Positions 1 through 64,000 of a stretch of 64,000 nt of DNA are shown piece by piece (position 1 is the stretch's first letter; every line of letters starts with the position of its first letter). A model generated the notes under the pieces. That model was not told the DNA's origin, did not search any database, and worked only from the letters and a program-made list of their open reading frames with translations. The DNA comes from Bacteroidota bacterium. GTDB lineage: Bacteria > Bacteroidota > Ignavibacteria > UBA10030 > UBA6906. The DNA lies in NCBI GenBank assembly GCA_036397975.1, contig DASWHW010000099.1, forward strand, positions 700-64,699, given 5' to 3'. A program made the position numbers and the translations under genes.

Positions 1-1437
1 GGAATCGTGGAGGATGTTTTCTCGATGATGGTGCGCAAGAAATACGGCCTGGAGTCAAAGTTTGACGTTGTGGTGAACATGGATAAAGGCGACATCGAGA
101 TTTTTCTCGAGCGACAGGTTGTCGAAGTCGTAGAAGACCCGAATCTGCAAATCGATCCGGCAACTGCACGGGAATTGTCGGGCGAAGACCTTGAGGTGGG
201 CGAAGAATTCGTTGAGGTGATTCCTCTGGTGTCGTTCGGCAGACGACTTGTGGTAAGCGCCAAGCAGAATTTGAATCAGCGCATCAAAGAGATTGAGCGA
301 GAAATTGTTTACAACGAATACAGTAACGCGATCGGTGATATTATTGTCGGTGAAATCTATCAGATCCGGCGCAACGAGATACTGATAAACCACAATCGAA
401 ATGAGTTGCTTCTCCCGAAGAGCGAACAGATTTTCCGCGAACGGTACAAGAAGGGAGATACGGTCCGCGCAGTTGTGAAAGAAGTGCGAAAGAATTCGGG
501 AACTCCACTCGTCATCGTTTCTCGTGCGGATTCTCAGTTTCTCTCAAAGCTGTTCGAACTCGAAATTCCGGAGATTTATGACGGCATCATTGAGATAAAG
601 AAGATCGCACGAGAGCCGGGTGAACGGGCCAAAGTAGCGGTGGAATCTCATGATGATCGCATCGATGCGGTGGGTGCATGCGTCGGAATGAAAGGCGTTA
701 GAATCCACACGATCGTGCGTGAGCTGAACAACGAAAACATCGACGTCATTAATTTCAGCGAAGAACCACTTGTATTCATTCAACGCGCTCTTGCCCCGGC
801 GAAGCTCAAGTCGATTGAAATTGATCAAGATGGCCGAACCGCTAATGTCCTCGTTGCCGCAGACCAAGTTTCACTTGCCATTGGCAGAAACGGCCAGAAT
901 ATTCGCCTTGCGTCCAAGTTGACCGGCTTCGAAATTAATCTGGTAAAAGAGGGCGGCGAAGATGAGTACGATATCGAGTTGGTGGACTTCAAGGAAGATC
1001 TGGGCGAAGAGTTGTATCTCAAGTTGATTGACGCTGGCTTTGAGACAGCGAAGGAAGTTCTGGAATCACCAATGAGCAAGCTGCTTGGGGTCGAAGGTCT
1101 CACTGAGGAAAAGATCAATGAAATGCGCGCTATGATGAAACGCGACCTCGAAGAAGCGGAGGTTGAAGAGGAGGACGAAGAAGAAGAGGTAGAAGCAGAG
1201 ACTGAAGCCAAAGCAGAGACAGCCGAACCCGAAACAGACGAAGCAGAGCCTGCTGCGGCAAAGACGGGCGAAAGTGTAGATGTTCCTGGCGCACAAGAAG
1301 CACCTTCGGAATCAAAGGAGACTCCCGGAGATCCTGACCCGGAAGTATCTAAGAAAGTTGAAGCAGAGACGAAAGTCGACGACAACGAACAGGATGCCGC
1401 AGATGATACTGCTGTTCCTGAGAAGGCTGGCGAATAG
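1..1437 (+). CDS. nusA: Transcription termination/antitermination factor NusA. The N-terminus lies upstream of the window, and the protein carries a ~110-aa acidic low-complexity C-terminal tail
   Basis: The reading frame is open from nt 1. The S1/KH-domain motifs (e.g. GACVGMKGVRIHTIVREL) are present. It sits immediately upstream of infB as in the conserved nusA-infB operon. Confidence 0.85.
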   Translation, partial: GIVEDVFSMMVRKKYGLESKFDVVVNMDKGDIEIFLERQVVEVVEDPNLQIDPATARELSGEDLEVGEEFVEVIPLVSFGRRLVVSAKQNLNQRIKEIEREIVYNEYSNAIGDIIVGEIYQIRRNEILINHNRNELLLPKSEQIFRERYKKGDTVRAVVKEVRKNSGTPLVIVSRADSQFLSKLFELEIPEIYDGIIEIKKIAREPGERAKVAVESHDDRIDAVGACVGMKGVRIHTIVRELNNENIDVINFSEEPLVFIQRALAPAKLKSIEIDQDGRTANVLVAADQVSLAIGRNGQNIRLASKLTGFEINLVKEGGEDEYDIELVDFKEDLGEELYLKLIDAGFETAKEVLESPMSKLLGVEGLTEEKINEMRAMMKRDLEEAEVEEEDEEEEVEAETEAKAETAEPETDEAEPAAAKTGESVDVPGAQEAPSESKETPGDPDPEVSKKVEAETKVDDNEQDAADDTAVPEKAGE

Positions 1438-1479
1438 GAGTTTTCTGGCAGAGATCAGGCGGCACAACTAAGGAAACGA

Positions 1480-4131
1480 ATGGCAGAGACTACGGGTAAA
1501 AAGAAAAAAATCTATAAGCTTGCGACCGAACTCAATATTTCGCACGAGGTTATTATCGAGTTTCTTCGGAAGAAGGGTCATGAGGTGAAGAGTCACATGT
1601 CTTCCGTGGATGAGGATGCGATGCGAGAGATCCTCATGCATTTCAAGAAGGACAAAGATGTTGCGGAAAGGCACCAGCGAAAAATTGCCGAGATTCGTGA
1701 GAGCAAGAAGAAAAAAGAAGAAAATGAGGCAGCAGAAGCCGTCGCCGTCGAGGACGCGCCTGCTCCGGCAGATGTAGCTCCCGTACTCCCTGAGGCAGCG
1801 GAAACACAGCAGCCTGAGCCAGCTCCTCCGACATCCGCAGAAGAGCCCGAGACGTCAGAAGAATCGCCGTCCCTTGAGCTTGTTGCGACTGCCAAGCCAG
1901 ACGCTGCAAAGATTATTCTCCCGTCAGATGAAGAAGCCGTCGCCACCGAAGATGAAAACGAGCCGGGTTATCTAACGCCACTTGAAAAGGAACGAAAGAC
2001 CAAGGTTGGTCTAACGATCAAGGGAAAGATTGTTTTGACGAAGCCTGCTGCGAAAAAGACAGCGGCACCCTCGACGACCGAGGTCGTTGACGAGACCGAT
2101 GACGCCCACAAGAAGAAGAAAAAGAAAAAGAAGGTACGATCTGATGAAGTGGCTGAGCGCCCCGGGGATGCGGAAGATGGCGAGAAGAAGAAGAAAAAGA
2201 AAAAACGCCTCCGCCATAAAGAGGTCGATCAAAACGAAGTGAAGGATGCCATTCGCCGCACATTCGCTGCAATGGACGACGTGCCGGTCGGCAGCCGTGC
2301 TTCTCACAGAAAAAGAAAACGTAAAGAACGTGAAGAGGAGGTGGCACGACAGGAGGAGGAGGCAAAACTCGATGTAGGGAAACTCCGCGTGACCGAGTTT
2401 CTCTCGGTCAATGATCTTGCAAACCTCATGGGTGTCAACGTTGCTGATGTGATCAAGAAGTGTATGGAACTCGGAATCATGGTTTCCATCAACCAGCGCC
2501 TCGACAAGGATACCATCACGCTTGTGGCTGATGAATTCGGGTTCCAGATTTCATTTTTTGCCGAAATCACCGAAGACGATTTCTTGGAAGACGTGCAAGA
2601 TCCGGAAGAAACACTTGTTCGTCGCGCTCCCGTGGTCACCATTATGGGCCACGTCGACCATGGGAAAACCTCTTTGCTCGACTACATTCGCCGGGAGAAC
2701 GTGGTCGCCGGTGAGGCCGGTGGAATTACGCAGCATATCGGCGCGTACGAAGTAACAACGCAATCAGGATCGCGAATCGCTTTCCTCGATACGCCGGGAC
2801 ACGAAGCTTTTACCGCGATGCGTGCCCGTGGCGCGCAAATCACGGACATCGTCGTTTTGGTCGTTGCAGCCGACGATAATGTTATGCCGCAAACTCTTGA
2901 AGCAATCAGCCACGCGCAGGCAGCAGGCGTCCCCATCATCATCGCAATGAACAAAATCGATAGGCCGGATGCAGCACCCGATAGAATACGTCAGCAATTG
3001 TCAGAAAAGAATGTTCTGGTTGAGGAGTGGGGCGGGAAGTACCAGTCTGTGGAGCTCTCTGCGCGTTCCGGCAAGGGAGTCGACACATTGCTTGATAAAA
3101 TCGCAGTGGAGGCGGAAGTTCTTGATCTCAAGGCAAACCCGAAGCGCATGGCGCGGGGAACGGTCGTTGAAGCGCAACTTGACAAAGGAAAAGGTGTCAC
3201 TGCGACCGTCCTGGTACAGAAGGGAACATTAAGGGTCGGCGATCCCTTTATCGCGGGAATCTATAGCGGCAAGGTGCGGGCAATGTTTGATGAGAGAGGA
3301 AAACGGGTGGAAGCTGCGGGACCCTCCACGCCTGTCCAGCTTACCGGGTTGGACGGTTTTCCGCAGGCAGGAGATAAATTCATCGCCACGGAAACTGATC
3401 GTGAAGCCCGTGAAGTGAGTGTGAAGAGACAACAGTTGAAACGTGAACAGGATTTCCGACAGATACGTTTTCGCACTCTCGATGACATTTCAATGCAGAT
3501 CAAAGAGGGCGAAGTTCAGGAGCTTGCGATTATCGTCAAGGGAGACGTGGATGGGTCAGTGGAAGCGCTAGCCGACTCGTTAATGAAGATCAGCCATAAG
3601 GAAGTAAAGCTCAACGTCGTTCACAGCGGTGTTGGTACCATTTCGGAATCCGACATCATGCTCGCCGCAGCTTCGGGCGCTGTCATCATCGGCTTCCGCG
3701 TACGGCCAAATCTCAATGCCCGCCGTCTGGCAGAAAAAGAGAGCGTTGATATTCGTACTTATAATATTATTTATGATGCGATCGAAGATGTCCATAAAGC
3801 GCTTGAAGGACTGCTTGCGCCGGAGAAGAAAGAGGAAATCGTCGCAACGGTGGAAATCCGGGAGGTATTCAAGGTCCCAAAGATCGGAAACATCGGTGGA
3901 TGTTATGTTCTGGATGGGAAAATTCAACGGAACAACCGTGTGCGCCTTATTCGGGATGGCATTCAAGTTTTCGAGGGGACAATCTCCTCGTTGAAACGTT
4001 TCAAAGATGACGTTCGCGAAGTGGATTCCGGTTTTGAGTGCGGCATCGGACTCGAAAACTTCAACGATATCAAAGTCGGCGACTCCATTGAAGCATTCAA
4101 GATTACGGAAGCGAAACGCAAATTAGCGTAA
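1480..4131 (+). CDS. infB: Translation initiation factor IF-2
   Basis: 883-aa ORF with the GTP-binding motifs ([18 protein letters not shown]) and a K/E-rich low-complexity N-terminal region. It follows nusA. Confidence 0.95.
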
Positions 4132-4140
4132 GAATGCCTT

Positions 4141-4521
4141 ATGTCCATTCGAACTGAACGCGTTGCCTCCGTGATCAAGCACGAAATCGGCACCATTCTT
4201 ACCCGGGAACTGAATGATCCTCGGAACGGGTTCATCACCGTCACCGACGTTCGCATGACGCCCGACTTACGAGTCGCCCGTGTTGCATTCAGCGTGTTTG
4301 GTGACGAGAAGGTGAAGCGACGGGCGATGAAAATGCTTAACGACGAGAAGCCGCAGATACGAAGTACTGTCGGCTCTCATCTTCGGTTGCGCTATACGCC
4401 AGCCCTCGAATTTTTTCTTGACGAGACAATGGAGTCGGCAGACAGGATCCACCGCCTGCTAAAGCAGATACATGACGGAGAAAAACCAAAAAAAGCCGAC
4501 TCCGAATCGGACAGTGTTTGA
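4141..4521 (+). CDS. rbfA: Ribosome-binding factor A
   Basis: 126-aa ORF with an RbfA-like sequence (VASVIKHEIGTIL...) in the conserved position after infB. Confidence 0.85.
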   Translation: MSIRTERVASVIKHEIGTILTRELNDPRNGFITVTDVRMTPDLRVARVAFSVFGDEKVKRRAMKMLNDEKPQIRSTVGSHLRLRYTPALEFFLDETMESADRIHRLLKQIHDGEKPKKADSESDSV

Positions 4522-5194
4522 GGATCCTGGGAGCGTCCTTCTCGTGGACAAGCCCAAAGATTGGACTTCGTTCGACGTAGTGAAAATGGTCCGACAACTG
4601 CTGCGGGTCAAACGGGTGGGTCATGCTGGAACACTCGACCCGATGGCAACCGGACTTCTCATCGTCTGCACAGGAAAAAAGACCAAGGAGGTTGGAACCT
4701 TCGTTGCAAAAGAAAAGGAGTACGAAGCGGAACTTCTTCTCGGGGCATCGACAGCAACCTATGATGGTGAGTCCGCCATTGATAACGTTGGCACGGTTGA
4801 GGGAATCACGATCAGCATGATTGAAAGTGCCTTGAGTGAATTTGTTGGTGAGCAGCTGCAGCTCCCACCAATGCATTCGGCTGTGAAGGTGGGCGGGAAG
4901 CGGTTGTACAAGTATGCACGAAAAGGAAAAGTCATTCAGCGTGACCCTCGGACGGTAGATGTACAATCGATTACTTCGCTCGAGATCAGGATTCCACGAG
5001 TGAAACTGAAAATCGTCTGCTCTAAAGGAACATATGTGCGTTCGCTTGCACATGATATTGGAAAGCGTCTGGGATCTGGTGCATTCCTCACGGCGCTGCG
5101 TCGGACAAGAATTGGCCAATATGAGCTGGACCGTGCCGTGTCAATAGACGACGTGGCTGCCCTTGCGAAAAACCACCGTGCATCCGTTCTATGA
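4472..5194 (+). CDS. truB: tRNA pseudouridine(55) synthase TruB
   Basis: Contains the motif GSVLLVDKPKDWTSFDVV...GHAGTLDPMATGLL. It overlaps the rbfA 3' end by 50 nt, so the start is somewhat uncertain. Confidence 0.85.
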   Translation: MTEKNQKKPTPNRTVFEDPGSVLLVDKPKDWTSFDVVKMVRQLLRVKRVGHAGTLDPMATGLLIVCTGKKTKEVGTFVAKEKEYEAELLLGASTATYDGESAIDNVGTVEGITISMIESALSEFVGEQLQLPPMHSAVKVGGKRLYKYARKGKVIQRDPRTVDVQSITSLEIRIPRVKLKIVCSKGTYVRSLAHDIGKRLGSGAFLTALRRTRIGQYELDRAVSIDDVAALAKNHRASVL

Positions 5195-6135
5195 GAATAG
5201 TACGGTCAATCGCCGAAGCAGGATATGAGCGAAACTCTGTTGTCACGGTCGGAACATTTGACGGAGTTCATCTTGCGCATGCAGAAATTGTTCGGGAGGT
5301 GTTGCACCGGGCAAAGCGATGCGAGGGACGGTCGGTTGTTGTTACATTCAACCCCCACCCAAAGGAGGTAACCGGGAAGAAGGATTCCCCTCCACTGTTG
5401 ACAACATTGGAGGAACGGGTAGAGATATTCGAGGCTCTTGGCGTCGATGTTCTTTTTGTTGTGAATTTTACGTTTGCGTTTTCGAGGCTGACGTCCAAAC
5501 AGTTCTATCGACAATATCTGGTTGAGGGAACGGGACTCGGTGAGGTCGTGGTCGGGTATGATCACATGTTCGGGCGTGATCGCGAGGCGGGGATCGAGGA
5601 GCTTGTTCGGATGGGAAAGGAATTTGATTTTTCTGTTTTTGCAGTCCACCCGTTTACGGTGGATGAGGAGCCGGTGAGCAGTAGCCTGATACGTGACGCC
5701 CTTCGAGAGGGCAATGTGGAAAGGGCTAGAAAATTTCTTGGGCGTCCTTACCGGTTTTCCGGGAAGGTGATCAAAGGGGATGGACGCGGAAAGTCTCTTG
5801 GCTATGCAACCGCGAATCTGGATACATCCTCAGAGAGGAAAATGTTGCCGCGCAATGGAGTGTATCTTGTTGGGACTACGCGGGGTACCGATCAACATTT
5901 TGGTATGATGAACATTGGAACGCGTCCTACGGTCAAAAGCAATGCGGGGGAAATCGTGGAAGTTCATCTTTTTGATTTTAACGAAGACATCTATGGAGAG
6001 TTGTTGGCCATAACGCTTCTCAAGCGATTGAGGGATGAGCAGCGGTTTCCCTCTCTCGAAGATCTGATATCTCAGCTCCATCGCGATCGGGAGTTGTCGT
6101 TGCGAATGGTTCATGAATTAGCAAAGCAAAAGTAA
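5191..6135 (+). CDS. ribF: Bifunctional riboflavin kinase / FMN adenylyltransferase
   Basis: 314 aa with the GTFDGVHLAH nucleotidyltransferase motif and a C-terminal riboflavin kinase domain. Its ATGA start overlaps the truB stop. Confidence 0.9.
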   Translation: MRIVRSIAEAGYERNSVVTVGTFDGVHLAHAEIVREVLHRAKRCEGRSVVVTFNPHPKEVTGKKDSPPLLTTLEERVEIFEALGVDVLFVVNFTFAFSRLTSKQFYRQYLVEGTGLGEVVVGYDHMFGRDREAGIEELVRMGKEFDFSVFAVHPFTVDEEPVSSSLIRDALREGNVERARKFLGRPYRFSGKVIKGDGRGKSLGYATANLDTSSERKMLPRNGVYLVGTTRGTDQHFGMMNIGTRPTVKSNAGEIVEVHLFDFNEDIYGELLAITLLKRLRDEQRFPSLEDLISQLHRDRELSLRMVHELAKQK

Positions 6136-6165
6136 CGTACCAAATTGTATCACAAGGAGATTCAC

Positions 6166-6435
6166 ATGGCAGTTACAAAGGAAGACAAAGCGGAGATTGT
6201 GTCGAAGTTCGGAAAGAACGGAAAGGATTCCGGAACACCGGAAGTCCAAATCGCAATTCTCACCGCGCGCATTAACGACCTGGCACCGCACTTTGAACAA
6301 TTTAAGAAGGATCATCACTCGCGCGTTGGCTTGCTCAAGATGGTGGGAAAGCGACGAAGGCTTCTTGACTATTTGCAGCAGAAAGATATCGAGCGTTACC
6401 GGAAAGTAATCGCGGATCTGCAGATTCGTAAGTAA
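6166..6435 (+). CDS. rpsO: 30S ribosomal protein S15
   Basis: 89 aa starting [16 protein letters not shown]...[24 protein letters not shown]. An AAGGAGA ribosome-binding site lies 6 nt upstream of the ATG at 6166. The longer ORF from 6145 is a probable over-extension. Confidence 0.9.
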
Positions 6436-6440
6436 GAAGA

Positions 6441-6490
6441 GGGGCGCTGAAGGCAAAGTGCCGAAATGCGCCTTTTCTGAATTTTTTTTA
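6441..6490 (+). terminator. Nested GC-rich hairpin plus T-tract between rpsO and pnp (attenuator/terminator or processing site)
   Basis: The stem GGCGC...GCGCC encloses an inner GGCA-aag-TGCC hairpin and is followed by TTTTCTGAATTTTTTTT. Confidence 0.5.
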
Positions 6491-6505
6491 GAGGAGAGGT
6501 TTTTT

Positions 6506-8614
6506 ATGAAGATAACGAAAGAACTCCGTATCGGGGAAGAGACACTAAGTCTTGAGACGGGAAGATTTGCCAAACAGGCCGACGGTGCGGTGATGGCCCG
6601 AATGGGCGATACGATGGTGCTGGCAGCAGTGGTTGCATCGAAAAAACCGAAAGAAGGAATTGACTACTTTCCTCTCCAGGTGGAATATCGAGAGAAAGCT
6701 GCATCCGCTGGAAAAATCCCCGGCGGATTTTTCAAGCGTGAAGCGCGCCCTACCGAAAAAGAGATCCTATCCTCCCGGCTGATTGACAGGCCGATTCGGC
6801 CGATGTTTCCCGAGTGGTTTCAGTGCGAAACACAGGTTATGGTCACCGTTTATTCATCCGATCAGGAACACGATGGCGATATTTTAGGCGCTGTTGCTGC
6901 GTCCGCTGCGTTATCAATTTCCGATATCCCGTTTCCCGAGCCCATTGCGGAAGTCAGAGTAGGCCGCGTCGAGAAAAAACTTGTCATCAATCCAACATTC
7001 TCCCAGCTCTCCACCAGCGATATGGATGTCATCGTCGCGGGTACGGAAAGTTCGATCGTCATGGTTGAAGGAGAAGCGCACGAGATTTCTGAAGACGAAA
7101 TGCTGGAAGCGCTGGCATTTGCACATGGGTATATCAAGCAGGTGTGCCAGTTGCAACGTGATCTTGCAAAAGAGTGTGGGCGTGCAAAGCGCCCACCCGC
7201 GGATAAGCAGGAAGACAATGAGCTGAAAAGTGCTGTCCAGAAACTTGTTGGCAATCGCCTTTCGGAGTTGGCTCTGACGCCACTCACGAAGGAAGATCGC
7301 GCGAGTCGCACTACAGCGATTTACGAAGAGGTGAACGCCGCATTGGCTGAGCAATTCCCGGAGCAAGATGCGGCGATAGATTCAACGCTTCACGACGTAG
7401 AATACCACGCCATGCGTGAAACCATTCTGTCAAAGGGTAAAAGACTTGATGGGAGAGGAACAAAAGATATACGAATGATCACTATTGAAACAGGAATCCT
7501 CCCGCGTGCACACGGCTCTTCAATTTTTACACGCGGTGAAACCCAAAGCCTCACAACCATGACGCTTGGCACTAAACTCGACGAGCAAATCATCGACGGC
7601 CTCTTGCCCGATTCAACGAAGCGCTTCATGTTGCACTACAATTTTCCTCCATTTTCCGTCGGTGAAGTTGGCAGGCTTGGATCAACAGGCCGTCGTGAAA
7701 TAGGCCACGGCAATCTTGCCGAACGCGCCATCAAGATTCTCCTGCCCGACGAGTCGTCATTTCCCTATACTGTGAGACTAGTGTCCGATATTCTCGAATC
7801 GAACGGTTCCTCCTCCATGGCAACGGTCTGTGCCGGAAGCCTTGCTCTCTTTCAAGGCGGCGTGCCGCTGAAAAGGGCGGTCGCTGGAATTGCAATGGGG
7901 CTTGTGAAGGAAGGTGATCGGGTGGCGATCCTCAGCGATATCCTCGGCAACGAAGATCACCTCGGAGATATGGACTTCAAGGTGGCCGGTACGCGGAACG
8001 GAATTACGGCATTCCAGATGGACATCAAAATTCAAGGCATTTCCCTTGAGATCATGAAGAATGCACTGGAACAGGCAAAGGACGGTCGCCTTCATATCCT
8101 GAACAAGATGGATGAGGCTATTTCGAGACCGAGCAGCGATCTTTCATCCTTTGCTCCTCGGCTTACCACCTTGAAGGTGCCAGTTGATATGATCGGCGCA
8201 GTCATCGGCCCTGGCGGGAAGATGATCCGTCAGATCGTGAAGGACAGTGGGGCGGAAGTCAACATCGAAGACGACGGCACCGTCGTGGTTGCTGCTACCT
8301 CGAAAGAGTCCGCCGACATCGCAATAAATGCGATTAAGCGTATAACTGAATTGCCTGAGGTCGGCAAGATATATCATGCCGTCGTCAAGAAAGTGACCGA
8401 CTTCGGCGCGTTTGTTGAATTCCTTCCGGGGAAAGAAGGTCTCGTCCACGTTTCTCAGCTTGACGTGAAACGTGTGAACAAGCCATCAGACGTTGTGAAG
8501 GTCGGTGATGAGTTTGATGTGAAGATCACTGACAAGGACGAACAAGGCCGCTACAAGCTTTCACGAAAGGTTCTGATGATGGAGGAGAGCAAAGGAAACC
8601 CGGTAGAGGCTTAG
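6506..8614 (+). CDS. pnp: Polyribonucleotide nucleotidyltransferase (PNPase)
   Basis: Two RNase PH domains followed by KH and S1 domains (C-terminal GKIYHAVVKKVTDFGAFVEF). A GAGGAGAG ribosome-binding site precedes the ATG at 6506. The ORF track starts at 6458 and is likely over-extended. Confidence 0.93.
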   Translation: MKITKELRIGEETLSLETGRFAKQADGAVMARMGDTMVLAAVVASKKPKEGIDYFPLQVEYREKAASAGKIPGGFFKREARPTEKEILSSRLIDRPIRPMFPEWFQCETQVMVTVYSSDQEHDGDILGAVAASAALSISDIPFPEPIAEVRVGRVEKKLVINPTFSQLSTSDMDVIVAGTESSIVMVEGEAHEISEDEMLEALAFAHGYIKQVCQLQRDLAKECGRAKRPPADKQEDNELKSAVQKLVGNRLSELALTPLTKEDRASRTTAIYEEVNAALAEQFPEQDAAIDSTLHDVEYHAMRETILSKGKRLDGRGTKDIRMITIETGILPRAHGSSIFTRGETQSLTTMTLGTKLDEQIIDGLLPDSTKRFMLHYNFPPFSVGEVGRLGSTGRREIGHGNLAERAIKILLPDESSFPYTVRLVSDILESNGSSSMATVCAGSLALFQGGVPLKRAVAGIAMGLVKEGDRVAILSDILGNEDHLGDMDFKVAGTRNGITAFQMDIKIQGISLEIMKNALEQAKDGRLHILNKMDEAISRPSSDLSSFAPRLTTLKVPVDMIGAVIGPGGKMIRQIVKDSGAEVNIEDDGTVVVAATSKESADIAINAIKRITELPEVGKIYHAVVKKVTDFGAFVEFLPGKEGLVHVSQLDVKRVNKPSDVVKVGDEFDVKITDKDEQGRYKLSRKVLMMEESKGNPVEA

Positions 8615-8670
8615 TCATTCCGAGAAGAAGAATCTTTAGCGCTGTTGCGTTGAGGAAACTGGATTGAAGA

Positions 8671-8700
8671 AACGCTCCGCACCGCGGGGCGTTTTGTTTT
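8671..8700. terminator. Putative bidirectional rho-independent terminator between the convergent genes pnp and bshC
   Basis: The hairpin AACGCTCCGC-acc-GCGGGGCGTT is followed by TTTTGTTTT. Confidence 0.5.
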
Positions 8701-10342
8701 ACATCTTGAAGATTTGGTGCTTGAATCCGGCAATGTCCAACTCGCCGTCAAGCCATCGAACCAGCTCACTCCCGTATCGATTCATGAAGTAAAGAGGGGA
8801 GAGCGATCGCTCTTGAAGCTCGCCATGTGGCAGCAATGCGCTCGATGCCTTTTCGATTTGGTTGACGACAACTTCATTCCCCCTCTTTTGTGCCTCAATT
8901 GCCTTTCCCTTCAGAACTTCAAGACTCTGTTCCATTTTCTTCTCAACGCTTACCAGAGGTCCAAGGAGAGTCTTGTCGACTTCCCGTAAGCCGAACTCCA
9001 ATTCGTCGATCGCGTGCTTGAACTGAGTGGCAGCCTCACCGAACAACGAGTCCAGCTTGACATCTGCTACTTGTTCGAGGACGCTGGCTGTAAGCTGCTC
9101 TGCGGTTGATTCAAAGAAGTCAGAGATGGTGACATCATATTTCTCGAGGGTCTTGATTGTTCGCTCCGTGATGAACGATGCGCTCGCACGCGGATATACA
9201 ATCGGTTGCTGAACACCAAACATCCTGTAGACAGGTGTTAATTGGGCGTTGTACGCAATTTCTGAAGGGCCTCCAACGTACACCAGAGTAGGGAGCAAAG
9301 TGTCTTGGACTATTGGACGCAGTACCACATTGGGACTGAGCAACTCCGGAGTCTCGTGTGCAATCCTGAGTAATTCATCCCGCGACATGAAGTGTCTCGT
9401 CCCCTTGAGACTGAAATCCTCCTCCCGCGGGTTGATCGCGTATCTTCCTCCCTTGTGAAACATGAAGAGGTTGATTGACTTCGGCTTTACCTGAGCATGA
9501 TACTTCTTTTCCAACTCTGCACTCTGATCTATCACCAATTGTGATGTCCGCGGGAATTCCTCAATTTCTTTCACGAAAAGGGGAGATGCTAGTCGCTTCA
9601 AGTCTGGGTCATTTCCTGATAGGAAAATCAATCCGTATCCCGAAAAAAGATGGTTCATCCATCCAACAAACGCTTGGTTAAAAGATTTCCCCTCTGCGTA
9701 ATGTGTTGCCAGAGGCTTGAGAATATCCTGCGTATACTCAGAACTTGGCATCGATGACGCCAGTTCTTTATGCACACTCTGGATGTTTGGATCAAAAACC
9801 AGTTCCCCGACCGGCCCAACATTCTTTTCATTCTTTTCGCCACCTATGAGATACTCTATTCGCTGACTCTGGTTTTGGGTGTTGACGATATAGACATGAT
9901 TCATTTCCTCAAAGTCATGATCTTCCCCCTCAACCCAAAAGACCGGTACAAAATCACTCTGGGGATACTGCTTCTTGAGTTTTTGCGCCAGTTTGATTGT
10001 TGTCAGTGTTTTGAAAAGAGTGTACAGTGGCCCTCCCAACAAACCGACCTGCTGTCCCGTAACGATGGCAAACGTGGAGGGCTTTTTAAGCAACTCAATC
10101 TTCCCAAAGGTCTCGGCCTCGCATCCAAAGTGCTCGTTCTGTCGCTTCAGAATGTCGGCAAGCTGGTTCCTCTCGCGCTGTGATTTTGCCACCTGCTTCA
10201 TGGCCTGTTCGTATGATGAGCTCAGGCGAAAATCGAAGGGAAAGAAACGCTTGACTGCCTCAAAGTTGTAAATAAAATCATTAAACAGATCTGAAAACCC
10301 ACCGGCGGAATCGGGAAGTTTGTTGTATTCGATCCAGGTCAT
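8699..10342 (-). CDS. bshC: Bacillithiol biosynthesis cysteine-adding enzyme BshC
   Basis: 547 aa, the length and N-terminus (MTWIEYNKLPDS...) typical of the BshC/YllA family. Confidence 0.7.
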   Translation of the reverse strand: MTWIEYNKLPDSAGGFSDLFNDFIYNFEAVKRFFPFDFRLSSSYEQAMKQVAKSQRERNQLADILKRQNEHFGCEAETFGKIELLKKPSTFAIVTGQQVGLLGGPLYTLFKTLTTIKLAQKLKKQYPQSDFVPVFWVEGEDHDFEEMNHVYIVNTQNQSQRIEYLIGGEKNEKNVGPVGELVFDPNIQSVHKELASSMPSSEYTQDILKPLATHYAEGKSFNQAFVGWMNHLFSGYGLIFLSGNDPDLKRLASPLFVKEIEEFPRTSQLVIDQSAELEKKYHAQVKPKSINLFMFHKGGRYAINPREEDFSLKGTRHFMSRDELLRIAHETPELLSPNVVLRPIVQDTLLPTLVYVGGPSEIAYNAQLTPVYRMFGVQQPIVYPRASASFITERTIKTLEKYDVTISDFFESTAEQLTASVLEQVADVKLDSLFGEAATQFKHAIDELEFGLREVDKTLLGPLVSVEKKMEQSLEVLKGKAIEAQKRGNEVVVNQIEKASSALLPHGELQERSLSPLYFMNRYGSELVRWLDGELDIAGFKHQIFKM

Positions 10343-10524
10343 GAGGAAGTATGCGATTGTGGATGAAGGGTTGGCATGAAGAACTTAGGTGGAAAAATAT
10401 AAGGGAATGATTGAGGAGAAGCAACGAATTCTCTGACATTGAGAAACTTGCGATATGTGAGTGCATCAGATCAACCTTGGAAATCATATTGAATTTTCGT
10501 ACGTTCAAGCGAATTTTTCTATGA

Positions 10525-11865
10525 ATGCCCTCAAAGAAAAGCTTTTCTGAAAGGAGTGCGACACCCTTGGTCTCGGACACTGCACAACACGCCGTCTCAC
10601 TGGAACCGGGTCCACCGCTGGATGCTGATAATCCTTTTGAATCGATGATGCAACGATTCGATGTTGCGGCGGAGATTCTGGGCCTCGACAAGGGTATCTA
10701 TCAATACCTCAAGACTCCTGCTCGACAGCATATCGTCTCCATTCCCATTCAGATGGATGACGGTCGGATTGAGGTCTTTGAAGGCTATCGTGTGATTCAC
10801 AACGATGTAATGGGCCCTTCAAAAGGGGGCATTCGGTACGCACCCGACGTAACAATTGACGAGGTAAAAGCGCTGGCTGCATGGATGACATGGAAGTGCG
10901 CTGTTGTGAATATTCCTTTCGGTGGTGCAAAAGGGGGAGTTCGCTGCGACCCATCAAAGCTTACCCAGATCGAAATCGAAAAGATCACCCGTCGGTACAC
11001 TGCAAATATGATTGATGTCTTCGGTCCCGACCGCGATGTTCCTGCTCCCGACATGAATACAAACGAACAAACCATGGCGTGGATCATGGACACCTATAGT
11101 ATGCATCATCGAAGAACAGAGAATGCAGTTGTGACGGGAAAGCCTCTGATTCTTGGTGGATCACTAGGCAGGAAGGAGGCGACGGGACGCGGAGTCATGG
11201 TTTCTACACTTGCTGCTCTGGAAAAAGTGGGGATGACTCCTGGCCAATCAACGGTAGCGGTGCAGGGTTTCGGAAATGTCGGGTCAATATCTGCAAGGCT
11301 TCTGGAGGAAGAGGGTTGCAAGATTGTTGCCATTAGTGATATTTCGGGCGCGTATTACAACAAGGGAGGGCTGAATATCAAGGATGCAATGGCATACATG
11401 GAGAAGAACAGATCGCTTCAAGGTTGGAAAGGGGGAGACAAGATGTCTCAGGTTGATCTTCTTCAATGTGATTGTGATGTCCTTGTCCCGGCTGCGAAGG
11501 AAGATCAGATCACTTCGAAGGTAGCAAAGAATGTCAAAGCGAAAGTGATTGTAGAAGGAGCGAATGGACCGACGACCGCGAAGGCGGATCCGATTCTCCA
11601 GGAGAAAGGTGTTCTTGTGGTTCCCGACATTCTTGCAAATGCGGGGGGCGTCACTGTTTCATATTTTGAGTGGGTTCAGGATCGCGTCGGTTATTTCTGG
11701 AGCCTCCAGCGAGTGAATCGACGCTTAGAAAGAATGATGCGCACCTCCTTCGATGCTGTTTTCGATATGTCAGAAAAGCACAGCGTGACAATGCGAATTG
11801 GTGCGTACGTACTGGCGATCGACAAGGTCGCAAAAACACTTGTCACACGTGGAATTTACGCTTAG
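10525..11865 (+). CDS. Glu/Leu/Phe/Val dehydrogenase family (glutamate dehydrogenase)
   Basis: Contains the motifs KGGIRYAPDV, PFGGAKGGV and GFGNVG. The first ~35 aa have no homology, so the true start may be internal (about 10645). Confidence 0.85.
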   Translation: MPSKKSFSERSATPLVSDTAQHAVSLEPGPPLDADNPFESMMQRFDVAAEILGLDKGIYQYLKTPARQHIVSIPIQMDDGRIEVFEGYRVIHNDVMGPSKGGIRYAPDVTIDEVKALAAWMTWKCAVVNIPFGGAKGGVRCDPSKLTQIEIEKITRRYTANMIDVFGPDRDVPAPDMNTNEQTMAWIMDTYSMHHRRTENAVVTGKPLILGGSLGRKEATGRGVMVSTLAALEKVGMTPGQSTVAVQGFGNVGSISARLLEEEGCKIVAISDISGAYYNKGGLNIKDAMAYMEKNRSLQGWKGGDKMSQVDLLQCDCDVLVPAAKEDQITSKVAKNVKAKVIVEGANGPTTAKADPILQEKGVLVVPDILANAGGVTVSYFEWVQDRVGYFWSLQRVNRRLERMMRTSFDAVFDMSEKHSVTMRIGAYVLAIDKVAKTLVTRGIYA

Positions 11866-12493
11866 GAGGAGAGAACTGCTTCGTCGGCTGACATCGTTTT
11901 CTATATTTCTCCTTGCCGTCGTTCAGCCAGGGAGCGGGCAGGAGGTGGGGACGTTACCGCTCTCGAACTTGTCGGTCCTCGATGCCTTGGTCAGGGAATC
12001 AGCTGTTACAATCATCCCGGAATGTCATCGGCTGAACGTCAGTCAATTTGCCATCCAACTGACGCCGACGGACCTTGCTCCTTTCTTCCGAAATTCACTA
12101 ATCCGAACATTTACAGACAGTGGCTTTCGGGTTGTCAGTGTTGATTCGGCACGCGTTTTACAGGTTGGGATTCTGAACGGTGGAATCCATTTCCCGTCCG
12201 TCTGGAAGTCCGGCATTTTCGGGAGTCGAGTAGCACAGCGCGTCGCCTCAGTTGATGTTTCTTTCTTTCTGGATCCGCTCGCGGAGGGCGTTCCTGTTCT
12301 TACCAGGAACGTAATAAAAGAGTTTTCTGATACTGTCGCGGTCGACGCTATCAAAGATCTGCGGCATCCATCTCTTGCACTTGAACAGGGAGAGCTACCA
12401 TCGGAGGGAATATTTTCAGGAGTTCTTGAGCCGCTGGTCCTGTTGGGAGCACTCGCGGTGGGAATTTTCCTTTTGTTCACGGTTCGAAGTTGA
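11849..12493 (+). CDS. Hypothetical exported or membrane-anchored protein with a twin-arginine-like signal and a C-terminal TM helix
   Basis: The ORF has no internal Met. A GTG at 11849 gives MEFTLRRRELLRRLTSFSIFLLAVV.. (an RR-x-L-L-R motif plus a hydrophobic region). Its TGA stop overlaps the TTG start of the next gene (TTGA). The alternative ATG at 11798 would overlap gdh by 68 nt. Confidence 0.4.
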   Translation: MEFTLRRRELLRRLTSFSIFLLAVVQPGSGQEVGTLPLSNLSVLDALVRESAVTIIPECHRLNVSQFAIQLTPTDLAPFFRNSLIRTFTDSGFRVVSVDSARVLQVGILNGGIHFPSVWKSGIFGSRVAQRVASVDVSFFLDPLAEGVPVLTRNVIKEFSDTVAVDAIKDLRHPSLALEQGELPSEGIFSGVLEPLVLLGALAVGIFLLFTVRS

Positions 12494-13530
12494 ACCGTTT
12501 GGGGCGGGTCATAACCTGGCTGGGCTTGGCGGCCAGTATAACTTTTACGATAATGTTCTTTTATCGCCCGGAGCCGGGAGAACAATCCTTCGCTGTACCG
12601 GTTGCTGGCAACTCGACCGTAGTACGATTCCTGGCAGTGGGAGATATCAACCTCGGGAGGTTGGCGGGACAGAAGATTCTTGGCGGTGATACGCTTTTTC
12701 CGTTTGAGAATATAGCAACTACGCTCAAGGAATATGATCTGGTCTTTGGCAATCTGGAATCGCAGTTGTCCAACCAGGATGGTGAGACTCAACACCCGGA
12801 CAACAACTACATTTTCACTGGTCCTCCGGCTGGTGCAGTATCGTTACACCGAGCAGGTTTTCACGTAGTCTCAACGGCGAACAACCATGCTCTTGATTAC
12901 GGGTATGCAGGATTGTCAGAAACGATCCGTTATCTGCGTGCGAACTGGGTCGAATCGGTTGGAACGAGCGAACACATGGATTCACTCTACCGTCCTCTCT
13001 TGATGGTAAGAAAAAATATCCGGTTCGCATTTTTTGCCTGTACGGAAATCATGAACACGGCCGATAGGTCGTGGAGCAAGGTAGTGTGTAAAGCTGATAC
13101 GACATTGCTCTTGCCGGAAATCCGTTTTTGGAAAGACTCCGTTGATGTAGTGATTGTCAGTTTCCATGGAGGGACAGAGTATGGGGAGGAGGCGTCGCCG
13201 GGAACGCTCTGGTTTGCCAATTGCGTTCTTGTCGCTGGGGCACATGTGTTTCTCGGTCATCATCCTCATGTGTCCTACGGAATCATCGAGGATCATGGGA
13301 GGTTGATCGTTCCTTCGCTGGGAAACTTCGTCTTCTTGCAGCCGCAGCGTTATTGGGCTCAAAGAAGCTTTGCGCTCGAGATTGAGTTTGAGAAAACCGG
13401 AGAAAATATTGTGCTCACAAAATATCGTCCGCTGCCAATACGATGCGGACTACAGCCCGAGTTCCTTCCTCAAGGGGAGGAAGCCATGATGATAGCGCAG
13501 AGAATTCAATCGTTTTCGCGAGTTATGTAA
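12490..13530 (+). CDS. CapA/PgsA-family metallophosphatase-like protein (poly-gamma-glutamate capsule synthesis-like)
   Basis: Has an N-terminal TM anchor and the motifs VGDINLGR, NLES, ANNHALDYG and HGGTEYG. Confidence 0.7.
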   Translation: MNRLGRVITWLGLAASITFTIMFFYRPEPGEQSFAVPVAGNSTVVRFLAVGDINLGRLAGQKILGGDTLFPFENIATTLKEYDLVFGNLESQLSNQDGETQHPDNNYIFTGPPAGAVSLHRAGFHVVSTANNHALDYGYAGLSETIRYLRANWVESVGTSEHMDSLYRPLLMVRKNIRFAFFACTEIMNTADRSWSKVVCKADTTLLLPEIRFWKDSVDVVIVSFHGGTEYGEEASPGTLWFANCVLVAGAHVFLGHHPHVSYGIIEDHGRLIVPSLGNFVFLQPQRYWAQRSFALEIEFEKTGENIVLTKYRPLPIRCGLQPEFLPQGEEAMMIAQRIQSFSRVM

Positions 13531-14390
13531 TGTCGGAGAATACCGTGGCAAAATATTTATTGTACCTAATACCTCTCTTCATGATTTTCGTTGGGGGATG
13601 CGGTTCATCAGAGGCGACTAAAGAAGTGTCTGTTGAAGAACGGTTCAAGGAGGCGATGGAGCAATTTAATGATCGAGACTATCTCGACGCCATCAATGAA
13701 TTTAAGGCTATCAGTCTCCAGTATCCGGGAAGCGCTTACGCGGATGATGCCCAATACTATCTCGGGGAATGTCATTTCAAGCGAGGTGAATTCCTCCTCG
13801 CAGCATATGAATATGGAGATATGAAGCGATCGTTTCCGGCGAGTTCATTGGTGCCTGACGCCCAGTATAAGTTAGGACTCTCCTATTATGAGCTATCTCC
13901 TCCCGCAAGACTGGATCAGCGATATACAACAAAGGCAAAAGATGAACTGCAGGCGTTCGTCGAGTATTACCCGTCGCATGAAATGGCACCGGATGCAGAG
14001 GCTAGAATTAGAGAATTGACAGACAAGCTCGCGGAGAAAGCATATAATAGCGCTAAGCTCTATCAGCGGATGGAGCGTTACCGCGCCGCACTTCATTATC
14101 TGGACGAAATTACCGAACGGTATCACGATACCAACTTTGCACCTCTTTCGTATCTCACCAAAACAGAAATCGAAATTTCACGCAAGCGTTACCGTTCGGC
14201 AAAGGAGACGGTCTCAAAATTCATTTCCCTCTTTCCCAACAGTGTTTTGCGAGCCCAGGCTGATCGGCTGCTCGAAGAGGCAGAAAACGGGTTACGCAGT
14301 GGTGATGATCGTTCGAGCAGTGTCACGAGCGGAACATCCTCCGGGGCTGACGTATTCCTGCATGGTCTTTCGTCCTCAACGGACCGATGA
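13530..14390 (+). CDS. bamD: Outer membrane protein assembly factor BamD (TPR lipoprotein)
   Basis: Lipoprotein signal with a lipobox (..FMIFVGGCGSS) followed by TPR-like repeats (YYLGECHFKRGEF, YKLGLSYYEL). The ATG overlaps the capA stop (TAATG). Confidence 0.75.
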   Translation: MSENTVAKYLLYLIPLFMIFVGGCGSSEATKEVSVEERFKEAMEQFNDRDYLDAINEFKAISLQYPGSAYADDAQYYLGECHFKRGEFLLAAYEYGDMKRSFPASSLVPDAQYKLGLSYYELSPPARLDQRYTTKAKDELQAFVEYYPSHEMAPDAEARIRELTDKLAEKAYNSAKLYQRMERYRAALHYLDEITERYHDTNFAPLSYLTKTEIEISRKRYRSAKETVSKFISLFPNSVLRAQADRLLEEAENGLRSGDDRSSSVTSGTSSGADVFLHGLSSSTDR

Positions 14391-14863
14391 CCATGGACCC
14401 GAAGCTTGTCAAAGACTCGCAGGTCTTTTCAACAGAACTTGTTCTTCCGAACGATACGAATCAACTCGGAAACCTGCTTGGCGGCCGGCTCATGCATTGG
14501 ATCGATATTTCGGCAGCAATTTCTGCACAGCGGCATACCGGGAGGGTCTGCGTCACCGCGTCCGTGGACGAGTTGAACTTTCATCACCCGATTAAACTGG
14601 GGGAAGTTGTCACGTTACAGTCATCTGTGAACCGGACATTCCGCTCATCGATGGAGATCGGTGTTATCGTGACTGCCCAGGCGCTTGGTGGAAAGGAACG
14701 TCTCGCCAACAACGCCTATCTGACATTCGTTGCAATTGATGAAAATGGTCGGCCAGTTCCCGTTCCTCCTATTGTCCCAAAATCCAGCGAAGAGCAGCGT
14801 CGCTTCGAGGAGGCTCTTCAAAGACGCGAGGCTCGATTGAAACATCGACACAAAGTTGAATAA
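14387..14863 (+). CDS. Acyl-CoA thioesterase (hotdog fold, YciA-like)
   Basis: 158-aa hotdog-fold protein. Its start overlaps the bamD stop by 4 nt. Confidence 0.6.
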   Translation: MTMDPKLVKDSQVFSTELVLPNDTNQLGNLLGGRLMHWIDISAAISAQRHTGRVCVTASVDELNFHHPIKLGEVVTLQSSVNRTFRSSMEIGVIVTAQALGGKERLANNAYLTFVAIDENGRPVPVPPIVPKSSEEQRRFEEALQRREARLKHRHKVE

Positions 14864-14881
14864 TCACTTCCATCGCTGACA

Positions 14882-17098
14882 TTGGCTATTCCCGTTGGAG
14901 AAAAAGAAATTGTTCCCGGTGCGTACATTCGTCGAGTCCTATTAGGCCTGATTCAGGTGCAAGTCATCTGTGTCCTTCAGGCATACTCCGAGCGGCCGTA
15001 CGCTTCATTCGGATCTGTTTCAGGGGTGGCGGTTGATTTCATTCCAAAGGACATATGCATTTTGCCCACCCACCCTCTCATTCAGTTGACGGTGAGTGCA
15101 AGGAACAAACCCGTTCTTCATTTTTTTTCCTTTTCGCGCGATGGTGTCCTTTCACTGCAGTCAGCCATTACCGTAACCGCTCCCGCCCGCTCGATGAAAG
15201 TCCTCGATCTCACCGCAGGACGGACTCCAGATATCGTTCTGCTTCATGAACACACTCTCTCAATTCTATCTATAGACGCTCTGGAGAATCAGCCGCGTAT
15301 TGTCTCCTTTCCAGGATCGGGAGACGACTTCACTGCGGCTGATATCAATGGCGATGGACACCCCGATTTTCTTCTCTACGGAAAGAACTCCGCTGGGATA
15401 GCGACAATGATAGGTCGGGCAGGAAAATCATTTGTAGAAGGTCCTCTTCTCTTTCCTGATATATCCGTCAGTGATCTCGTTTGCAAGGATCTGAACGGCG
15501 ATGGGATTACGGATATCATTCTGTGCAATTGGCTTTCGAATCAACTCGTTGTCTTTCTCGGCATCGGCAGAGCAGTTTTCTCTGAGCAAATCACTATTGA
15601 TCTCCCCGGCGAGCCGGAGAACATGTCTCTTGTTTCTCTTCCAAAGAAACGAGAATTCAGGATTGCCGTGAGTGTCCCTGATCAGCGAGAAATCATCATT
15701 TATGATGGAGATGCCCTTGGCGATTTTCAGCAGAGGGTAGTCATTCACGTGCCGGATGCCCCCCATGGGGTGCGTTTGGTCGATACGAACGGGGACAACT
15801 TGTTTGATGTTGTTACATCGACGAAGAGTGGAATCGTCGTCAGCCTCGCCATGTCGGGCACACACTATTCTGAACCTGTGTTGTATGGCGCCACCATTAA
15901 CCCGTCGTCGTGGGATGTCGGCGATATCGACGGTGATAAACTCCCAGATCTGGTTGTCGGTGAAGCGTCAATGAAAAAGATAGTCGCGCTCGGAAATACC
16001 AAGCATGCCGCGTCAATTCGATGGCCCGATAATTATTCAGTCGGCAACAATCCCACGGGAATAGCCACCCGTGATTTTGATGGAGATGGGTTGATCGATA
16101 TCGCCGTTGCAAATACACGGTCGGAATCTGTATCGATTCTCTATAATGCGGGTGGAGGAAGGTTGCGCGGACAAGATGTTATTCCTGTTGGCAAAGAGCC
16201 TTTGTTTCTCCGCACCGCAAGCGTCGAGCGGGGAGCCGAAAAAACTCTGGTGATCTCGCATTCCCATGTCGATCAGGCCACCGTTCTTCATCTGAATCAG
16301 GATTCTGCGGAGGCACGATCATCGCTGGTCCCGACCGATAACAACCCGTATGTTGTCTTTGCAAAGGATGTTTCTGCCGGAGGTCAACTGGAAATGCTAG
16401 TACGTTCCACCAAGCAACGCTCGGTTTCGCTGTCACTCTTCCAGCAACTTGGCGGCTCAGAATTCCTCGAAAGAAGCGTCCGATCAATTCCCAGCGCAAA
16501 CATCATTGCGTTAACAGTCGGCGATCTGACGAAGAATGGATCGTATGATCTTGTAGTTGCCTCGATGGAAAACTCATCGAAAAGCGTGGTGGTTTCGGTG
16601 GCAGAAGGAGATTCATCGTTCACTTTTCGCCCCGCACAATCGGTGTTTTCGTATAGTGATTCCACCCGGTCTACTGTTGCATTGCTCTCTGGCTTCGTCA
16701 CCAGTCATGAATTCAAGGATATTGTCGTTGTCAAGGGAAAGCCGGAATATCAGATCGGGATTGCATCTGGATTCAGTTTTCTTACTTATCACGATTCTTT
16801 GATCTGGATTGATCACGTCAACCCCCTGCATGAGGATGCAATCATTTTCAAAGACGTCGACTTCGACAATATTACTGATATCGTACTACCAGACGCTTCA
16901 CAAAAAATGGTCATGGTTTACTACGGGAAGAAGGGAGGGGGGTTCGAAAATGGGTCGAGTGTGTTTGAGGCCGATGATATTCAGTCAATTCGCATTGCGC
17001 CAATCAAATCGCCACCAGCACTCGACCTCATTGTGTCGCGAGGCGAACGAGGCATGGTCTCTCTTGTACCTCAACCGTTCAGGAGAACAGGGAAGTGA
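14882..17098 (+). CDS. FG-GAP/VCBS repeat-containing protein
   Basis: Several DxNGDGxxD calcium-binding repeats (DINGDGHPDFLL, DLNGDGITDIIL, DIDGDKLPDLVV, DFDGDGLIDIAV). The start codon is uncertain (TTG at 14882). Confidence 0.6.
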   Translation: MAIPVGEKEIVPGAYIRRVLLGLIQVQVICVLQAYSERPYASFGSVSGVAVDFIPKDICILPTHPLIQLTVSARNKPVLHFFSFSRDGVLSLQSAITVTAPARSMKVLDLTAGRTPDIVLLHEHTLSILSIDALENQPRIVSFPGSGDDFTAADINGDGHPDFLLYGKNSAGIATMIGRAGKSFVEGPLLFPDISVSDLVCKDLNGDGITDIILCNWLSNQLVVFLGIGRAVFSEQITIDLPGEPENMSLVSLPKKREFRIAVSVPDQREIIIYDGDALGDFQQRVVIHVPDAPHGVRLVDTNGDNLFDVVTSTKSGIVVSLAMSGTHYSEPVLYGATINPSSWDVGDIDGDKLPDLVVGEASMKKIVALGNTKHAASIRWPDNYSVGNNPTGIATRDFDGDGLIDIAVANTRSESVSILYNAGGGRLRGQDVIPVGKEPLFLRTASVERGAEKTLVISHSHVDQATVLHLNQDSAEARSSLVPTDNNPYVVFAKDVSAGGQLEMLVRSTKQRSVSLSLFQQLGGSEFLERSVRSIPSANIIALTVGDLTKNGSYDLVVASMENSSKSVVVSVAEGDSSFTFRPAQSVFSYSDSTRSTVALLSGFVTSHEFKDIVVVKGKPEYQIGIASGFSFLTYHDSLIWIDHVNPLHEDAIIFKDVDFDNITDIVLPDASQKMVMVYYGKKGGGFENGSSVFEADDIQSIRIAPIKSPPALDLIVSRGERGMVSLVPQPFRRTGK

Positions 17099-18729
17099 AG
17101 TATTCCGTGCGCATTGCGCTGAAGATAGCGGTTATTCTGATCTGTGTCTTCACCACCTCTGTGGCACAAATCAACTCCTCACGCACGACCACAGCTTTCG
17201 ACCTTATCCTCTCGATTGACTCCTCAAGTACCATCAAATGCGGTCTCCCTGTCCTTGCCCAGCAGTGGGAATCCGAGCGCTCGTTTCTCCTCGACCTCAC
17301 ACGTCCAGTAATGCAAAAGACCAGGATGGTCGGAGGCTTCCGTGTTCATTATGATACGGTGGGGGCAAATGTCCCCGCGATGTTGAATGTCAACAAACAG
17401 CGCATTCCCGGGTCGCATGAAGAGTACATAGACTCCGTCCTCGCGATTATGCAAACAGTCGTCGCCACTGAAACCATAATTCTGGGTTACACAGCTGCTC
17501 CTCAAGATGGCATTGAAGGGGGAGGGCCTGAATATGATATTTATGTTGAAGAACTTTCAAATTTGTACGGGGTAACTATTCCGGAGAATCAGCTTGACAC
17601 AAAACCAGACGGTGGCCGGTTCACGTCCTACCTTGAAATAGACAACGACTTTATCTTCGTTTTCCCATTTGCGAACAAAGGTCTCCCGGCGATGCGTGTA
17701 ACACTCGCCCATGAATATCATCATGCAATCCAGCTAGGTAGCTACGGCTTCTGGTCTCGTGACAGATATTTTTACGAAGTGACATCCACGTGGATGGAAG
17801 ATGTCCTTTTCACTGAGGTGAACGACTACCTTCAGTACTTGCCATCCCACTTTCTCAATCCGCAGCGTGCCTTCACTACCTCCGATGGAGCAACAGAATA
17901 TGCACGATGCATTTGGGGACACTATCTTGAGAAACGATTTTCTCCTGCTGTGATGCGGATGTCATGGGAGGAGATGAGAAATGTTCCGAGCCTGGAGGCC
18001 ATGGATAACGCACTCCGGAGTCCGCCATTCTTTTCGACATTTCGGTCAGCTTTCACTGAATGGTCGGAGTGGAATTATTATACAGGGTCACGGGCAGATT
18101 CAGTCAGGTATTATCCCGAGAGCCCATTGTACCCGCCGGTGAATCAAACGATTGTGTCGATCACATCGTCGACTGGACAATCAACAGGATCTCTTCCTGC
18201 CATGGCTTCACGATATTTCGATATCCGCTCCTCCACCGAAACCGTAAACCTCATATTATCAAACATCAACTTTGAGAGCGCTGTTCTGAATAATACAACA
18301 GCTTTTCCCTATACGTACCGTTTCAGCAATTCGAAACTGGGGAGCGATTACCGGCAAGCAGGAACGAGCTTGTTCGTCAAACTTGATGTCCCTGATATTT
18401 CGAATTGGTATACTTCTGGACTCCCAACGTTCTTCCCCGAAGGAGTTGCTTTCCCCAATCCATTTATTACCAGTGGCAAGGGTGTTATAAACATCCCGAT
18501 CAATTCTGCCATTTCGGTCGCATATTCCCTTTCTGTTTTCTCGAGCGACATGGACCGGACCTTCGACTTTACAGGCAGTTCCCATTATGTGACACCACCG
18601 GGGACGCAGGCTGCACAATGGGATGGGACGACGGAAAGGGGTGAAAGGGCTTCGTCGGGGGTTTACATGTATGTTCTGGAATACGGCGGGGAAATACACA
18701 AGGGAAAAATAGTTCTCATTCAGCAATAG
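17095..18729 (+). CDS. Secreted putative zinc metallopeptidase (HExxH) with a T9SS type-A C-terminal sorting domain
   Basis: Signal peptide (MKYSVRIALKIAVILICVFTTSVAQ), an HEYHH motif, and a C-terminal ~85 aa matching the Por-secretion tail pattern (FPNPF...WDGT...SGVYMYVLEYGGEIHKGKIVLIQ). The GTGA start overlaps the upstream stop. Confidence 0.65.
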   Translation: MKYSVRIALKIAVILICVFTTSVAQINSSRTTTAFDLILSIDSSSTIKCGLPVLAQQWESERSFLLDLTRPVMQKTRMVGGFRVHYDTVGANVPAMLNVNKQRIPGSHEEYIDSVLAIMQTVVATETIILGYTAAPQDGIEGGGPEYDIYVEELSNLYGVTIPENQLDTKPDGGRFTSYLEIDNDFIFVFPFANKGLPAMRVTLAHEYHHAIQLGSYGFWSRDRYFYEVTSTWMEDVLFTEVNDYLQYLPSHFLNPQRAFTTSDGATEYARCIWGHYLEKRFSPAVMRMSWEEMRNVPSLEAMDNALRSPPFFSTFRSAFTEWSEWNYYTGSRADSVRYYPESPLYPPVNQTIVSITSSTGQSTGSLPAMASRYFDIRSSTETVNLILSNINFESAVLNNTTAFPYTYRFSNSKLGSDYRQAGTSLFVKLDVPDISNWYTSGLPTFFPEGVAFPNPFITSGKGVINIPINSAISVAYSLSVFSSDMDRTFDFTGSSHYVTPPGTQAAQWDGTTERGERASSGVYMYVLEYGGEIHKGKIVLIQQ

Positions 18730-18732
18730 AAG

Positions 18733-19353
18733 ATGATCGAGTTCGAAGCACACGCAATAACCAAAACCTTTAACCGTCGCTCGATCTTTCGCGATATCTC
18801 AGTTCGGGTGCAGTCCGGAGAAATCCTTCGTGTCATCGGCCAAAACGGAGCTGGCAAATCGACTTTCGTCAAGATACTTGCGCAGGTTCTCACTCCCACC
18901 TCGGGTGAAGTGAGGTTTTCTCTTGAAGGCCACGCCGTTAAGAGGTATTTGCATAACCTCATCGGTTTTGTCTCGCCCTATATGCAGTTATACGACGAAT
19001 TTACAGCAGAGGAGAATCTCCTGCTTTCGTTATCGATGCGGGCACGGCCGGATGACATGACGGCGGTGAAGAATCTTTTGGGCCGAGTATCGCTTGGCGG
19101 TCGTGGTGACGATCAGGTCCGCACCTTTTCCTCCGGTATGAAACAACGGTTGAAGTACGCCTTTGCTCTCATCCATCAGCCACCGATCCTTATTCTTGAC
19201 GAGCCGATGTCAAACCTGGATACGGAAGGAATAGCAACTGTTCGCCAGGTCATGGAGGAGCAACAGAAGCGTGGGATACTTGTTGTTGCCACGAATGACC
19301 ATACGGATTTAGAAAACTTTGATCATCAGGTGGATCTTGGTGGAAGATCATAA
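18733..19353 (+). CDS. ccmA: Heme exporter ATP-binding protein CcmA
   Basis: Walker A (GQNGAGKST), an ABC signature (SSGMKQRL) and Walker B (ILILDEP). First gene of a ccm cluster. Confidence 0.85.
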   Translation: MIEFEAHAITKTFNRRSIFRDISVRVQSGEILRVIGQNGAGKSTFVKILAQVLTPTSGEVRFSLEGHAVKRYLHNLIGFVSPYMQLYDEFTAEENLLLSLSMRARPDDMTAVKNLLGRVSLGGRGDDQVRTFSSGMKQRLKYAFALIHQPPILILDEPMSNLDTEGIATVRQVMEEQQKRGILVVATNDHTDLENFDHQVDLGGRS

Positions 19354-20032
19354 AAAACTAAGAACATTGTTAATTTCCACGAAGGCAGTGTTTTTGAAAG
19401 ATTGGCGCTCCGAGTTGCGAACGAGATACGCATTAAGCGCGCTGGTGATGTTTGTCCTAACGACGATTGCGATTATTGTCTTTGCCTTCGGGGGTGAATC
19501 TCCTTCTCAGGAGGTCCTTGCCGGTGTCCTGTGGGTCATCATTTTCTTCTCGGGAATGTCCGGGCTTGCAAGGACTTTCGTCGCTGAAGAGGAGAGAGGA
19601 ACTTCCCTGACACTACAATTGTTGGCTACCCCAACCGCTGTCCTCTTTGGCAAGCTCGCCTTCAATGTGGTCCTCGTTCTTATAGTCAACACAATGGCAG
19701 TCCTTCTGTTTTTGTTCTTCTTTTCTTCGTTCCGCGTCGATTCTGTTGGGCTCTTTGTCACAACTCTTACTTTGGGAAGCATTGGACTTGCTTCCGCAAG
19801 CACAATTATTGCGGCAATCATTGCACGTGCCAACACGAAAGGGTCTCTGTTCCCGGTTCTATCGTTACCACTCTTGCTTCCACTTCTCATGACGGTTATT
19901 CATGCAACGACGCTTTCTTCGGAAGGGGCTTTTTTCAGCGAGGGTTTGGATGACTTTAGGATATTAGTTTCTTATATTGGTGCCGTCACAGGGGTATCAT
20001 ACATATTATTTGACTATGTCTGGAAAGATTAA
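19319..20032 (+). CDS. ccmB: Heme exporter membrane protein CcmB
   Basis: Six-TM protein lying between ccmA and ccmC. It overlaps ccmA by 35 nt if the ATG at 19319 is used, and the alternative TTG start at 19367 avoids the overlap. Confidence 0.75.
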   Translation: MIIRWILVEDHKKLRTLLISTKAVFLKDWRSELRTRYALSALVMFVLTTIAIIVFAFGGESPSQEVLAGVLWVIIFFSGMSGLARTFVAEEERGTSLTLQLLATPTAVLFGKLAFNVVLVLIVNTMAVLLFLFFFSSFRVDSVGLFVTTLTLGSIGLASASTIIAAIIARANTKGSLFPVLSLPLLLPLLMTVIHATTLSSEGAFFSEGLDDFRILVSYIGAVTGVSYILFDYVWKD

Positions 20033-20744
20033 GAATAGAACATTGAAGCAGATCCTCGGGATCTGGACCACGGCCGTTATTATTCTCGGCCTTGGCTTGC
20101 CAATGGTCGCTCAGCCGTCTCATTGGGGGGAGCTTCCACTTATCCCGGGATTGGAGCAACGCGCAAGAATTATCTTCTTCCATGTCCCGACCGCGTGGTT
20201 AAGCGTTATAGCCTTTCTGACCAGCATGTGGTTTGGAATCCGTTATTTGCGCAAGAAGAATCCACACGATGATATCAAGTCGGTCACGCATGCAGGACTT
20301 GGGCTTCTCTTTTGCATTCTGGCAACGGTGACTGGTTCGATTTGGGCGAAGTTCAATTGGGGTTCATTTTGGAACTGGGATCCTCGGGAGACGTCAATTT
20401 TCGTCCTCCTGTTGATTTATGGAGCCTATTTCGCACTCCGGTCGGCTATTGATGTTGAAGAGAAGCGAGCCACACTTTCTGCCGTATATTCCATTATCGC
20501 GGGGGTCATTGCTCCATTTTTTATCTTTGTCCTGCCAAGAATAACCGCGGGTTTGCATCCAGGCTCAGCAGACGATGTCAACTCGGGTCCTGTGGTAAGC
20601 TCAGGGGGCATGAATGCGACTATGCGAGTTATTTTCTACTCGTCGGTGGCAGCGTTCATGGGTATGTACTTATGGATGAGCAATCTTCATATCCGAGCGG
20701 TAACGCTCGTTCAGAGAAAAGAGCTAGAATCAGGCAAAGCCTAG
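20016..20744 (+). CDS. ccmC: Heme exporter protein CcmC
   Basis: Contains the WWD motif (WGSFWNWDPRETS). The start is chosen at the ATG at 20016; the ORF track starts at 19977. Confidence 0.85.
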   Translation: MSGKIKNRTLKQILGIWTTAVIILGLGLPMVAQPSHWGELPLIPGLEQRARIIFFHVPTAWLSVIAFLTSMWFGIRYLRKKNPHDDIKSVTHAGLGLLFCILATVTGSIWAKFNWGSFWNWDPRETSIFVLLLIYGAYFALRSAIDVEEKRATLSAVYSIIAGVIAPFFIFVLPRITAGLHPGSADDVNSGPVVSSGGMNATMRVIFYSSVAAFMGMYLWMSNLHIRAVTLVQRKELESGKA

Positions 20745-20753
20745 GAGGATACG

Positions 20754-20903
20754 TTGTACGAATTTCTGACTGCGAATGCACTATACGTTGTACTTTTGAT
20801 TGTGCTTGTAATATGGTTTGGTATTTATACTTACCTGTACAGACTTGAGGGGAAGCTCAAGCACCTCGAAGAGCTTTTAAAAGACCAAGGAGACGCTACA
20901 TGA
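20754..20903 (+). CDS. ccmD: Heme exporter protein CcmD (small single-TM protein)
   Basis: A 49-aa ORF that the track misses. TTG start, with an AGGAGG ribosome-binding site 5 nt upstream. It has one hydrophobic helix (ALYVVLLIVLVIWFGIY) and then a charged tail. Its TGA stop overlaps the ccmE ATG (ATGA). Confidence 0.6.
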   Translation: MYEFLTANALYVVLLIVLVIWFGIYTYLYRLEGKLKHLEELLKDQGDAT

Positions 20904-21292
20904 ATCCTAAGATCATCATTTCGGCGATCATCGTTGTTGCCTTCATCATCTTCGGTTCGTATTCATTTATGGATAGCAAACTCGAATACACGGATATCGC
21001 TGGAGCACTCAAGTCTCACAAGAAGGTGCAGTTGAAAGGTGAGTGGAATAAGGAGAAGTCTTCAGGCTTTAATCAGGAGAAAGCCCAATTCACATTCTAT
21101 CTTCGGGATGACAAGGGGGAGGAGTGCAAGGTGGTACTTGATGGCGCTGCCCCAAACAACTTTGAGCTGGCGATAAGTGTGGTAGCAAAAGGTCGCTTCA
21201 CGGAAGAAGGCTATTTCCACGCTACAGAAGTTTTAACGAAGTGTCCGTCGAAATATGAGGCAAACTCAGAAGAGGTCAACAAGAGTAGTTAG
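20900..21292 (+). CDS. ccmE: Cytochrome c-type biogenesis heme chaperone CcmE, CxxxY variant
   Basis: N-terminal TM helix and an OB-fold. The C-terminus EVLTKCPSKYE aligns with E. coli EVLAKHDENY, so Cys replaces the heme-binding His. Confidence 0.8.
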   Translation: MNPKIIISAIIVVAFIIFGSYSFMDSKLEYTDIAGALKSHKKVQLKGEWNKEKSSGFNQEKAQFTFYLRDDKGEECKVVLDGAAPNNFELAISVVAKGRFTEEGYFHATEVLTKCPSKYEANSEEVNKSS

Positions 21293-21326
21293 TTTTTGAT
21301 TGTTCATTTCCGTATAGGGAAACAAA

Positions 21327-23615
21327 ATGATTGGCGCACTTCTCGTAAAGATCGCCTTTGTAACATGCCTTATTTCCGTCCTCGCTTATATCCAGCATCT
21401 CCGTAGGGGGGAGGAGAATGTCCTCAAGATTGCCAGGTGGTTCTATCATTCAACGGTCATTACGATCCTTCTGTTTTCCGCCACGCTGCTGTACCTGATC
21501 CTCACGCACCAGTTTCAGTACACGTACATCTGGAGTTACAGCTCACGTGAACTTTCAACGCCTTTGCTTATTTCCACATTCTATGCGGGGCAGGAGGGAA
21601 GCTTCACACTCTGGCTATTGTACACGTCCATCATTGGTGTCTTCCTTCTCCGATACTCATCCCGAAAAGGTTATGAATCGGAAGTAATGCCAGTGTTTGG
21701 CTTGATTGTTCAGATGTTACTCTTGCTCATTGTTGTCAAGAGCCCGTTTACATTTGTGTGGGAGACCTGGCCCGGAGAAGTTCAAGCCGGCTTCGTGCCC
21801 GCGAATGGACGCGGCTTAAACCCGCTACTTCAAAATTACTGGATGGTAATTCATCCCCAGGTTCTATTCAGCGGTTTCTCGGCGATGGGCGTTCCCTACG
21901 CTTACGCTGTTGCCGCGCTTCTTAAGCGTGACTACAAGAACTGGATCAGACCAGCAACACCTTGGATCGTCTTTGGTGCCCTCATGCTTGGAATTGGGAT
22001 TATTATGGGAGGGTATTGGGCGTATGAGACGCTCGGATGGGGAGGCTATTGGGCATGGGACCCTGTTGAAAACTCCTCGTTGGTGCCATGGCTCTTCTCT
22101 GTGGCGTCAATCCACACCATTCTTTCACAAAGAAAAAGTGGAGCATTCATCCGCACGAACCTTGTCCTTGGGATGCTCTGCTTTCTCACTGTTTTGTATT
22201 CAACATTCTTGACTCGTAGCGGAGTTCTTGGCGATACATCCGTTCACTCTTTCGTAACGCCTGGCATGTGGGTCTATTGGTTGATGATTGGGATGCTCGT
22301 GCTGTTTACTTCTCTCGGGCTTGGGTTGTTGATACGACGAATGAAGGAGATGCCGAAAGTTCCTGTACTGCATGATTATTACTCCCGGGAGTTCGCGTTG
22401 TTTCTGGGATCTGCAACGCTCGTGGTCATCGCTGTTTTCATCACAGTTGGGACTTCTTCTCCGATCATTACGGAGATACTTCAAGGGAAGAAGTCGGCGG
22501 TCGACATCTCTTTCTACTCGAAGACTGTGCTCCCACTTGGAATCCTCATCGGCATCCTCACTGGAATAGCACAGCTTCTGTGGTGGACCAAATCCGACAA
22601 GAAGGAGTTTTTCACAAGTTTGCTTTGGCCTACCGTCCTTTCTCTCGCGACGACTGCTTTTCTCGTCACCTTGAGAGTCCATGATGTCCGGCTGGCGCTC
22701 TTTATCTTTGGCTCCTCGTTCGCACTGTTTTCCAACATCCAGGTCGGCTCACGAATCGTGAAGGGAAATCCAAAATATGCCGGTGGTGCAATAGCGCATG
22801 TAGGGCTTGCCGTTATGTTCTTTGGATTCGTTTCGTCCTCCGAATACGATTCGAAACAAACTGTGTCCCTCACTCAGAACGAACCAGTTGAAGCGCTCGG
22901 CTACACCCTGACTTATAACGGGTACAAACCTATTGACGATGAAAAGTATGCATTTCAAATCAAGATCGAAAAAGATGGCAAAGAATACCACGCCTCACCG
23001 ATAATGTATTACAGCAAGTTCAACGAAGGTCTGATGAGAAATCCAGATGTCATCAACTTGAAGACAAAGGACTTCTATGTCGCCCCTCTCTCGTTGGAAT
23101 CTGCAAGCGACGCCGAAAAGAAATCGACGGCAACATTCCAAATGAAAAAAGGTGATACTGCGACCATGGGATCCATGGAGATTACCTTTAACGAATTTGA
23201 CTTTCCAGTCATGGAAAAGGCAGCGATGCTCGAAGGTCGGAAAGTGACGATCGGGGCGAAGCTCACGGTGAAAGAATACGGAAAGAATCCTGAGGAACTT
23301 AAGCCATCAAAAGTAATGGAGAACGGTGCCGCGACCGATCAGCCCGCACGCTACAACGATCGCTACGAGTTCACGATCGCTTCAATGCAACCCGACCGCG
23401 ATAACAAGGACAACTCAAAGGTTGAGATCGCAGTGAAAGATCTCATGGCAGCAAGCGTTCAAAAAGCAAAAGGGGATGTGCTTGTAGTTGAAGCCAGCGT
23501 CAAGCCCTTTATCAACCTTGTTTGGTCGGGGGTGATTATCTTATTTCTCGGATTAGGAGTAACGATTGTTCGGAGAGCGCAAGAGGCAAGGTTGAAGCAT
23601 GAGAACACGGCCTAA
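21327..23615 (+). CDS. ccmF: Cytochrome c-type biogenesis protein CcmF (heme lyase)
   Basis: 762-aa polytopic membrane protein with the WWD domain (WGGYWAWDPVENSSLVPW). Confidence 0.9.
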   Translation: MIGALLVKIAFVTCLISVLAYIQHLRRGEENVLKIARWFYHSTVITILLFSATLLYLILTHQFQYTYIWSYSSRELSTPLLISTFYAGQEGSFTLWLLYTSIIGVFLLRYSSRKGYESEVMPVFGLIVQMLLLLIVVKSPFTFVWETWPGEVQAGFVPANGRGLNPLLQNYWMVIHPQVLFSGFSAMGVPYAYAVAALLKRDYKNWIRPATPWIVFGALMLGIGIIMGGYWAYETLGWGGYWAWDPVENSSLVPWLFSVASIHTILSQRKSGAFIRTNLVLGMLCFLTVLYSTFLTRSGVLGDTSVHSFVTPGMWVYWLMIGMLVLFTSLGLGLLIRRMKEMPKVPVLHDYYSREFALFLGSATLVVIAVFITVGTSSPIITEILQGKKSAVDISFYSKTVLPLGILIGILTGIAQLLWWTKSDKKEFFTSLLWPTVLSLATTAFLVTLRVHDVRLALFIFGSSFALFSNIQVGSRIVKGNPKYAGGAIAHVGLAVMFFGFVSSSEYDSKQTVSLTQNEPVEALGYTLTYNGYKPIDDEKYAFQIKIEKDGKEYHASPIMYYSKFNEGLMRNPDVINLKTKDFYVAPLSLESASDAEKKSTATFQMKKGDTATMGSMEITFNEFDFPVMEKAAMLEGRKVTIGAKLTVKEYGKNPEELKPSKVMENGAATDQPARYNDRYEFTIASMQPDRDNKDNSKVEIAVKDLMAASVQKAKGDVLVVEASVKPFINLVWSGVIILFLGLGVTIVRRAQEARLKHENTA

Positions 23616-24046
23616 GGAGACAGGAGCTTCACTCCTAAACCAAAACGAAACACCATCTCTCCACCGTACCACGCGCCAAGTACTATGGCACTCACACCTA
23701 GAACATAAAGTCCCCAGAACAGAGAACGCATTCGTTCGGGAAGCTTCGTTTTCAGCCCTACCCTCCAAAACAGCAAAACAATAAAAGCCGATGAGCTAAG
23801 GAAAGCGAACTGCTCGTGAGCCTCAAGCGTCTGCAGGGCAACACTGTCAACAACAATGCTATCCCTGGCAAATAGACCAGTGGCGACCGCCGCGACGAGG
23901 AACACTGTCCCAACAGATTGGCACCACCATCCAACCCGAGTCAATTCAACTTTCTTAAGCACAACACCCGAAGCGTCGAAGAAAAAAGCAACGATAAGAA
24001 GTGCTATCGGGAAATGAACGATTGTTGGATGGATATTGGGCATCAA
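23612..24046 (-). CDS. DUF2231-like membrane protein
   Basis: 144 aa with four TM helices and an N-terminal HPTIVHFPIALL motif. Its 3' end overlaps the ccmF 3' end by 4 nt (convergent). Confidence 0.45.
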   Translation of the reverse strand: MMPNIHPTIVHFPIALLIVAFFFDASGVVLKKVELTRVGWWCQSVGTVFLVAAVATGLFARDSIVVDSVALQTLEAHEQFAFLSSSAFIVLLFWRVGLKTKLPERMRSLFWGLYVLGVSAIVLGAWYGGEMVFRFGLGVKLLSP

Positions 24047-24766
24047 TCACGCCGTCAACGAAAAAAGATCTGAAATTCCTACCATGTTTACGGAATAAAA
24101 AGGCTCGCCGTACTTCCTTCCGATGCGATCCCCATAATACTCATACCGTGCCCGTAAAAAGTCCAGAAAATCAGGCGTGCTCAAAAATGTTTCCCGTTCT
24201 TTGCTTGATGGATCGTAAAACTGCGATTTGAATGCCTTCACACTCTCCATCCTCTGCTCAAATTGTTCCGAAATGTCTACGACAAACGACGGCTCGAATT
24301 CAAAAGTCTGCATGTAATGGTAGAACGCCCGAGGGCGGAAAGGTTCCTGCTTTTTCCCGCCTCGTGCTGTCTCGAGTTTTTCAAGACCTGAAGAAAACCA
24401 TGCTTCGCGGCAAAGCCGGTGCGCATGTTCATGATCGGGGTGTCGTTCGAGCCAATGCGGAAACAGAAGAATTTGTGGCCGGACATGACGAATAACTTCA
24501 ATGACTGCGGCCTTCGTTGCAGGCGTTATTTCAATGCTGCCATCGGGAAGGCCCAGATTCTCGCGGAAATCAACTCCAATGATCTCTCCTGCTGCCTTTG
24601 CTTCGCTCTCCCGTGTTTCCGGCGTACCCCGAGTACCAAGCTCACCGCGGGTTAAATCCAGGATCCCAATCTTTTTGCCTTGCTTCTTCAATTTTATGAG
24701 AGTACCGCTGCACGTCAGTTCCACATCATCAGGATGCGCTCCAATCGAAAGAACATCAAGTGTCAT
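24047..24766 (-). CDS. bshB1: Bacillithiol biosynthesis deacetylase BshB1 (LmbE/PIG-L family)
   Basis: Contains the motifs AHPDDVELTCSGT and HPDHEH typical of LmbE-family deacetylases, and has a BshB1-like length (239 aa). Confidence 0.7.
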   Translation of the reverse strand: MTLDVLSIGAHPDDVELTCSGTLIKLKKQGKKIGILDLTRGELGTRGTPETRESEAKAAGEIIGVDFRENLGLPDGSIEITPATKAAVIEVIRHVRPQILLFPHWLERHPDHEHAHRLCREAWFSSGLEKLETARGGKKQEPFRPRAFYHYMQTFEFEPSFVVDISEQFEQRMESVKAFKSQFYDPSSKERETFLSTPDFLDFLRARYEYYGDRIGRKYGEPFYSVNMVGISDLFSLTA

Positions 24767-24903
24767 GAATTCTCTCCAGTGTGGAACTGTCTCGTTTTTG
24801 CATTAGTTGTGGTCGGTAGCTTAACGCGCACAAAATTAGCTCTTCTCGATTCGAATGTCAAGAAGGAGGTGCATCCAACCGAAATTTATTATATTGTCTG
24901 AAC

Positions 24904-27429
24904 GTGAAGAATTCTTCCAGAATAATTCCTCTCTTTTTGCTCCTTGCAACGACATCTGCAAGCTCGCTCGCTCAGCAGAAGGGGGGGCAGATTCGTGGCC
25001 TTATCACCGACGCCGAAACAAAGGGTCCACTTCCGCTTGTCAATGTGACCATCGAGAAATCACCATGGGGATCCACCACCGATCTGGAGGGGAAGTTCGT
25101 CATTTCTTCTATTCCAATGGGAGAGTACGTTCTCGTTGCTCGCCTTGTCGGATATGAGGAGGTCAAGGAAACCGTTTCCGTTCAGCAAGGGAAGGAAACG
25201 CGGATTACCGTCGCTATGGAGCAAACTACCATCAGGCTTGGAGAAGTTAGGGTGACGGGTGACCGCGCCCGTCCGCAAGATGATACCAGGACTAGTGTTC
25301 TCATCCTGGAACCTGCGCAAGCAAGAACTCTTGCCGGAGTGGGGGAGGACGTCTTCCGGACCCTTCAGGCATTGCCGGGTGTTCTTGCTCCAAACGATTT
25401 CAGCTCGCAACTTGCCATTCGGGGAAGCGGACCTGACCAGAATCTCATTATCATGGACGGTATTGAAGTGTTTAATCCATACCGCCTCTATGGAACAATC
25501 AGTATGTTCAATCCTGAAACAGTCAATAATATTGAACTGGTCACCGGGGGATTTGGGGCGCAATACGGAGACCGTCTCTCCGCGGTGCTTGCCGTGACCA
25601 ACAAGGAGGGAAGAAACGAAGAAGGTGTTCATGGGAGTGTCAACGCAAGCATTACGAATGCGAACATTGTGTTCGACGGCAGTTATCCTTTCGGTCTTCG
25701 CGGGTCGTATGTTGTGGCTGTGCGGAGAACGTATTATGACCTGATTCTCGGCCCTATCGCGAAGAAGGCGAAGCTCGTGAGTGGTGATGTTGCGTTCCCG
25801 AACTTTGCTGACTTCCAATCGAAATTTACGTTCGAACCTTCCGATGGACACAAAATAATTCTGAACGGAATTGCCAGCAAAGACGCGGTGGATGTGGTCT
25901 CCTCATCTGAACGTGAGAACCCTGATAGCGTCAATGTTCGTGACAATACACGGAACGATGTCGTTGGAGTTGCCTGGCACTTTGTTCCTTCACCCTCAAC
26001 GATGTCCCGCTTTGCCGCATCCTGGTATAGGAATACCGGCGACACTGAATTCGGCGGCGATTTTGTCGATCCTTCCCTCAATCGTGACCTCTATGAGAAC
26101 AGGATCGATACTCTCGGTATCCGGTTCCTCAATCTTGAATTTGACTCAAGATACATTTTTGAAAAGCTTTCGTTCAAAGAGGAATTCAGCTATCATCACG
26201 GGATGCACTCGTTCGTTTCCGGTGCCGGCCTCGATTTCCTCAACACAACACTCCGCTGGACTTTTCGCCCTGACGCGGCCCTTCGCGCAGTCCTTGAATC
26301 GAGAAATATCCCATTTCTTCTTGAGCTGGACCAAACAAAGCGCTATTACCGGACGCATTTGTTTGTGCAGGATGATATCGAATTTTCATCCCAAGTCTCC
26401 GTCCAAGCCGGACTCCGGTATGATTTCTACGATATCATTGGACGGGGATATCTCCAGCCTCGAATCAGTGCTTCCTTCGCTCTTGATCCTACAACAACTC
26501 TTCGAGCAGCATTAGGCCTTTATCGACAATCGCCGGGATATGAAAAGCTGCTCGATCAAAACAGTTTCATCGACTTAACCAATAGCAATGTTGGAGTCCT
26601 GGGCGCAGAAAAAGCAACTCACTATGTTCTGGGATTTGATCGCTGGCTTGACAACAAATGGCGTCTCCAGTTTGAAACATATTACAAGAACTTTCAGGAT
26701 GTCATTGTACAGGACATTGTTCCAGGGTCGGTATACCAGTCGTCCCCGATCTCCGGGGGAGATGTTCGGAAAATATCCGGCTGGACTCTCCCTGCAGCTA
26801 TCCCTTCTGACTCTACGACAACAAATCCTGTCAATGGTGCAAAGGGATCATCATACGGGATTGAAATACTGCTTGAGAAAAAAAACTTGTTTGCCGACGA
26901 TCGTCTCTCAGGCTGGGTAAGCTATTCTCTGGCACAGGCAGAAAGAACAAGAGGTGCACTTGTTACACCGTTCAGGTTTGACCAGAGACATACGATGAAC
27001 CTCGTTATTGACTATGCAATTTCCGACTGGCTTACTGTCGGCATTCGATGGAAGTACGGCAGCGGGCTTCCATACACCGAGCCGGTAGGAATTCGACCAA
27101 GGATCATTGCAAATGAATCCAATGGGCAGACAGTCCATGAAATTCAGTCAGATGGAAATGGCAATGTCGTTTTTGACTTCGATAGGGGAGGAGAAGCCAA
27201 TCGTTTTCAGAGCAGTCTGCCTCCATATCACAGGCTGGATGCACGATTGACTGCCGCTGCGGATTACTGGGACCTGGACTGGCATTTTTATATTGATGTG
27301 ATTAATGTATACAATCGATCGAACGTTCTGACATACAACTACTTTATCGGCAGTGACTTATCTATTGGCCGCACCTCTGTATACATGCTTCCTCTTCTTC
27401 CTACTCTTGGCTTCTCCGTACAGTTCTGA
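24904..27429 (+). CDS. TonB-dependent outer membrane receptor with an N-terminal carboxypeptidase-regulatory-like domain
   Basis: 841 aa with a signal peptide, a CarbopepD_reg-like segment (VNVTIEKSPWGSTTDLEGKFVISSIPMGEYVLVARLVGYEE), a plug domain and a C-terminal beta-barrel ending in ..GFSVQF. Confidence 0.85.
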   Translation: MKNSSRIIPLFLLLATTSASSLAQQKGGQIRGLITDAETKGPLPLVNVTIEKSPWGSTTDLEGKFVISSIPMGEYVLVARLVGYEEVKETVSVQQGKETRITVAMEQTTIRLGEVRVTGDRARPQDDTRTSVLILEPAQARTLAGVGEDVFRTLQALPGVLAPNDFSSQLAIRGSGPDQNLIIMDGIEVFNPYRLYGTISMFNPETVNNIELVTGGFGAQYGDRLSAVLAVTNKEGRNEEGVHGSVNASITNANIVFDGSYPFGLRGSYVVAVRRTYYDLILGPIAKKAKLVSGDVAFPNFADFQSKFTFEPSDGHKIILNGIASKDAVDVVSSSERENPDSVNVRDNTRNDVVGVAWHFVPSPSTMSRFAASWYRNTGDTEFGGDFVDPSLNRDLYENRIDTLGIRFLNLEFDSRYIFEKLSFKEEFSYHHGMHSFVSGAGLDFLNTTLRWTFRPDAALRAVLESRNIPFLLELDQTKRYYRTHLFVQDDIEFSSQVSVQAGLRYDFYDIIGRGYLQPRISASFALDPTTTLRAALGLYRQSPGYEKLLDQNSFIDLTNSNVGVLGAEKATHYVLGFDRWLDNKWRLQFETYYKNFQDVIVQDIVPGSVYQSSPISGGDVRKISGWTLPAAIPSDSTTTNPVNGAKGSSYGIEILLEKKNLFADDRLSGWVSYSLAQAERTRGALVTPFRFDQRHTMNLVIDYAISDWLTVGIRWKYGSGLPYTEPVGIRPRIIANESNGQTVHEIQSDGNGNVVFDFDRGGEANRFQSSLPPYHRLDARLTAAADYWDLDWHFYIDVINVYNRSNVLTYNYFIGSDLSIGRTSVYMLPLLPTLGFSVQF

Positions 27430-27432
27430 TCT

Positions 27433-28626
27433 ATGAACGCTCATGAAAAGATCGTCGGCATATCGGAATTGACCCGTCGGATCAAACGGTTGCTCGAGGG
27501 TGGCTTTTCTTCGGTGGCTGTTCAGGGAGAAGTGTCAAATTTCAAGCATCATCATCCATCAGGTCATCTCTATTTTACTCTGAAGGATGAGAATGCGTCA
27601 CTCAGTGCGGTGATGTGGCGCAGCCGCGCCTCGATGTTACCTTTCATGCCGGTTGATGGAATGAAAGTCGTCGCAAGCGGACGAATAACTGTCTATGAAG
27701 TTCGTGGAAACTATCAGCTCGATGTGCTCAGTATGCGTCCGTTGGGGACGGGTGACCTGCAAATTGCATTCGAGAAACTGAAACAAAAACTCTTCGAGGA
27801 GGGTTTATTTGCGGAAGAGCATAAACTTCCCTTGCCGGAATACCCTGAACGGATTGGCATCGTCACATCACCGACAGGCGCCGTCTTGCAGGACATGTTG
27901 AATGTTCTCCGACGACGCTTCCCCGGAGTGGAAGTGGTGATTGCCCCGGTGAAGGTGCAGGGACCGGGTGCCGCTTCGGAAATTGCAGAAGCGATCCGCG
28001 CGTTGAATATGCTGAACCTTGTCGACATCATCGTCCTCGCGCGAGGCGGCGGGTCTCTCGAAGATCTCTGGCCATTCAACGAAGAAATTGTCGCGAGAGC
28101 AATCTATGCGTCGATCCTTCCCGTTGTCAGCGCAATCGGACATGAAGTGGATTACACGATCGCAGACTTCGTTGCAGATATGCGAGCACCGACTCCCTCG
28201 GCGGCCGCCGAACTCATCGTGCAGGAACGGAATGCAATCATTGAAGTTTTACGCAATAATGCTTATACTATGCAAGAAAACCTAACGACAATGCTGAAGA
28301 ACCATAAGGAGTCCATTCGGCATCTCCTTCGTAGTTATACCTTTAACAAACCGCTTGACCTTCTCCGCCAAATGAATCAACGCATCGATGAGATTCATCG
28401 TACCTTGGGGGTTTCAATGGAACACATCCATGCCCTTACCGCGTCGAGAATGAATGCTCTCCAACAGAGGATAGAGGCGCTGAATCCTGAGTTGGTACTC
28501 AAACGAGGGTATGCGATGGTGTATCGCGATACCAACATCATCTCCTCAAGCTCTTCCTTGCATCTGCAGGATGAAATTCGCGTTCGATTCCGTGACGGCG
28601 AAAAGAAATCGGTGATTATAGAATAA
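27433..28626 (+). CDS. xseA: Exodeoxyribonuclease VII large subunit
   Basis: 397 aa with an OB-fold N-terminus (HLYFTLKDENASLSAVMW) and the catalytic domain motif GIVTSPTGAVLQD. Confidence 0.9.
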   Translation: MNAHEKIVGISELTRRIKRLLEGGFSSVAVQGEVSNFKHHHPSGHLYFTLKDENASLSAVMWRSRASMLPFMPVDGMKVVASGRITVYEVRGNYQLDVLSMRPLGTGDLQIAFEKLKQKLFEEGLFAEEHKLPLPEYPERIGIVTSPTGAVLQDMLNVLRRRFPGVEVVIAPVKVQGPGAASEIAEAIRALNMLNLVDIIVLARGGGSLEDLWPFNEEIVARAIYASILPVVSAIGHEVDYTIADFVADMRAPTPSAAAELIVQERNAIIEVLRNNAYTMQENLTTMLKNHKESIRHLLRSYTFNKPLDLLRQMNQRIDEIHRTLGVSMEHIHALTASRMNALQQRIEALNPELVLKRGYAMVYRDTNIISSSSSLHLQDEIRVRFRDGEKKSVIIE

Positions 28627-28880
28627 TGGCAAAAGCAAGACCTGAAAAATCGGCCGACAGCGGTCAGACTTTCGAATCTTCCCTCAAGAAATTGGAAGCA
28701 ATCGTTGATCAACTGGAGCAAGGTGATGTCCCCCTCGAGGATTCCATCCGCATGTATGAAGAAGGAATTACTCTCTCCAAAGCGTGTGTGGAAAAACTCA
28801 TGAAAGCGGAAATGCGCATCAAAACCTTGAGCAAAGACATGGATGGAAATTTCCGTGTGATCGGGGAGGATACTGAATGA
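28626..28880 (+). CDS. xseB: Exodeoxyribonuclease VII small subunit
   Basis: 84 aa containing FESSLKKLEAIVDQLEQGDVPLEDSIRMYEEG. Its start overlaps the xseA stop. Confidence 0.9.
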   Translation: MAKARPEKSADSGQTFESSLKKLEAIVDQLEQGDVPLEDSIRMYEEGITLSKACVEKLMKAEMRIKTLSKDMDGNFRVIGEDTE

Positions 28881-30811
28881 GTTCGCAGCAATACAAATTC
28901 CTCGATCGCGTTAATATCCCCGCCGATATTCGCAAGCTTTCGATGCCCGAACTTAAAGGTCTTGCAACGGACGTCCGGGAGTACCTGATCGAAACTGTTG
29001 CGAAGACGGGTGGCCATCTCGGCGCGGGGCTCGGGTCGGTGGAACTTGCCGTCGCGCTGCATTATGTCTTCAACACGCCATATGACAAGCTCGTGTGGGA
29101 TGTTGGGCACCAGGCATATCCGCACAAGATTCTTACGGGGCGCAAAGACAGACTTCACACGATTCGCCAATATCAAGGGTTGAGTGGATTCTTGAAACGC
29201 TCTGAGAGTGAGTATGACACTTTTGGAGCGGGACACGCGACCACCGCGATCTCCGCCGCAACAGGGATGGTCGCGGCAAGGGACCACATCAAAGAATCAT
29301 ATAAGGTCGTCGCAATCGTTGGTGATGGTGCGATGACTGGAGGAATGGCCTACGAAGGAATGAACAATGCCGGCCTCCTCAAGAAGGACATGATCGTCAT
29401 CCTCAATGACAATAACATGTCCATCGCGCCAAATGTCTGGGCAATTTCGAATTACTTCACCGAGCTCATTGCAGATCCACGCTATAATCGGTTTAAATCC
29501 AACATCTATGAATTAACAGGTAAACTGGATGTCTGGGGTGATCGGATCCGCCGGGTGGCCGCACGCGTCGAAGAAGGCATTAAGGTGATCGTGACACCCG
29601 GAATGCTCTTCGAAGCGCTTGGATTCCGCTACTTTGGACCTATCAACGGCCATAATCTTTCTCAGTTGGTTCGAATACTCCAGGATGTAAAAAACTACAG
29701 CGGTCCTATTCTCATCCATACCATCACACAAAAAGGGAAGGGATACAAACCTGCAGAAGCGGATGCACAACGACTTCATGGCGTTACCCCTTTTGACAAG
29801 GTCACGGGCGTAGCCCCTAAGAAATCCCCTGGAGCACCATCGTACACGAAAGTCTTCGGCGAAGCAATGGTTCAGCTTGCGCAGGAAAACCCACGTCTCG
29901 TTGGAATTACTGCTGCCATGCCAGATGGGACGGGACTCGATCAGCTACAAAGCAAGGTTCCCGATCGTTTCTATGATGTCGGCATCGCAGAACAACATGC
30001 GGTGACGTTCGCAGCTGGTCTTGCCACACAGGGTTGCATTCCCGTCGCTGCGATCTATTCCACGTTTCTCCAAAGAGCGTTCGATCAGATTATCCATGAT
30101 GTTGCCTTGCAGCATCTGCACGTGATCTTTGCCTTGGACCGAGGTGGACTTGTCGGTGCAGATGGCCCGACTCACCATGGGGTCTTCGATCTTTCATATT
30201 TACGACTCATTCCGGGAATGATCATCATGTCCCCGAAAGATGAGAGTGAACTGCGCGACATGTTGTATACGGCGGTCCGGTATGAGAAGGGTCCCATCGC
30301 GTTGCGCTACCCGCGCGGAAATGGAGTAGGAGTTCCCTTGAAGAAAGGCTTTGACCTTCTCCCACTCGGGAAGGCTGAGGTGCTGCGAACAGGAACGGAC
30401 ATTGCCATTCTTGCTCTTGGAGGGATGGTCCACCAAGCCCTAACCGCGGCAGAAGAACTACAGATGGGTGGAATCTCTGCGGAGGTGGTCAACATGAGAT
30501 TTGTCAAACCAATCGATGAGAACCTTCTCGATGATATCATGAATCGTTTCAGTGCGATAGTTACCATTGAGGACAATGTTGTCCACGGTGGTTTTGGTAG
30601 CGCAATTGCCGAATATATTTCCCAGACAAACCATTCGGAAGTCCGTTTGAAAATTCACGGGGTTCCCGATCACTTTATCGATCATGGCACACCTGCTGAA
30701 CTATACCGGGATCTCCAACTCGACTCGGCTGGCATTGCCGTTGTCGCAAAGTCCTTTCTCGCAAAACTTCCGTCCAAATCGAAAAGCCGACTGGGTGCTC
30801 TTGCTAAATAG
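28877..30811 (+). CDS. dxs: 1-deoxy-D-xylulose-5-phosphate synthase
   Basis: 644 aa with the thiamine-diphosphate motif GDGAMTGGMAYEGMNNAG and a transketolase-like C-terminus. The ATGA start overlaps the xseB stop. Confidence 0.93.
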   Translation: MSSQQYKFLDRVNIPADIRKLSMPELKGLATDVREYLIETVAKTGGHLGAGLGSVELAVALHYVFNTPYDKLVWDVGHQAYPHKILTGRKDRLHTIRQYQGLSGFLKRSESEYDTFGAGHATTAISAATGMVAARDHIKESYKVVAIVGDGAMTGGMAYEGMNNAGLLKKDMIVILNDNNMSIAPNVWAISNYFTELIADPRYNRFKSNIYELTGKLDVWGDRIRRVAARVEEGIKVIVTPGMLFEALGFRYFGPINGHNLSQLVRILQDVKNYSGPILIHTITQKGKGYKPAEADAQRLHGVTPFDKVTGVAPKKSPGAPSYTKVFGEAMVQLAQENPRLVGITAAMPDGTGLDQLQSKVPDRFYDVGIAEQHAVTFAAGLATQGCIPVAAIYSTFLQRAFDQIIHDVALQHLHVIFALDRGGLVGADGPTHHGVFDLSYLRLIPGMIIMSPKDESELRDMLYTAVRYEKGPIALRYPRGNGVGVPLKKGFDLLPLGKAEVLRTGTDIAILALGGMVHQALTAAEELQMGGISAEVVNMRFVKPIDENLLDDIMNRFSAIVTIEDNVVHGGFGSAIAEYISQTNHSEVRLKIHGVPDHFIDHGTPAELYRDLQLDSAGIAVVAKSFLAKLPSKSKSRLGALAK

Positions 30812-30832
30812 ACTCAAGCATCGCCAATACTT

Positions 30833-31837
30833 ATGGAGCCTGTAAGACTCGGCATAATAGGCGTCGGCTGGGTCGCCCAGGTAATTCATTTCCCAATCCT
30901 CATCAAACTTCCCGACGTCAAAATCGTCTCTCTGTCTGACGTGAACAAGAGTCGCGCTCACCTGGTGGGAGAGAAGTATGGAATCAAAAACATTTATTCC
31001 GATGTCCACGCGATGCTTCAGTCAGTGGACATTTCCGCCGTTCTGATTTGTACCCCCACGGATACACATCTGGACCTCGTTCTTGCTTGCCTTGCAGCCG
31101 GAAAAGACGTTCTTGTTGAAAAGCCGATAGCGCGATCCTATAAAGAAGCCGTTCAAATGGCTGATGCCGCACGCGATGCGAAGCGAAACCTTATGGTCGG
31201 CATGAACCTCCGTTTTCGTCCCGATACAATGCTGCTCAAGAGTTTTATCGAAGGAAAAGAACTAGGGAACATCTTCTACGCATCCATCGGTTGGCTAACA
31301 AAACGACAGTCGGATAGCAAATGGGCGATGAAGAAAGAGAAAGCCGGAGGGGGAGTGTTCATGGATATCGGCAACGTATTGCTCGATATGGCCCTGTGGA
31401 TGATGGGATATCCTAATGTGACCCGTGTGAAGGCGAATCATTTCAAGCAGAAAGCAAAACAGGTGGAAGATACATCTCTCGTGACCTTAACCCTGTCTAA
31501 CGGCGCCGTAATACGAATAGAATCAAGTTGGTCTCTTTGTCTGCAGGATGAAATCTATTACGGCCACTTTTACGGACCCGAAGGAACGGCAAGTCTGAAT
31601 CCCCTTCGAATCCATCGAGAGCGATATGGGAATGTGGTAAACCTCGCGCCTGCAAAAATGGACTCACCACAGGCAATGTTCAAGAGATCGTACGAAAACG
31701 AGTTGAAACATTTTCTGGCCGCCGTCCAAGGAATTCACCCACTCATCTCCACTGCGGACGAAGCAATTCACCGAATGCGGATTGTAGAAGCAGTATACAA
31801 ATCGGCCCGTCTGGGAAAAGAAATTGTCATCACGTAG
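30833..31837 (+). CDS. Gfo/Idh/MocA family oxidoreductase
   Basis: N-terminal Rossmann fold (LGIIGVGWVAQ) and the EKP motif (VLVEKPIA). Confidence 0.75.
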   Translation: MEPVRLGIIGVGWVAQVIHFPILIKLPDVKIVSLSDVNKSRAHLVGEKYGIKNIYSDVHAMLQSVDISAVLICTPTDTHLDLVLACLAAGKDVLVEKPIARSYKEAVQMADAARDAKRNLMVGMNLRFRPDTMLLKSFIEGKELGNIFYASIGWLTKRQSDSKWAMKKEKAGGGVFMDIGNVLLDMALWMMGYPNVTRVKANHFKQKAKQVEDTSLVTLTLSNGAVIRIESSWSLCLQDEIYYGHFYGPEGTASLNPLRIHRERYGNVVNLAPAKMDSPQAMFKRSYENELKHFLAAVQGIHPLISTADEAIHRMRIVEAVYKSARLGKEIVIT

Positions 31838-32537
31838 TACCGGCAACAACAGGACGGGGGATGTTCATGTCCTCGTCGTCGATGACGAACCGGACATCAT
31901 CGAGGTGATCCGTTATAATCTTGTCCGTGAAGGATTTGTCGTTTCTTCAGCAAAGAACGGCAACGAATGTCTGACAGAAGTGCATCAACACACACCCGAT
32001 CTGATTATCCTCGACGTAATGATGCCGGTTATGGATGGGTTTGAAACTTGCCGACGATTGAAGGCGGGCACCGCGACCAGGGAGATTCCGATCATCTTTC
32101 TGACCGCGCGATCCGGAGAGAGAGACGAGATTGAAGGTCTCGATCTTGGTGCGGACGATTACATTACAAAACCCATCAGTCCTCGTCGATTGGTCTCGCG
32201 AGTGAAGGCTTCATTACGACGGTTGGAGACGATCGCGAAGGACCCCCAGATTCTTCGGGTTGGGAACATCGTCGTAAACCGAAGTCAATACTCCGTCCAC
32301 CATGGAGATCAAGAACTTTCTCTTCCGCGCAAAGAATTTGAACTCCTTGCGTTCATGGCAGCCCGCCCTGGAAGAGTACTGTCCCGCGACGTTCTCCTCA
32401 ATCAAATCTGGGGAAGCGACGTGGTAGTCGTAGATCGCACTGTCGATGTTCATATCAGCAAGCTTAGGGAGAAGCTGGGAAAGCATGGACTTCTCATCGA
32501 GACGGTCAAGGGTGTGGGATATCGTCTTCGTGAGTAA
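31824..32537 (+). CDS. OmpR/PhoB-family response regulator
   Basis: Receiver domain (VLVVDDEPDI...ILDVMMP) followed by a winged-helix DNA-binding domain (GYRL). Confidence 0.85.
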   Translation: MSSRSTGNNRTGDVHVLVVDDEPDIIEVIRYNLVREGFVVSSAKNGNECLTEVHQHTPDLIILDVMMPVMDGFETCRRLKAGTATREIPIIFLTARSGERDEIEGLDLGADDYITKPISPRRLVSRVKASLRRLETIAKDPQILRVGNIVVNRSQYSVHHGDQELSLPRKEFELLAFMAARPGRVLSRDVLLNQIWGSDVVVVDRTVDVHISKLREKLGKHGLLIETVKGVGYRLRE

Positions 32538-32548
32538 GGAAGACCCTT

Positions 32549-33979
32549 GTGAAACTTAGAACCAAAATACTATCTACCTATCTTCTTCTCACTGTATTGG
32601 GTCTAGTTCTGGTTGGTGTGGTCACCGCTTACCAAATTCAAATACACCTCGAGCAACATGTGGAAGACGAGTTGGGGGAGAGACTCACTCTTGTCATCCG
32701 CTCGCTTTCAGAAGAAGAACTCTGGCTCAGCAAGGAAAACCGTCAATATCTTACCACGGTTTCCGAGGCGCTTCATTCCCGCATTTCGTTTGTCGATCAA
32801 TCCGGGATAGTGTTTTACGATTCTCAGATTCCGGATGATTCTCTTCCCCAGCTTGAGAACCATCTTCATCGACCTGAGATTCAGCAAGCCTCACGCCAAC
32901 CTTTTGGAATTGATAAACGAAAGAGTCAGTCGGTGGGGAAGGCCTATTTCTATATGGCGCGCAGGATACCAGGAACAAGTTTTGGTCGTCCCGATTCTGT
33001 GTACGTCCGCGTGACTCGTTCCCTGGAGGCGGCAGAAGCGATGCAAAAGGACATTTTCACAACAATCAGCATGGTCATGTTTCTTGCCTTCCTCCTGATG
33101 GGTTTTGTGTCGATCCGTTTATCAAAAACTGCGACCCGACCTATTGTCTCAATTCTCCGAACAGCGAAGGCCATTCGTAATGGTGATCTTGAACAGCGAA
33201 TTCAGATTCTCGCGCACGATGAACTTGGGGAACTGTCAAGTGCCATAAACGAAATGGCTCAAACGCTCTCGAACGACATTAGTCGTCTCAAGCGGTTGGA
33301 ACAGGTTCGGAGTGAATTTCTGGGGAATGTTTCACATGAACTCAGGACACCACTGTTTTCACTCCAGGGGTTTCTTGAGACACTCATCGATGGTGCGATC
33401 GATGATCCGGAAGTAAATAGGCCTTTTCTTGAGAAAGCGCTCCACCATGCAAATCGGCTGAATGCACTACTGAACGACCTCATTCAGATTTCGAGCATTG
33501 AATCTGGAGAAATGATTATGAGTTTTCGGTACTTTGCTGTTCGGGATTTTCTTGCGAGCTGCGTTGCAGAAATGAAATCGCTTGCCGAGAAAAGAGGTGT
33601 CCGTCTATTCATCGGGGCTGGCGAAGACATGCAGGTCTACGGTGACCGCGACAGGCTGAAGCAGGTAATTACGAACCTCGTCGACAATGCAATCAAGTAT
33701 ACCGCTTCCGGTGGAACCATCGAGGTTCGCGCAAACGCAGCGGACAACTTTTGCACCATCTCAGTGCATGACACAGGAATTGGTATTCCAGAAGAGCATA
33801 TACCAAGAGTCGCTGAGAGATTTTACCGAGTTGATCGTGATCGCTCACGAGAAGTCGGCGGCACGGGTTTGGGTCTAGCCATCGTAAAGCACATCGTGGA
33901 GGCGCATGAGAGTAGGCTGCAAGTCGAAAGCACTGTCAATGCTGGCAGCACTTTTTCATTTACATTGAAAAATTCATGA
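32549..33979 (+). CDS. Sensor histidine kinase with a ~150-aa periplasmic domain, HAMP, HisKA and HATPase domains
   Basis: GTG start. Two TM segments flank a periplasmic region. H-box (VSHELRTPL), and G-boxes (HDTGIGI, GGTGLGLAI). Confidence 0.85.
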   Translation: MKLRTKILSTYLLLTVLGLVLVGVVTAYQIQIHLEQHVEDELGERLTLVIRSLSEEELWLSKENRQYLTTVSEALHSRISFVDQSGIVFYDSQIPDDSLPQLENHLHRPEIQQASRQPFGIDKRKSQSVGKAYFYMARRIPGTSFGRPDSVYVRVTRSLEAAEAMQKDIFTTISMVMFLAFLLMGFVSIRLSKTATRPIVSILRTAKAIRNGDLEQRIQILAHDELGELSSAINEMAQTLSNDISRLKRLEQVRSEFLGNVSHELRTPLFSLQGFLETLIDGAIDDPEVNRPFLEKALHHANRLNALLNDLIQISSIESGEMIMSFRYFAVRDFLASCVAEMKSLAEKRGVRLFIGAGEDMQVYGDRDRLKQVITNLVDNAIKYTASGGTIEVRANAADNFCTISVHDTGIGIPEEHIPRVAERFYRVDRDRSREVGGTGLGLAIVKHIVEAHESRLQVESTVNAGSTFSFTLKNS

Positions 33980-35073
33980 GAGCTCAAAATGAAGTGACTG
34001 ACGAGCAATTCATGCGTCAATGTATCCGCCTTGCTGAAAGAGGGAGAGGGTACGTTAGTCCGAATCCTGTCGTAGGTGCACTTCTTGTGAAGGATGGAGA
34101 AGTACTGTCCAGGGGATACCACAAGAAATACGGTGGCGATCATGCTGAGGTGGAGTGCCTCAGCCACTACGATGGTGACTGTCGGGGAACAACATTGTTT
34201 GTTAATCTGGAACCATGCTCGCATTTTGGAAAGACCCCTCCATGCACGGAGACGATTGTTCGCCGGGGGATCTCACGAGTTGTTATCGGAATAATTGATC
34301 CGAATCCCATTGTTTCGGGGAAAGGAGTGAGGGATCTAGCAAAGGCTGGAATAGATGTCATCACCGGGACATGCGAGAGCGAATGCCGACAACTGAACAA
34401 AATGTTCATAAAAAACATATCTTCAAAAGTGCCATTCGTGAATGTGAAGATCGCGCAGACGCTCGATGGGAAGATCGCGAGGCGACGACAGGGATTCTCC
34501 TGGATTACCGGGGCTGCGTCTCAGAACGAGGTTCATAAATGGAGACGTGCATATGATGCAGTCTGCGTCGGGGCAGGGGCAATACGCACGGATAATCCTT
34601 CGCTGACGGTGCGACATGTACGGGGCCGCAATCCGGGTGTTGTTATTCTTGACGGACGGCTCAACGTTCATCCCGATTCCCGAGTTTTTACCACGGCCCC
34701 AGAACGCAAGATCTTCATCGTGTGTACGGAAAACTCAGTACGAAACAAGAAATCACATGTGGCACGTTTGACCAAGAGGGGAGTTACAGTAATCCCTATG
34801 TCGGGGCCCCGCATTGATATCCAGAAAATGCTCTTCGCACTCTACCAGCGCGGGATCGGGTCAATTCTTGTTGAGGGAGGTCAGAAGGTATTTTCCCAGT
34901 TCATCCTTCAACACTTTTATGATGAGGTGAGTGTTTTCATTTCACCGAAATCGTATGGAAACGGATTGAGCCCGTGTGTTTTTGACCTTCCCGGTGACGA
35001 TAAGCTCTCGTATGTCGAAATGACTTCCCGAAGGCTGGGCAACGACGTTCTTATCCAACTGACCAAGGAATGA
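33976..35073 (+). CDS. ribD: Bifunctional diaminohydroxyphosphoribosylaminopyrimidine deaminase / 5-amino-6-(5-phosphoribosylamino)uracil reductase
   Basis: CMP/dCMP-deaminase zinc motif (HAEVECL...PCSHFGKTPPC) plus a RibG reductase C-terminal domain. The ATGA start overlaps the kinase stop. Confidence 0.9.
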   Translation: MRAQNEVTDEQFMRQCIRLAERGRGYVSPNPVVGALLVKDGEVLSRGYHKKYGGDHAEVECLSHYDGDCRGTTLFVNLEPCSHFGKTPPCTETIVRRGISRVVIGIIDPNPIVSGKGVRDLAKAGIDVITGTCESECRQLNKMFIKNISSKVPFVNVKIAQTLDGKIARRRQGFSWITGAASQNEVHKWRRAYDAVCVGAGAIRTDNPSLTVRHVRGRNPGVVILDGRLNVHPDSRVFTTAPERKIFIVCTENSVRNKKSHVARLTKRGVTVIPMSGPRIDIQKMLFALYQRGIGSILVEGGQKVFSQFILQHFYDEVSVFISPKSYGNGLSPCVFDLPGDDKLSYVEMTSRRLGNDVLIQLTKE

Positions 35074-35082
35074 AAGGAATCA

Positions 35083-35730
35083 ATGTTTACAGGGATAATT
35101 GAAGAAGTTGGAACGATTCAAGATGTATTGAAAGAGGGCGGAGGCATTCGATTCAGAATCGGTGCCCCCGAAACATCCTCGCAGGTTGGTGTGGACGACA
35201 GCGTTGCAATCAACGGTATTTGCCAAACCATTGTTCGGTGTGACAGCTCTTCGTTTGATGTGCAGGCTGTCGAAGAAACACTTAAGAAAACCGCAATGGG
35301 CTCGTATGTCAATGAACAACAGGTGAATCTTGAACTTCCCGTCCGGCTTTCTGACCGTCTTGGTGGCCATCTTGTATCGGGGCATGTCGACACGACTGGC
35401 GTTGTAGACTCATTGGAAGACATGGAAAGCTCTCTGCTTGTTGCCGTTTCCTTTCCTCCTGAGTTCACCCGGTATTGTATCCCTGTTGGATCGATTACGG
35501 TGGACGGAGTCAGCTTGACCATTGCCTCACTTAAGGAAAATCAATTCGTTGTGTCGCTAATTCCACACACATTAGGAAACACCACCCTCGGCGCACTTGT
35601 GGTTGGCTCAAGAGTGAACCTTGAATTCGATCTCGTCGGAAAATACATTGAAAGTTTAGCAACTGCTCGTGGAGAAAAGAAACAATCCATCACATGGGAG
35701 AAACTCCAAAATTGGGGGTATGGCGGTTGA
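35083..35730 (+). CDS. ribE: Riboflavin synthase (alpha chain)
   Basis: Starts MFTGIIEEVGTI, with the two lumazine-binding repeats (GDSVAINGICQT / GSITVDGVSLT). Confidence 0.9.
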   Translation: MFTGIIEEVGTIQDVLKEGGGIRFRIGAPETSSQVGVDDSVAINGICQTIVRCDSSSFDVQAVEETLKKTAMGSYVNEQQVNLELPVRLSDRLGGHLVSGHVDTTGVVDSLEDMESSLLVAVSFPPEFTRYCIPVGSITVDGVSLTIASLKENQFVVSLIPHTLGNTTLGALVVGSRVNLEFDLVGKYIESLATARGEKKQSITWEKLQNWGYGG

Positions 35731-35809
35731 AATCGCCTTGATTCCTCGCCTCAAATTCCTTATTTTTGTACTCCCAAGATCGATTTTTCCTTCATAGTCG
35801 GACTTACTT

Positions 35810-36157
35810 ATGTTTGCTTTCTTGATGATTGTTCAAATACTCGTTTGCCTTCTTCTGATCGCGGTTATTCTCATGCAATCCAGCAAAGGTGGGGGACTTG
35901 CAGGCACCTTTGGTGGTGGTAATGTTGGGATGGTGTTTGGTGTGAGAAGAACTGCCGATTTTCTCATCCGGGCGACACAGATCCTTGCAGGGACATTCAT
36001 CGTCCTCAGTTTTCTGATGAACGTCTTTTTCCTCCCGAAGACAACTACTGAACGTAGTATTATCGAACAAGGAGGAACTCCGACCCAACAGCAGCAACAG
36101 GGTCTTCCACCGCAATCGATTCCGAGCGAAACTCCTCCTCCGGCTCCACAGCAATAA
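35810..36157 (+). CDS. secG: Preprotein translocase subunit SecG
   Basis: 115 aa with a SecG-like N-terminus (LLIAVILMQSSKGGGLAGTFGG) and a Q/P-rich tail. Confidence 0.8.
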   Translation: MFAFLMIVQILVCLLLIAVILMQSSKGGGLAGTFGGGNVGMVFGVRRTADFLIRATQILAGTFIVLSFLMNVFFLPKTTTERSIIEQGGTPTQQQQQGLPPQSIPSETPPPAPQQ

Positions 36158-36173
36158 GATTTCCAGTTGTGCG

Positions 36174-36246
36174 GCACCCATGGCTCAATTGGTAGAGCAA
36201 CTGACTCTTAATCAGTGGGTTCCAGGTTCGAGTCCTGGTGGGTGCA
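36174..36246 (+). tRNA. tRNA-Lys (anticodon CTT)
   Basis: Hand-folded cloverleaf: acceptor stem GCACCCA/TGGGTGC, D-loop with GG, anticodon loop CTCTTAA, T-arm CCAGGTTCGAGTCCTGG and discriminator A. The 3' CCA is not encoded. Confidence 0.85.
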
Positions 36247-36248
36247 CT

Positions 36249-36281
36249 AAATCCCTTGACAGTGTAGTCTGTCAGGGATTT
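36249..36281 (+). repeat. 13-bp inverted repeat (hairpin) immediately 3' of tRNA-Lys
   Basis: AAATCCCTTGACAG-tgtagt-CTGTCAGGGATTT, with a 1-nt bulge. It is not followed by a U-tract. Confidence 0.6.
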
Positions 36282-36337
36282 GCCGCTCTTGGAGCCATTG
36301 TGCTTGACTCTCAAGAATTAGTCCTTTAGCTTTTCCA

Positions 36338-37273
36338 ATGAATCCGATAAAGCCTCCCGCTCTACGAAATGGTGATCTCATTGGAATCGTTTCTCCCGCC
36401 AGTCCGGTCGATGATAGCACGAAAATCGAAAAGGGAGTCCGCTACCTCGAAAGCCATGGCTATCGAACGATCATCGGAACCCACGCACAGGAGAAAAATG
36501 GCTACCTGGCAGGTTTTGATAAAGATCGGGCGGACGATCTGCATCAGATGTTTCTCAAGAAAGAAGTCCGCGCTATTATCGCGGTCCGTGGAGGTTATGG
36601 AACACCAAGACTGCTATCGCTTCTTGACTATTCCATCATCAAACGAAATCCAAAAATCCTTGTGGGTTTCAGCGACCTCACCGCGCTCCAATTAGCCATA
36701 TGGAAGCATGTTCGGATGATAACCTTCCACGGTCCCATGTTAGCAAGCGATATGGCAGGCACGATCGATCCCTATACTGAAGAAATGTTCTGGCGACTTG
36801 TTTCGTCAAAGAAGGCAATCGGTAACATTAATCTCTCCGAGAATGACACAATAACCTTGGCAGCTGGAAGGGCAAAGGGTATCCTGCTCGGCGGAAACCT
36901 CTCTCTTCTTGTGAATCTTGTTGGAACGCCTCATTGCCCGAACTTCCGGAATAGCCTTCTCTTTGTGGAAGAAGTGGGGGAAGAACCATATCGCGTAGAT
37001 CGGATGCTAGTTCAATTACGTGAGGCTGGGATTCTGAAAAATGCTTCAGGGTTTCTTGCTGGACAATTCGCAGATTGTGTTCCAAAGGACTCAAAGCCAT
37101 CCGCATCCGTCAACGAATTGTTTTCTCAGTGTGCCGACCTACTGGACAAGCCGTTTCTTAGTAATCTTCCGTTCGGCCATGTACCGAGAAAACTGACTCT
37201 ACCCATTGGTCTTCAAGCGACTCTTGATGCGGGAAAACGGAACCTCCAGTTTGTCGAAGCGGCGGTCTCTTGA
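36338..37273 (+). CDS. ldcA: LD-carboxypeptidase (peptidase S66, muramoyltetrapeptide carboxypeptidase)
   Basis: 311 aa with the motifs GDLIGIVSPAS, RGGYGT and GFSDLTAL. Confidence 0.8.
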   Translation: MNPIKPPALRNGDLIGIVSPASPVDDSTKIEKGVRYLESHGYRTIIGTHAQEKNGYLAGFDKDRADDLHQMFLKKEVRAIIAVRGGYGTPRLLSLLDYSIIKRNPKILVGFSDLTALQLAIWKHVRMITFHGPMLASDMAGTIDPYTEEMFWRLVSSKKAIGNINLSENDTITLAAGRAKGILLGGNLSLLVNLVGTPHCPNFRNSLLFVEEVGEEPYRVDRMLVQLREAGILKNASGFLAGQFADCVPKDSKPSASVNELFSQCADLLDKPFLSNLPFGHVPRKLTLPIGLQATLDAGKRNLQFVEAAVS

Positions 37274-37287
37274 GAAGAGGACATTAA

Positions 37288-38301
37288 ATGACTCAACCCA
37301 CAGCTAACACTGCATCATTTAGCAATGATGTTGCACTTGTTGACCAGTCCTACAAGGGACTACTGCTTCTCAAAGGGAAAGACGGACTCGATCTATTGCA
37401 TAGGCTCTCCACAAATGACTTAAGCGGGATGAGGAATGAGCGTGTGGCTCAAACCATTTTCACAACAGAAAAAGGGAGATTGGTTGATATTGTAGATGTC
37501 ATTCGTTTAGATGAAGCCAACGTGACAATTGTTACGTCCTCTGCTGAACCACTCGTAATGAATTGGATAATGAGATTCGTCATCATGGAGGATGTTGAGA
37601 TTTCGAATGTCTCTGAATCAACCGCCCATTTGTCTTTGTTCGGTAGTTACGCACCGGACATTGCCCAACAGCTTGGTTTGACCGAGGGGGTTATAAAGCA
37701 ACTAAGCGATTTGCCCGGTACGCCCCTGGTGTACCATACAACTCTTATAGAAACCCAACGCATTTCCTTCTTAGTCCAGAAGTCGTATGTGGACGACTTG
37801 GAGAAGTGGCTTCTTTCCCGTTCACCAAGAATAAGCAAAGAAAGCGAAGCAACCCACGAGCACTGGCGAATTGTAAAAGGAATTCCGGCTTTTGGAAAGG
37901 AGATCACAACTGACTATAACCCGTATGAAGTGAATCTCTCGGAAGTGATCAACTTTGCAAAGGGGTGCTATGTGGGACAAGAGGTAATCGCGCGTCTCGA
38001 TACGTACGACAAAGTACAAAAACAACTTGTGAAGATTTCATTCAAGGGAGTACTAACAAAGCAATCACTTCCTACGCTACTCTTCCACAATGGACTTGAA
38101 ATCGGTGCTTTGACTAGTGTTTCTCCGCTTCTTGCTGACGATTTCCAGTGCGCACTCGGCGTGATAAGAAAGAACTCCGTCCTAGATGGTGAAACAGTTT
38201 ATGCAATTGATGACTCAGGGAATCAGGTTACTGGGGCCGTATCGCTTGCGCAGGTACAGCCACCTCGGTCAGCTGCGAAAAGAACATCAATCAGGATATA
38301 A
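37288..38301 (+). CDS. YgfZ/GcvT-like folate-binding protein
   Basis: 337 aa with an aminomethyltransferase-like fold and a C-terminal barrel (K-G-C-Y-x-G-Q-E: AKGCYVGQE). Confidence 0.55.
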   Translation: MTQPTANTASFSNDVALVDQSYKGLLLLKGKDGLDLLHRLSTNDLSGMRNERVAQTIFTTEKGRLVDIVDVIRLDEANVTIVTSSAEPLVMNWIMRFVIMEDVEISNVSESTAHLSLFGSYAPDIAQQLGLTEGVIKQLSDLPGTPLVYHTTLIETQRISFLVQKSYVDDLEKWLLSRSPRISKESEATHEHWRIVKGIPAFGKEITTDYNPYEVNLSEVINFAKGCYVGQEVIARLDTYDKVQKQLVKISFKGVLTKQSLPTLLFHNGLEIGALTSVSPLLADDFQCALGVIRKNSVLDGETVYAIDDSGNQVTGAVSLAQVQPPRSAAKRTSIRI

Positions 38302-38302
38302 G

Positions 38303-39130
38303 ATGAAAGAACCCTTAGCAAAACCGCCCAAGGCGTATAAGAATCTTGAGTTCCTCAACGGCCCCGAGGCTCGACTCTTTCGGATGATGGCGGAGTTCAT
38401 TGAACCTCAATCCAGGTTTCGCAAACAATCCGTCAGAGACACTATTGTATTTTTCGGTTCTGCAAGAATTAAGCCGAGAAAAGAAACGTTGAAAGAATTG
38501 AAAATGGTAGAAGCGTCAGTTTCAAAGAAGAGGCGACCCTCGAAACAAATGCTGCAAGAGTTGCGAGACTCTCATGTTCAGGTTGAAATGTCTCGATATT
38601 ACGAAGATACGGTCGAGCTTTCCCGCTTATTGACACAATGGTCCAAAACCCTCGATCGTGGGAGGCGTTTTGTTGTTTGCTCCGGGGGCGGACCGGGGAT
38701 CATGGAGGCCGCCAATAGAGGAGCAGACAAGGCAATGGGACGCTCAGTTGGACTCAATATTAGTCTTCCTTTTGAACAGTTTGCTAACCCCTTTATCAGC
38801 CCGGAATTGAACTTTGAGTTTCACTATTTCTTCATGAGAAAGTTCTGGTTCGTTTATCTTGCAAAAGCACTGGTAGTGTTTCCAGGGGGGTTTGGCACTT
38901 TTGATGAATTCATGGAAGTATTAACCCTGTTACAAACGAGCAAGATTAAAAAGAAGATGGCAGTGATACTCTATGGCCCGGACTATTGGAATAAGGTGAT
39001 CAATTTTGACGAAATGGTTAGACACGGAGTTATCGGAAAAGCCGATCTGGATCTTTTCAAGATCATAGACAGTCCGGAAGAAGCCTTTAAGTATCTCAAG
39101 AAGTGGCTTCGTCAGCACTATATCGATTAA
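38303..39130 (+). CDS. LOG-family (TIGR00730) Rossmann-fold nucleotide-binding protein
   Basis: Contains the motifs GGGPGIMEAANRGA and PGGFGTFDEF. The start is placed at the ATG at 38303; the ORF track over-extends to 38186. Confidence 0.7.
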   Translation: MKEPLAKPPKAYKNLEFLNGPEARLFRMMAEFIEPQSRFRKQSVRDTIVFFGSARIKPRKETLKELKMVEASVSKKRRPSKQMLQELRDSHVQVEMSRYYEDTVELSRLLTQWSKTLDRGRRFVVCSGGGPGIMEAANRGADKAMGRSVGLNISLPFEQFANPFISPELNFEFHYFFMRKFWFVYLAKALVVFPGGFGTFDEFMEVLTLLQTSKIKKKMAVILYGPDYWNKVINFDEMVRHGVIGKADLDLFKIIDSPEEAFKYLKKWLRQHYID

Positions 39131-39171
39131 TCGTTGCTATTCACTAAGTGGTTCGTTACATTCTCAAGCGA

Positions 39172-39540
39172 GGGGATGACTTGGTTTCGACGGGGATGGG
39201 GATGGTCCAGATTGCATACCGTGCTCTCCGAGTTGCACGATAATAAAGCGGAAAAACATAAGTGCAGACTACAACTACGCACTGGCTGCTTAATTAACGT
39301 TATGTAGCCCGTCTCGCGGAGGCTCTCCAGTTGGCTTCCAAAGAGGCGCCGACTTAGGCTGGATAGACGGCTATTTCCCTTTTCGCTAGTCGTTGAAGCC
39401 GGGAAACCGGATAAGAAGAGGTTGCCACGGCAGGATCTTGTTTGTCGGAGTCGCCGGGGCGAGCGGTGAAAGACAGACTAAGTATGTAGTAGTCTCGATG
39501 GTCTTCTCTTCGGACGCGGGTTCGACTCCCGCCATCTCCA
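39172..39540 (+). ncRNA. ssrA: tmRNA (transfer-messenger RNA, SsrA)
   Basis: 5' end GGGGATGACTTGGTTTCGACGGGG, a 3' tRNA-like T-arm GGACGCGGGTTCGACTCCCGCC, and the acceptor arm CATCTCC pairing with the 5' GGGGATG. An internal tag ORF ends ...GCA GAC TAC AAC TAC GCA CTG GCT GCT TAA (ADYNYALAA-stop). Confidence 0.85.
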
Positions 39541-39550
39541 CATTATTTCC

Positions 39551-39582
39551 ACGCCCTCAATCCTGAGGGCGTTGCTGTTTCC
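39551..39582 (+). terminator. Hairpin terminator downstream of ssrA
   Basis: ACGCCCTCA-atcc-TGAGGGCGT (9-bp perfect stem) followed by TGCTGTTTCC. Confidence 0.5.
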
Positions 39583-39588
39583 AAACTG

Positions 39589-40452
39589 ATGAATTCAGGC
39601 ATGAGAGAAGAAATCCGTTTTGTAAAGGCCTCTGGTGCAGGTAACGACTTTGTCCTTATTGACAACACCTCTGGATCCCTTGCCGCAGATCAACCTTTTC
39701 TTGCCTCGGTTCTTTGCAGGCGACACACTGGAATTGGCGCTGACGGATTGATTGTGCTCGAAAACTCCCGCAAGGCAGACTTTGCGATGAAATACTATAA
39801 TGCGGATGGGAGCTACGGAGGTATGTGCGGAAATGGCGGAAGATGTGCCGCCCTCTTTGCCGCCGAAAACGGACTTGCCAGATCCAGGTTGTCGTTTGAA
39901 GCGCTGGATTTCGTTTATCGTGCCGAGGTTACCGGCGGGTCAGTGAAGCTCGCTATGAAGAATCCAGGACCTATAACAACTCGAAAACTACATATCCGCT
40001 CTGACGACTTTGACCTCACATGTGTTGATACCGGTTCTCCACATGCAGTTGTCTTTGAAGAAGATCTGGAGAGAGCTGATGTCGCTGGAATCGGGAAGGA
40101 AATTCGGGAGCATGAGTCGTTCAAGCCGCATGGCACAAATGTCAACTTCGTACAAAAGGGGGTGAGTGCTGAGATTCCATATCGGACTTACGAGCGGGGA
40201 GTTGAAGCTGAAACTCTTGCGTGTGGAACAGGGGCCGTGGCCATCGCGATCGCCTCACATTTCTGTCATGCAACAAGCTCTCCTGTAATGCTTAGAACGA
40301 GAAGCAACGAAAATCTCACCGTAAGTTTTCAAACCGACCGCGCATCTTATACGGATGTTATTCTAGAAGGACCGGCCATTATCTTGTTCGAGGGTAGATT
40401 TTTATATGATTCAATCTCAGGTAGGATCTCTCTTTTGAATTCTGGCAGATAA
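39589..40452 (+). CDS. dapF: Diaminopimelate epimerase
   Basis: N-terminal motif FVKASGAGNDFVLIDN, and the catalytic cysteine motifs GGMCGNGGRCAA and ACGTGAVAIA. Confidence 0.88.
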   Translation: MNSGMREEIRFVKASGAGNDFVLIDNTSGSLAADQPFLASVLCRRHTGIGADGLIVLENSRKADFAMKYYNADGSYGGMCGNGGRCAALFAAENGLARSRLSFEALDFVYRAEVTGGSVKLAMKNPGPITTRKLHIRSDDFDLTCVDTGSPHAVVFEEDLERADVAGIGKEIREHESFKPHGTNVNFVQKGVSAEIPYRTYERGVEAETLACGTGAVAIAIASHFCHATSSPVMLRTRSNENLTVSFQTDRASYTDVILEGPAIILFEGRFLYDSISGRISLLNSGR

Positions 40453-40462
40453 CAGGACTTGA

Positions 40463-41374
40463 ATGCGGCCTACCTTATTCATTATTAATCCGAAAGCTGG
40501 CAATGCGTCCAGAAAGATCACTAGACTCCTTCAGAGTTTCGCCCAAAGTCATCCAGTGAGTATGGAATTTGTTGAAACAAGGCATTCCGGCCATGCCACC
40601 GAAATTGCTCGTCACAGTAAAAAGGAGTGCATCGTCGCTGTTGGTGGCGATGGGACAGTGAACGAAGTGATTAATGGACTTATTGGAAGCAAGAAAACCC
40701 TTGGAGTCGTTCCCACCGGATCCGGAAACGACTTCATAAAGGCGATTGGAATGGAGAACTCAGTAGAAGCTGCACTAAAGTCCTTGACAAGTGGAGCGAC
40801 TTTAAGTATTGATATTGGAAGCGTCGAGGTAACACTTCCTAATAGTTCTTCGAAGAATATCTACTTCGGAAATGGGATCGGCGCTGGATTTGACGCTTCG
40901 GTTGCTGTTAAGGCAAGCAAGATAAAGTACATCACAGGAACATTGCGATACGCGCTGGCCGTGATGAACACACTCGGGACATATAGTGCTCCTGAGTTTA
41001 CTGTTAGAGTAGATTCCAGAGTTTTCCAAGGAAAATACCTTTTGATCGCGGTTGGCAATGGTCCATGCGCAGGAGGTGGTTTCTATCTGACTCCCGATGC
41101 AAAGCCAAACGACGGACTTCTGGACGTGTGCACAATCAAGGATCTCTCTATGCCTGGGATTCTGCGTGTGATGCCTAAGGTGATGATGGGAAAACATGGA
41201 AGCCATTCAGCAGTACACTTCGACCTAGGGGCAGAACTATCTATATCCGCCGACGAGCCTTTTGCTGTTCACGCAGATGGAGAGATACTGGGGCAGGATG
41301 TGCTTGCTGTAAAGGTTGGTATCGTGAGGAATGGTATAAATGTCGCTGTCCCAGCAGCCTCGACAGGTATCTAA
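40463..41374 (+). CDS. Diacylglycerol kinase-family lipid kinase (YegS/BmrU-like)
   Basis: DAGK catalytic-domain motifs (VAVGGDGTVNEV, GVVPTGSGNDF). Confidence 0.7.
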   Translation: MRPTLFIINPKAGNASRKITRLLQSFAQSHPVSMEFVETRHSGHATEIARHSKKECIVAVGGDGTVNEVINGLIGSKKTLGVVPTGSGNDFIKAIGMENSVEAALKSLTSGATLSIDIGSVEVTLPNSSSKNIYFGNGIGAGFDASVAVKASKIKYITGTLRYALAVMNTLGTYSAPEFTVRVDSRVFQGKYLLIAVGNGPCAGGGFYLTPDAKPNDGLLDVCTIKDLSMPGILRVMPKVMMGKHGSHSAVHFDLGAELSISADEPFAVHADGEILGQDVLAVKVGIVRNGINVAVPAASTGI

Positions 41375-41393
41375 TAATATATATTATGTAAAG

Positions 41394-43643
41394 TCAACCA
41401 ACTTTGCTTCCGATGGAATTCCAGTATATCTCGGAAACCTCCACAAGCTTCAAGTCTAGCACCCCTTCTACCATAAAAGACTCTCCGCCAACTCTACCAA
41501 TGACAGCCGCCGGAACGTTCGCATCACGGGCCATCTCCAAAGTTTTGTGAACCCACATTGGATCGAGAGCCAAAATGACTCTCGACTGATCCTCTCCAAA
41601 CAGCTGTGAATCAATGCGGAAGGTTGACTCAGCCAAAGTGATAGACGCACCTATAGGATTGTCAAGATCTCCAATGCAACATTCTGCTATTGCCACCGCA
41701 AGTCCACCGTCTGAACAATCATGAGCTGTTTTCACCAGCCCACTCTCAATCAGAGCGACAACCAGTTGATGTAGATTCCTTGCGACATCCAATAAGAGCT
41801 TCGGAGCATCTCCTGCTACATGACCATGGATGGTCGCCAAATATTCAGACCCGCCAACATGTCCCTCTGTTTTGCCCAACAGGACAATCAAATCCCCCTC
41901 ATCTTGAAAACATGCGCTAGGGCATTTTGTGACGTCATCAACAAGGCCCAGCATGCCAATCACAGGCGTTGGGAACACCGCACCGCTAGGATTCTCGTTA
42001 TAAAAACTCACGTTCCCGCCCGTGACCGGTGTTCCAAGGGCTTTGCATGCATCCCCAATTCCTCGGACAGACTCCTTGAATTGCCAATAGATTTCGGGCT
42101 TGTACGGATTCCCAAAGTTCAGGCAATTGGTTATTGCCAAAGGAGTTCCACCCACACAAGCAACATTTCGAGCAGCCTCTGCTACGGCGATCATCCCTCC
42201 ACGGTAAGGGTTGAGATAAACGTATCGACTATTACAGTCAGTTTTGATCGCCAGGCCCTTAAGCGATTTCTTCAAAAGAACTACTGCAGCGTCAGCTTGA
42301 CTTAATACTACATTATTTGTTCTGACCATCCGATCATATTGCTCGTACACGAAACGCTTGCTCGCAATATTTGGAGACCCCATCAATCTCAGTAGCACTC
42401 CACCGAGATCATCGGGGATTGGAACCGAGGTCAGGTCAAATGATCTTGTCCGCTTAAGGTAGCCTGGCTCTGTGGCCTCTCTGGTATAAACGGGAGCACC
42501 ACCTCCAAGGACGAGGCTCTCCCCTGGAACGTCTGCAACAATTCTTCCCCGGTACCTAACTTTGACCCTTTCCGTGTTTGTTACCGATCCAATAATCTGG
42601 GCGTGCAGGTCCCACTTTTCGAATATGGCTGTCACTTCGTCTTCGTGCCCATTCTCGACAACAGCCAGCATTCGTTCCTGAGATTCCGACAGCATAAGTT
42701 CGTATGCGCTCATTCCAGATTCTCGTGCCGGGACGCGATCGAGATCGATATCCATCCCGACCTTTCCACGTGCAGACATTTCCAACGTTGAACAGGTAAT
42801 GCCGGCAGCCCCCATATCCTGAATACCAACGACATGCCCGGAGCGAATTGCTTCAAGAGTCGCTTCGAGCAACAGCTTCTCGGTAAATGGGTCGCCAACT
42901 TGAACTGAAGGGCGCTTCGCCTCCGATTCCTCAGATATTTCTTCGGAGGCAAAGGTCGCACCGTGAATTCCATCTCTCCCTGTCGCCGAACCTACTATCA
43001 ACACCGGATTCCCGACACCTTTCGCAACAGCACTAGCCCATTCTCCATGCTTCACCACACCGACTGCCATTGCATTGACCAATGGGTTCTCGCTATAACT
43101 CTCGTCGAAGTAAACCTCACCTGCAACAGTCGGAACACCGAAGCTATTTCCGTAATCACCAATTCCTTTTACGACTCCTTTGAAAAGGTATTTGGTTTTT
43201 GGGTCCTCTAATGTTCCGAAGCGAAGAGAATTCAGCGCAGCAATTGGGCGGGCCCCCATGGTAAAAATATCCCGCATGATTCCACCAACACCAGTGGCTG
43301 CGCCTTGATATGGTTCTACGGCCGAAGGGTGATTATGACTCTCAATCTTAAACGCCACCGCAAGTCCATCTCCGATGTCAACCAGGCCAGCATTCTCTTC
43401 TCCTGCCTCCACCATTAGTCGACCACCGGAGCGTGGGAGGGTTTTCAACACGGCAATCGAGTTCTTGTAGCTGCAATGTTCGCTCCACATAACGCTGTAT
43501 ATTCCCAACTCCGTATACGTAGGCACTCGCCCCAACAGTTCAAGTATTTTTTCGTACTCATCCTTGCTTAGCCCTTGCTTCAGTGCCAGATCAATATCGA
43601 CAGCAGGTTCTTCCTCGACGACACCGTGAGTTATCGAATTCAT
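41394..43643 (-). CDS. purL: Phosphoribosylformylglycinamidine synthase subunit PurL (large subunit of the split FGAM synthetase)
   Basis: 749 aa with duplicated PurM-like domains ([31 protein letters not shown]). Confidence 0.9.
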
Positions 43644-44140
43644 GCGCTCTCCAATTCAAGTAACAGAGTTCCTTTTTCAACAGTGTTTCCTTTTTTTACG
43701 AGAATAGATTTTACCTTCCCTGCCTGAGGCGATTTGATCTCATTTTCCATCTTCATCGCTTCAAGTATGATCAAGCCCTGTCCAGCCGTAATCAAATCTC
43801 CCACGCTCACTTCGACCTTCACAACAAGCGCAGGCATTGGGGCAAAGACCTTTTCTTTGCTTCCTTTCGTGGAGGACGATCCTCCGTATCGTTTCAGCAA
43901 CGCATCTCTCTCGCTCTCAACGATTACTTCCATCAACTGTCCATCCACAATCAGGTTGACCACCGAACCATTGCGACAAAAAGCAACGCGGTACGACTTG
44001 CCATTCATTAAAAGTGACATTTCTTTTTCGGAGAGCATGGTTGAATGCACGGCTATCTTCTCGGAGCCAATGGTAAACAGACCGTCGGCCCCGACCGTCA
44101 CGTCGTACCGGTGTTCACCTATGGCGCAATTGTACATCAT
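43640..44140 (-). CDS. Biotin/lipoyl-attachment (biotin carboxyl carrier) protein
   Basis: C-terminal biotinyl domain with EAMKMENEI. The ~90-aa N-terminal domain is unrelated to the AccB linker. Its start overlaps the purL-side gene by 4 nt. Confidence 0.7.
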
Positions 44141-45640
44141 TCACGCATCTCGCAGCAAATCCTTACGTTGGTTCTTCCATTCATTCCAATTCGATCGCAA
44201 ACCGTTCTCGTGTTGTTTGCTTCCGTTGGCTGTCATTACGGCGACAATCGCGGCAGTGCGCATAACTTCTTCGTCGGGAAGAGAGAGAGAATCTGAAGTA
44301 AAATGTTTTTGGAGGAAATGAGTGTCAATAGTTCCTGCGCAAAAATCACGGTGCGTTAACACGAATTCACACAAGGGAATATTCGTCTTCACACCCAGTA
44401 TTTCAAATTCCCTGAGCGCACGCAACATGCGGCCCAGCATTTCCTCGCGCGTCTGACCCCATGCAATAAGTTTGGCGATCATGGGATCGTAGAATACAGA
44501 AACCTCTCCCCCCTCATCAATTCCCCTATCTTCGCGAATTCCGATCCCGCCTGCGGGTTTCAGGTGAACAATCTTGCCGGTGCTGGGGAGAAAATCATCT
44601 GCAGGATCTTCTGCACTGATACGGCATTCCAACGCATGGCCTCTGAATGTAATATCGTCCTGCGAAAAGCTGAGGGGATTCCCCGATGCGATTGAAATCT
44701 GTTGGGCAACGAGATCAATTCCGGTTCTTAGTTCCGTAATAGGATGTTCCACTTGAAGCCGGGTATTCATTTCAAGAAAGTAAAAGTTCCTTTTCGAATC
44801 CATGAGAAACTCGATGGTCCCAGCATTCTCATAAGCACATGCCCTTGCTGCACCCGTAGCCATCTTTCCCATTTTCTTTCGAAGGTCTTCGTCCAGAAAC
44901 ACTGAAGGGGACTCTTCGATGATTTTCTGATGCCTCCGTTGAATTGTGCACTCCCGTTCTCCCAAGTGGACAACAGAGCCCTGCTTATCGGCCAGGATCT
45001 GAAACTCGACATGACGAGGACTATCAAGATACTTCTCCACGTAAATACGATCATCCCCGAAGCTGGCGGCCGCTTCAGATTGAGCTGTGGCGAACGCGGG
45101 CGCAAGTTCCACATCTGAGCGCACAACGCGCATGCCCTTTCCCCCACCCCCGGCCGCGGCCTTAATCAACACAGGATAGTCATTGGTCTCAATGAACGCT
45201 TTCACATCACCAATGGACTTTATTGCAGGAGTTCCCGGGACGACGGGAACGTTCGCTTTTTGCATTAACTTTCGCGCTTCGGTTTTGTCCCCCATTGCAC
45301 GCATCGACTCAGGACGAGGCCCAATGAAGATGATGCCTGCCTCAGTAACACGTTCTGCAAAATCAGGATTTTCTGAAAGGAACCCGTATCCCGGGTGAAT
45401 CGCGTCCGCCTCGGAAACCTTCGCCACTTCAAGAATCTTTTCCATGCGAAGGTAGCTCTCGCGCGAAGGGCCCGGTCCGAGCAGGAACGCTTCATTCGAC
45501 ATTTGAACGTGTGGAGAAATCGTATCCACGGCGGAATAGACTGCAACAGTCTTGATGCCCAACTCGCGGCAGGTTCGGATTATTCGAACCGCAATCTCCC
45601 CCCGGTTTGCAATGAGTATTTTTGAGATCTTCTTTTTCAT
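44141..45640 (-). CDS. accC: Biotin carboxylase (acetyl-CoA carboxylase-type, AccC family)
   Basis: 499 aa with ATP-grasp motifs (GGGGKGMRVV, EMNTRLQVEHPITE). Confidence 0.88.
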   Translation of the reverse strand: MKKKISKILIANRGEIAVRIIRTCRELGIKTVAVYSAVDTISPHVQMSNEAFLLGPGPSRESYLRMEKILEVAKVSEADAIHPGYGFLSENPDFAERVTEAGIIFIGPRPESMRAMGDKTEARKLMQKANVPVVPGTPAIKSIGDVKAFIETNDYPVLIKAAAGGGGKGMRVVRSDVELAPAFATAQSEAAASFGDDRIYVEKYLDSPRHVEFQILADKQGSVVHLGERECTIQRRHQKIIEESPSVFLDEDLRKKMGKMATGAARACAYENAGTIEFLMDSKRNFYFLEMNTRLQVEHPITELRTGIDLVAQQISIASGNPLSFSQDDITFRGHALECRISAEDPADDFLPSTGKIVHLKPAGGIGIREDRGIDEGGEVSVFYDPMIAKLIAWGQTREEMLGRMLRALREFEILGVKTNIPLCEFVLTHRDFCAGTIDTHFLQKHFTSDSLSLPDEEVMRTAAIVAVMTANGSKQHENGLRSNWNEWKNQRKDLLRDA

Positions 45641-45646
45641 CAGTAT

Positions 45647-48004
45647 TTAGTCAGCAAGGTCAACGATCGTCACGCCCATCCCACCTTCATTCCAATCACC
45701 AAGACGGAACGATCGAACCCTTGGATGAGATGAAAGGAAGTCGCCCACCTTTTTCCTCAGCGCCCCTGTTCCCTTCCCATGGATGATATCGACTCTGTTT
45801 AACCCTGACAGTATTGCACTGTCAATAAATTTATCTACTTGAGAGAGCGCCTCAGCGCCTGTCATCCCGCGCAGATCAAGCTCTTGCTGAACATCGTCGG
45901 GCTTCTCAATCGAGCTCACGTTCACACGGGACCTTGCACGCTTGTCGCCCTTCGCTGGCACCAGTTGCGATAGAGGTACTCTTATCTTGAGAGCTCCAAA
46001 TACGACTGTGGCCGTTTCCTTATCGATTGAAATAATCTCTCCCATCTCCGACCCCTCATCGAGAACAACGAGTGATCCCTCATGAAGTAAGGCGCCGTTC
46101 CCTTCGGCCACTGGTACAGCCCGCACCGTTTCCTCTTCCCTGTCGATCTCCTTTCGCAGGGAATCAAGAATGGCTCCTGACGTCTTTATGGAGTCACGTG
46201 ATGCCTCCTGCTCGCGAATCTCCTTAATCGCCTGTTCAATAAGAGCGTTGGCTTTGTCCACTAAAACCTTGGCCTCTGAAACGGCAGCCCTCTTTAACTC
46301 TCTCAGTTCCTTTGACTGATTCTTTAGTTTTGACTCATACTCTGACTTGAGAGTTCGTAACCCCGATTCATTCTCACGAGCCTCCCTTAGTTTTTCCTCG
46401 TATTGTTGAACCGATGATTCAAGCTTTGTCAGGAGTTCATCCAATTTTACCCGGCCAGGGCCAAGTAGCGCACGTGCGCGTCCAAGTAGCTCGGGGGAAA
46501 GACCCAGCCTCTCAGCCATTTCCAGCGCAAAGCTGCTACCCGGGATTCCCGACCGGAACCTATAGGTTGGCGCAAGGGTAGAGTGATCAAATTCCATTGC
46601 ACCATTTTCAATGCCTTCAGTTTCATGAGCAAAGAGTTTCAACATTCCGTGATGTGTTGTTGCAATTGTGAGAGTCCTTCGCTTCGTTAGTAATTCGAGG
46701 AAGGATGCTGCAATTGAACTTCCCTCTGCCGGGTCTGTCCCCGATCCAATTTCATCTATCAACACCAGGCTATGCTCGTCAGCGTTCCGGGAGATTTCTT
46801 TGAGGTTCTTCAAATGCGAACTGAACGTACTCAAGTCATTCTCGACTGATTGGTCATCGCCAATATCGACAAAAACCTTACGAAATGCCCTTACGGAAGC
46901 TTCGCTGGCTGGAATATGGAGACCTGATTGTATCATCAGGACGAGCAGCCCCACGCATTTCATCGCAACGCTTTTTCCACCGGCATTCGGCCCGCTGATC
47001 ACAAGCGTAGAGTACTCATCTCCGAGGGTGAGATCAAGGGGGACGGTGCCGGCGTACCCATGCGCCTGAAGGAGCAATGGGTGTCGCGCCCCCTTGAAAA
47101 CGAGCTGGCCATCCGCGGTAACGGTTGCAGCTCGACCCACAACTTCGATCGAATGCTTTCCTTTTGCCTGCAAGGCATCGAGATGTGCAAGTATCTCCAG
47201 ATTTACCTGCAACCATTGACGCGCTTCCCCTATTTGAACCGTGATTTCTTTGAGAAGTCGTGTAATCTCCCGTTGTTCCTGAAACTGCAGACTACGAATC
47301 TCGTTATTAAGATCGAGCGTCTCTGTCGGCTCGATAAACACCGTTGCCCCGCTTGCGGACGCACTGTGAATGAATCCGGATACTTGATTCTTATGTTCTA
47401 CCTTGACCGGAAGAACCATCCGACCTTCCCGGGTTGTTATGATCTCCTCCTGACTGAAACCTGCGTCGGAAACGCGACGAAGGATATCACCGAGCTTCTT
47501 GCGAAGAGATTCATACTTCTCCGCAATGGAACGTCGAATCGTCTGGAGTTCCTTGGAGGCGGTTACTTTCACTTCACCACTCTCGTCAACCGTCTTCTCA
47601 ATATTGAATTCAAGAACTTTGTCCACCTCAATAGTCTCGGCGATTTCCCAGACCAAAGGGGATTGCTCTTTGTGTTTTTGGAGGAATGATCGAATCAGGC
47701 GACTAGCGTTGAGGGTCGAACCCACGTGCAAGATTTCGGTTCCTGAAAGAAGAGCGCCATCCACAGAGGATTTTTGAAGGATAGCTGCGATGGGAAAGAT
47801 GCCGTCAATTGGAATCTCCGACTCACTCTCCAGCAAGGACTTCATCTCAGAGACGGTGGATAATTCCTTAGTGATAATCTCGGGAGAGGTTTGAACCTGA
47901 ATATTTTTGAGGAACCGAGCACCGGGTTCTGATCTGGTGTATCGCACGATGCGCCGGAGAACTCTATCAAACTCAAGTTTCGCCAGGGCATTCGCAAAGG
48001 GCAT
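45647..48004 (-). CDS. mutS2: Endonuclease MutS2 (MutS domain plus a C-terminal Smr domain)
   Basis: 785 aa with a Walker A (GPNAGGKSV) and a C-terminal Smr domain (LDLRGMTGAEAL...IIHGKGTGALR). Confidence 0.9.
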   Translation of the reverse strand: MPFANALAKLEFDRVLRRIVRYTRSEPGARFLKNIQVQTSPEIITKELSTVSEMKSLLESESEIPIDGIFPIAAILQKSSVDGALLSGTEILHVGSTLNASRLIRSFLQKHKEQSPLVWEIAETIEVDKVLEFNIEKTVDESGEVKVTASKELQTIRRSIAEKYESLRKKLGDILRRVSDAGFSQEEIITTREGRMVLPVKVEHKNQVSGFIHSASASGATVFIEPTETLDLNNEIRSLQFQEQREITRLLKEITVQIGEARQWLQVNLEILAHLDALQAKGKHSIEVVGRAATVTADGQLVFKGARHPLLLQAHGYAGTVPLDLTLGDEYSTLVISGPNAGGKSVAMKCVGLLVLMIQSGLHIPASEASVRAFRKVFVDIGDDQSVENDLSTFSSHLKNLKEISRNADEHSLVLIDEIGSGTDPAEGSSIAASFLELLTKRRTLTIATTHHGMLKLFAHETEGIENGAMEFDHSTLAPTYRFRSGIPGSSFALEMAERLGLSPELLGRARALLGPGRVKLDELLTKLESSVQQYEEKLREARENESGLRTLKSEYESKLKNQSKELRELKRAAVSEAKVLVDKANALIEQAIKEIREQEASRDSIKTSGAILDSLRKEIDREEETVRAVPVAEGNGALLHEGSLVVLDEGSEMGEIISIDKETATVVFGALKIRVPLSQLVPAKGDKRARSRVNVSSIEKPDDVQQELDLRGMTGAEALSQVDKFIDSAILSGLNRVDIIHGKGTGALRKKVGDFLSSHPRVRSFRLGDWNEGGMGVTIVDLAD

Positions 48005-48558
48005 CAGAGATTCTCTTTGACGGTCCGTGCCCGTACCTTGAGCGATGATTCATCAAAAACACGTGCCAGTTCCAGGCGAAGTTCTTTGCCGCCAGGAACC
48101 AGAGGCTCAATCGTCACAAATGTTGACTGAGCCAATCCGGCAAGGGGGCCATAGAGGATCGATTCGTCGCGCGATTCCTGGTCAGGAGTACCATAGGCAC
48201 GAAACAAGATCATGCAGATGCTGATGATAAGTGCTCCTTCGAACAACCCAAAAAGGCCACCAAAAAAATGGCTGGATTCACTCGAGGGACCGATAGATTC
48301 GAACTTACGGTAAAGAAGAATTCCAGGAATGATTGTTGCGCCGAGAATAATGAACATGGCTATGGCATATCCCTGCTGATCCGACAAGACAAACTCATCA
48401 AAAAACCATTCTCCTATTGGTTGAGCGAATTGAGCGATCGCGATAATTGTTGTGAGTGCCAGAAGAAGATTGAACACTTTCCGTCGCAGTCCGGCTCGGT
48501 ATCCAAGAGCTGTTGCAATGAACAATCCTGACAACAAGAAGACATCGAGAAGAATCAT
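48004..48558 (-). CDS. cvpA: CvpA-family membrane protein (colicin V production protein-like)
   Basis: 184 aa with four TM segments, in the conserved position upstream of mutS2. It overlaps its neighbours by 1 nt and 4 nt. Confidence 0.65.
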   Translation of the reverse strand: MILLDVFLLSGLFIATALGYRAGLRRKVFNLLLALTTIIAIAQFAQPIGEWFFDEFVLSDQQGYAIAMFIILGATIIPGILLYRKFESIGPSSESSHFFGGLFGLFEGALIISICMILFRAYGTPDQESRDESILYGPLAGLAQSTFVTIEPLVPGGKELRLELARVFDESSLKVRARTVKENL

Positions 48559-49019
48559 TGGTTCCCCCCGAGGAGCTCCTTGACAATTTCCTGAATAACC
48601 CGGCCGTCAGCCTTCCCTTTAAGCTCTTTCATGACCACTGGCATCACTTTGCCAAAGTCTTTTTGCCCCTCCGCCCCAGCAGACGCAATCACTCCGCGGA
48701 CGTGCGCCTTCACATCGTCACCTGACATTTGCTCTGGGAGATACTCCTGGATGATCTGAAGCTCAGATCGCTCCTGCTGGGCAAGATCCTCCCTCCCTCC
48801 TTTCTCAAACTGCTCTATTGACTCCCTCCGTTTTTTTGCAGCAGTGGAGACAGCAGCCAATTCATCCTCGGGTTTCAGTCCTTTGAAATCCGGTCCGCGC
48901 TTTTCAATTTCTTTCTCCATCAGAACCGCACGCAGTGAACGAAGTGTTTCAAGCCGAAGTTTGTCCCCGCTCTTCATGGCGAGTTTCAGGTCACTACTGA
49001 TTTTGTCTTTGAGAGTCAT
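48555..49019 (-). CDS. yqeY: GatB/YqeY domain protein
   Basis: YqeY-like sequence from MTLKDKISSDLKLAMKSGDK...VKELLGG. The start is placed at the internal Met; the ORF track extends to 49082. Confidence 0.6.
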   Translation of the reverse strand: MTLKDKISSDLKLAMKSGDKLRLETLRSLRAVLMEKEIEKRGPDFKGLKPEDELAAVSTAAKKRRESIEQFEKGGREDLAQQERSELQIIQEYLPEQMSGDDVKAHVRGVIASAGAEGQKDFGKVMPVVMKELKGKADGRVIQEIVKELLGGNQ

Positions 49020-49242
49020 TCTCTTATCGTATGTCCAATCATAGGCTTTGTGCCAATCGCAGAACCTCAAAAGAGCGGGCACATGGTGACGTGGAATTGT
49101 TTCAGGGGAGAGGTTGGTCAGTAGACTGTCGTGCTATCCACTAAAAAATTACCCTTTTTTCGCCAAAAAGTCAATATCTGCAAGACCCAGTCTCCTCTCT
49201 GGGAGGACGGGCGCACGATGACGAGCTTTGGAATGTCTTATA

Positions 49243-49941
49243 TCAACCAACGGTAATGATCTGTCCGTTGACCGACCTAGAATCATCGGAGCAGAGAAAA
49301 CTAATCCAGTTGGCAATCTCTGCAGGAGAAACCCATTGACGCTGGTCTGCCTTCGGCATCGCGCTTCGATTGGCCTCTGTCGCAATTGTCCCAGGAGCTA
49401 TGACGTTTGCGGTGATGCGAGTCCCCTTTACCTCCTCCGCAATGGTTCTCGTCAGTGTCATTACGGACGCTTTTGACATTGCATAGGCACCTGCATTTCC
49501 CATAGGTGAAAGTCCTGCCTTTGCCCCTATGGTAACAATTCTACCAAAATTATTTCTTTTCATGACTGGCAAAACCGCGCGGCATACGTGGAGAGTGCTT
49601 AGAACATTTGACATATACATTTCCTCCCACATACTTATTTCCGTATCCTCAATCGTTTTTCCCCCCTTGAACGATCCAGCAAGACATACTGCCGCATGGA
49701 TATTTCCCCATCGCGTGATACCAACGTTTACAAGCTCTTCCACATCAGATTGTTTTGTAAGCTCCGTTTTCTGAAAAAGGACCTTGTCACTCGCGGAAGA
49801 AACCAGTTCGGATAGCATACTCATGGATTTATCGGATCTATACGGGATCAACAGGATCGATCCATCCTCCGCTATCTTTTTTGCAACAGCACTTCCGAGC
49901 GCACCTGTCGCTCCGGTCACCAGAAAAACTCTATTGTCCAT
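49243..49941 (-). CDS. SDR-family short-chain dehydrogenase/reductase
   Basis: Motifs TGATGALGSAVAKK, NAG and YAMSKAS. Confidence 0.8.
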   Translation of the reverse strand: MDNRVFLVTGATGALGSAVAKKIAEDGSILLIPYRSDKSMSMLSELVSSASDKVLFQKTELTKQSDVEELVNVGITRWGNIHAAVCLAGSFKGGKTIEDTEISMWEEMYMSNVLSTLHVCRAVLPVMKRNNFGRIVTIGAKAGLSPMGNAGAYAMSKASVMTLTRTIAEEVKGTRITANVIAPGTIATEANRSAMPKADQRQWVSPAEIANWISFLCSDDSRSVNGQIITVG

Positions 49942-50074
49942 TCACGCCTCCACAAGTTTCATACTTCTGAATATATCCTACACACGTACGAATGTCAATG
50001 GATATTGCTTTTCGGGCTTCAGGTAGCTACATTCAATCCACTCCAAAATCACAAAAACACAGGCTCTGGCAATA

Positions 50075-51112
50075 ATGCACAAGCAACTGTTCTTTTTACT
50101 TATCCTCTCCTCTGTTTCAATCGGCATGGCTCAAAAGAACGATCTGGTCGTGGATGGAGAGAGTCACTTTGCAGCAATTCGACAACTGACCTTTGGCGGC
50201 CAGAATGCCGAGGGGTATTTTTCCTTTGATGAACGAAGCCTCATCTTTCAATCTACCCGTGACTCGTTCGAGTGCGACCAGGAGTACATCATCGATCTCG
50301 CATCGGGCAATTCCCAACTCGTGAGCACCGGAATCGGACGAACGACGTGTGGCTATTTTCTGCCGGAAGATAAAAAGATCCTATATGCATCCACCCATCA
50401 CCTACTCGCCTCTTGTCCCCCTCCTCCTGATTATTCAAAGGGTTACGTGTGGGCTGTTTACCCGGAATTCGATATTTTCCTCAGCGACCGCGATGGCAGC
50501 AATCTTACACAACTTACGACGACCCCTGGATACGACGCCGAAGCAACCGTATCACCGTTGGGCGACAAGATGGTCTTCACCTCAACCCGCAACGGGGACC
50601 TCGACTTGTTTGCGATGAATTTGGACGGTTCTCATATTCAACAATTGACGAACGAGGTTGGATATGACGGCGGTGCTTTCTACTCGTGGGATGGCTCAAA
50701 GATTATCTATCGGGCAGGGCACTATACTGACAGCTCGGAGGCAAAAAGGTACATGGAATTGCTGGCGACTAATCTTGTTCGACCGACTCGCCTGGAACTA
50801 TTTGTCATGAATGCAGACGGAAGTGGAAAACAGCAGGTGACTAGCAATGGCGCCGCTAATTTTGCTCCCTTTTTCCACCCGGACAACAAGAGAGTCATCT
50901 TTGCTTCAAATCTCGCGGATCCGAAAGGAAGAGATTTTGACTTGTATCTTATCAATATTGATGGAACCGGTCTTGAGCGGATAACATTTAATGATTCTTT
51001 TGACGGGTTTCCGATGTTTACCCACGACGGTAAGAAGTTAGTGTTTGCCTCCAATAGAAAAGGGAAGATTCGGGGGGAGACGAACCTCTTTCTCGCCGAT
51101 TGGAAGGAATGA
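50075..51112 (+). CDS. TolB-like WD40/PD40 beta-propeller repeat protein (periplasmic)
   Basis: Signal peptide, then repeated PD40-like units (TTPGYDAEATVSPLGDKMVFTSTRNGDLDLF, GAANFAPFFHPDNKRVIFAS). Confidence 0.6.
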   Translation: MHKQLFFLLILSSVSIGMAQKNDLVVDGESHFAAIRQLTFGGQNAEGYFSFDERSLIFQSTRDSFECDQEYIIDLASGNSQLVSTGIGRTTCGYFLPEDKKILYASTHHLLASCPPPPDYSKGYVWAVYPEFDIFLSDRDGSNLTQLTTTPGYDAEATVSPLGDKMVFTSTRNGDLDLFAMNLDGSHIQQLTNEVGYDGGAFYSWDGSKIIYRAGHYTDSSEAKRYMELLATNLVRPTRLELFVMNADGSGKQQVTSNGAANFAPFFHPDNKRVIFASNLADPKGRDFDLYLINIDGTGLERITFNDSFDGFPMFTHDGKKLVFASNRKGKIRGETNLFLADWKE

Positions 51113-51135
51113 AGAAGTCACACTGGAGCAAAATC

Positions 51136-52950
51136 ATGGAACGTCGATTATTTACTCTCGCTATTGCGCCTATTGTTGCCCTTGTTTCCGCACAGGGCCA
51201 GAAATCTTCTGAAGAAATAACTTCGTTCGAAATAAAACAGCACGTCCAATTTCTTGCATCTGACTCACTCGATGGAAGGCTAACTGGTACGGAAGGAAAC
51301 CGTCGTGCCGCACAGTACATCGCGAACCAATTCGAAAGATTCGGACTCCCTCCTGTTCCCGGGCAAAGCTACTTGCAGGAATTCGAGTTCGTTCAACAGG
51401 TGAGGCTTGGACAACAGAATTCTTTCGTTCTTGCAACTGGGACCGGCCCTGAAGAGGCATCGGTAGACAAGGACTTTCGCCCCCTCGGCTTTTCCACAAA
51501 TTCGTCCGTCGAGGGTAATCTCGTTTTCGCTGGCTATGGAATTTCAGCTCCCGAGAAGGGTTATGATGACTACGAAAACGCCGATGTCAGCGGAAAGATA
51601 GTAATCGTCCTAAGGTACTCCCCCGATGGCACGAATCCACACGGCGAGCTTCAGGAGTTCAGCTCTCTCAGGAATAAGGCCAGATATGCTCGCGACAAGG
51701 GGGCATCTGCCGTCATTTTGGTGAATGGTGAACTTGATGACCCGGATGACGACCTTATTCCGCTCCGTTACGATCATTCCATGGCTGCTTCGGGCTTACC
51801 GATCATTCAGGCAAAGCGCAAGATAGTGGAGCGTATCCTGGAAGCAGTTGGTCAAGATCTTCGGAGCATACAGGATACCATTAATGGAACAAGGAGGCCC
51901 TTCTCATTCCCGATAGCTAAAAACGTAAAAGTCTCTCTGACAACAGACCTTGAGCAAATAAGAGGAAAAAGTGCGAACGTCGCTGGTTTCCTTGAAGGAG
52001 GAAAGGCACAGAACGATGATGTGCTCGTAATAGGTGCACACTTTGATCACCTCGGACATGGCGGCGAAGGTTCTGGCTCACTAAGCCCTGACGAGGACGC
52101 TGTACACAATGGCGCGGATGATAATGCATCGGGAACTGCTGGATTACTTGAACTCGCACAATTCTTTGTAGGACAACGAGATCATCTAAAACGATCCATC
52201 TTGTTTCTAGCATTTTCCGGCGAGGAACTGGGTCTCCTCGGTTCATCGTACTATGTTCAGCATCCTCTCCTCCATCTTGAAAATACGATCGCAATGATAA
52301 ACATGGATATGATAGGACGACTGCAGGAGTCCAGGAAACTGACCGTCTATGGGACAGGCACTTCCTCGAGCTGGGAAAACATACTCACGAAGGAAAACCG
52401 TACCTCGGAGCATGACAGCCTCTTTGCGCTTTCGTTTATTGCAGACGGATTCGGTCCCAGCGACCATTCTTCCTTCTATGGAAAAAATATTCCGGTCCTT
52501 TTCTTCTTTACGGGAACACACAACGATTACCATAAGCCATCCGATGATTGGGGCTTACTTAATTACGGTGGAGAGGAAAATGTCCTACGGTACGTTCAAA
52601 AGGTGGCTGAGAATATCCTCCAAACGGACGAGCGTCCTGATTATGTCAATGTCCCTTCTTCTTCCAGCCGGGGAGATGCTCGCGGATTCAAGGTAACACT
52701 AGGCATTATTCCTGATTACGGTGAAACACCAAATGGGATGAAGGTAGGAGGTGTACGTGCGGAAGGGCCCGCAGCCAAAGCAGGAATGCTGGGTGGGGAT
52801 ATCATCGTAAAGATGGGTGGAAAGAACGTCTTGAACATTTATGACTACATGGCAATCCTTGGGGAGTTGAAAGCAGGAGATATCGTTGAGGTCGAGGTTT
52901 TGCGAAACGGCAACCGGATAGAGCTTTCAGCAACTATGCAAAAGCGCTGA
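51136..52950 (+). CDS. M28-family metallopeptidase with PA and C-terminal PDZ domains
   Basis: Signal peptide. M28 zinc-ligand motifs (GAHFDHLGHG, NGADDNASG, FSGEELGLLGS), a PA-like insert and a C-terminal PDZ (GMKVGGVRAEGPAAKAGMLGGDIIVKMGG). The start is placed at the ATG at 51136 to avoid overlap. Confidence 0.75.
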   Translation: MERRLFTLAIAPIVALVSAQGQKSSEEITSFEIKQHVQFLASDSLDGRLTGTEGNRRAAQYIANQFERFGLPPVPGQSYLQEFEFVQQVRLGQQNSFVLATGTGPEEASVDKDFRPLGFSTNSSVEGNLVFAGYGISAPEKGYDDYENADVSGKIVIVLRYSPDGTNPHGELQEFSSLRNKARYARDKGASAVILVNGELDDPDDDLIPLRYDHSMAASGLPIIQAKRKIVERILEAVGQDLRSIQDTINGTRRPFSFPIAKNVKVSLTTDLEQIRGKSANVAGFLEGGKAQNDDVLVIGAHFDHLGHGGEGSGSLSPDEDAVHNGADDNASGTAGLLELAQFFVGQRDHLKRSILFLAFSGEELGLLGSSYYVQHPLLHLENTIAMINMDMIGRLQESRKLTVYGTGTSSSWENILTKENRTSEHDSLFALSFIADGFGPSDHSSFYGKNIPVLFFFTGTHNDYHKPSDDWGLLNYGGEENVLRYVQKVAENILQTDERPDYVNVPSSSSRGDARGFKVTLGIIPDYGETPNGMKVGGVRAEGPAAKAGMLGGDIIVKMGGKNVLNIYDYMAILGELKAGDIVEVEVLRNGNRIELSATMQKR

Positions 52951-52965
52951 CGATCTTCACGCTTG

Positions 52966-53469
52966 TCACTCTTTCTCCCCCGAAATTGCTTCTTTTTGTT
53001 CTTCGGATAGGGGTGAACCTCCCTCCATCAGGACCCCTGAGGCTTCAAAAAGAACCATCAGTTTGTCCTTACTGAAGTCCTTCGGATTAGTATCGGCAGA
53101 CTTTGAATCTTCAGCCCAGTGTTTCAGGGTGTTCTTATCAACTATTTTCTTGTAGATCTTTCCCTGGATCTTTACTTGTTTTCTTGGAGAATCATACGGA
53201 ACAAAAAATGCGTAGTCTTTGAAGTTCACTCTGATCTCATACGCCCCATCGGTGACATACATCCAGCAGCCCTTCATTTCACAAACTGATGAAACAGTCG
53301 CTTCGATGGTGACAATTTGCTCATCGTAGGTATCCGGATGAGATAAGGCATCGTTTATTGACACGACCTTGCCTTTCGAGAATTCTGACCCATAGAGGCG
53401 ATGCTTGTCATCCTTCATCGATGGTTGACTTAGTAAGAGACTACCCATTATGATCAAAGATACTAACAT
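52966..53469 (-). CDS. DUF4920 domain protein (secreted or lipoprotein)
   Basis: 167 aa with an N-terminal hydrophobic signal and the CEMKGCWM motif typical of DUF4920. Confidence 0.5.
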   Translation of the reverse strand: MLVSLIIMGSLLLSQPSMKDDKHRLYGSEFSKGKVVSINDALSHPDTYDEQIVTIEATVSSVCEMKGCWMYVTDGAYEIRVNFKDYAFFVPYDSPRKQVKIQGKIYKKIVDKNTLKHWAEDSKSADTNPKDFSKDKLMVLFEASGVLMEGGSPLSEEQKEAISGEKE

Positions 53470-53493
53470 GGCTCCTCCTTAAGTTTATTCTCT

Positions 53494-53694
53494 TTATGAA
53501 TTTTTCCTTTTGCTGATCCGAGATTTTACCGTCTTAATATACTCCTGCACCAAGCGAGTTCTGGCATCTTCGCTTCTGGCTGCCATTAGTTCTCTCATGT
53601 GCTCATTCATAAACTCCGCGATCGAATCACGTCCGTCCTTCGGCAACGATTCGTTAAAGCTCCTGAACAAATCAAATGCGCTCATAGTACTCAC
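53494..53694 (-). CDS. Hypothetical small helical protein
   Basis: A 66-aa ORF packed tightly between neighbouring genes. It has no recognisable motif. Confidence 0.35.
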   Translation of the reverse strand: MSTMSAFDLFRSFNESLPKDGRDSIAEFMNEHMRELMAARSEDARTRLVQEYIKTVKSRISKRKNS

Positions 53695-53714
53695 TGATTA
53701 CAGTTGGTCTATCC

Positions 53715-54083
53715 TCACTTCTTCAATCCAGGGCGCTTGCCCCCAAGGCATTCGTTGCATTCGCAAAGAGATCGAATGTGCTCCCATGAATAAATGCCGA
53801 GGTCATGACCATCTCCCCAGACAATTTTCAACGCATAATTGCCAACAGACGAAGCCGATTTAAGCTCATATCGCCCCGGGGTTTTTTTGTCTTGCTCCGG
53901 TGGACTGTACGATTCGAACAGGATAGATTCTCCGGAACAGCCCGCGCATGGACACCTGTCTCGCAGCGTTGCTAGTGAGACCAACCCTTGATGACCGTCG
54001 GTCCATCGGATTTCTATTAATTCCGCTGAGGTCTGTTTGAAGCTCCTGACTGCAGGCACAGTTGGCCGGGGATTACTATTCAT
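53715..54083 (-). CDS. DUF971 domain protein (Cys-rich zinc-binding-like)
   Basis: 122 aa with the motifs CPCAGCSGE and CECNEC. Confidence 0.55.
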   Translation of the reverse strand: MNSNPRPTVPAVRSFKQTSAELIEIRWTDGHQGLVSLATLRDRCPCAGCSGESILFESYSPPEQDKKTPGRYELKSASSVGNYALKIVWGDGHDLGIYSWEHIRSLCECNECLGGKRPGLKK

Positions 54084-54143
54084 ATTAAATCATTCAAAGA
54101 GATGGAACAATACGAAATGAGTCAGAGACTTAACCATTATTAC

Positions 54144-55286
54144 CTAAATAACATATTTACTAGCTTTCATGGCCAGCTCATGTTTCCCATTTTGGTAGTG
54201 AAACGTAATCTGGTCGACTTTTACACTTGGTTGCGCTGAAGGGACGTAGACTCTGTCTATGTGCACAACCTTTTTTCTATCTTTGAACGAACCTGGGGTT
54301 GTGATTCCGCCAAAATGATCGCTACGCCCGAAAGCAATGTGTGGACCAAGCTTTTCATCCAAAAGGATGCTCCCAACCGCTTCTATCCCCCACTCACCTA
54401 GAACGCCGATTCCGACCTCGGCAATGTTGCCGTATGCTGGTTCGTCTTGAATCAACTTCTTTTCAGAAGACGAATGTCTTCCGGTCGAGAGGATCTCTGT
54501 TGCGCGGTTTTTCTCAACCCGATACAATACGATTTCATCTTCAAACTGTACTGGTAGTGTGCCTTTCGTCTTGCTCTCCTCTTCAGGTTTCTCTCCTTCG
54601 TAAGGAACGATGTACGCCTCCCCCGACGGGAGGTTGCCTACCATTCCCGGCTCCCGCATCAGACCACCACTTGCGTGCCCGGTTCGAAATCGAAGATCGA
54701 AGTACATAGAGAAATTCCCCCGCGGGGTCTCAAAGTCCATTGATACCGCTTCTGCACGATCCATTCTGCCCTTGAACTCCCTTACCCGGGCATCAACCAT
54801 TTCATAGTCGAGACTAAGTGCCGGAATCATTTCACGAGAGAATCCCGGCATGGACGCACCTTTGAAGGAGAGTCCCCTTGCCATAATCTTTAGAGGCGCG
54901 GTAGCCGAAAATTGCGTAAGAGCAAGAACGACAGTTGAATCTGATATGATCTGCAACAAATCTGATTGATTACCCCGGGATAAATTGCTCTCAGATACGT
55001 CTCCTTCGGTGACCGTAACCGACATGGGAAGGTCATTGTTATTCGAGCCAACGTTGTCATACCAACCCAGGATAACTCTCTCGAAGAGCTTGTCCGCGGT
55101 GTCTTTTCGAAGAAGGTCATACCATTCTCTTGCGATTGCTCTTCGGTCCCTCCAGGGATCAGAATCATCTACGCCTCCACCCGGAATGTCAAAAAGAATA
55201 GTGAGTTGTTTTTCCTGGTGGTGAAGTGCAAAAACGGTTGTTAGGAGGGTTCGAAGAGAAGCGGCAGTTATCTGGGTGTTTGTCAT
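54144..55286 (-). CDS. Hypothetical protein, possibly an M29 (aminopeptidase T/PepS)-like metallopeptidase
   Basis: 380 aa with GNLPSGEAY and GIGVLGEWGIE...HIAFG segments that resemble M29 family signatures as I recall them. Not verified. Confidence 0.4.
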   Translation of the reverse strand: MTNTQITAASLRTLLTTVFALHHQEKQLTILFDIPGGGVDDSDPWRDRRAIAREWYDLLRKDTADKLFERVILGWYDNVGSNNNDLPMSVTVTEGDVSESNLSRGNQSDLLQIISDSTVVLALTQFSATAPLKIMARGLSFKGASMPGFSREMIPALSLDYEMVDARVREFKGRMDRAEAVSMDFETPRGNFSMYFDLRFRTGHASGGLMREPGMVGNLPSGEAYIVPYEGEKPEEESKTKGTLPVQFEDEIVLYRVEKNRATEILSTGRHSSSEKKLIQDEPAYGNIAEVGIGVLGEWGIEAVGSILLDEKLGPHIAFGRSDHFGGITTPGSFKDRKKVVHIDRVYVPSAQPSVKVDQITFHYQNGKHELAMKASKYVI

Positions 55287-55289
55287 TTC

Positions 55290-55775
55290 CTACAACATTC
55301 GTCGCGCTACTTCGCGCAGTGCATCCTTCGTCAGGAATTTTTGTACGAGGGGAAAAAGAATGTGATTTTCCTTATGGATGTGGTTTACAAAACGCTGGAT
55401 GATGACCCTTGAAGTATCCTGCAACTCCCGATCGGCATCGCGGTCACCCCGATTTTTGCCAACCTTAATGACGACGCTTCGGAGCTTCCGAAACTCCTTT
55501 TTCATTTCTTTATGTTCTTGACGCATGAGCTTCGTAGGACCTTCAACATAACGTTCAAGCACAGGAAACAGTGCATCCTCCTCGCTCTTGTTATGCACGC
55601 TCACCTCTTCCTCGATAAACTCAAGTGCAGAGAGAACATCGTCAAACGCCTCTTCTGTAAACCCCCTCTCGGCAATTGACTGCGAAGCCTTTCGTAATGA
55701 ACTTAGCTTCAGGAGAGCCTCATCATGCTCCTGCATCAATTGTGCTATGGGATCAATCCGCTTTTTTAAAGCCAT
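55290..55775 (-). CDS. Hemerythrin-like HHE cation-binding domain protein
   Basis: 161 aa with repeated H..E/H motifs (LMQEHDE, MRQEHKE, HIHKENHILFP). Confidence 0.55.
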   Translation of the reverse strand: MALKKRIDPIAQLMQEHDEALLKLSSLRKASQSIAERGFTEEAFDDVLSALEFIEEEVSVHNKSEEDALFPVLERYVEGPTKLMRQEHKEMKKEFRKLRSVVIKVGKNRGDRDADRELQDTSRVIIQRFVNHIHKENHILFPLVQKFLTKDALREVARRML

Positions 55776-55805
55776 GCTTCTATGTTAATGAACACGATCG
55801 AGCGT

Positions 55806-56099
55806 TTATGCCTCTACCAGCGTACTATACTTTTTTGACCCTTCGTCGATGTACTCCTCCATCTGATTCACCATTGCTTCGGTTGCCTCATCCTGGTCAT
55901 CAAGCGCATCGAATTCCTCCATACTATTGGTCAGAAAGACTTCGGTAAACTGGTTCTGTTTGTTCTTTGCTTCAAACACCGAATAGGATGGGGACACAGC
56001 GTTTGCCAAGTGCGCTTTCATCTTTCCTATTAACTCAAGATATTCTTCGCGCCTTCCCGGTTTGACGCTGTAAGAAATCGTGAACATTACTTTCGGCAT
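55806..56099 (-). CDS. ABM-like (dimeric alpha/beta barrel) small protein
   Basis: About 97 aa if started at MPKVMFTISYSVKPGRREEY. The ORF track over-extends. Confidence 0.4.
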   Translation of the reverse strand: MPKVMFTISYSVKPGRREEYLELIGKMKAHLANAVSPSYSVFEAKNKQNQFTEVFLTNSMEEFDALDDQDEATEAMVNQMEEYIDEGSKKYSTLVEA

Positions 56100-56136
56100 A
56101 CAAGTACCTTTCAGTGTGTGATGGCGTTTTTCTAAA

Positions 56137-56505
56137 TCAGTATCCAGCATTCCTAATCTCTAATTCCGAAAGACCGAAGTAGTGCCCGATCTCATGGATC
56201 AGTGTATCCTTGATCTGTTCTCTAATTCCATTGGGAGTTTTCCCGACTTTTATGATGTTGTGCCGGAACAAGGTGATCGTGTCCGGGACAACCGGGTACA
56301 TTCCATACGCAGTGCCACGGTGAGGGCGAGGAATGCCTTCGTATAACCCAAGAAGCATCGATGTATTGTTCATTCCCATTTTCCCAATTGTCCGCGCTGA
56401 AGGCTCATCCTCCACAATAACGCGGACGTTGTCTAATTCGGAATACTGGCCTGGTAATGCGTCCACTTCCTCTTGAACGATTCGCTCGAACTCTTCCTTG
56501 GTCAT
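56137..56505 (-). CDS. Minimal zinc metallopeptidase-family protein (HExxH)
   Basis: 122 aa with LIHEIGHYFGLSE. Confidence 0.65.
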   Translation of the reverse strand: MTKEEFERIVQEEVDALPGQYSELDNVRVIVEDEPSARTIGKMGMNNTSMLLGLYEGIPRPHRGTAYGMYPVVPDTITLFRHNIIKVGKTPNGIREQIKDTLIHEIGHYFGLSELEIRNAGY

Positions 56506-56513
56506 TCATTTCC

Positions 56514-57194
56514 CTAGAGACTTTTTATCGCAACAAGAGAACCAGCAATACCGGCAAACATTATCAGGGAGTACGAAACTCCTCGACGAATAGGGATCTC
56601 CTTGATCACCGATATTGCAAGGCCCAATAGGAGAATAGCCCAGAATCCAGTCAGGGCTGAAATTGTTCGTAATGTATAATATGGAACCGGATCCAGAACA
56701 CTCGGCGGTGGATTAGAACCAAAGAAAAAAAGACCGAAGACTGCAATCTCAACGGGAAAAATGAACACAAGCGAAAATACCATCGGAACACCTGCATAGG
56801 CCACTACAGCATATGTGTCCTTCCAAGTTGATTTCGGCTTTATTTGCCGCAGAAAGAATGCAGTTGCTCCCAAAAGCAGAATTCCTACCAATGGACCCGC
56901 AACCAACCCGCCGGCGAGAAGGCTGAACAGATTCGACGAGCTATTTCCCCACCGCATTAACCAAAAAAACTCATACGTTACCGCTATCCCAAAGAATGCA
57001 CTCAACAAAACCGCATAGTTCTTGTGCTTTGAACTAACAATCCTCAGAAACGCTGTTCTTGGGCTTTCCACCATCAACCAAAGCGTTGCAAAAAGATCGA
57101 GATTCTCTACTTTCGCTCGCAAGAAACTCTTGCAACTCACACATATGGACACGAACGGGCTATTCTCGGAGCCGCATGTGGGGCATTGAACCAT
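56514..57194 (-). CDS. Yip1-family membrane protein with an N-terminal zinc ribbon
   Basis: CPTCGSEN...CVSCKS zinc ribbon followed by five TM helices. Confidence 0.55.
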   Translation of the reverse strand: MVQCPTCGSENSPFVSICVSCKSFLRAKVENLDLFATLWLMVESPRTAFLRIVSSKHKNYAVLLSAFFGIAVTYEFFWLMRWGNSSSNLFSLLAGGLVAGPLVGILLLGATAFFLRQIKPKSTWKDTYAVVAYAGVPMVFSLVFIFPVEIAVFGLFFFGSNPPPSVLDPVPYYTLRTISALTGFWAILLLGLAISVIKEIPIRRGVSYSLIMFAGIAGSLVAIKSL

Positions 57195-57299
57195 GTCTCA
57201 ACTTCTTTAGAATATCATCCAAAGCAATGTATATCAATTCATTAGGAGTATACCACTTTTTAATAATTACTGCAATGTGATTCTTTCAATGCTGTGCCC

Positions 57300-57328
57300 T
57301 TGAATATGGCGATCAAACGTTTTAAGAT
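57300..57328 (+). promoter_or_regulatory. Candidate sigma70-like promoter (TTGAAT-17-TAAGAT) upstream of the 57359 ORF
   Basis: Hexamers read directly from the sequence. FCB-group organisms often use a different consensus, so this is weak. Confidence 0.25.
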
Positions 57329-57358
57329 GTACGTTGTGTTCACTGAACGATAAAAAAC

Positions 57359-57943
57359 ATGAGACTATTCAAAAAACATCGAAGCCCTGAAGAAGTGGGA
57401 GCGATTTTGTATGAATCGCTTCGGAAGGGGATGGAGGGGAGCGAAAGTCTCTCACTGGACAAGTTTGTCGATGCGTTACTCGGGCCCGACCCTGAGCTTG
57501 ACCCGCAATATGCCGGAGAAGTGATGATCGCTCTGATGTTCGGTGGAGATATGGCGATCCGGCGGTCCGCTCCACCACGGGTTGCAGAAAAAATCTACAG
57601 TGGGATGAAGACCGAGTTCATTCAACATATTCAGGAACAGGGGGCATCATCTATTCAGCAAGCTGAGTGGGAGACAATTGTGGCAACCCGCTTCCTTGAG
57701 TACCGAACAGCCATTGAGGGATATTCAGGCTTTGAGCCTCCATGGAAACTTGGGCGACAGATGTTCTGGAATATTTCCAGCGTCGCCGAGCACAACGCAA
57801 TGGCGGTGAAAATTGCGACTCTCTATATACTTGAAGCTCGTGACCTCTGCCAGGATCTACTGAACGAATACGGCCCATCGATCATCATCCGCAAAGAGGA
57901 TCGGGATCCAAGGCACAAGCCACCTGAGCCCCCGCTTGAATAG
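57359..57943 (+). CDS. Hypothetical protein
   Basis: 194-aa ORF that fills the gap between divergent genes. It has no recognisable motif. Confidence 0.4.
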   Translation: MRLFKKHRSPEEVGAILYESLRKGMEGSESLSLDKFVDALLGPDPELDPQYAGEVMIALMFGGDMAIRRSAPPRVAEKIYSGMKTEFIQHIQEQGASSIQQAEWETIVATRFLEYRTAIEGYSGFEPPWKLGRQMFWNISSVAEHNAMAVKIATLYILEARDLCQDLLNEYGPSIIIRKEDRDPRHKPPEPPLE

Positions 57944-57946
57944 GGA

Positions 57947-60900
57947 CTACTCATGACTCACCGCAATCCCGGACTTACTTCCAGCACGCAGACGAAGTGC
58001 TCCGATCCATGACTTGATCTTCGTAACAGCTTCATCGAGCAGGGCATAAAAAGTCGGAACCACGACGAGAGTCAAGAATGTAGAGATTGTCAATCCAAAG
58101 ATGATTGCCACGCCTAACGGGCGCCAGAAATCGGCGCTCTCGGCGCCGATAACAAAATGTAACCCCCTCCAGTCAAAATCGAATCCTGTCGCCAGGGGCG
58201 CAATTCCCAAAACGGTGGTCGCTGCCGTCAATAGTACCGGGCGAAGACGAGTCCTCCCTGCTTCAATCAGGGCCTCATTCATAGGCAATCCGCTCGCATG
58301 GAGATTTTTTACGAAGTCCAAAAGTACGATGGCATTTTTGACAACTATCCCTGCGAGTGCAATAATCCCGACCCCTGTCATGATGGTGCTGAAGGGAATT
58401 TGCGTGACGATCTGGCCAATAAACACACCGATCATTGAAAGACCAACGGACAGCATAATGACAAAAGGAACTTTGAGCGAGTTGAATTCGGCAACCAGAA
58501 CAAAGAAAACGAGAAGAAGCGTGATGACAAACGCGTTCAGGAGAAAGGACATTGCCTTCTGCTGTTCCTCATCTTCTCCGGTGAACTTGATCTCGTATCC
58601 TGCCGGAAGAGAGAAACCTGCAACAGCCGTTTTTACATCGCGAAGGACTTCGGGTCCGCTTCGGCCTTGCGCGTCGCCAGTGATCGTAACAACTCGCTTC
58701 TGATCTTTTCGATGAATATCGGAAACACCGGTCGTCGTGCGGAGCGACGCTACCGAGACAAGCGGGATGGAAAGGAGCTTCCCCTGGTTATTCCGAAATG
58801 TGATGTTCAAGTTTTCAAGATCCCGCACTGAGGTCCGTTGATCGTCCTTCAGTCGAACACGTATGGAATACTCGTCCTCGCCAACGCGATATTTTGACGC
58901 CTCGACCCCATTAATAGCGGCACGCACGGTCGATGCAACCTGTGACGTATTCATATGAAAGAGAGCAGCGCGCTCTCGATCAACGTCGACCTGCACTTCA
59001 GGCTTTCCTGCGTCATAATTATCTTTCAGGTCAACAAGATTGGGAATGTTCCGGATACGATCCTGGATGGCCCGGCTTAATGTCGTAAGCTCATTATAAC
59101 TTTCGCCCGACACTTCTATGGAAACTGCAGCGCCTACGGGAGGTCCTACGGCCTGCTTCACCACCTTAATGTCTCCGCCGGGAATGCCTGCGACCCCCTC
59201 GCGAATGTGCTCGAGAGTGCTGAAAGTACTCTGCTGACGCTTTTTCTTTTCAAGAAAATTCACGGCGATCGTACCTTTGTTTGGTGTCCCCTGGCCACCG
59301 AAGTCAAAGGGATTATCGGATGTGCCAACGCTGGAAACGACAAACTCCATATCATTGGCACCAGTAGCTCTTTTCAACCGGTCTTCCACCACGTGGGCGA
59401 TACTATTCGTAACTTCGAGAGATGTTCCTGGAGGAGTCTCTATTTGTACATTGACCAGATTGGGCTCTATGTTCGGGAAAAACTCATCCCCCGGATAGAA
59501 AACCACCAGGAGCACAATGACCAAAAAGAGAAATCCTAACGTTCCTCCTAACGTCAGGAACTTATGGTCTAACGTCCACGCTAAAGTTTTGGCGTACTTT
59601 TCCTGTGCCCACGGAAACAACTCTTCATCCACTTTCCGATAGGTGATGGTAATAGGGTTATATCTTTTCCACCATGTGGGGTGCTCAAGATTTTCCTTCG
59701 CCTTTCGTATCTGCTTCCGATAATCAATCCATTGCGCGCCTTGTACGGGACTGACTACAAAAGCCACAAAGAGCGAGGCACCCAGCGTGAAGATTAGCGT
59801 TGAAGGAAGATACCACATGAAATCTCCTACGACGCCGGGCCAAAAAAGCATCGGGATGAAAGCAGCGAGCGTTGTCAGCGTAGAGGTGATAACAGGGATT
59901 GCAACTTCCGCGGTTCCTTTCTTCGCCGCAGTGATCGGGTCCTCATCCAATGACTGTTGGTGACGGTAGATATTCTCAATAACCACGACAGCATCATCAA
60001 CAAGAATACCCAGTACAAGAACGAGTGCGAATAGTACAACAAAGTTAAGGGTAATACCCGATCCCGCAAGAACAATAAATCCTATGAGCATCGAGAGCGG
60101 AATCGCAGTCGAAATCAGCAAGGAGTTCTTGAATCCAAAAAACATGAAGAGCACCACCACAACAAGGAACATTCCGGTCATGATGCTGTTTTCTAATTCT
60201 CTAACACTTCGTGCAATTTGAATCGATTGATCGTTCGAGATCGTCAGATTCAACCCGGGTGGCAGTTTCGGCTGCTCCTCGTTTACGATTTTCTTCACCT
60301 CGGTCGCGATGTTGATCAGGTTTTCACCGGCACGCTTCCGTACTGCGAGCGAAACCACTTCTTGACCGTTTAACCTTGCATGAGTCTGTCGATCTTCAAA
60401 TCCATAATAGACTGTTGCAACATCACGTATATGAATTGGCTTGCCATTGATGAGTTTAACAACAACATCCTCCAGTGGCCGGACATGTTTGAACTCCCCA
60501 GGTATGCGCACCGACAAGCTCTGGGTACCGTCATCGATCAATCCTCCCGGGGTGGACACATTCTCATTCTTGATCGCATTGATGACATCGCCGAAGCCAA
60601 CCTGATAACCGTTCAACAGTGCAACGTCGCAATTTACCTGGACTTCCGGTTCAATCGCACCGTTCATGTCCACACGAAGTACGCCGGGCACGGTTTCCAC
60701 TTTTTCCTTGAGTTCCTTTGCCACAGTGCGGAGCCTCGCCACTCCGAATTCACCCCCGACATTGACAAAGAGGATTGGAAATTCACTGAAGTTGATTTCC
60801 GTAATGACGGGATCAAGAATATCCAAGGGAAGTTCAGAAATTGTAGAGTTCACCTTGTCGCGGACCCTTCTGATCGCCTCGTCAATTACCACATCCGTTG

Positions 60901-61186
60901 TAAACTCCACCTGGATGGTTGAGAGTCCCTCTTTTGAAACGGAAGTAATCTTGTTGAGGTTTTTCACAGATTTAAGGTTCCGCTCCAGGGGTTGCGTCAC
61001 GAGCCCCTCAATGTCCTCCGAGGAAACCCCAATGTAAGGTGTTGAGACAATGATGAGCGGGAGGGTAATGTCGGGTGCCGATTCTCTTGGAAGGGACATG
61101 TATGATGTTGTCCCTACGACCACAATGATGGTGATGAGAATATAAACTGCAACCCTGTTATCTACAGCAATGTTGGAAATACGCAT
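57947..61186 (-). CDS. RND-family efflux transporter permease (AcrB/CzcA-like)
   Basis: 1079 aa with a 12-TM architecture and large periplasmic loops. Confidence 0.9.
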   Translation of the reverse strand: MRISNIAVDNRVAVYILITIIVVVGTTSYMSLPRESAPDITLPLIIVSTPYIGVSSEDIEGLVTQPLERNLKSVKNLNKITSVSKEGLSTIQVEFTTDVVIDEAIRRVRDKVNSTISELPLDILDPVITEINFSEFPILFVNVGGEFGVARLRTVAKELKEKVETVPGVLRVDMNGAIEPEVQVNCDVALLNGYQVGFGDVINAIKNENVSTPGGLIDDGTQSLSVRIPGEFKHVRPLEDVVVKLINGKPIHIRDVATVYYGFEDRQTHARLNGQEVVSLAVRKRAGENLINIATEVKKIVNEEQPKLPPGLNLTISNDQSIQIARSVRELENSIMTGMFLVVVVLFMFFGFKNSLLISTAIPLSMLIGFIVLAGSGITLNFVVLFALVLVLGILVDDAVVVIENIYRHQQSLDEDPITAAKKGTAEVAIPVITSTLTTLAAFIPMLFWPGVVGDFMWYLPSTLIFTLGASLFVAFVVSPVQGAQWIDYRKQIRKAKENLEHPTWWKRYNPITITYRKVDEELFPWAQEKYAKTLAWTLDHKFLTLGGTLGFLFLVIVLLVVFYPGDEFFPNIEPNLVNVQIETPPGTSLEVTNSIAHVVEDRLKRATGANDMEFVVSSVGTSDNPFDFGGQGTPNKGTIAVNFLEKKKRQQSTFSTLEHIREGVAGIPGGDIKVVKQAVGPPVGAAVSIEVSGESYNELTTLSRAIQDRIRNIPNLVDLKDNYDAGKPEVQVDVDRERAALFHMNTSQVASTVRAAINGVEASKYRVGEDEYSIRVRLKDDQRTSVRDLENLNITFRNNQGKLLSIPLVSVASLRTTTGVSDIHRKDQKRVVTITGDAQGRSGPEVLRDVKTAVAGFSLPAGYEIKFTGEDEEQQKAMSFLLNAFVITLLLVFFVLVAEFNSLKVPFVIMLSVGLSMIGVFIGQIVTQIPFSTIMTGVGIIALAGIVVKNAIVLLDFVKNLHASGLPMNEALIEAGRTRLRPVLLTAATTVLGIAPLATGFDFDWRGLHFVIGAESADFWRPLGVAIIFGLTISTFLTLVVVPTFYALLDEAVTKIKSWIGALRLRAGSKSGIAVSHE

Positions 61187-61197
61187 AGCATCTCAGT

Positions 61198-62274
61198 CTA
61201 TTGAAGAATCTTTACAGCTTGCCCATCGACGAGTTTCTTATATCCCGAAACGACTACTTTGTCACCCGGTCGCAAACCAGAGAGTACTTCCACTGTATTT
61301 TTTTCGCGTCCTCCAAGAGTGACCTTTCGTTCCTCTGCAACTTGGTCAGCAATAACATAGACCACGGCGCGATTTTGATCGAGCTGCTGCACGAATTCTT
61401 CTTGCACTACCAAAGCATCCCTTGGGACCGATTGAGCAATTGTCACTTTCGCAACCATTTCAGGACGAAGAACACGATCCCGGTTTGGGACGACTGCCTC
61501 CGCGGAGAGCGCTCTGTTGTCGGGGGAAACAGTTGAGCTGATGTAACTTATTGTCCCTGTGTACACTTTCCCGGGGAGCGCAGGAACGCGGAATTCCATC
61601 GGCGCTCCCTGCTTCATGGAACCGGCATAACTTTCGGGAATTGTGATCAGGACCTTTACCGTGCTTACATTGACGATGCGGGCGACGGGAACTCCGGATC
61701 CTGCAAGTTCGGCCTCATCCAGGTAACGCTCTTCCAGTATTCCGGCAACAGGACTGCGCAGACGTGTTCGTTCCCATCGGGCCTTCATTAACTCTGCTTG
61801 GGCTCTGGCAGCATCCCGACTGTACTCGGCATTCATCACCTGCAACTTGCTAATCCCCTGTTCTTTGAACACCTGATCCTGCTTCTCGTAATTCATTTCA
61901 GCCATCTTGTATTGAGCCAAGGCGGCTTCGAAACTTGCCTTCAACACATCATCTTTCAAAACAGCAACAATGGAATCTTTCGGAACGAATTGGCCCTTGC
62001 GATATCGCCATTCCTTTATCGTCCCTCCTTCTTCCGCGCTGAGCAAGATGTCGTCGTACGCTTTGATAATTCCGACAACCTGAATTGTCTCGAAGAATGG
62101 GGAGGGTTGGATTTCCTGTATTTTCACTGGAACCGGATCTGCCGCCGGGGCTTCGTGTTTTGATTTGTCAATGTCTGCATTGGAGTTTCCGCACGAGAGC
62201 AATGTTAGTGTCGCTGCGAACACAAGCATTATGTTCCGAAGGCATGCGAGCGGTTTCATAGTCATTTCCACCAT
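61198..62274 (-). CDS. RND efflux periplasmic adaptor (membrane fusion protein)
   Basis: 358 aa with a lipoprotein-like N-terminus (LLSCGNS), a coiled-coil and a beta-barrel region. Confidence 0.85.
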   Translation of the reverse strand: MVEMTMKPLACLRNIMLVFAATLTLLSCGNSNADIDKSKHEAPAADPVPVKIQEIQPSPFFETIQVVGIIKAYDDILLSAEEGGTIKEWRYRKGQFVPKDSIVAVLKDDVLKASFEAALAQYKMAEMNYEKQDQVFKEQGISKLQVMNAEYSRDAARAQAELMKARWERTRLRSPVAGILEERYLDEAELAGSGVPVARIVNVSTVKVLITIPESYAGSMKQGAPMEFRVPALPGKVYTGTISYISSTVSPDNRALSAEAVVPNRDRVLRPEMVAKVTIAQSVPRDALVVQEEFVQQLDQNRAVVYVIADQVAEERKVTLGGREKNTVEVLSGLRPGDKVVVSGYKKLVDGQAVKILQ

Positions 62275-62275
62275 T

Positions 62276-63643
62276 TTACTGTATCTTTCTAGAATGTTTG
62301 TTAAGACCTCCCAGCGCTTGCTCTATATCGGTGGCAGCAAGGAGGTATTGATAAATTGCTTCGATGCGATTTACTTGGGCCCTGTTCAACGCGAGCTGGG
62401 CATCGTTGACCTCCAACTGAGTGCCTGAACCAGAAGCAAATCGGGTGGCGACAATCCGATACCCTTTCTCAGCTTGCGCAATAGTCTTTTCATGAACACC
62501 AATTTGCTTTTGCGCCCACCGAAGCCGGAGTATCATTGATTCAACTTGCGTCCGGAGGGTCGATTCCATCGATGCCAGTTGTTCCTGCGATCGTCGGTGG
62601 TCAAGGGTCGCTTGTTCGACGCGAGCGTTCGTTTGAAATCCTTTGAAAACATTGAACGACAGATTCACTCCGACAACGGAACTTCCAATAAAGTCGTTTG
62701 TTGAAAAATTGAACTGGTTCTTTTGCGCCTGCAGTTGATAATTTCCAAAGGCAGAGAGAGTCGGGAGATAGTTTGACCGTTCGATTGATACAATCGCCTC
62801 GTTGACGTCCGTTTGTTTTCGAAGGGCTTCCAGCGAGGGATTCATCTTCACCGCATCCTCAACGGCATTCGTGAGATGCTGTTCATCAACAATGTCAGGC
62901 TGAAGTAGACCAACGACTTCGAGGGGCTGCTCGGCGGAAATCCCCATGGCAATGCGGAGAGTATTCAGCGCAAGAACGTAATCATCTTCCGCTTTCATCA
63001 CGTCGGGCTTCAGGTTCTCATAACTGACTTCGGCGCGCAATGCGTCATATTCCGATACGAGACCGGCAGACGAAAGGACTCTTGCATTCTTCAGGTTTTC
63101 CTCGGCGTTCTTCAAGGTTGAGTGCATAATTGTTCTTCCTTCGCCCGCAAGAAGAACCGAATAAAACGCTCTCCGCACACTTGCGACGGTTGCATTCTCT
63201 TTCGCTTGATACAAATCGCGAGCTGCTTCCGAGTAAATCTTTGCAGTCCCAACGCCGGTGAACACCGCAGAATTAAAAAGAACCTGCCGTGCTGAAAAAG
63301 TGAGATCAATGGAATTCTCCGATCCGATTTGTATTGGAACGACTCTTCCACTCTCCGGGTCATCAAAATCCGGAAGAAAGAAGACAGGTCGCTTCAATGC
63401 TCTCGAGTACGTGGCTGCGAAGTCCACCGACGGAAGAGCAAGACCGAAAGCTTCTTTAACTTGCTTATCCGCTTTTGTTACCTCAAATCGAGCAGCGGAA
63501 AGATCATGGTTGCGCTCCAGTGCAATCCGAATCGCCTCATCGAGCGTGACTTGAAGAGCAGTCTGTTCTTGCGCCCCTACAAACTGGGTCATCAAGAGCA
63601 TCAGGAAGGGTGTGAATATGATATTTCGTTTCATCGGAATCAT
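62276..63643 (-). CDS. TolC-family outer membrane efflux protein
   Basis: 455 aa with a signal peptide and duplicated TolC repeats. First gene of the efflux operon. Confidence 0.85.
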   Translation of the reverse strand: MIPMKRNIIFTPFLMLLMTQFVGAQEQTALQVTLDEAIRIALERNHDLSAARFEVTKADKQVKEAFGLALPSVDFAATYSRALKRPVFFLPDFDDPESGRVVPIQIGSENSIDLTFSARQVLFNSAVFTGVGTAKIYSEAARDLYQAKENATVASVRRAFYSVLLAGEGRTIMHSTLKNAEENLKNARVLSSAGLVSEYDALRAEVSYENLKPDVMKAEDDYVLALNTLRIAMGISAEQPLEVVGLLQPDIVDEQHLTNAVEDAVKMNPSLEALRKQTDVNEAIVSIERSNYLPTLSAFGNYQLQAQKNQFNFSTNDFIGSSVVGVNLSFNVFKGFQTNARVEQATLDHRRSQEQLASMESTLRTQVESMILRLRWAQKQIGVHEKTIAQAEKGYRIVATRFASGSGTQLEVNDAQLALNRAQVNRIEAIYQYLLAATDIEQALGGLNKHSRKIQ

Positions 63644-63675
63644 TATAGGGTGTTTATAGGATGTTTCAACTTGTA

Positions 63676-64000
63676 CTAACGGGTGGAGGCTCCGTCGAAG
63701 AACAGCTTAACGATAAAAGCGGATTCCTTCTCAGGATCCAGGGCCACAAGACTTCCTTCATCACGAGAGCAGCGAGCAGAGCGAATATGGATCATTTCAA
63801 TAAAAAGGTGAGCAAGTTCCTCCGGCTTTTCATTTACAACGCGGCCTTTCGCGATATCTGCCCTGAGTGACTCTGCAAGGATGTCTTTCATACGATGAAA
63901 TTTCTTCCGAAAATACGCCAGCTTTTCATGTTGTTCTTCCAACATCATCCGGTTCATTTCTCGCATGACTATTTTGAGAAAATCCTCTTCCTCTTTGAAG
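63676..64000 (-). CDS. TetR/AcrR-family transcriptional regulator (C-terminal part only; the N-terminal HTH lies beyond the window end)
   Basis: The reading frame stays open to nt 64000. A TetR-like C-terminal ligand-binding region sits directly upstream of the efflux operon. Confidence 0.55.
   Translation of the reverse strand, partial: FKEEEDFLKIVMREMNRMMLEEQHEKLAYFRKKFHRMKDILAESLRADIAKGRVVNEKPEELAHLFIEMIHIRSARCSRDEGSLVALDPEKESAFIVKLFFDGASTR

Follow-up and report, generated by a model that had tools for sequence, protein, structure and literature searches.

A further System I* cytochrome c maturation operon, with a cysteine-type CcmE, in an uncultured Ignavibacteria-like bacterium (Bacteroidota)

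System I* is a variant of the cytochrome c maturation (Ccm) pathway that was described in 2006 (Allen et al. 2006 FEBS Lett; Goddard et al. 2010 JBC; reviewed by Stevens et al. 2011, PMC3601427). It has a CcmE with a cysteine in the haem-binding motif, of which CPSKY is the commonest variant, and was originally defined by a genome without ccmH, a property later found not to be universal (PMC3601427). The groups reviewed as having Cys-CcmE are the delta-proteobacteria, Chloroflexi and Firmicutes, and the Desulfovibrio operon yields holocytochrome c in E. coli without CcmH and CcmG (PMC3601427). For the archaeal Ccm system of Methanosarcina acetivorans, CcmABCEF suffices; the cysteine of the CXXXY motif in CcmE is required, while CcmG and CcdA are dispensable (PMC9084895). 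Archaeal systems have no CcmD, and two separate genes at scattered genomic sites often encode their CcmF. The canonical System I of E. coli (ccmABCDEFGH) has His130 in CcmE and includes ccmG and ccmH in the operon, both of which are needed. System II (CcsBA/ResBC) does without the CcmE chaperone and without CcmABCD.

The operon studied here, from an uncultured, Ignavibacteria-like bacterium of the phylum Bacteroidota, is a further instance of System I*. Its genes lie side by side on the plus strand at 18733-23615 of the 64-kb stretch of DNA that was analysed (the window), as located by ORF calls and Pfam/NCBIfam scans (Table 1). None of the System I* core genes (ccmA, B, C, (D), E and F) is missing or damaged: all six products have family matches, and the catalytic motifs are preserved. 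The identification of these six genes by an earlier reading of the sequence (the sequence-only reading) is thus right according to curated family models. We consider it very probable, judging by these genes and motifs, that the operon is complete and functional; because the window holds no gene for a cytochrome c substrate, we infer the activity.

Table 1. Features of the ccm locus and its surroundings (positions in the window)
Feature	Position	Strand	Description	Family match
bshC	8699-10384	-		PF10079 E 2e-112; PF24850
FG-GAP repeat protein	14882-17098	+	upstream of ccmA	
HExxH protein	17095-18729	+	MXAN_6640-family putative metalloprotease, directly upstream of ccmA	
ccmA	18733-19353	+	ATPase subunit (206 aa) of the ABC complex that releases the haem chaperone	ABC_tran; TIGR01189 CcmA E 1e-32
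ccmB	19319-20032	+	membrane subunit	PF03379 CcmB, 70.1 bits
ccmC	20016 or 20022 to 20744	+	242 aa	PF01578; TIGR01191 E 7e-28
ccmD	20754-20903	+	CcmD_alt family, TTG start, 49 aa	PF20077 24.0 bits (cut-off 23.5); TIGR04391 25.2 (cut-off 24)
ccmE	20900-21292	+	haem chaperone, 130 aa	PF03100 E 6e-16
CPSKY codons of ccmE (Cys115-Pro-Ser-Lys-Tyr119)	21242-21256	+	predicted site of covalent haem attachment (Cys) and predicted axial ligand (Tyr)	
ccmF	21327-23615	+	haem lyase, 762 aa	PF01578; PF16327
Enlarged periplasmic all-beta domain of CcmF	22839-23510	+	residues ~505-728	
DUF2231 membrane protein	23612-24046	-	neighbour, not demonstrated part	PF09990 E 2e-22
bshB1	24047-24766	-	bacillithiol biosynthesis deacetylase	TIGR04001 292 bits (cut-off 182.5)

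The ATG of ccmA lies 3 nt past the stop codon of the HExxH protease gene, and CcmA has a Walker A motif (GQNGAGKS, residue 36), a signature motif (FSSGM, 132) and a Walker B motif (ILILDEP, 152). Three start codons are candidates for ccmB, namely 19319 (TTG, giving the longest ORF), 19340 and 19388, of which public gene calls use the second (230 aa) or the third (214 aa); hydropathy indicates about six transmembrane helices in the product. The 5' part of ccmC overlaps the end of ccmB, and CcmC carries the WWD motif WGSFWNWDPRE at residue 115 and two candidate haem-ligand histidines, H56 (in FFHVP) and H181 (in GLHPG). The short ccmD gene, which the ORF track had missed and the sequence-only reading had proposed, is real: it encodes a small protein with one transmembrane helix between ccmC and ccmE, scores above both CcmD_alt cut-offs, has an AGGAGG 5 nt upstream of its TTG start, and is kept at this position in 72 of 80 related loci searched by tblastn. 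It is missing from the public gene annotation of this DNA. Its overlap with ccmE is an ATGA, as had been read.

CcmE consists of an N-terminal transmembrane anchor and a domain homologous to the solved CcmE soluble domains, and it ends in the motif TKC115PSKY119. The codon at 21242-21244 is TGT. In a MAFFT alignment Cys115 falls under His130 of E. coli and Tyr119 under Tyr134, and HMMER aligns TKCPSKY to AKHDENY of the Shewanella protein (1J6Q) and to TKCP of the Desulfovibrio vulgaris protein (2KCT). A canonical HxxxY CcmE can be rejected, with cysteine and not histidine in the aligned column and the nearest histidine, H107, eight residues upstream and off the H130 position. The replacement of the haem-binding histidine by a CxxxY motif, claimed previously, is therefore upheld.

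The operon shares with System I* of Desulfovibrio desulfuricans and D. vulgaris the cysteine in place of the haem-binding histidine, the CPSKY motif, the full set CcmA-F and the lack of ccmH and ccmG from the operon. It belongs, however, to another phylum (Bacteroidota/Ignavibacteria), and it has a CcmD of the CcmD_alt family and a CcmF with an enlarged periplasmic domain. The similarity of its CcmE to the Desulfovibrio protein is low (18.8 bits to 2KCT), so that the Cys form found here might have an independent origin and could behave differently. With the archaeal system of M. acetivorans it has in common the CXXXY CcmE and the lack of CcmH or CcmI alongside, but it has a CcmD, a single CcmF and one tight operon. 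With the canonical system of E. coli the operon has in common CcmABCDEF as a core, a WWD motif in both CcmC and CcmF, four histidines in CcmF and the xxxY tyrosine; E. coli differs in its CcmE histidine and its operon-encoded ccmG and ccmH.

By homology, CcmC would present haem to the membrane-anchored CcmE via its WWD motif and two histidines. CcmE would then bind the haem covalently through Cys115, with Tyr119 as the likely axial ligand, roles that we predict from experiments in D. desulfuricans and M. acetivorans. CcmA, CcmB and the small CcmD would use ATP to release holo-CcmE, and CcmF, with its four histidines and WWD motif, would take the haem and ligate it to CXXCH apocytochromes. Presumably this lyase works without CcmH, as in Desulfovibrio and Methanosarcina, and the reduction of apocytochrome thiols may either depend on unlinked thiol-disulfide proteins or be unneeded.

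Neither ccmG nor ccmH lies 3' of ccmF, as the sequence-only reading had correctly noted; a convergent DUF2231 gene and then bshB1 are found there. No candidate for ccmG, ccmH, ccdA or dsbD was found within the window, nor any credible ORF with a thioredoxin-type CxxC, LRCxxC or CXXCH motif or of CcdA-like type. The 1337 ORFs of the 80 related loci (up to 10 kb from ccmE) include no LRCxxC CcmH-like gene and a single thioredoxin-like gene, 8.5 kb away. It had been suggested from the local gap that reduction follows an atypical route; one window is insufficient for that conclusion, and the published variant can work without CcmH and CcmG (PMC3601427, PMC9084895). A different explanation is that the operon represents the haem-delivery half of a conventional pathway, whose CcmH and/or CcmG/ResA-type thioredoxin and CcdA are indispensable and come from genes at other sites of the genome; the gap would then be one of gene arrangement, not of mechanism. 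The inspected DNA comprises 64 kb of this genome and 20 kb per relative. Thioredoxins of the TlpA/ResA kind, like CcdA, occur widely in Bacteroidota. Moreover, CcmH is reported, at other genomic sites, from about one third of the bacteria that have Cys-CcmE (PMC3601427), so a distant gene for CcmH or CcmG is conceivable here too. However, none of the 80 related genomes has a CcmH-like gene within 10 kb of ccmE, and the Desulfovibrio and Methanosarcina systems set a precedent for function without CcmH (PMC3601427, PMC9084895). We regard this explanation as possible, though on balance doubtful.

CcmF has the properties of a CcmF/NrfE haem lyase: the WWD motif WGGYWAWDPVEN at residues 238-249, four conserved histidines (H176, H263, H307 and H491), two periplasmic and two transmembrane, and a CcmF_C domain. 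Across 116 homologues, conservation of the WWD and histidine residues is at least 98%. The protein aligns to residues 24-607 of Thermus thermophilus CcmF (6ZMQ) with an E-value of 7e-68, and its match to the System II (ResB/CcsB) family PF05140 reaches 15.7 bits, below the cut-off of 24.6; it is clearly a CcmF by sequence and not a System II protein. Its score of 245 bits against an NCBIfam equivalog cut-off of 569 marks a divergent subfamily. The periplasmic beta-domain is about 135 aa longer than that of the solved Thermus protein, which makes it a modestly new feature; E. coli CcmF has 647 aa. In the predicted structure the domain is confidently modelled and resembles CcmF and CcsB domains, the likeness to System II being one of fold only. 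One could imagine that this enlarged domain replaces CcmH/CcmI as the platform that binds the apocytochrome, making CcmF a single-protein synthase comparable to CcsBA of System II. The length and confident model of the domain are consistent with such a role, as is the co-occurrence of long CcmF and CPSKY CcmE in 68 related loci and also in a distant one (L086). However, conservation of the extra segment (residues 590-720) is poor, and the domain has no cysteine, so the segment cannot substitute for the thiol chemistry of CcmH. In addition, CcmF was compared among Cys-type relatives and with the Thermus protein, so that a correlation of long CcmF with the loss of CcmH would be hypothetical. Replacement of CcmH/CcmI by this domain thus appears unlikely to us.

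Upstream of the operon, the FG-GAP gene is found before ccmA in 51 and the HExxH gene in 53 of the 80 loci, the latter also in L086. This deep conservation is again a modestly new feature, and the two genes, tightly packed before ccmA, are probably co-transcribed with it. Downstream, the coding regions of ccmF and the DUF2231 gene overlap by 4 nt, and bshB1 abuts the DUF2231 gene on its upstream side. The sequence-only reading had noted that the operon sits between two bacillithiol genes, which is literally true but uninformative: bshC lies 8.3 kb upstream, beyond eight unrelated genes, and bshB1 is on the opposite strand. Could bacillithiol or the DUF2231 protein nevertheless supply the reductant for apocytochrome or haem, with the bsh genes functionally tied to ccm? 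This would fit the proximity of bshB1 to ccmF in 39 of the 80 loci and the abutting pair that converges on ccmF. Yet both genes of the pair run against the ccm genes, DUF2231 is confined to the 23 closest loci, with other, unrelated genes there in more distant relatives, and the distance to bshC also speaks against it. A GT4 gene beside ccmF in another locus (L087) is not BshA (31 bits; cut-off 273.7), and bacillithiol is a thiol of the cytoplasm for which no export route is known. The distribution of bshB1 and DUF2231 is as expected from inherited gene order; the link of bacillithiol to the ccm operon is weak, and a role as reductant very improbable.

The cysteine of CcmE is the norm in this lineage and no peculiarity of the operon; it is real but ordinary. 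The pattern [VLI]LTKCPSKY occurs in 120 of the 120 closest homologues and in all 80 related loci, and is kept down to 47% identity; an identical 130-aa CcmE is present on at least 10 contigs, five of them from five different samples. These findings refute the idea, for which we found no supporting point, that the codon arose from a mistake in sequencing or assembly, as the sequence-only reading had allowed for in the case of sequencing, or that ccmE is decaying, and we give it practically no credence. At least 556 genomes that each represent a species contain LTKCPSKY, and almost all of them carry the label Ignavibacteria or Bacteroidota. The earlier description of CxxxY as a minority form, mostly of archaea and a few sulfate-reducing Deltaproteobacteria, thus holds for the likeness to the archaeal and Desulfovibrio variant, not for rarity here. 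Expression of CcmF and of c-type cytochromes is documented for Melioribacter roseus, a relative in culture (PMC5492636).

A more far-reaching proposal concerns the lyase of the whole lineage. It could be a single-protein synthase, in which the CcsB-like beta-domain of the long CcmF (about 760-900 aa) captures the apocytochrome in place of the missing CcmH/CcmI, with a Cys-CcmE independent of the Desulfovibrio and archaeal forms. We consider this combination improbable. If true, however, the single-protein CcmF synthase would in its structure stand midway from System I to System II.

By its sequence, the ccm operon would belong to a known kind of cytochrome c maturation system, System I*, which is the norm in a very large clade of Bacteroidota/Ignavibacteria. 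System I* denotes a CcmE in which Cys replaces the heme-binding His (Stevens et al. 2011, PMC3601427), and as far as can be read from the DNA, the operon matches it down to the exact motif. A MAFFT alignment pairs Cys115 of CcmE with E. coli His130 and Tyr119 with Tyr134. Solved structures independently give the same register, with TKCPSKY set against AKHDENY of Shewanella CcmE (1J6Q), and the Desulfovibrio vulgaris protein (2KCT) matches TKCPSKY with its TKCP. H107, 8 residues before Cys115 and the sole histidine in its vicinity, is not aligned to H130. The CxxxY substitution proposed in the sequence-only reading is therefore borne out by the alignment and by both structures.

Could the cysteine be a sequence error? 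At least 10 contigs carry the identical 130-amino-acid CcmE (five of these places are shown, each from a different sample), and the pattern [VLI]LTKCPSKY is present in 120 of the 120 best homologues (69 to 100% identity) and in all 80 related genomic loci, each comprising ccmE with 10-kb flanks, down to 47% identity. Together, these observations rule out an error in the TGT codon. CcmE has a second cysteine, Cys76, in the motif GEECKVVL. It is kept in the closer relatives and gone in the distant ones, and a counterpart is absent from the aligned segment of D. vulgaris CcmE. We dropped Cys76 as a disulfide partner because only the closer half of the relatives has it: 38 of the 80 loci encode a CcmE with two cysteines and 39 a CcmE with one.

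The window's CcmE and CcmF are 100% identical to proteins labelled "MAG TPA: Bacteroidota bacterium" at NCBI, and the nearest species-level genome among the matches listed, with 89% CcmE identity, is labelled Ignavibacteria bacterium SZUA-525. With one genome counted per GTDB species, at least 556 genomes encode a relative bearing the LTKCPSKY/KKVQLKGxW patterns; the best 80 of these are nearly all labelled Ignavibacteria, Ignavibacteriota, or Bacteroidota. Hence, Cys-CcmE is the norm of a large Bacteroidota/Ignavibacteria clade and no local peculiarity; it seems to be the only CcmE form among the sequences examined from this group.

The gene products of the operon are readily assigned (see the table), and database names for these proteins are already CcmE and CcmF. 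The motifs expected of the machinery are intact, namely, Walker A, signature, and Walker B in CcmA; WGSFWNWDPRE and two candidate ligand histidines in CcmC; and WGGYWAWDPVEN with H176, H263, H307, and H491 in CcmF, where these residues are at least 98% conserved among 116 full-length homologues. The hidden ccmD noted in the sequence-only reading is real: AGGAGG lies 5 nt upstream of its TTG start, an ATGA overlap joins it to ccmE, and public gene calls on identical DNA (L081-L085) leave its interval as an empty 155-nt "gap" between ccmC and ccmE. The small ccmD of such operons is overlooked by annotation pipelines. The same public calls are inconsistent on the start of ccmB, giving 214 or 230 amino acids. 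A scan of the window for sigma-70 promoters was uninformative, with sites no commoner than in shuffled sequence, the consensus probably being unsuitable for Bacteroidota; terminator-like sites were somewhat commoner than in shuffles, yet none lay at the operon ends.

Features of the window and family matches of the ccm gene products
Feature	Position	Strand	Match or remark
bshC	8699-10384	minus	
BamD/YfiO, 4HBT thioesterase, FG-GAP repeat protein, and MXAN_6640-family HExxH genes	13530-18729	plus	packed string running into ccmA
ccmABCDEF	18733-23615	plus	six tightly packed ORFs (ORF call)
ccmA		plus	ABC_tran; TIGR01189, E 1e-32
ccmB		plus	PF03379, 70 bits
ccmC		plus	PF01578; TIGR01191, E 7e-28
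ccmD interval	20745-20899	plus	
ccmD	TTG start at 20754	plus	49 aa, CcmD_alt family; PF20077, 24.0 bits (cut-off 23.5); TIGR04391, 25.2 (cut-off 24)
ccmE		plus	PF03100, E 6e-16
Cys76 codon	21125-21127	plus	
Cys115 codon	21242-21244	plus	TGT
ccmF		plus	PF01578 plus PF16327
DUF2231 membrane protein	23612-24046	minus	
bshB1	24047-24766	minus	TIGR04001, 292 bits
tRNA gene (one)	36174-36246		
tmRNA gene	39172-39543		Rfam RF00023, 178.9 bits
DUF4920 protein	52966-53478	minus	170 aa

Where, then, are the thiol-redox genes of the pathway? A motif scan of the 64-kb window for thioredoxin-type CxxC, LRCxxC (CcmH), and CXXCH found none of them in a credible ORF; the few matches fall in short ORFs lying out of frame across real genes. 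No CcdA or DsbD is found among the window's multi-TM proteins, of which those outside the Ccm system are a putative RND pump (a call resting on its size, its 12 TM helices, and conserved ORFs of 1050 to 1128 amino acids in related loci), CvpA, and a Yip1-domain protein. The DUF4920 protein was checked as a thiol-redox candidate and has no CxxC. Across the 80 related loci (1337 ORFs, about 20 kb per locus), CcmH-like genes are absent, and a single thioredoxin-like gene occurs, in one locus, at a distance of 8.5 kb from ccmE. A tblastn search of these loci with E. coli CcmG and CcmH returned nothing at an E-value of ≤1e-4; its sensitivity is low, and the motif scans were added for this reason. 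The earlier observation that ccmF has no linked ccmG/ccmH holds, as ccmF is followed by the convergent DUF2231 gene and then bshB1, and within about 20 kb per locus the absence of both genes near the ccm operon is real and lineage-wide.

CcmF itself is enlarged. The 762-amino-acid protein aligns to Thermus thermophilus CcmF (6ZMQ) up to residue 588 (E-value of 7e-68), beyond which about 170 residues follow, versus about 50 in the Thermus protein. The periplasmic domain (residues ~505 to 728) gives a confident all-beta model (pLDDT of 86.5), and CcmF has a sub-threshold ResB match in Pfam. At 50% identity, the domain family falls into 468 clusters; among 150 listed members, the full-length proteins (730 to 900 amino acids) carry the domain at the C-terminal end, and the others are fragments. 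The long domain occurs alongside a CPSKY CcmE even in the distant locus L086. With its poor conservation and lack of any cysteine, the extra segment is no substitute for the thiol chemistry of CcmH; we speculate that it could at most be a binding platform. An internal duplication within the domain is unsupported (hhalign probability of 7.5%). We consider the enlarged domain mildly new.

The related loci largely share the strongly conserved order FG-GAP protein, MXAN_6640-family HExxH protease, and ccmA-B-C-D-E-F, with ccmD in 72 of 80 loci and ccmF in 68; the protease (53/80) and the FG-GAP protein (51/80) lie upstream of ccmA. In L033, L041, L042, L043, L046, L055, L059, and L067, unrelated minus-strand genes stand in place of ccmF next to ccmE, and these genomes must encode the lyase at another site; one MAG (MFD01476.bin.2.68) contributes two of these ccmA-E loci, L043 and L046. 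In L078 (7650-9740), two multiheme genes, of 203 and 490 amino acids with 4 CXXCH each, are located between ccmE and ccmF; their sizes resemble those of NrfH and NrfA and suggest that the one CcmF there has a nitrite-reductase-type substrate as well. Multiheme cytochrome clusters (up to 17 CXXCH) adjoin the ccm genes in L058 and L060. In the window, gaps or overlaps of at most 18 nt separate the upstream BamD/YfiO, 4HBT, FG-GAP, and HExxH genes, and 3 nt lie between the HExxH stop and the ccmA ATG. The HExxH protein, a putative metalloprotease, may end in a T9SS C-terminal domain. L086 has BamD, 4HBT, and the HExxH protease upstream of ccmA, and the FG-GAP gene is absent. A link of this string to cytochrome c maturation is not obvious, and we offer no explanation for its conservation beside ccmA, which is mildly new.

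The sequence-only reading had also tied the operon to bacillithiol synthesis and an atypical reduction route. The bacillithiol link is unsupported: bshC is 8.3 kb upstream of ccmA, beyond genes for glutamate dehydrogenase, an unannotated product, PGA_cap, BamD, 4HBT thioesterase, FG-GAP, and HExxH; bshB1 (39/80 loci) is on the opposite strand; and DUF2231 is confined to the 23 closest of the 80 loci. More distant relatives have in its slot a zinc-ribbon membrane protein or a small lipoprotein gene beside a large (1050 to 1128 amino acids) pump-like ORF. The bshB1 and DUF2231 genes adjoin each other directly, resembling a two-gene unit, and converge on ccmF, the DUF2231 and ccmF coding regions overlapping by 4 nt. 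This pattern is what inherited synteny gives and no evidence of a functional module, and a reduction route of an atypical kind is not readable from the window. DUF2231 has conserved-looking histidines (H6, H11, and H77) in or near TM helices and no match in NCBIfam; a literature search on DUF2231 gave one paper, a database paper by its title and abstract. A GT4 glycosyltransferase after ccmF in L087, a further relative, was rejected as BshA (31 bits versus a cut-off of 273.7).

System I* was first found in archaea and Desulfovibrio, along with the loss of CcmH; in E. coli, the Desulfovibrio operon yields holocytochrome c with neither CcmH nor CcmG present, and its Cys-CcmE binds heme covalently (PMC3601427). 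CPSKY is the most common motif of the variant (PMC3601427). The carriers named are delta-proteobacteria, Chloroflexi, and Firmicutes, and CcmH is still present in about one-third of the bacteria with Cys-CcmE (PMC3601427). Methanosarcina acetivorans needs the CXXXY cysteine, and CcmABCEF is sufficient there (PMC9084895). CcmF and respiratory c-type cytochromes are expressed by Melioribacter roseus, one of the Ignavibacteria in culture (PMC5492636), which favors an active Ccm machinery in the group. Our literature search found no mention of the variant in Bacteroidetes or Ignavibacteria, and this taxonomic extension may be undocumented in print.

In summary, the current understanding of the Ccm pathway is unchanged. 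Our work widens the documented range of Cys-type maturation to a large, mostly uncultured clade of Ignavibacteria-like Bacteroidota and weakens the view of Cys-CcmE as a rare oddity. The many natural sequences and the cultured relatives, such as Melioribacter, lend themselves to the study of how a thioether-type heme-CcmE bond is broken and of how CcmF works without CcmH.
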